Shown piece after piece: positions 1-25,864 of a DNA stretch of 25,864 bases. The stretch's first letter is position 1. Each line of letters opens with the position of its first letter. A program made the translations under genes and the position numbers. The DNA is taken from contig CALFKA010000304.1 in NCBI GenBank assembly GCA_937880545.1, positions 1-25,864 on the forward strand. The letters are read 5' to 3'. The DNA is from an uncultured Clostridia bacterium (GTDB taxonomy: Bacteria; Bacillota; Clostridia; Peptostreptococcales; Acidaminobacteraceae). The notes under the pieces are model-generated. The model was not told where the DNA came from and did not search any database. It saw only the letters and a program-made list of their open reading frames with translations.

Positions 1-87
1 TTAGCGCGCGCTCTACCTGAGATTTGGCAAGGCATTGTGACATCGCAATTGACTCACAGGAAGTCTCAAAGCTCCTGAGTCCAGTAG

Positions 88-1572
88 CTACATGGAGCCT
101 TCTTTCAGAAAAGCAGTATGCCAGGAAAGTGCTTCTTCCAGTAGATGCGGTTCGTGTCCACCGGTTAATTTCTGCGCCCGGTAAAGATAGTCGTAAAGCC
201 TCGACCGGAAGCTCGGGTGTGCGCAGTTTTCAATGATTGCTTCTGCCCTCATAACTGGAGAGAGACCTCGAAGGTCCGCCACCCCTTGCTCTGTGACAAA
301 GATATGTACATCGTGCTCTGAGTGATCAACATGCGACACCATCGGCACCACTGAGGACACCTTTCCTCCCACCGCGACGGAAGGAGCACTGAAGATGGAC
401 AGAGAAGCATTTCTGGCAAAGTCGCCGGATCCTCCGACACCGTTCATCAAGCGCGAACCGAAAAGGTGGGTGGAGTTCACATGGCCATAGATATCAATTT
501 CCAGCGCAGTGTTCATCGCGATGACCCCCAGCCGTCGAATAATCTCCGGATGGTTGGAAATCTCCATGGGACGCAGAACACAGCAAGAACGCAGCTCGTC
601 CAGATGTTCCAGAAGCCACTTCCGTTTGCTGCTTGAAGGCGTAAAGGAGGTGCCGGAGCTGAAGATGACCTTCCCCGACTCGATCAGTTCAAAAACCGAA
701 TCCTGAATGACTTCAGAATAGATGCTGACATCGGTAAAGTCCGACTCCGCCAGTCCAGAAAGCACGGCGTTGGCAACGGAGCCGACACCGGATTGTAGGG
801 GGAGCAGCTTCGCACTCAGTCTCCCAAGCGCGACCTCCCTTTCAAGAAAACGGATCAGGTGCCGGCTGATGCCTTGTGACACTTCGTCGACGACGGCGAG
901 ATCGCGCGGTGCATCTTCTATTTCCGTCTCCACCACCGCAATAATCTTCTCCGGATCACACGCCATATAAGGGACACCGATGCGCTCATGCACTTGGAAG
1001 ATGGGGATATCACTTGTGTTAGGCGGTCTCTTTGGCATGTAGATATCGTGTATCCCATATAGACCATCAGGCTGGGAGTGGTTGATCTCCACGATCACCT
1101 TTTTGGCGACTTTCAGCGCTGTCGGAGAGATTCCCACAGATGTGGTTGGGATGATACTCCCGTCTTCGAGGATCGCCAGCGCCTCTACGATCGCAAGATC
1201 CATCTCCCCGTAAAACCCCTGTTCCACCTGTTGGGGCAAATGAGAAAGATGTATATCACTGAAGTCGACCGTTCCATTATTGATAGCCTTTCGCATGTCC
1301 GGATTTGTTTGGTAAGGAATTCTCTTAGCGACAACTCCCGCCCGACTCAGGGCTCCATCCAGCTCATCCCCCACCGAGGCGCCTGTTAACAGGTTGATTC
1401 TCAACTTGTCACCCGCTTCAACGCGCTTGGCAAGAGCCATAGGAACAGCCTTGGGATACCCGCTTGGGGTAAATCCACTGGTGATAATGTTCATCCCGTC
1501 TTTTACCAGAAGAGCAGCATCTTCTGCGGACATGACCCTGGCAGCTGCGAGGGGGTTTCTTATGCGTCGCAT
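88..1572 (-). CDS. Family I acetyl-CoA hydrolase/CoA-transferase (succinate CoA-transferase-like; AarC/ScpC/Cat1 group), 494 aa
   Basis: Motifs SGFTPSGYPKAVP, TGASVG, LPLQSGVG, YSEVIQD (catalytic Glu region), NTALEIDIYGHVNS, GVGGSGDF. Start moved from 1584 to the ATG at 1572, which has GGAG upstream. Substrate cannot be read from sequence. Confidence 0.9.
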   Translation of the reverse strand: MRRIRNPLAAARVMSAEDAALLVKDGMNIITSGFTPSGYPKAVPMALAKRVEAGDKLRINLLTGASVGDELDGALSRAGVVAKRIPYQTNPDMRKAINNGTVDFSDIHLSHLPQQVEQGFYGEMDLAIVEALAILEDGSIIPTTSVGISPTALKVAKKVIVEINHSQPDGLYGIHDIYMPKRPPNTSDIPIFQVHERIGVPYMACDPEKIIAVVETEIEDAPRDLAVVDEVSQGISRHLIRFLEREVALGRLSAKLLPLQSGVGSVANAVLSGLAESDFTDVSIYSEVIQDSVFELIESGKVIFSSGTSFTPSSSKRKWLLEHLDELRSCCVLRPMEISNHPEIIRRLGVIAMNTALEIDIYGHVNSTHLFGSRLMNGVGGSGDFARNASLSIFSAPSVAVGGKVSSVVPMVSHVDHSEHDVHIFVTEQGVADLRGLSPVMRAEAIIENCAHPSFRSRLYDYLYRAQKLTGGHEPHLLEEALSWHTAFLKEGSM

Positions 1573-1634
1573 GTTCTTCTCCATAAATAAAAATTTTGGT
1601 GCGTAATTACATTACCCGAATTTCATTCACATTT

Positions 1635-1700
1635 CTATGGTTTTGCAGAAACGTTTTCATGCTTTCGATGAGGACAATATAAGTAGACGAGGAAATGCAT
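1635..1700 (-). CDS. Possible 21-aa upstream mini-ORF (MHFLVYLYCPHRKHENVSAKP)
   Basis: AAGGAGGTG Shine-Dalgarno (within 1709-1719), 8-nt spacer, ATG at 1700, TAG at 1637-1635. No recognisable homology. Confidence 0.25.
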   Translation of the reverse strand: MHFLVYLYCPHRKHENVSAKP

Positions 1701-1706
1701 TTTCCA
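1646..1706. promoter_or_regulatory. Two imperfect palindromes resembling cre/CcpA-type operators
   Basis: CAGAAACGTTTTCA (1646-1659) and GGAAATGCATTTTCCA (1691-1706), upstream of the CoA-transferase start; partial match to TGWAANCGNTNWCA. Confidence 0.3.
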
Positions 1707-2020
1707 AACACCTCCTTTTCCGGTCGATAAAAGGGCCGGTTGTTGGGGTTGTCTCCCGTATTTCGCCCGCTTATTGTTTCGTCACCCCTACATTCCGCGA
1801 TTTTTCTTTCATTGCTTGCGTACTTTCGACAAACTGTCAAAATGATTATTCCTTTCTCTCACTTGCCTGAGTCCTTGAAATATCCTTCTCGGCATGAAAA
1901 TAAGTAGCTCTCATCATTGCCGTTATGTGCATTTGTTAGTTATTAGGTACGCTTTTTGCTTATAACAGGGTGTACGAAAATTTGACGATTCGAATCCGCG
2001 GCAATTGTATGGCAATTATT

Positions 2021-2270
2021 GGAGGGATGGGGCCCAAATATGATTGCCAGCCGCCTCATCGCCGGCAGCCGGATAATTATACCGGCGCCTGCTGTCGGAA
2101 TCGCCCACCTGGTTCTCAAGATACTGAGAGACTCTTAGGGAATCAGGTCAGGGCATCCTTCCGTTCACTGTACAGCCTCAGTCGGGTCCTGTGGGAATGA
2201 TCCGACTGAGTGCTATACAGGAGACGTAACTCCGATCCGGTTTCACGGCACGGGCGCACGTACTGCCGGC
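2021..2270 (+). ncRNA. Candidate structured non-coding RNA of unrecognised family
   Basis: Manual fold gives several long stems (2107-2117/2138-2148, 2168-2220, 2061-2068/2263-2270, 2021-2029/2154-2162). Most non-Watson-Crick positions are G-U on the + strand. A terminator follows. No known family motif recognised. Confidence 0.4.
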
Positions 2271-2324
2271 AAAAGAAAAAATCGACTGAGAGTATCCTTA
2301 AGGGGTCTCAGTCGTTTTGTTTCT
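2271..2324. terminator. Bidirectional intrinsic terminator downstream of the decarboxylase beta gene
   Basis: Perfect 9-bp arms CGACTGAGA (2283-2291) / TCTCAGTCG (2306-2314), flanked by AAAAGAAAAAA on the left and TTTTGTTTCT on the right. Confidence 0.85.
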
Positions 2325-2363
2325 ATCATTCACCGGCTGTGTTCAGCTATCCCTTCCACCCAA

Positions 2364-3569
2364 TCAAAGCCCTAGGAAAAAGGCAATGTAGAGACCCGTG
2401 ATGATGGCTGTCGTGATGACACCACTGACATTGGCTCCAATGGCATAGGGCAGGACGACCGCTCTGGGATTGACTCTTCCGACCTCGAGCTGAGCTACTT
2501 TTGCGGTGGTGGGTACACAGGAGACACCGGCGATCCCGACAACGGGATTAAACTTGCCACCACTGATGTAGTAAGCGAGATAGCCGCCGAGGATGCCCCC
2601 GATACCCGAAATGAGAAGCGCCAGCATACCAAGGACCAATAGTTTTACGATGGCAGGATTTAAGATAACCGACGCCTCACAGAGCACGCCGAGGAGAAGT
2701 CCCAGGAGGAACGTAGCAAAGTAGAGCACCGTGTTCTCCAGCATGTCGGCATATTTCTCCACATCCGCCTCGCGGATGGCCACGCCCAGGAAGAAACTAA
2801 GAAACAGCGGAGCAGCCATCGGAAACAGAAGACTTAGCAGAATACAGGCGATGATCGAGAAAGCCAGCTTTTCTACCCGAGTGACGGAAGCCACCCTGTT
2901 ACTGATCTTCGGTTTCACCTGCCGCAGCGTCTTAGGGATCATTAGGCGGATCAGGAAGGGGTACCCCCCATAAGTAAGGCTCAAATACAGATAGGCGACG
3001 ATCGTAATCGGTACAAACAACTCTCTGGCAAGTGTGAGAGAGGCAAAGAGAACCATCGGACCGTCTGCGCCACCGATCAATGCAGTAGCGGCTGCTTCGG
3101 AAGGGGTTAAGCCCAGCATCATGGCTACCGGTAAAATCAGAAGGGTTCCCAGCTCTGCACAAAATGCGATCAGCATGCTCGTAAACGGGTAAGCCAGAAC
3201 ATAGCTTACATCGGTCATCACACCGATACCGAGAAACACTAGACACGCCACCAGTCCATTACTAAAGGTAAAGGTATAGATCGGTTGCAGAAAGTCAATC
3301 TGCAAAATCTCCATCAGTTCGACCGTCTCAGTCGCCATCGGTTCAATAAAGATGGTTCCAATCTTAGTAGCGGACAGGTAGAGTACGGCAGAGTTGACAG
3401 CCGCCATACCAAAGCCCATGGGGATCATAATGAGGGGCTCAAGCACGCGCCTGGCTCCCAGATAAAATAAAACAATACCAAAAAGAATCAGAACAATACG
3501 CGCAATCGCTATCGCCGGCTGCACAGAAAAAAGAGTTGAGATGCCCTGAAAGAGCCTTGTTATATCCAC
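2364..3569 (-). CDS. Na+-translocating decarboxylase beta subunit (carboxybiotin decarboxylase, OadB/GcdB/MmdB/MadB family; MadB-like by recollection), 401 aa
   Basis: Polytopic membrane protein with LEPLIMIPMGFG, IGGADGP, FNPVVGIAGVSCVPT and GANVSGVI motifs. Start reassigned to the GTG at 3569 with AAGGAG upstream; the ORF-track start at 3710 overlaps another gene. Confidence 0.92.
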   Translation of the reverse strand: MDITRLFQGISTLFSVQPAIAIARIVLILFGIVLFYLGARRVLEPLIMIPMGFGMAAVNSAVLYLSATKIGTIFIEPMATETVELMEILQIDFLQPIYTFTFSNGLVACLVFLGIGVMTDVSYVLAYPFTSMLIAFCAELGTLLILPVAMMLGLTPSEAAATALIGGADGPMVLFASLTLARELFVPITIVAYLYLSLTYGGYPFLIRLMIPKTLRQVKPKISNRVASVTRVEKLAFSIIACILLSLLFPMAAPLFLSFFLGVAIREADVEKYADMLENTVLYFATFLLGLLLGVLCEASVILNPAIVKLLVLGMLALLISGIGGILGGYLAYYISGGKFNPVVGIAGVSCVPTTAKVAQLEVGRVNPRAVVLPYAIGANVSGVITTAIITGLYIAFFLGL

Positions 3570-3571
3570 AG

Positions 3572-3724
3572 TTACTCCTTTTTCACACCAGAAGTGGCGC
3601 TTCCTTTTCGAAGCGTCTTCTGCAAAACAGCGCGCAGTAGCGAGATCAGCACCGCCGTCAACACGGAAAAGACAAATGCCAGTGCCGCTATCTGAAGTGT
3701 CACCAACCAAATATTATTTATCAT
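3572..3724 (-). CDS. 50-aa single-pass membrane protein, probable accessory decarboxylase subunit (not in ORF track)
   Basis: ATG 3724 to TAA 3574-3572: MINNIWLVTLQIAALAFVFSVLTAVLISLLRAVLQKTLRKGSATSGVKKE. It fills the gap with 4 nt after the biotin-carrier stop and 2 nt before the beta GTG; its 3' end supplies the beta SD. Confidence 0.75.
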   Translation of the reverse strand: MINNIWLVTLQIAALAFVFSVLTAVLISLLRAVLQKTLRKGSATSGVKKE

Positions 3725-3728
3725 CTCA

Positions 3729-4124
3729 TCACCCAATAACGGCGATCACCTCGTCCGTGTCCACCAGCTGACCGGTCTTCACGAATAGTTGAGTAATCGT
3801 CCCACTTCTGTCAGCAAAGATGGTATTCTCCATCTTCATGGCTTCCAGGATCGCCACCGGTTCATCTTGGGCAACCTGAGTACCGACTTCCACGTGAATT
3901 TTTATGATCCTTCCGGACATGGGAGCCGTCACTTCCAGAGGCTCGTCTGATCCTTCAGTCACAATGGGTGCAGGGGCTACTGCCGGAATCTCGGGTACGA
4001 TGGGCGCAGGCGCCGCTGCCGGTATGGGTCGTGGTGCAGCCTTGGGCGCCTCCTGGGCCACTTCGATTTCTTCGACGTCGACCTCGTACACTTCCCCCTT
4101 GTATGTGATGCGCAGTCTTCTCAT
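3729..4124 (-). CDS. Biotin carboxyl carrier subunit of a Na+-pumping decarboxylase (MmdC/GcdC-like), 131 aa
   Basis: N-terminal RITYKGEVYEVDVEEI, Ala/Pro-rich linker, APMSGRI, and biotinylation motif EAMKM. Confidence 0.93.
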   Translation of the reverse strand: MRRLRITYKGEVYEVDVEEIEVAQEAPKAAPRPIPAAAPAPIVPEIPAVAPAPIVTEGSDEPLEVTAPMSGRIIKIHVEVGTQVAQDEPVAILEAMKMENTIFADRSGTITQLFVKTGQLVDTDEVIAVIG

Positions 4125-4396
4125 TCATCGGCTCCTTTCACGGTAATTTTTTTATTTGCTAAGTCATCAGTAACATAGGCGCTGACCGCTCCCAGTAGGA
4201 CAGGGATGGGAAGCCCTTCTTCTCCTGCCTCCACCCCAGCAAAGACGAGCTCCGGGGATCTTTTCGCTGCGCCCGGCTTCACAGTTTCTTCATCGTCTAG
4301 CAATTCGTGGCGCACATTTCTCACGAGCACCACAGCGCTGACAACAACAGCTACGGCAAGTGCCACAAGCCACGGGGTGGGCAACAATAGATTCAT
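4121..4396 (-). CDS. OadG/MmdD/GcdD-like delta (membrane anchor) subunit, 91 aa
   Basis: GGAGG 4 nt before the ATG at 4396; N-terminal hydrophobic helix, charged linker, second apolar helix PVLLGAVSAY; ATGA overlap with the biotin carrier. Confidence 0.7.
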   Translation of the reverse strand: MNLLLPTPWLVALAVAVVVSAVVLVRNVRHELLDDEETVKPGAAKRSPELVFAGVEAGEEGLPIPVLLGAVSAYVTDDLANKKITVKGADE

Positions 4397-4430
4397 AATA
4401 CCTCCAGCCAACGATATATTTCTTCTCTGG

Positions 4431-4804
4431 TGAAACAGTTGCATTCTAACGGGGGCAATAGATATACTACACGAAAAAGTCTTCCTTCTGCTGCGGAGTT
4501 ACTCCTCTTTGCAACAGCTTTCAGGCTACTTAACGATATCACGATTCCACCGCTTCATCAACCACAACGCCCACCCCTGAAGAAAGAAATAATCGCAGAA
4601 AAGGATCCGTTTTTCGTGAGCATATCAGAGCAAAAACCAACTGATACACCGGATTATTTAAGACTCCGCCTCAGGTATTAAAGGATCAAACAAATACCGA
4701 AACCGCGGAAGGAATGGAAGCTAGAAGAAGAAAATATAGTGAGTACGACCCTCAGATGAAAAGCCACTATATAAGTGTGTATTATCATGTTCTCAACAGT
4801 TTCA
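4431..4804. promoter_or_regulatory. Repeated operator-like motif CAAC(A/T)G(C)TTTCA in the decarboxylase upstream region
   Basis: Copies at 4431-4441 (-), 4512-4523 (+) and 4794-4804 (+). 4510-4523 reads TGAAAGCTGTTGCA on the - strand, 12/14 to the cre consensus. Confidence 0.3.
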
Positions 4805-4914
4805 ACTACTGGACGCCTAAGAAAGTGTAGCAGATCCAGCTTTGCAGATCATTCGTTGACGGCTAAGAAGAAGAATCACTCTCCAAAATGGTCTGTCATC
4901 CCAGAAGACAACAA

Positions 4915-4945
4915 ACGCCACGCCCCTACCGAAGGGGAATGGCGT
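4915..4945 (-). terminator. Probable intrinsic terminator after the AEC transporter gene
   Basis: ACGCCA/TGGCGT outer stem and CCCCT/AGGGG inner stem; on the - strand followed by TTGTTGTCTTCT; about 50 nt past the stop. Confidence 0.65.
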
Positions 4946-4997
4946 CTTCTTTTCTCTTCACCTGATGCTATTGTCATACCGAAGAGGCGTGATCCAA

Positions 4998-5918
4998 TCA
5001 GCCTCCCAGGGCGATGAACTCTATTAGAAGAGGGATGGTGACCAGCGCGAGGAGAGTGGAGATCAGGACGAGCTTCGTGGCCGTCTTATAGTCTTTTCCA
5101 TACACCTGAGCAAGTATCACCGTATTGGCTGCCAGAGGCATGCCGAAAAGCACGACCGGCACGTACAATATCAGTCCCGAGAACCCCAGAGATTTTAGAA
5201 TGAAGAACAGAGCCAGCGGAAAAAGGACACTGCGGTAGATAGCCAGGACAAACGGTTTGATCGATGTCACAAGCTCTTTCAGATGGATCTCTGCCATCAT
5301 AATCCCGATGACAAACATCGTCAGCGGGGTGGCGGTTCCGCCCAACGCGGCAAACATGCGCTCCATCACAGAAGGCAGAGGCACCGAAAAGAAAAAGAGC
5401 GTAAAACCGACCACCAGCGCTATGGTGCTGGGATTGATCATCGCCTTCCAGTTGACGTGCGTTGCTTCATCACGGGTATAGACGTACACACCGTATGTCC
5501 AGTTGACGACGAGAAAGAAGAAGTGGATGATGGTGCCGTAAAAGACCGCCTCCTGCCCATAGGTGACAGACAAGATCGGCAGCCCTAGAAAGCCGGTATT
5601 GGAGAGCACCATCCCAAAATGATAACTCGCCCTTTCTTCATCGGGGAGTCGCCACCACTTGGCACTCAGTTCTGACAAAATGATGGAGACAGCAAATACC
5701 ACCCCTCCAATGACCAGCATGGTGATGGCATTTTGAAGCAGACGAGTTTCAAAGGTAAAGCGCAGGTTTGTCAGGATCATCATCGGCAGTGCGATATTGA
5801 TCGTATACAGGCTCAGAACCGCTCTTGCATCCTCTCCCAAGAGTTTTAATTTCCTTGCAGAAAAGCCCACCATGATGATCAGAAACAAGTAGAGAATATT
5901 TTCAAAGTTATTGTTCAT
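4998..5918 (-). CDS. AEC (auxin efflux carrier) family transporter, 306 aa
   Basis: About 10 hydrophobic segments; NIALPMMI, SNTGFLGLPI, LGGTATPLTMFVIG and MPLAANTVILA motifs typical of the family. Confidence 0.88.
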   Translation of the reverse strand: MNNNFENILYLFLIIMVGFSARKLKLLGEDARAVLSLYTINIALPMMILTNLRFTFETRLLQNAITMLVIGGVVFAVSIILSELSAKWWRLPDEERASYHFGMVLSNTGFLGLPILSVTYGQEAVFYGTIIHFFFLVVNWTYGVYVYTRDEATHVNWKAMINPSTIALVVGFTLFFFSVPLPSVMERMFAALGGTATPLTMFVIGIMMAEIHLKELVTSIKPFVLAIYRSVLFPLALFFILKSLGFSGLILYVPVVLFGMPLAANTVILAQVYGKDYKTATKLVLISTLLALVTIPLLIEFIALGG

Positions 5919-7567
5919 TCGTTATCCATTAAAGAGCGCATGGCTTTGGATAGATCATGATAGTTTTGTTCGACATCCGAGGGACCGCTCCCCTTGGCTC
6001 CAAGATAAATCTTTAGTTTCGGCTCGGTGCCACTTGGTCGGATGGCCACCCACTGATCCCCCTTAAAGTTCCATTTGATGACGTCTTCTTTGGGAAGTGG
6101 TGTGTCTCCCAGGTAGTCGATCAGCTCTGTGCGCCTGCCACTGGAAACTCTTTCCAGAGGTTTCTCGCGGAAGTTGTGCATAATAGAGCGGATCCTGTTG
6201 GCTCCTTCTTCCCCCTCAAGCGTCAGTACGATCTGCCCTTCTTTATAGTAGCCGTATTTCTCCGCCAGCTCATCCTGCTTGTCCAGAAGCGACTTGCCCT
6301 GTGAAAGAGCGGCCAATGCCATCTCAATGATCAGCGCGGCAGAATTGATAGCATCCTTATCTCTTGCGTGAAGCCCATTTAAATAGCCATAGCTCTCTTC
6401 AAAGCCCAGTACGAACTCGCCATCAGAAAGCGTATCCATCGCCTCTCCGATGTATTTAAAGCCTGTCAGCGTGCGAAGGACTCTCCCTCGGTACTTTGCG
6501 GCAATGGCATCGGTGAGCGATGTCGAGACCACGGACGTGATGACGACCCCTCCCCTCTCTTTTCTCTGAGAGAAGAGATATTCAGTCATCAGTGCCCCCA
6601 TCTGATTGCCATCGATCATCTCAAATCCGTCTTCTCCACGCACCATCGCTCCGATTCGGTCGACATCGGGGTCTGTGGCGAGAATCAGGTCAGCCCCCTT
6701 TTCTTCGGCGAGAAGAATCGCCTTCTCAAAGACTTCCGGGTTCTCCGGATTGGGGGCCTTTGCTTCCGGAAAAGAAGCGTCCGGCATCATCTGTGACTCG
6801 ACGGGATAGAGTTTCGTCAAGCCAAAGCTCTGAGCAAACGAGTTCATCGCTCGCCAACCGACGCCGTGGAGAGGTGTATAGACAACGCGAAGCTGAGAGG
6901 CCATGTCTCGGCAGCGGGGGTTTCTCACCGCCGTCAGGATGACGCCATCATAGGCATCGAGGACCTTCTCCCCGATCATCTCGAGGAGGCCTTCCTCCAT
7001 CAGTTCCGACCGATCCCGAAACGGGATATCCACTTTATCTTTATTTTCTTCAAACAGCGAGAGAATAGCTCCCGCTTCTTCCTGCAAAAGCTGCCTGCCG
7101 CTGTGATGATACACTTTGTAGCCGTTGTACTCGGGAGGGTTGTGACTGGCGGTGATGACGATGCCGCCCGTCGCCTTCAAGTAGCGCACGGCAAAAGACA
7201 ATTCCGGCGTCGAGGAATACTGATCAAACAAGTACGTCTTCACCCCATTTGATGCGAGTGTCTTGGCGGCAGTCTCGGCAAACTCTGGGGAGCTGTCTCT
7301 TGAGTCATAGGCGATGACAGCGCTGGCTTCCTCTGCCTGCTCCTTTAAGTACAGGGCATAGGCATAGCTGATACTTCTCACGAGATACTTATTCATCCGG
7401 TTGGGCCCGGGACCGAGTTTTCCTCTGAGGCCTGCCGTACCGAACCGAAGCTCCGTGTAAAAACTGTCACGTCGTTCTTCTTCACTCAGCGCACGGAGCT
7501 GTGCCTTATAGTCTTCATCATATCGGGGATCCTGAAGCTGAGCTTCAACCAACGCATTAATGTCCAT
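5915..7567 (-). CDS. pgm: Phosphoglucomutase/phosphomannomutase, 550 aa
   Basis: FGTAGLRG, phospho-Ser motif TASHNP, metal loop DPDVDR, GFEESYG, RPSGTEPKLK. Confidence 0.95.
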   Translation of the reverse strand: MDINALVEAQLQDPRYDEDYKAQLRALSEEERRDSFYTELRFGTAGLRGKLGPGPNRMNKYLVRSISYAYALYLKEQAEEASAVIAYDSRDSSPEFAETAAKTLASNGVKTYLFDQYSSTPELSFAVRYLKATGGIVITASHNPPEYNGYKVYHHSGRQLLQEEAGAILSLFEENKDKVDIPFRDRSELMEEGLLEMIGEKVLDAYDGVILTAVRNPRCRDMASQLRVVYTPLHGVGWRAMNSFAQSFGLTKLYPVESQMMPDASFPEAKAPNPENPEVFEKAILLAEEKGADLILATDPDVDRIGAMVRGEDGFEMIDGNQMGALMTEYLFSQRKERGGVVITSVVSTSLTDAIAAKYRGRVLRTLTGFKYIGEAMDTLSDGEFVLGFEESYGYLNGLHARDKDAINSAALIIEMALAALSQGKSLLDKQDELAEKYGYYKEGQIVLTLEGEEGANRIRSIMHNFREKPLERVSSGRRTELIDYLGDTPLPKEDVIKWNFKGDQWVAIRPSGTEPKLKIYLGAKGSGPSDVEQNYHDLSKAMRSLMDNE

Positions 7568-8802
7568 TATTCTCCTCCCATCGCAAGACGCCAGGCTCTT
7601 CTTAAAAGAGTCGACTGTTCTGTTCTACTAAGCCCGGTCAGTCGCACAATGGCCGCTTCAATCCGACCGAGACTCTTCATGTCTTTTTCTTCTGTCTCCT
7701 TCAGTGCTTTATCGATGTCACGAAGGAGCTCTTCTTCACTTACCACGCGGTATCTGGGGATATCCAGGTCAAAGGCAACCCGCTCCATCCACTCGATCCC
7801 GATCTCCTGATAGCTTCCCTCCTCTTTGCGTCCGAGGATACTGGCAATCAGCGGGATTGTCCGCTCAAAAAATGCACGGCGGTTTCTCTTTCCGGTCTCG
7901 CCAAAGAGCACATTGATGGCTTCCATGTTCTTGAAACTGATGCCGGTAAACCTTCGATAAAAACTGTCTTCATCGCTCTTTTCAATACAGTAGAGTTCCC
8001 CCTGCATCCCTTTTAACTGGCGCAGGGCATCATAGTAACCCATCATCAGGTTCTCTCTTACATGGTCATGACTCGACTGAAGGAGGGTCCCCATCGATTT
8101 GCTCGGAGCAATCACTTCTATATTTTCACCCTTCCGATCGAGATTTGTCCAGAAATCTCGGCGGGTGCGGATGACGTAGATCTTTTCAAACGGACCTTTT
8201 TTAAGCAGTAGGTCCAGCGGCACCTGTTTATAGATACCGCCATCTATGTACTTTGTCTCACTTGGAAGACGAAATCCCGGAAGCGAAGCACTTGCGAGAA
8301 TAAACTCAAGAAGCTTTCCTTCAGGGATATCCTCTTTAAACACCTCGATGACTTTCATGTCGGTGAGGTTGAAGCTGACGAGACCGAAATCTATCGGAGA
8401 GTTTCTGACCTTCTCTTCGTCGATATTTTCTTCCAGGAGATGCAGTAAAGGCGTGATGTCCACTCCCTTATCCCTTAAAATAGCACTCAGCGCAGCCGTC
8501 AATGTCGACAACTGGATATCTCGCAAAGTATTGAAACTCAGAGCAGTGGCCACTTCTTTGCTTCCAAAAAAAACCTCTTCCGGATCAAAATGATCATAGA
8601 TCTCGATCAATTCGTCCAGCTTTCCGGAGATGAGCGCTGCACCATTGATGGCACCGATGCTCGTCCCGGTGACAGCGTCGACAGAAATGCCCGCTTCCTC
8701 CATGGCCAGAAGGGCTCCCGCATGATAGGCGCCTCTCGTTCCCCCGCCTTCGAGCACGAGGCCGATGCGCCCTCTCCTTTGAAGACTCGTTTCTTCTCCC
8801 AT
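7567..8802 (-). CDS. Patatin-like phospholipase family protein, 411 aa
   Basis: Oxyanion motif GGGTRG, nucleophile elbow GTSIG, catalytic DGG; long helical C-terminal extension; TAATG overlap with pgm. Confidence 0.9.
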   Translation of the reverse strand: MGEETSLQRRGRIGLVLEGGGTRGAYHAGALLAMEEAGISVDAVTGTSIGAINGAALISGKLDELIEIYDHFDPEEVFFGSKEVATALSFNTLRDIQLSTLTAALSAILRDKGVDITPLLHLLEENIDEEKVRNSPIDFGLVSFNLTDMKVIEVFKEDIPEGKLLEFILASASLPGFRLPSETKYIDGGIYKQVPLDLLLKKGPFEKIYVIRTRRDFWTNLDRKGENIEVIAPSKSMGTLLQSSHDHVRENLMMGYYDALRQLKGMQGELYCIEKSDEDSFYRRFTGISFKNMEAINVLFGETGKRNRRAFFERTIPLIASILGRKEEGSYQEIGIEWMERVAFDLDIPRYRVVSEEELLRDIDKALKETEEKDMKSLGRIEAAIVRLTGLSRTEQSTLLRRAWRLAMGGE

Positions 8803-8822
8803 TACTGTTCGTTCTTTCTAAG

Positions 8823-8844
8823 AAAAAAGGCAGCCCAGCCGCCT
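8823..8844 (-). terminator. Terminator-like hairpin overlapping the murA stop codon
   Basis: - strand AGGCGGC-TGG-GCTGCCT followed by TTTTTCTT. Confidence 0.55.
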
Positions 8845-10105
8845 AGTCTCTCATTCTTGTAATCCTGGCTCCCACACCACGAAGCTTCTCTTCAATGGAG
8901 ACAAACCCCCTGTCGATGTGGTGAGGCTCAAATACCTCTGTCTTGCCGGTGGCGACAAGCCCTGCCAGAATAAGGGCTGCGCCCGCACGTAGATCGGTAG
9001 AGCGCACCTGTGCGCCTTCTAAGTGATCGACGCCACTGATCATGGCAGAGGAGCCATCCACCTTAATTTTTGCTCCCATACGCATCAATTCGTTCACGTA
9101 GAGAAAGCGGTTTTCAAACACCGTCTCTTTTACAGAGTGAATCCCCTCGGCGACACACAGCATCACCATGAACTGTGCCTGCATGTCGGTAGGAAAGCCC
9201 GGATAGGGCAAGGTCGTGATGTCGACACCCTGAAAACCTTTTGATGCATCGACAAACAGCGCGTCTCCGCGCTCTTCAATGAACACGCCCGACTCCTCGA
9301 GCTTGGAGATGACAGGACGCAAGTGCGTTGCCATCACGTTTTTAATAAGTACCTGTCCACCCGTAAGGGCCGTTGCCACCATGTAGGTACCCGCCTCAAT
9401 GCGGTCGGGAATCACTTGGTGGTGGACACCTTTTAAGGTCTTCACACCTTTGATGCGGATGATGGAGGTGCCGGCGCCACTGATTTTTGCTCCCATTTTT
9501 GTGAGAAAATTCGCTAGGTCTGTGATCTCCGGCTCCTGTGCCGCATTGAAGATGGTCGTCGTGCCGTCTGCCATGACGGCCGCCATCATGATGTTTTCCG
9601 TAGCGCCCACACTCGGGAAGTCCAGGTATACCTGTCCTCCGCTGATCTCCCCTTCCACTGTGCCTTCCACGAAACCGTGGTCGGTTGTGACGGTATAGCC
9701 CATGGTGCGAAACCCTTTGATATGAAGATCAATGGGTCGGGCACCGATCGGGCAACCTCCCGGAAGAGAGACATTGGCGCGTTTTCTCTTTGCCAAAAGC
9801 GGCCCCAGTACGACGATACTGGCGCGCATCTTATTGGTCAGCTCGTACGGAGCGACCGTGATCGTGGGATCGACGACTTCTGTGACCACCCGGTTTTCTT
9901 GCGGGTAGTAGTCTACTTTGCTGCCAAGCGCCTGCAGGAGCTCTATCATCGCACGCACATCGAGGAGATCCGGCACGTCTTCAATGACACATGGACCTTC
10001 TGCGAGCAGGGATGCGGCTAATATTTTCAAAACGGAGTTCTTGGCTCCGCTGACACTGATTTCACCTTTGAGTCCGGGACTTTGTTCAACGACTATTCTT
10101 TCCAT
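8843..10105 (-). CDS. murA: UDP-N-acetylglucosamine 1-carboxyvinyltransferase, 420 aa
   Basis: SGAKNS, MRASIVVLGPLL, active-site loop PGGCPIGARPIDLH with Cys, PDRIEAGT, YPGFPTDMQAQ, DLRAGAAL; GGAGG SD. Confidence 0.98.
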   Translation of the reverse strand: MERIVVEQSPGLKGEISVSGAKNSVLKILAASLLAEGPCVIEDVPDLLDVRAMIELLQALGSKVDYYPQENRVVTEVVDPTITVAPYELTNKMRASIVVLGPLLAKRKRANVSLPGGCPIGARPIDLHIKGFRTMGYTVTTDHGFVEGTVEGEISGGQVYLDFPSVGATENIMMAAVMADGTTTIFNAAQEPEITDLANFLTKMGAKISGAGTSIIRIKGVKTLKGVHHQVIPDRIEAGTYMVATALTGGQVLIKNVMATHLRPVISKLEESGVFIEERGDALFVDASKGFQGVDITTLPYPGFPTDMQAQFMVMLCVAEGIHSVKETVFENRFLYVNELMRMGAKIKVDGSSAMISGVDHLEGAQVRSTDLRAGAALILAGLVATGKTEVFEPHHIDRGFVSIEEKLRGVGARITRMRD

Positions 10106-10123
10106 ATATTTGTGCCTCCATAT

Positions 10124-10453
10124 CTACACAGAGTATAGCATATCAGAGTTCTCTTGCGGGAGCACGTGTGATGTATCCGCATAGACCCGGATACGAGGCT
10201 GTTCCTTCTCAAGTTCCCTTAAAAGCGCGAGAAATCCAAGCCCGTAGTTGTCCAATTCCTCTGTATGCATGACAAAAATGTCAAGAGGAGTGCCCCACGT
10301 ACTCAGAAGATCCCAAAGGGCGTCGAGGTTTCTCCCATAGTAATCGGGGAAGTCAAACGCCACTTTCAGACGCTCATGGAGCGCCTCCCTGTCCTTCATG
10401 CGCCTGCCGTCTAGCCAGACCCAGGACTTAATCGAGTGGTTCGAAGCTGTCAT
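10124..10453 (-). CDS. Barstar family ribonuclease inhibitor, 109 aa
   Basis: FPDYYGRNLDALWDLL matches barstar LPEYYGENLDALWDCL; overlaps the 3' end of the adjacent RNase gene. Confidence 0.92.
   Translation of the reverse strand: MTASNHSIKSWVWLDGRRMKDREALHERLKVAFDFPDYYGRNLDALWDLLSTWGTPLDIFVMHTEELDNYGLGFLALLRELEKEQPRIRVYADTSHVLPQENSDMLYSV
10132..10140 (-). promoter_or_regulatory. Extended -10 promoter (TGcTATACT) for murA inside the barstar 3' end
   Basis: TGnTATACT about 27 nt upstream of the murA ATG, leaving room for the GGAGG SD; no good -35. Confidence 0.5.
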
Positions 10454-10880
10454 AATGGTCTCCTGTATAAAAAATCAGTCCGTCGTTGGAGAAGACGAGA
10501 CGCTGTGGGCCCCTCATTCCTCCTTCGTAACCGATATCGCATTCATAGTAGAGGCGGCCTTTCTTTTCCGGTAGAAGCTTCTCTCGGTTATAGAAGCGGT
10601 CGCCACCGATACTCATTCCAGGCGCTACCTCATGAAGATTGCCTTTTGAAGCAATCCAGCCAAGTTCCTGCGCTTGCTTTTTCGTCAGAAAGTTCGGAGG
10701 CAGCTCCCCATGCTCCCGGAGATAGCCGGCGACTTCTTCTTTGGTGATAAGAGGGGTCTTTGTTTCTTCCTTTGCAGGCTCAGGATCCGTTAACTTGACG
10801 ACGGTACAGCCGGACAAAAAGAAGGCGATCAGTACGATCGCCAGGAGAAGGAAGACGCTCAGAGTGGCCTGCCTTCTCAT
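10428..10880 (-). CDS. Barnase-like guanyl-specific ribonuclease, predicted lipoprotein, 150 aa
   Basis: LPPNFLTKKQAQELGW, KGNLHEVAPGMSIGGDRF, YYECDI, MRGPQRL and DHY align with barnase, with K27/E73/R83/R87/H102 equivalents present; signal peptide ends in lipobox LSGC (Cys25). Confidence 0.92.
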   Translation of the reverse strand: MRRQATLSVFLLLAIVLIAFFLSGCTVVKLTDPEPAKEETKTPLITKEEVAGYLREHGELPPNFLTKKQAQELGWIASKGNLHEVAPGMSIGGDRFYNREKLLPEKKGRLYYECDIGYEGGMRGPQRLVFSNDGLIFYTGDHYDSFEPLD

Positions 10881-11512
10881 GAGACCTCCTCCTTCGCAAT
10901 GATCTCTTTGACCTTCATGAGCCGAGTGATAGTGGCTCGTTCGTTTTCATCGAGTTTCATGCGGATATAGCGGATCGTCTCCTCCAGGTCCGGAATGGTG
11001 CGATACTCGAGGGCGTTGACGCGTCTTCTTGTCTTTTCAATCTCGAGCGCCATAAGCTGGGTCGCTTTTTCCATCTGGGCAAGCTCTAAGAGCCGCTCAG
11101 ACACCTTTTCCAGTTTTCGGATGGCTTCATCGAGCTGGGCAGAGGTCGAGCCGTAACCATAAGGGTAGAGATCCCCCGTCGTGCGCACAAAGCGCATCTT
11201 CGGGATCAACACGCTCATGACATTTTCCACTTCGATCTCGACGCCCAAGGTCGTCCCCGGCATCGCCAGGGCTTCTTCAATCATCTGCGGGCTCATTAGA
11301 GCGGCGACAAGCCGGAAGTCCGAAAAGGCTTCCATCAGCTCTGCCTCTACTTCGATGCGCAGACTCTTGTTGGCGCGGATGCGTTCAATGAACTGGCGCA
11401 TCAGCTCGTCCTGCTTATCCTTGAGCAGTTTGTGGCCGCGTGCGGCTGTCTTCAGGCGAGTCCTGAGGATACTCAGCTGCATGCGGGTAGGGTTGACGTT
11501 TAACCTGGCCAT
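10877..11512 (-). CDS. ntpD: V/A-type ATP synthase subunit D, 211 aa
   Basis: NVNPTRM, RGHKLLKDKQD, EIEKTRRRVNALEY. Confidence 0.97.
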   Translation of the reverse strand: MARLNVNPTRMQLSILRTRLKTAARGHKLLKDKQDELMRQFIERIRANKSLRIEVEAELMEAFSDFRLVAALMSPQMIEEALAMPGTTLGVEIEVENVMSVLIPKMRFVRTTGDLYPYGYGSTSAQLDEAIRKLEKVSERLLELAQMEKATQLMALEIEKTRRRVNALEYRTIPDLEETIRYIRMKLDENERATITRLMKVKEIIAKEEVS

Positions 11513-11521
11513 GGATGATCC

Positions 11522-12898
11522 TTATTCTTGCTTATCGAGATATTTCTCGAGATAGGCGTCGCGGATACGTTTGAGTTCCGTTCTGGGAATGATGCGAAGC
11601 AGCTCCCATCCCAGATCCAGTGTCTCGGTAATCGAGCGGTTCGCTCCGTAGCCTTGATTGACGTAGCGTCTGTCAAAGGCATCGGTGAACTTACTAAATG
11701 CGCGGTCCGCTTCCGAAAGAGCGGAGTCGCCGAGAATGACGGCCAGCTCTCTCGCTTCTCTTCCGGCGGTATAGGCGGCATAAATCTGGTTCATCGTATC
11801 GGCGTGGTCTTCACGGGTCTTGCCTTCGCCGATTCCCTTATCCTTCAGACGTGACAGCGAGGGCACCACATTGATGGGCGGCTCCAGACCGCTGCGGTGA
11901 AGCTCTCTTGATAGAATGATCTGTCCCTCGGTAATATAGCCGGTGAGGTCGGGGATCGGGTGTGTGATATCATCTTCGGGCATCGTCAGAATCGGAATCT
12001 GCGTGATCGATCCGACGCGTCCACGGATGCGGCCGGCTCTCTCATAGAGAGACGCAAGGTCTGTATAGAGATATCCCGGATAGCCTCTTCGTCCGGGCAC
12101 TTCTTTTCGGGCAGCCGACACTTCGCGCAGCGCTTCTGCGTAGTTCGTCATATCTGTCAAGATGACGAGGACGTGCATATCCTTTTCATACGCTAGGTAC
12201 TCTGCGGCGGTGAGAGCCATCTTCGGAGTTGCCAGGCGCTCGATCGCCGGGTCATCGGCGAGATTGATAAAGAGCGTGGCGCGCTCGATAGCGCCCGACT
12301 CCGTGAAGTCATCGATGAAAAACTGAGCCTCCTCAAAGGTGATGCCCATTGCGGCAAAGACGACCGCGAACTTCTCATCCGTCCCAAGGACGTTCGCTTG
12401 CCTTGCGATCTGCGCAGCTACCTGATTGTGAGGTAGACCCGAGGCCGAGAAGATCGGCAGTTTCTGGCCACGCACGAGGGTGTTGAGCCCGTCGATGCAG
12501 GAAATCCCCGTCTGGATAAACTCCTCCGGATAGTCACGTGAAGCCGGGTTCATGGCAGAGCCGTTGATGTCGATGCGGGCTTCTGCGATGATGGCGGGTC
12601 CGCCATCCATGGGACTTCCCAGTCCATCAAAGATGCGTCCGATCATGTCGGTCGACACCCCGAGTTCCAGAGGTCTTCCCAGAAAGCGCACACTAGTCTG
12701 TTCGAGGTTGATGCCGGCAGAGCCTTCAAAGAGCTGGACCATGGCGCGGTCTCTGTCGATCTCGAGCACACGGCCTCTTCGCTTCTCTCCGTTTTGCAGC
12801 TGCACCTCGACGAGTTCTTCATATTTTACGCCGTCGACCCCTTCGACAATGACGAGGGGCCCTACGACTTCCTTGAGAGATTTATATTCCTTTAACAC
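11522..12898 (-). CDS. ntpB: V/A-type ATP synthase subunit B, 458 aa
   Basis: [44 protein letters not shown]; GTG start overlaps the subunit A stop. Confidence 0.98.
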
Positions 12899-14661
12899 TA
12901 GTTCCTCCTCTGAGCGATCAGGCCTTCGATGCTCTCGCGGATCTCTCTGCTGATGTCATCGAGCGCTCCCTCTTCTTCTTCCGAGAGATATTTGCTTCTG
13001 GCGATGCGCTCACGCACCGGCAGTTTTTCAATCTCACCCAGGTAGACACCTTCGCCCAGTGCCTTCTGCGCCTCATGATAGAACGCGAGGATCATGCCGA
13101 GCATCTTGTTCTGCTTATTCAGCGAACAGAAGGTGTCGACATCGTGGAAGGCATTCTGCTGGAGGAAGTCTTCCCGCAGACTCTTAGCCACTTCGAGTTT
13201 GAGCTGATCAGATTCACTGAGCGTATCGCGTCCGACGAGTCGCACGATTTCCTGCAGTCCCGATTCTTCCTGGAGAAGCACCATGGCCGCTTTTCGGTTG
13301 GCGGAGAAGTTTTCATCGACATGCGCGTCGAAGTACTCATCCATCTTCTCCTGATAGAGACTGTAGGAATTGAGCCAGTTGATGGCCGGGAAGTGACGGG
13401 CGTAGCTGAGGGCGTAGTCGAGGCCCCAGAAAACCTTGACAATGCGAAGGGTCGACTGGCTGACCGGCTCCGAAATATCGCCTCCCGGAGGAGACACGGC
13501 CCCGATGACCGTCAGAGCGCCTTCGCGCGGTTCGGCTCCGATTGAGAGCACTTTTCCTGCGCGCTCATAGAAGTCGGCCACGCGGCTCGAAAGATACGCA
13601 GGATACCCTTCGTCACCGGGCATCTCCTCCAGACGACCACTCATCTCACGGAGGGCTTCCGCCCATCGAGAGGTGGAGTCAGCCATCAAGGCGACGGAGT
13701 AGCCCATATCGCGGAAGTACTCGGCAATCGTAATCCCCGTGTAGATGGACGCTTCACGCGCCGCCACAGGCATATTAGATGTATTGGCGATGAGCACGGT
13801 TCTCTTCATGAGAGACTCGCCACTCACGGGATCGAGGAGTTCGGGGAACTCCATCAACACGTCTGTCATCTCATTGCCGCGCTCGCCGCAGCCGACATAG
13901 ACGATGATCTCCGCATCAGCCCACTTGGCGAGTTGGTGCTGGATGACGGTTTTACCGGAACCAAATGGTCCGGGAATGGCCGCGGCGCCGCCTTTTGCCA
14001 CCGGGAAGAACGTGTCGACGACACGCTGTCCGGTCACAAGCGGAACCGTCGGGTCGAGTTTTTTCAGGTAGGGGCGTCCTCTGCGCACAGGCCATCTCTG
14101 AAGAAGGCTGAGCTCTCTGTCGCCATCTTCTGTCTTCACGATAGCGACGGTGTCTTCCACGTGGAAGCTGCCGGCTTCGATGCGAGTGACTTCTCCCGAT
14201 ACATGGGGAGGTACCATGATGCGGTGCTCGATGACGGCATTTTCCTGCACGGTGCCGAGGATGTCCCCACCCTGCACCTTATCTCCGACAGCGCATTTGG
14301 GCACAAAGTCCCAGAGTTTCTCGCGGTCGAGAGAAGGCAGCTGGCTTCCCTTTAACAGGAAGTCTCCTTCCTCTTCACGAAGCGCCGCCAACGGACGCTG
14401 AATACCATCAAAGATCTGCTCGAGCATGCCGGGACCGAGTTCCACCGACAGGGGCGTCCCCGTCGTGTATACTTCTTCACCCGGACCGATGCCCGTCGTC
14501 TCTTCATAGACCTGAATGGAGGCTCTGTCTTCACGCATTTCAATAATCTCGCCGATGAGGCGATTTTGGGAGACTTGGACGACGTCATAGACGTTCGCCT
14601 CTTCCATCCCCTCGGCCACGACCAGCGGGCCGGATACTTTAAGAATTTTTCCTACTTTCAT
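12898..14661 (-). CDS. ntpA: V/A-type ATP synthase subunit A (catalytic), 587 aa
   Basis: Walker [41 protein letters not shown]; no intein-sized insertion. Confidence 0.98.
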
Positions 14662-14674
14662 ATATGCCTCACCT

Positions 14675-14983
14675 CTAGAGAATGTTGGATCCGATCGCTC
14701 TCTCTACACTCTTGTCGATCTTGGCCAGGCCATGACCCATACTCCCGCTTGCCGAGGGAATGAGGATGATGGCCGGTGTCAGCTGATGGTCATAGCGCTC
14801 GATCGTCTCAGGTACCTGAGCGGCCAGTTCTTCCGTGATGAAGATGACCCCCACGCCTTCCTCGGCGCAGGCATCGAGCTGGTTGCGGGTCCGGTTCGGA
14901 TTCTCGGGTGTATAGACCGCCAGACCCAGTGCTTTAAATGCCAGGACGCTCTGGGCGTCTCCAATGACGGCGACTTTATGCAT
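14675..14983 (-). CDS. ntpG: V/A-type ATP synthase subunit F (Enterococcus name NtpG), 102 aa
   Basis: [16 protein letters not shown] and PAIILIPS motifs; start reassigned to the ATG at 14983 overlapping the subunit C stop. Confidence 0.93.
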
Positions 14984-15965
14984 GGCGGCGAATCCTTTCT
15001 CGAATGCGCGCAGGTTCGATGTCACTGATCTTGCTGACCAATACCACTCGCAGGTTGCGCACTTCGTTTTCCAGTTGAATCATAAAGTTAAACAGCACTT
15101 CGGGGCCAAAGGTGATACCGGCGCCATCCTGCATCGTCTTTAGCAAGTAGAGATCAAACGCCCTCTCCAGTGCCGAGAGCCGCTGTTCTTTCTCCCAGGC
15201 TCCTCTGGCACTCTGTACGAGTGCATCGGGAAGCTGATGCCTCAGGGCATCCAGGAGAGAAGTTACGGAGGAAAAGTACTGGCTCTTCAGTGTCTCTACA
15301 TCGGCGCGACCACCCGGGACGAGGAGTCCATCGAGCGCACTCAGGTCGAGCTTTCGCCCCTGTGCCCGAAGAAGGGTCAAGATATTGTAGAAGTCAACGC
15401 TTAGGGAAGCGTAGTCTTTTAGGAGCGCATTGTCGAGATCCTCTGCGATGCGCAGCAGCGAAGCCAGGTAGTGGTGGTCGAGTGGATGCGCAAGAGCCTG
15501 CGGATCTTGGCTCCCTTCATAGGCTTCCATCGCCTCCTGCAGATGTTTGGGCAGGGCAGAAGCTCTTTCTGTGCTTCGAAGAGCTACTCTTCCCGCCGTC
15601 ACATCTTCTGTGCCGAGTGGCATGATCAAATCATCCAGCGGTCGGTCAAGCAAGTGCTCCTTCAGGAGTACTTTTTCATTGTGTGTATCGTAGCGCAGTC
15701 GCAGAAGGGAAAGGAGTTCAGGCTGCTTGGTAAAGCGCATCATCTCCTCATACTCTTCGCGCAGCCGCTCACTCAAAGCCTGCTCAAAGTCTCTCGGGTC
15801 ATCGAGTTTTTGAAGGAGAACACCATAGACCGTCTCCTGTAGGACGCGAAGAGCATCCTCGAGAGAAGACGCTTCAATGAGCCTCTCCCACTGTTCCCGA
15901 GTCAGGAAACTCTTTTCGCGTACTCGCACAAATGTCGACGCCTGGACATAATCCTGCGCACGCAT
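14976..15965 (-). CDS. ntpC: V/A-type ATP synthase subunit C, 329 aa
   Basis: Position between E and F; RVREKSFLT N-terminus and ENEVRNLRVVL C-terminus. Confidence 0.92.
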   Translation of the reverse strand: MRAQDYVQASTFVRVREKSFLTREQWERLIEASSLEDALRVLQETVYGVLLQKLDDPRDFEQALSERLREEYEEMMRFTKQPELLSLLRLRYDTHNEKVLLKEHLLDRPLDDLIMPLGTEDVTAGRVALRSTERASALPKHLQEAMEAYEGSQDPQALAHPLDHHYLASLLRIAEDLDNALLKDYASLSVDFYNILTLLRAQGRKLDLSALDGLLVPGGRADVETLKSQYFSSVTSLLDALRHQLPDALVQSARGAWEKEQRLSALERAFDLYLLKTMQDGAGITFGPEVLFNFMIQLENEVRNLRVVLVSKISDIEPARIRERIRRHA

Positions 15966-15967
15966 GA

Positions 15968-16531
15968 TTATTCCTTCCCTTCAAGCAGCACCGACAGGAC
16001 ATCTTTTTCCAGTTCACTCCGACGAAAATCGAGAAGCTCAGAAAAATCAAAGTTGAATCTCGCAGGACCCGTGTCTACCACGAAGCCGCTCTCGAGATCC
16101 TCCCCCGCTTCTACCTTCACTCCAAGATGCATCTGCCGGACTTTCTCCAGCCGAACAGGGGGCACCAAAAGGACCGCTTCCGGCCCACAGTCGAGCCTTC
16201 CAAGGGTCTTCTGAAGAAACTGCGCATAGTCGTCTTCGCTCAGATCCCGCAGGGATGCCCCGGCCGCCTCAAAGGCGCGGTCGAGGAGTTCTTGGCGTGC
16301 TTTGAGCTGCATGTCGCGACTCTCCAGCATCGCTCCGCTTACCAGCCTCTCTCCCATCGCAGTAGCCGCTCGCTCAGCTCGGGAGAATTCCCTCTCCTGC
16401 TCAGCCTGCGACTCTTTCCGATGCGCCAGGAGTTGATGGCTCGTCTCATCCTTCGCTTCTTTCACCAGCGCTTCTGCCTGTTCCGCTGCCTCGGATAAAA
16501 TTTTTTCCGTAATCTTTTCAATCGTAGACAA
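15968..16531 (-). CDS. ntpE: V/A-type ATP synthase subunit E, 187 aa
   Basis: Charged coiled-coil N-terminus (IEKITEKILSEA), C-terminal SGFVV..NFDF; TTG start with AGGAG SD. Confidence 0.92.
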   Translation of the reverse strand: MSTIEKITEKILSEAAEQAEALVKEAKDETSHQLLAHRKESQAEQEREFSRAERAATAMGERLVSGAMLESRDMQLKARQELLDRAFEAAGASLRDLSEDDYAQFLQKTLGRLDCGPEAVLLVPPVRLEKVRQMHLGVKVEAGEDLESGFVVDTGPARFNFDFSELLDFRRSELEKDVLSVLLEGKE

Positions 16532-16546
16532 GATAATCTCCTGACA

Positions 16547-17029
<483 letters not shown>

Positions 17030-18985
17030 CTAGTGGTTTTCTGGAAATTGGGAATATTTCGGCTCTTTTACGAACGGACGGAAAGGAATCCCGCCGCCTT
17101 CATAGAATTTGCCAAAGAACTCAACATACGTCAGACGCGACGTATGCACATAGGCCGACAACATACTAAGGAATACATTAAAGAGATGGAAGACGACAAA
17201 CACCACCGCTCCGGCAACAAGTCCGATGATTCCCGCGCCGGCGAGCATCCGCACGATGAGGTTGACGGCCAGACCGATAAAGCCGCCCGCCAGACCCAGT
17301 GCCATGAGTCTTGAGTAGGAGACGAAGTCCCCAACATAGCCGGTGATGTTGTAGAGGGAGTAGACTCCCATCGCAAGCTTTCCGCCAAAGCTGCCGGCCT
17401 CTCTTCCACCGGTCAGCACAATACCCACCATCCCCGCAATCATCACCCATTTCGAAATAGTGGCGACAAGGGGTGGCAGTCCCATCAGAGCCCCAATGCC
17501 AAAGACACTGGCGCCGATGACAGCCATATACCAAAAGAGAACGTCAAAAATTGCCCCCTGCCAGTCGCCCTGCCTGAGAAGCATGTAGCCGTTTAATCCC
17601 AGGCCGAAGAACAAGTGCACCGCACCGAAAGCGATGGACAGGACGAGCATCGGGATAAAGTCTTTCTGCGTATCAAACAATGCGGGCAGAGGGACCAGGT
17701 CTCCAAAGAAGGAGCCATATACAAAGCCCCAGATGATCATAGATACGGAAAGGTAGCTGAAGAAGCGGACAAATTTTCTCATGGAGGGCTGCAGTTTAAA
17801 GAATTTCAACACAATCAGTGTGGCGACCAGCACGATCGCGCCATATGCAATATCTGCCGCCATCATGCCAAAGAACACCCAGTAAAACGGCGCAAAGAAA
17901 GGCGTCGGATCGATTTCCCCATACGTGGGCAGGGTGTACATGGAGGTGATGCTCGCAAAGCTGTCGACAAATTTGTTGTTTTTAAGGGCGATCGGCACTT
18001 GTGGATCTTCCACCGTGGCATCTTCCATCTCCAGGTGATACCCTTCGGGAAGTGTCTCATCGAGAATTTTTCTGAATGCCTCTTCTTTTTCTGCCGGGAC
18101 ATAGCCCCGAATCCACTCGACCTTTTCTGTCCTCAAAAACTGTCGGGCTGCATCAAGCTTCAGTTGAAGATTTGATTCAAAGTCATAGGCCGCTTCATAG
18201 TACGGGAGATTGTTGGCCATCGGAGCGATCTGAGCCAGTGTCTCATCCGCCTCCGCCTTCAGGCGTTCAATCTCCGCCCGGGACTCTTCCTGTAGAGCCG
18301 GGACCGTCGTCCCTTTGGGAAAGCTCACTTCAGAAAACCCGTAGCGGCGCAATGTGTCGCGGAAGGCTTCCCTTTCTGTCTTGTGGGAGCCAAAGAGATA
18401 GTAGTACGTGTGTCCCACTTCGTTGATGCGATCGATAAAACTCAGTTCAAACTCGCCGATCGCTTCTTCCATGGCACCTGCCAGCTTTCTGGGCACCGCG
18501 CCCAAAAACATATCGACGGCATCACCGGAAGAAAGGTCATCGAGCGCAACGTTCAGATGTTCCCAGGGTGTCCGGTCGCGGATCTTCTCTTCCAGAGCGT
18601 GAATCCTGGACTCGAGATCTTCGTTTTTTCTGGAAAGCGCACTCAAGCGCTCAAAATCTGCCCGGTAGTCCACCGACTGGGCTTTTTCCTCCAGTTCCGA
18701 GAGAGTCAGGGTATCAAGACCCTCCTTCATGGCCTTGAGCCCCTTGGGTCGTGTGTCATATGGGGAGAGAATGCGGTGCATCCAGCGCAAATTGCCCAGA
18801 AGAGACTCTTTCTCCTCCAGGGCGGTCATATCCAACGCCTGATGCAGTTGTACTTCCTCCGACTGTTCTTCCTGACGCAAGTCATAAAAATGGACGTCGC
18901 GGAAGAGCTGGAGGGCCCTATGTAGCCTGGGAGCGCTCTGAGCAAAGCTGAACAGCTCGAAGCGCTTCATCTTTACGATAGCCAT
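17030..18985 (-). CDS. ntpI: V/A-type ATP synthase subunit I, 651 aa
   Basis: MAIVKMK start, PTYGEIDPT, FFGMMAADIAYG, SYSRLMALGL, HTSRLTYVEFFGKFY. Confidence 0.97.
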   Translation of the reverse strand: MAIVKMKRFELFSFAQSAPRLHRALQLFRDVHFYDLRQEEQSEEVQLHQALDMTALEEKESLLGNLRWMHRILSPYDTRPKGLKAMKEGLDTLTLSELEEKAQSVDYRADFERLSALSRKNEDLESRIHALEEKIRDRTPWEHLNVALDDLSSGDAVDMFLGAVPRKLAGAMEEAIGEFELSFIDRINEVGHTYYYLFGSHKTEREAFRDTLRRYGFSEVSFPKGTTVPALQEESRAEIERLKAEADETLAQIAPMANNLPYYEAAYDFESNLQLKLDAARQFLRTEKVEWIRGYVPAEKEEAFRKILDETLPEGYHLEMEDATVEDPQVPIALKNNKFVDSFASITSMYTLPTYGEIDPTPFFAPFYWVFFGMMAADIAYGAIVLVATLIVLKFFKLQPSMRKFVRFFSYLSVSMIIWGFVYGSFFGDLVPLPALFDTQKDFIPMLVLSIAFGAVHLFFGLGLNGYMLLRQGDWQGAIFDVLFWYMAVIGASVFGIGALMGLPPLVATISKWVMIAGMVGIVLTGGREAGSFGGKLAMGVYSLYNITGYVGDFVSYSRLMALGLAGGFIGLAVNLIVRMLAGAGIIGLVAGAVVFVVFHLFNVFLSMLSAYVHTSRLTYVEFFGKFYEGGGIPFRPFVKEPKYSQFPENH

Positions 18986-19297
18986 CTACTCTAGGATCCT
19001 CTCGCGGATAAATGTCACGGCTTCCTCCATTTTTTCAGGGGAAACGCGAAGCATTGCCTCCGCTTTTCGTCTTGCTTCCTCAAGGATGGGAGCTGACCTG
19101 CGCCTGGCGGCGTCCCTGGCTTCCTGCTCCCTGAGTTCGATCTCCTGACGGGTCTTTTCCTTCATCGAGGCCGTCAACTCTTCGACCTGCCTGCCTGCGC
19201 TTTCACGCAGTTCCGCAGCCTCTTTTTTCGCTTGTTCGACGATGGCTCTGGCTTTTTCTTCTGCCTCTGTAATGGCCAGCACCGACGGATGGGACAT
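18986..19297 (-). CDS. ntpF: V/A-type ATP synthase peripheral stalk subunit G/H (Enterococcus name NtpF), 103 aa
   Basis: AITEAEEKARAIVEQAKKEA coiled coil; first gene of the ATPase block; stop abuts the subunit I ATG; AGGAGG SD. Confidence 0.85.
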   Translation of the reverse strand: MSHPSVLAITEAEEKARAIVEQAKKEAAELRESAGRQVEELTASMKEKTRQEIELREQEARDAARRRSAPILEEARRKAEAMLRVSPEKMEEAVTFIRERILE

Positions 19298-19306
19298 AGA
19301 GACCTC

Positions 19307-19732
19307 CTATCGTTCGATTTTCTCCACTCGACGGGCGTGACGTCCGCCTTCGAATTCCGTGGACAGGAATGCATCGACAATACTTTCGGCAACTCCGATC
19401 CCCACGACTCTTCCCCCCATACAGAGGATATTGGCGTTGTTGTGGGCTCTGGACATGCGTGCACTGAACTCGTTTTCGCACAGTGCGGCACGGATACCGC
19501 GGTGGCGGTTGGCAGCTATGCTGATGCCGATGCCGGTCCCGCAGATCAAAATTCCAAGAATCCCCTGTTCGAGGACCGCTTCGGAAACCTTCTTTGCAAA
19601 GTCCGGGTAATCGACACTCTCTAGCGAGTACGCACCTTGATCTTCTACTTCCACTCCCTTTTCAAGGAGATACTTCCTGACATGTTCTTTCAGTTCAAAT
19701 CCGGCATGGTCACTTCCCATGACAATCTTCAT
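19307..19732 (-). CDS. rpiB: Ribose-5-phosphate isomerase B, 141 aa
   Basis: GSDHAG, VDYPD, ICGTGIG, HNNANIL, GGRHARRV. Confidence 0.97.
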   Translation of the reverse strand: MKIVMGSDHAGFELKEHVRKYLLEKGVEVEDQGAYSLESVDYPDFAKKVSEAVLEQGILGILICGTGIGISIAANRHRGIRAALCENEFSARMSRAHNNANILCMGGRVVGIGVAESIVDAFLSTEFEGGRHARRVEKIER

Positions 19733-20745
19733 ACTTCCTCCAGTGTCAAAATGTTTCCCTGTGCAGCCCGCAATACGCGGTCCATCAGAGCCTCACCAAT
19801 TCCCTCGGAAGAAAATTCAGCGATGTAGACCTCCTCCATGCCCGCTCTGTCGGCATCGCGAAGGAGGGCGTAGAGCCTGGCGGCAGCCTCTTCCGGATGT
19901 CCCTCCGGTAAAAAAGCGATCGTATGCACGTGGTCAAAGTCTATGTTCAGATCCGACGGAAGGAGAAAACAACTCGTCGGAGAAGCCGAGGCGATAAAGG
20001 ACAAGAGCGCACGTTCACTCCCACGCAGCAGCGTCACCCGCGCATCAGGCGCATAGTGGCGATGGCGAAGTCCCGGAGATGGAGCTTTTTGCGGATCCCC
20101 CAGGTAGCGCTGAGCGCCGGGGAGAAATGTTCTGATTTCTTCCAGTGTAACCGCCCCCGGTCGCAGCACCAGAGGGTTCTCTCCACTTAAGTCAAGAACT
20201 GTGGATTCAAGACCCACCATGCAGTCTCCCCCCAACAAAATGCCATCTACCTTTCCCACCATCTCAAGGACATCGATCTCCCGGGTGGGAGAAGGACGAC
20301 CCGAAGGATTGGCGCTGGGAGCGGCAATGGGCAGACCCACGGCTTCGATAAGTTGATGAGCCAGCGCATGCGAGGGACACCTTACGGCGACACTCGAAAG
20401 ACCCGCGCTGATCAGTGAAGAAATATGGTCTTGTTTTTTCAGAACCAGGCTGAGAGGTCCCGGCCAAAACGCCTTCATCAACTCCCACGCCTCCCGAGGA
20501 ATATCACAGGCGATGTTCTCTACCCATGAAGCATCTGCCACATGGAGGATGAGCGGGTTGTCAGACGGGCGTCCCTTGGCTTCAAAAATCTTCCGGAGCG
20601 CTTCATCACTGTCGTAACGGGCCCCGAGACCATACACTGTTTCTGTTGGGAAAATCAGCGTGTCACCACGCAGGAGTATGTCTGCAGCATCCCGGAGTTC
20701 ATCTTCTCTCAGGATTTTTGTCTTGTGAATATCCGTTTTCTTCAT
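19729..20745 (-). CDS. sua5: L-threonylcarbamoyladenylate synthase, two-domain Sua5/YwlC form, 338 aa
   Basis: FPTETVYGLG, KGRPSDNPLI, APSANPSGRPSPT, linker SPGLRHRHYAP plus C-terminal SUA5 domain. Confidence 0.96.
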   Translation of the reverse strand: MKKTDIHKTKILREDELRDAADILLRGDTLIFPTETVYGLGARYDSDEALRKIFEAKGRPSDNPLILHVADASWVENIACDIPREAWELMKAFWPGPLSLVLKKQDHISSLISAGLSSVAVRCPSHALAHQLIEAVGLPIAAPSANPSGRPSPTREIDVLEMVGKVDGILLGGDCMVGLESTVLDLSGENPLVLRPGAVTLEEIRTFLPGAQRYLGDPQKAPSPGLRHRHYAPDARVTLLRGSERALLSFIASASPTSCFLLPSDLNIDFDHVHTIAFLPEGHPEEAAARLYALLRDADRAGMEEVYIAEFSSEGIGEALMDRVLRAAQGNILTLEEV

Positions 20746-20812
20746 ATTTGTGAGTATACCCGAGCGATGAAGATAACCATCATTCTTGCAATCTTTTTCA
20801 AATCTATTAATA

Positions 20813-20821
20813 ATTATAACA
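20813..20821 (-). promoter_or_regulatory. Extended -10 promoter (TGtTATAAT) upstream of sua5
   Basis: Exact TGnTATAAT on the - strand in an AT-rich intergenic region, about 70 nt upstream of the sua5 ATG. Confidence 0.6.
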
Positions 20822-20928
20822 CACCTAACCTATGTGAATTAGCATTATATTTGCCTCTTTTTGACATTGAATCACCATCATCACTCATCCATCATTCACA
20901 TCGTATCATCCTTGAGATAAAGATAGAT

Positions 20929-20957
20929 AAAAAAGGAAACAGCCTCTGCTGTTTTCC
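20929..20957 (-). terminator. Intrinsic terminator of the ABC transporter operon
   Basis: GGAAACAGC-CTCT-GCTGTTTTCC hairpin followed on the - strand by TTTTTT; about 27 nt past the stop. Confidence 0.8.
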
Positions 20958-20983
20958 TGTTTATCGTGTACGTTTTGACGAAC

Positions 20984-21886
20984 TTATAAGGAAGCATGAC
21001 TTCTTCCTTCACAAAGCACAAAGTGCTCTGCATCTACCTGATAGAGTCCCTGGTGTGCTGAGCATATAGCCTTGTACTTGGTGCTGTCGATGCGCCGATG
21101 CTCTTTTTCATCGAGGGCAGGCACGGAGGCCATCAGCGTCTGTGTATAGGGATGAAGCGGCTTATTGACGATCGTGTCAGCGGAGGCAAGTTCCACCATC
21201 CGGCCGTTTTTTAGCACGCCGATCCGGTCACTCATATATTCCACTACCTGAAGGTCATGGGAGATGAATAGATAGGACGCCGCAAACTGTTTCTGCAGGT
21301 CGCGAAGGAGGTTGAGAATCTGCGCCTGGACGGATACGTCAAGTGACGATACCGGCTCATCCAAGATGATAAGCTTTGGGCGCAGAATCAGTGCCATGAG
21401 AATCACCACCCGCTGCCGCTGCCCGCCGGAAAGCTCATGCGGATAACGCCGTAGATAGGACTTGTCCATCCCGACGATCTCGAGCATGCGGATGACTTCT
21501 TTCTTGCGTGAGTCTTTCGTGCCGATGCCGTGGACCCGAAGGGGCTCTTCGAGCTGCCAGCCAATGCGCTTGACAGGGTTCAAAGAGGCATAGGGGTTCT
21601 GGAAGACCATCTGGATCTCTCGCTCAATCTCGCGGGCTTTGGTTTTGTCTCGAAGCTCGATGCCATCGAGGAAGGCTTCCCCTGAGGTAGGTCGCAGAAT
21701 CCCCGCTATCATATGCGCGATCGTCGTTTTTCCTGAGCCACTCTCCCCGACGAGCCCAAAGGTCTCGCCTTCTGCGATGTGAAACTCCACAGGGTGAACA
21801 GCCGTAAAATAACTCGTCTTTTCAAATGGCGAACGCTTGTTCTTGCGATATACTTTGCTCAGTCCTTTTACTTCGAGAAGGTTCAT
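20984..21886 (-). CDS. Peptide/nickel ABC transporter ATP-binding subunit (OppF/DppF-like), 300 aa
   Basis: GESGSGKT, LSGGQRQR, ILDEPVSSLD, HPYTQTL; start reassigned to the ATG at 21886 (ATGA overlap with the upstream ATPase). Confidence 0.93.
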   Translation of the reverse strand: MNLLEVKGLSKVYRKNKRSPFEKTSYFTAVHPVEFHIAEGETFGLVGESGSGKTTIAHMIAGILRPTSGEAFLDGIELRDKTKAREIEREIQMVFQNPYASLNPVKRIGWQLEEPLRVHGIGTKDSRKKEVIRMLEIVGMDKSYLRRYPHELSGGQRQRVVILMALILRPKLIILDEPVSSLDVSVQAQILNLLRDLQKQFAASYLFISHDLQVVEYMSDRIGVLKNGRMVELASADTIVNKPLHPYTQTLMASVPALDEKEHRRIDSTKYKAICSAHQGLYQVDAEHFVLCEGRSHASL

Positions 21887-22848
21887 CTTTCTTCGTCCTC
21901 CACAGGATAAAAACAGCGGAGTTTGCACTCTCCCGATTCCGTAAGAGGCGGCAATTCCCTGCGACATCTCTCTTGCGCTTTAAAGCAGCGCGTATGAAAA
22001 GGGCAACCCGACGGACGCTCATCAAGTGACGGCACGCGGCCCGGAATCGTATATAGTGGCTGGTTTTTGACCTTTGGTCTGGGAATGCTCTTAAGTAGGC
22101 CCAGAGTATAGGGATTCATCGGTCGTTTGATCAATTGGTCGACGGGACCTGCTTCCATGATGTAGCCAAGATAGAGCACCATGACCTGCTTGCAGATATC
22201 TCTGATCACGGCAAAGTCATGGGAAATAAACAATATAGCCGTACCGTACTGCGTATTGAGCCGCTTCATGAGCCGCAGAATCTGTGCCTGCACCGTGACA
22301 TCCAGAGCTGTCGTCGGTTCGTCGGCGATCAGAAGACCCGGGCGCAAAATCATCGCCATGGCGATCAGGATACGCTGCAGCATACCGCCTGATAGTTCAT
22401 ACGGCAGTTGATGATATAGTTCCTCCGCACGGGGCAGTCCCACTTCTTTCATGATGGCGATGACCTTGCCCATCCGATCCGTTTCCTCGGAGTGGGTCTC
22501 TAACACCTCTTCAATCTGCCTCCCGACCGGAAGCAAGGGGTTGAGCGCACTCATCGGCTCCTGAAAGATCATCGACATGGAGCGACCCCGGATCTTGCGA
22601 AAGTCTTTCTCATCAAGAGCGAGAAGGTTCTGTCCGTCATACTCGAGCTTCTGCGCTTCGATCTTCGTGCTGGGACTTGTCAGTCCCATAATAGAAAGAG
22701 AGGTGACACTCTTGCCGGAACCGCTCTCTCCGACGATGCCGAGAATGTCTCCCGGCTCCATGGTGAAGTTCAGCTCGCTCACAGCGACCTGTGTCTTCTT
22801 CCCTTCAGGAAAACTGATGCGTAAATCTCTGACTTCGAGCAAACTCAT
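21883..22848 (-). CDS. Peptide/nickel ABC transporter ATP-binding subunit (OppD/DppD-like), 321 aa
   Basis: GESGSGKS, MIFQEPMSALNP, LSGGMLQR, ADEPTTALD, C-terminal GCPFHTRC. Confidence 0.95.
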   Translation of the reverse strand: MSLLEVRDLRISFPEGKKTQVAVSELNFTMEPGDILGIVGESGSGKSVTSLSIMGLTSPSTKIEAQKLEYDGQNLLALDEKDFRKIRGRSMSMIFQEPMSALNPLLPVGRQIEEVLETHSEETDRMGKVIAIMKEVGLPRAEELYHQLPYELSGGMLQRILIAMAMILRPGLLIADEPTTALDVTVQAQILRLMKRLNTQYGTAILFISHDFAVIRDICKQVMVLYLGYIMEAGPVDQLIKRPMNPYTLGLLKSIPRPKVKNQPLYTIPGRVPSLDERPSGCPFHTRCFKAQERCRRELPPLTESGECKLRCFYPVEDEER

Positions 22849-23645
22849 TTGACATCCTTTATATCGCGTATGCCGTCACCGAGCAAGTTAAACCCAAGTA
22901 CTGTCAGAGTGATCATCAGCCCCGGCGCCAGTGCATAGTGCGGTGCGCTGAGAAAAGAATTCTGAGAGTCCTTGAGCATCCTCCCCCAGCTCGGATCCGG
23001 CGGTTGAACACCAAGACCCAGGTAGCTGAGTCCCGCTTCGGCAAGAATGGCCGTCGCAAAGCCCATGGAGGCTGCCACAATAAGTGGGGAGATGATGTTG
23101 GGGAGAATGTGCACAAACATAATCCGAATCTTTGGCACCCCGACACTGCGAGCCATATCGATGTAGGGTTCCTGCTTCACCTGCATGAAACCGCTTCGGG
23201 TAATGCGGGCAAATTTCGGGATGGCCATGATGCCAAGCGCCACCGTGGCATTGAAGATGCCAAAGCCAAATACCGCGACATACATCAAGGCAAAGAGAAT
23301 TCCCGGAAAACTCATCATCGCATCCATGAGCCGCATAATGATCTCATCCGCCCACTTGCCGGCAAAACCTGCGACGGAACCGAGGAGCACCCCAAAGACG
23401 AGCCCGATCGCAACACTGATGAAGCCGACAAGAAAAACGGTCTGCGAGCCGACCATGATGCGGCTGAAAACGTCTCGGCCTAAGTTATCCGTTCCGAAAA
23501 GGAAGGTGCTTGAAGGAGGCTGGTACTTCGCTGCGACCTCCTGATTTGTCCCATAGGGCGTATAGAAGAAACTGACCAGGCACATCAGAAGGAGCAGAAG
23601 CACCAATACCAAACCGATCCGCAGTTCCCAGGAGACTCTTTTCAT
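22845..23645 (-). CDS. Peptide/nickel ABC transporter permease (OppC/DppC-like), 266 aa
   Basis: FGTDNLGRDVFSR, EAA-loop region HILPN, EAGLSYLGLG, FNLLGDGIRD. Confidence 0.95.
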   Translation of the reverse strand: MKRVSWELRIGLVLVLLLLLMCLVSFFYTPYGTNQEVAAKYQPPSSTFLFGTDNLGRDVFSRIMVGSQTVFLVGFISVAIGLVFGVLLGSVAGFAGKWADEIIMRLMDAMMSFPGILFALMYVAVFGFGIFNATVALGIMAIPKFARITRSGFMQVKQEPYIDMARSVGVPKIRIMFVHILPNIISPLIVAASMGFATAILAEAGLSYLGLGVQPPDPSWGRMLKDSQNSFLSAPHYALAPGLMITLTVLGFNLLGDGIRDIKDVK

Positions 23646-24595
23646 ATGCGCTCCTCCCTGTTTACTCTTGGATCGATCAATTTATAGGCGATGTCCAGTA
23701 GGACGTGGATCACAATGACTAAAAAGGCGATGTAGAGGACCATGCCCTGAACAAGCGGAAAGTCGCGGGCGGAGATGCCGGAGATGAGGAGCTTTCCCAG
23801 CCCCGGAATATTGTAGATCTGTTCGATGATGAGGGTGCCGCCCAGAATCTCTGCGACCATCATCCCTAAAATTGTCAATGTCGGGATCAGGGAGTTGCGC
23901 AGGACATGGCGGAACATGATCTTATCGGTGGAGAGTCCCTTGGCGTAGCCCGTGCGAACATAGTCCTGTCCCCACTCATCCAAAATAGAGCTGCGGGTAT
24001 AGCGTACGAGTACTGCTACACGGGGAATAGCAAGAGCCAGTGCAGGAAACATCAGGTAGGAGAGCCCTCGGAATAGGTCAGTGCTCAGGGGCACGTAGGC
24101 TCCGGGGGTAAACCAGCCGAGGATCAGTCCAAAGAGATAGGTCGCCAGGATTCCCAGCCAGAAGGTCGGAATCGCCATGCCGATCTGCGTCACGACACCC
24201 AGAGCGACACCCGATAATCTTCCTCGATATTTAGCACTCAAAAGAGAGATGGGGATTCCGATGACCACCGTTAGAAATAACGTCAGTACCGTAAGCTGCG
24301 TCGTCACCGCCACGCGGGAGCGAATCAGTTCAATCACCGGCAGATCAAAGCGGTTCGAAATGCCAAAATCGCCTCGGAAGGCTCGAAGGAACCAGTTTCC
24401 CAGGCGAACAAATATCGGCCGATCGAGGCCTATCTCCTTGCGATAGGCCTCAATCTGCACATCTGTAGCGTCAATGCCGAGACGCAGGAGTGCTGCATCT
24501 CCCGGCAATATTTCAAAGATAAAGAAGGTGATGACAGCAACCAGCGCTAATGTCAGTAGTAACGACGCCGCCTTTTTCAACAAATATACCGGCAT
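23642..24595 (-). CDS. Peptide/nickel ABC transporter permease (OppB/DppB-like), 317 aa
   Basis: LPGDAA, GDFGIS, QDYVRTGYAKGL, RHVLRNSLIP, RDFPLVQG. Confidence 0.95.
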   Translation of the reverse strand: MPVYLLKKAASLLLTLALVAVITFFIFEILPGDAALLRLGIDATDVQIEAYRKEIGLDRPIFVRLGNWFLRAFRGDFGISNRFDLPVIELIRSRVAVTTQLTVLTLFLTVVIGIPISLLSAKYRGRLSGVALGVVTQIGMAIPTFWLGILATYLFGLILGWFTPGAYVPLSTDLFRGLSYLMFPALALAIPRVAVLVRYTRSSILDEWGQDYVRTGYAKGLSTDKIMFRHVLRNSLIPTLTILGMMVAEILGGTLIIEQIYNIPGLGKLLISGISARDFPLVQGMVLYIAFLVIVIHVLLDIAYKLIDPRVNREERI

Positions 24596-24633
24596 GTCTT
24601 ATTTATCCTCTGTACCGGATGGAATAGACCGGC

Positions 24634-25816
24634 TTATTCAAAGTATAGTGTCGAAACATCCTGAAAATAAATCGGGTAAAGCGTATAGCCCTTCAAATTC
24701 TTTTTGTGGGCAACCATGAGGGAAGGATCCATCAGGAAGATGACACCGCTGTCTTCTGCGATGACCTTCTGAGCGGCTTTATAGGCCACGGCTCTCTCCG
24801 CCGGATCCGACGCACTCAGTCCCTCATTTAGTAGGCGATCGTACTCAGGACTTGCGTAGTTGAGGAAGTTCTGTGGGTAATCGCTCATGTAGCGCTGCAT
24901 GATGGGATGAGGATCAAGCTTGCCTACAAAGGAAATGACGGTCGATTCGTAGTCTTCTCCTAAATAGATCCGATCCAGCCACACACCCCATTCCACCTGT
25001 TCAATCTTTGCGGTAATGCCGGCTGCTGCCAACTGTTCTACAAGAATCTCCGCCGTATTGACATGGAATTCATAGTTGGAGGGGACACTGATGGTGAAGC
25101 TCAAGTCTGTCTCCCCCGCCTTTTCAAGCAGTTCTTTTGCCTTCTCCACGTTGTGGGGGTAGAGGTCCTGCAGACCGTCCTGGAACCAAAACTCCATCAC
25201 GGGACTCATGTTTGCGCCGAGCTTAGTTGCCTTGCCATCGGCCAGTCTCGAAATCAGAGCGTCCTTATCGACGGCATAGTTGATGGCTTCACGCACTTCC
25301 TGTTTGGCAAAGGGAGCAAACGCATGATTGAGTCCAAAAATCTGAATCATGTTCTGTGGGCCTTCAATGACTTCAAAAGTATCCGGCAGCGACTCGATCT
25401 GGTCGACCGTAATTCTCGGCAGCAGATCTACTTCACCCGCCAATAGACTTGAGAGTGCTGTGGCGTTGTCGGCAAAGAGCCTGAACTCCACGTCTTTGAT
25501 CTTGCCCATCTTGTCTTTGTTCCAGTATTCATCGAAGCGGGTCAATTTGATGTGTTGCGTCGGACTGTACGAGACAAATTTATAAGGTCCGGTTCCAACA
25601 GGCGCGCTGTTATGAGACTCTTCCTCAAGGGAGCTGTCGAGCACAGCCGCCGTCATAGCTTCCAGGAAGTCGCCTTTCGGCTCACTCAGTGTAAACTGTA
25701 CCTGATTGTCGCCGACCGCCTCGATGCGAGCGCCGACCAAAGTCTTGACGACCATGACTTGGTCATTTTCCTCTCCGTGACCACCGAGTCTATGGTAGCT
25801 CCAGATGACATCGTCC
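24634..25816 (-). CDS. Peptide/nickel ABC transporter substrate-binding protein (family 5), 5'-truncated at the contig end
   Basis: PVGTGPYKF, VREAINYAVDK, YPHNVEKAKELL; no signal peptide or lipobox; the apparent MCSSDL start is adapter-derived. Confidence 0.9.
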
Positions 25817-25864
25817 AGATCGGAAGAGCACACGTCTGAACTCCAGTCACATCACGATCTCGTA
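25817..25864 (+). other. Illumina TruSeq indexed adapter contamination (index ATCACG)
   Basis: AGATCGGAAGAGCACACGTCTGAACTCCAGTCAC-ATCACG-ATCTCGTA is the standard TruSeq index adapter sequence. Confidence 0.99.

Follow-up and report, generated by a model that had tools for sequence, protein, structure and literature searches.

The 790-nt gap between a CoA-transferase gene and the beta-subunit gene of a Na+-translocating decarboxylase, in a Bacillota MAG of 2.0 Mb (304 contigs, 94% complete), holds a 210-nt core whose fold is real and exceptional, largely as an initial annotation of this DNA had observed. We tentatively read this core as the structured 5′-terminal leader of the CoA-transferase mRNA, transcribed from the minus strand and probably protecting the 5′ end of the message; the independent plus-strand sRNA that the annotation had proposed is a less likely reading.

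The window, that is, the whole stretch of DNA analyzed, covers 25,864 nt and lies at the start of a 25.9-kb contig. The gap (1573-2363) separates two genes that both lie on the minus strand, so that on this strand it is at once 3′ of the decarboxylase operon and 5′ of the CoA-transferase gene (Table 1). The closest named relatives of the CoA-transferase come from MAGs labelled “Tissierellia bacterium”. The beta subunit is the last gene of an operon that runs delta, biotin-carrier, small-peptide, beta. The list of open reading frames stretches the beta gene (2364-3710) to 448 aa, against 398-406 aa in the public calls and in all close relatives; in the relatives a separate 39-aa gene sits just upstream of the beta gene, which agrees with a hidden small membrane-protein gene.

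Table 1. Features of the gap and its flanking genes, in window coordinates
Feature	Coordinates	Strand	Remarks
Succinyl-CoA:acetate CoA-transferase family gene	88-1572	-	AcetylCoA_hydro N and C domains; likely start ATG 1572, preceded by GGAG
AT-rich unstructured remainder of the spacer	1573-2020	-	GC 0.38-0.44; covered by contig L148
Weak hairpin with GGAGGG on + (CCCTCC on -)	2021-2060	none assigned	Outside the significant structure
Structured core, 210 nt	2061-2270	-	P1 and four hairpins; strand from transcript evidence, not thermodynamics
RNA end in metatranscriptome run X1	2268-2270	-	One low-depth contig, L148
Bidirectional intrinsic terminator hairpin	2276-2323	both	Stem CGACTGAGA/TCTCAGTCG
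Na+-translocating decarboxylase beta subunit	2364-3569	-	Stop codon 2364-2366; 401 aa in public gene calls (P0001), from which length the start coordinate (3569) is derived

A check of the sequence, together with folding, recovers every helix that the initial annotation had listed, each where it had been placed. The core is closed by P1, an 8-bp helix (GCCGGCAG/CTGCCGGC, 2061-2068/2263-2270), inside which stand four hairpins: H1 (2066-2089), H2 (2094-2161, with 24 pairs around 2107-2148), H3 (2162-2221, with 21 pairs over 2168-2220) and a fourth at 2222-2262. The CCGG hairpin at 2069-2085 and the nested hairpin at 2224-2261 are both present, as is the long-range pair GGAGGGATG/CATCCTTCC (2021-2029/2154-2162), and the minus-strand consensus fold of the core comprises 75 pairs. 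The dense structure that had been described is borne out on both strands, its MFE lying far below that of dinucleotide shuffles, with z-scores of -6.35 (+) and -6.92 (-) over 2015-2325 and of -6.4 (+) and -6.2 (-) over the core. The proposed extent of the element, 2021-2324, needs trimming: the core at 2061-2270 is structured as claimed, but inclusion of 2021-2060 dilutes the signal (z -4.3 (+) and -4.4 (-) for 2021-2270), and the rest of the spacer (1585-2020) is unstructured (z 0.1 (+), -1.1 (-)). The GC content of the core is 0.545, as opposed to 0.38-0.44 in the adjoining spacer.

How unusual is such a fold in this genome? When 4000 windows of 250 nt, spread over the 2-Mb genome, were scored with a correction for GC content, a single window scored lower, inside a long open frame, which leaves the element as the top non-coding window sampled; the next-best non-coding windows are ordinary terminator clusters, and Rfam has no match for any of the top windows. 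Another two windows without coding sequence but rich in hairpins (G000:C91:7950-8300 and G000:C120:5450-5800, z about -3.4 and -3.2, respectively) each contain several terminator-like hairpins and likewise have no Rfam match.

The structure signal is carried by the four local hairpins. A perfect 8-bp pair like P1 occurs in 20% of dinucleotide shuffles, and a 9-bp pair with one G-U, like 2021-2029/2154-2162, in 24%; each of the two crossing long-range helices is within chance (P about 0.2), and the pseudoknot that had been drawn from them is without statistical support. The wobble pairs, said by the initial annotation to favor mostly the plus strand, do so for H2 only, where two G-U pairs are workable on that strand alone; the hairpin at 2222-2262 favors the minus strand and the other hairpins are equal. 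The core is 6 kcal/mol more stable on the plus strand (MFE -101.6 kcal/mol, vs. -95.7 on the minus). We considered choosing the strand from wobble pairs or energy and abandoned it, neither strand being clearly favored.

H3 (2177-2210) and the terminator hairpin (2283-2314) are built on one pair of 8-bp stem words, CTCAGTCG/CGACTGAG, whose order is exchanged between them, and are the only two hairpins with this stem in the 2-Mb genome. This sharing of words is only marginally beyond chance, and the similarities between hairpins are generally marginal (P 0.03-0.05 before correction for 20 tests). A terminator/antiterminator switch operating through the common 8-mer was also considered and rejected, because H3 greatly exceeds in stability the 8-9 bp helix that would compete with it and because the shared word hardly rises above chance.

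The hairpin at 2276-2323 has a stem of 9-10 bp and a stability of -19.8 kcal/mol on the plus strand and -16.9 on the minus. Read on the minus strand, it begins 40 nt past the beta-subunit stop codon and runs into the tail TTTTTTCTTTT; its plus-strand tail is TTTTGTTTC. A G+C-rich stem, a U-run directly after it and a position past a stop codon are thus all present, as expected of an intrinsic terminator; a consensus terminator scan missed it, its loop being longer than 8 nt. Of the two U-tails the minus-strand one is the better, and the hairpin is above all an intrinsic terminator serving the decarboxylase operon on that strand. The annotation had seen in it a U-tailed terminator following the plus-strand element; the hairpin and a usable plus-strand U-tail do exist, but the primary role belongs to the operon on the other strand, and since the operon requires this terminator, no sRNA is needed to explain it. 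A promoter scan returned no promoter-like site on either strand of 1500-2500, and neither the scan nor reading by eye found a sigma-70-like promoter upstream of 2270. The TTGACG at 1982-1987 that had been noted as a possible -35 hexamer is present and, as had also been noted, is without a proper partner hexamer; the same is true of a TATAAC at 1961-1966, read by eye. The scan also found no minus-strand terminator-like site between 2060 and 1573.

The strand assignment comes from transcript evidence. In a mud metatranscriptome (run X1), 80% of the sampled words of 1600-2400 are present, and one Logan contig of 2250 nt, L148 (word depth 3), matches window positions 27-2270 with no gap and three differences. 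It takes in the CoA-transferase gene, all of the AT-rich spacer and the core, with the qualification that one contig over two features, as this one is, need not mean one transcript. As strand information is missing from Logan contigs, the minus strand is read only from the continuity with the CoA-transferase gene. The first bases of the contig are CGATCT, which in reverse complement is AGATCG, the start of the Illumina adapter (adapter read-through); from there on the contig reads as the minus strand of the window, beginning at G2270; in the same run a loose end, ACAGATCG, stands behind 2268. As the adapter remnant lies directly before G2270, at least one cDNA fragment ended exactly there, though at a word depth of 3 this end may reflect very few molecules or PCR copies. 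G2270 is the outermost nucleotide of P1 and directly follows the terminator U-tract. Depth in X1 is zero over 2287-2700, leaving the decarboxylase gene and the terminator hairpin uncovered in this one low-depth run, and this silence argues against contaminating DNA.

The three differences between the contig and the window all fall within the first 28 nt of L148, the remaining 2216 nt being identical, and they may be contig-end artefacts. Taken as variants, they affect the two strands differently. On the minus strand, C2269U forms a G-U pair with 2062 and keeps P1, and with AU in place of UG at 2250-2249, two Watson-Crick pairs form where there had been a 2x2 internal loop; the architecture stays the same and the MFE moves from -95.7 to -98.0, a gain of 2.3 kcal/mol. 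On the plus strand the variants introduce an A.C mismatch and rearrange the fold, breaking P1 and the long-range helix.

These observations are the basis of our tentative reading of the core as a minus-strand leader. In its favor, L148 ends just where P1 has its outer base and where the U-tract stops, and the variant bases keep or improve the minus-strand fold and not the plus-strand one; against it, thermodynamics do not favor the minus strand, and P1 taken alone is within chance. In such a transcript the core (2270 to 2061) would come first, followed by approximately 450 nt of AT-rich spacer and then the CoA-transferase gene. The mRNA 5′ end at 2270 could mark transcription initiation but more probably marks the place at which a very stable helix halts 5′-to-3′ trimming; as no sigma-70-type promoter is visible upstream of 2270, we infer trimming up to the first stable helix. 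The substrate would be a weakly initiated or read-through transcript, and the agent an exonuclease of the RNase J1 type, which performs such trimming in Bacillota. By analogy, the 5′-terminal domain would prolong the life of the mRNA in the manner of the stem-loops of aprE-type leaders, the aprE leader itself being reportedly the subject of a 2002 study by Hambraeus. The domain may, in addition, insulate the CoA-transferase gene from the upstream terminator.

Protection of mRNAs by 5′-terminal stem-loops, and the 5′-exonuclease RNase J1, have been reviewed (PMC3997798). The core would resemble the Bacillota 5′ stabilizers of the aprE leader type covered there in that a stable helix lies at or near the observed RNA 5′ end, in that it stands far upstream of the coding region on what would be the same transcript, and in that the phylum uses RNase J1. 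It differs from them in size, since those are single short hairpins whereas the core is a 210-nt domain of four hairpins, and also in that its 5′ end rests on one contig and that the domain is unconserved even within the genus. If the leader reading is true, this would be an unusually large and very recent protective RNA domain at a 5′ terminus.

Is the element found anywhere else? No homologue appeared in 226 related genomes, in 100-130 flanking-gene loci or in phage, plasmid and viral collections, so that the homologues on which the initial annotation had meant to build a covariation analysis are missing from everything searched. BLAST of the element in 60 relatives returned nothing, and nhmmer and blastn across 80 loci around relatives of the beta subunit returned no element. 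A covariance model, R1, built on the 75-pair minus-strand consensus fold, retrieved nothing beyond the element itself when run on 100 loci and on the genomes of 76 members of the family and 150 of the order. The phage and plasmid collections gave no element match, the viral contigs, scanned with two patterns, gave none either, and a metagenome pattern scan yielded, among the matches listed, unrelated hairpins only. In metagenome contigs L150-L229 the pattern CTCAGTCGG-N10-CCGACTGAG caught an unrelated repeat family with a conserved flank, GCGCATCCTCGCGGAGCGTTTAA, beside its hairpin; the family often sits at contig ends in some assemblies and looks like a mobile-element end.

The neighborhood of the nearest relatives is equally bare. 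The closest beta gene (87% identical) is followed by an unrelated 225-nt spacer without the element, and a 76%-identical beta gene likewise has no copy downstream. Nor does the element precede the CoA-transferase gene in either same-genus genome, G001 or G002 (genes 73-75% identical), or a 79%-identical CoA-transferase relative (P0122). The leaders of these three CoA-transferase genes are short or unstructured (z +0.89 in G002), so that, judging from orthologue leaders, the domain is dispensable for expression of this gene family; any selected function for it is hypothetical. Nor does the element resemble a conserved regulator: sister species are without it, which speaks for a young, lineage-specific addition.

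Where such an addition may have come from is suggested by G001 (locus L115, G001:C116), in which an AEC-family transporter gene lies directly upstream of the CoA-transferase gene across a gap of 150 nt. This transporter is 56% identical to the product of window positions 4998-5918, and here the two genes are held apart by the decarboxylase module (2364-4444) and spacers of 553 nt and 790 nt, approximately 3.4 kb including the element. Because the two genes are adjacent in G001, the module together with the element looks recently inserted in the present genome, or else deleted in G001; no terminal inverted or direct repeats flank the inserted module. As far as the genomes compared can tell, the element is unique to one species, lineage-specific and placed at the edge of the inserted segment. 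Under the leader reading, the domain would then have arisen at the seam of the decarboxylase insertion beside the CoA-transferase gene, as a natural example of how a leader originates.

The other spacer of the module holds a difference of its own. In three relatives whose beta genes are 76-87% identical (L140, L141 and L143), CT_C_D (PF02682) and/or CT_A_B (PF02626) genes, which encode carboxyltransferase subunits of the allophanate-hydrolase or 5-oxoprolinase type, stand directly upstream of the delta gene, and the order continues as delta, biotin-carrier, 39-aa peptide and beta. In the window, a non-coding gap of 553 nt (4445-4997) takes the place of the CT genes, which bears on a module without carboxyltransferase.

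The same lack of relatives feeds the alternative that survives best, which we consider somewhat unlikely: a neutral, young hairpin cluster, generated by local inverted duplications or template switches in the spacer left by insertion of the module, and transcribed because of where it lies, without a selected function as RNA or DNA. A homologue exists nowhere among the relatives, flanking-gene loci and phage, plasmid and viral collections searched; the element is missing beside the 87%-identical beta gene and the 73-79%-identical CoA-transferase genes; and it sits, by comparison with G001, at the border of an insertion. Folding is about as good on one strand as on the other and runs through long, near-perfect Watson-Crick stems, as inverted repeats at the DNA level would, and H3 and the terminator have an 8-mer pair in common. 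Template switching is reportedly documented as a one-step source of hairpins (PMC8794818). The likeness to hairpins of that origin extends to the long near-perfect stems, the strand-equal folding, the lineage-specific spacer and the lack of homologues; on the other side, a donor or source copy could not be identified here and the internal similarities are marginal. Four adjacent strong hairpins and a closing helix that ends at the RNA end go, however, beyond the order expected of one or two template switches, the similarity from hairpin to hairpin is marginal, the core departs in GC content from its spacer, and the fold is the most extreme non-coding one in the genome sample. Should the cluster nonetheless be neutral, a z-score of about -6 for the MFE of a GC-rich, non-coding island would be insufficient for calling an RNA gene. 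Under either reading, no new conserved RNA family is defined, and no open question hinges on the element.

The plus-strand sRNA of the initial annotation would be approximately 250-350 nt long, start from a promoter near 1960-2010, end at 2276-2323 and converge with the decarboxylase operon. It is favored by the slightly better plus-strand energy and the two plus-only G-U pairs of H2, by the usable plus-strand U-tail, by the TTGACG and TATAAC hexamers, and by a layout, structured body and then terminator, that is classical for an sRNA. It is nevertheless distinctly unlikely, and as a free-standing transcript it does not fit the RNA evidence: L148 is continuous with the CoA-transferase gene through the approximately 700-nt spacer, including 1573-2020, a stretch expected to yield no RNA if it separated an sRNA from a divergent mRNA, and it stops at G2270 short of the terminator hairpin that the sRNA would carry. 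Thus the transcript over body and terminator that an sRNA gene calls for is replaced, in this one low-depth run, by one that ends at 2270, and the promoter of its own by 0 sites in the scan of 1500-2500. The X1 variants, moreover, break P1 and the long-range helix on the plus strand, and the element is unconserved in all relatives searched. Orphan trans-acting sRNAs with Rho-independent termination are alike in their non-coding body, plus-strand hairpin with U-tail and lack of a family match; the present case is unlike them in having no promoter, in RNA evidence that misses the terminator and joins the neighboring mRNA, and in a hairpin that is already explained as the operon terminator of the other strand.

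A bolder version of the leader reading strikes us as very improbable. In it, the domain would be a lineage-specific functional RNA whose 5′ end at G2270 results from site-specific cleavage, by the RNA itself or by an RNase, just past the terminator of the decarboxylase operon; read-through transcripts would in this way become a stable CoA-transferase mRNA, and the two steps of a sodium-linked decarboxylation pathway would be coupled post-transcriptionally.

Coding content offers little foothold for other readings. That the gap has no credible long ORF, as the annotation had judged, agrees with our searches: its small ORFs are without Pfam or homology signal, nine of them having been run against Pfam with no match, and a tblastx comparison of the spacer with the genome and with every locus retrieved brought up no pseudogene relic. 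With the longest frame (76 aa), an exhaustive phmmer search gave only two matches at E 1e-4, to a tandem-repeat “protein” that is itself spurious, their scores being raised artificially by nine repeated stretches of 20 aa. Gram-positive type I toxin-antitoxin systems typically have bidirectional terminators and strongly folded mRNAs, and a plus-strand toxin mRNA of this kind could be imagined, encoding a peptide of 32-39 aa at 2019/2040-2138, with GGAGGG sequestered and an antisense RNA using the bidirectional terminator. A small ORF does follow GGAGGG, which is paired in plus-strand folds, and the likeness to the mRNAs of the Fst/RNA I, TxpA and BsrG types includes a length of approximately 300 nt, strong folding, a sequestered ribosome-binding site, the small ORF and the bidirectional terminator; but the spacing from GGAGGG to ATG 2040 is poor (13 nt), two Arg among the first 11 residues of the peptide and two Pro inside its hydrophobic stretch mean that it is not a clean transmembrane helix, the 39-aa ORF has no Pfam match and an Atlas best match of 0.89 to an unnamed cluster, and there is neither a relative nor a second promoter nor, in contrast to those systems, an antisense partner shown, so that with transcript evidence standing as for the sRNA we find this reading extremely improbable.

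No known family was expected from the initial annotation, and none was found: Rfam 15, whose families cover SRP, 6S, RNase P, tmRNA, T-box, riboswitches and ribozymes (glmS, HDV-like, hatchet), gives 0 matches at gathering threshold across the window and, at E up to 10, only chance-level matches in the terminator region (2237-2327) and none inside 2021-2236; ARAGORN found no tRNA or tmRNA. Dispersed copies, which would have marked a DNA repeat, are likewise absent: by BLAST, short-word BLAST and hairpin-pattern search the element is single-copy in the 304-contig, 94%-complete assembly and is therefore not a REP or MITE. Searches of the G000 assembly itself with the Rfam models for 6S RNA and for the large and small SRP RNAs (RF00013, RF01854, RF00169) came back empty, the genes being probably in its unassembled 6%; the same-genus G001 and G002 have a canonical large SRP RNA (188-196 bits). 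A disguised SRP RNA was considered and rejected, as R1 matches none of the G001 and G002 SRP RNAs, and a disguised 6S RNA was rejected along with it after the searches of the genome with the three models. That the element belongs to some known or dispersed class (REP/MITE repeat, retron msr-msd, integron attC, SRP or 6S RNA, riboswitch) is accordingly hardly credible: the hairpin-rich anatomy fits loosely, and a divergent copy could hide in an assembly that has no SRP or 6S match, but the element is single-copy, has no Rfam match inside 2021-2270 even at E up to 10, is unmatched as R1 by same-genus SRP RNAs of approximately 190 bits, has no reverse transcriptase or integrase gene adjacent, offers a riboswitch no expression platform after it on the minus strand, with the start codon some 450 nt away, and is not conserved, as a riboswitch or cis-regulatory leader might be, ahead of the G001, G002 and P0122 CoA-transferase genes. 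Readings outside those considered here share the small remainder of the probability.

One further feature lies within the stretch covered by RNA contig L148. A 21-codon ORF (MHFLVYLYCPHRKHENVSAKP, 1634-1699 on the minus strand) lies 62 nt upstream of the CoA-transferase start; it has no Pfam match. A near-perfect ribosome-binding site, AAAGGAGGTG, precedes its ATG by approximately 8-10 nt, accompanied by a small CCGG hairpin, and the ORF could be a leader peptide or a small protein.
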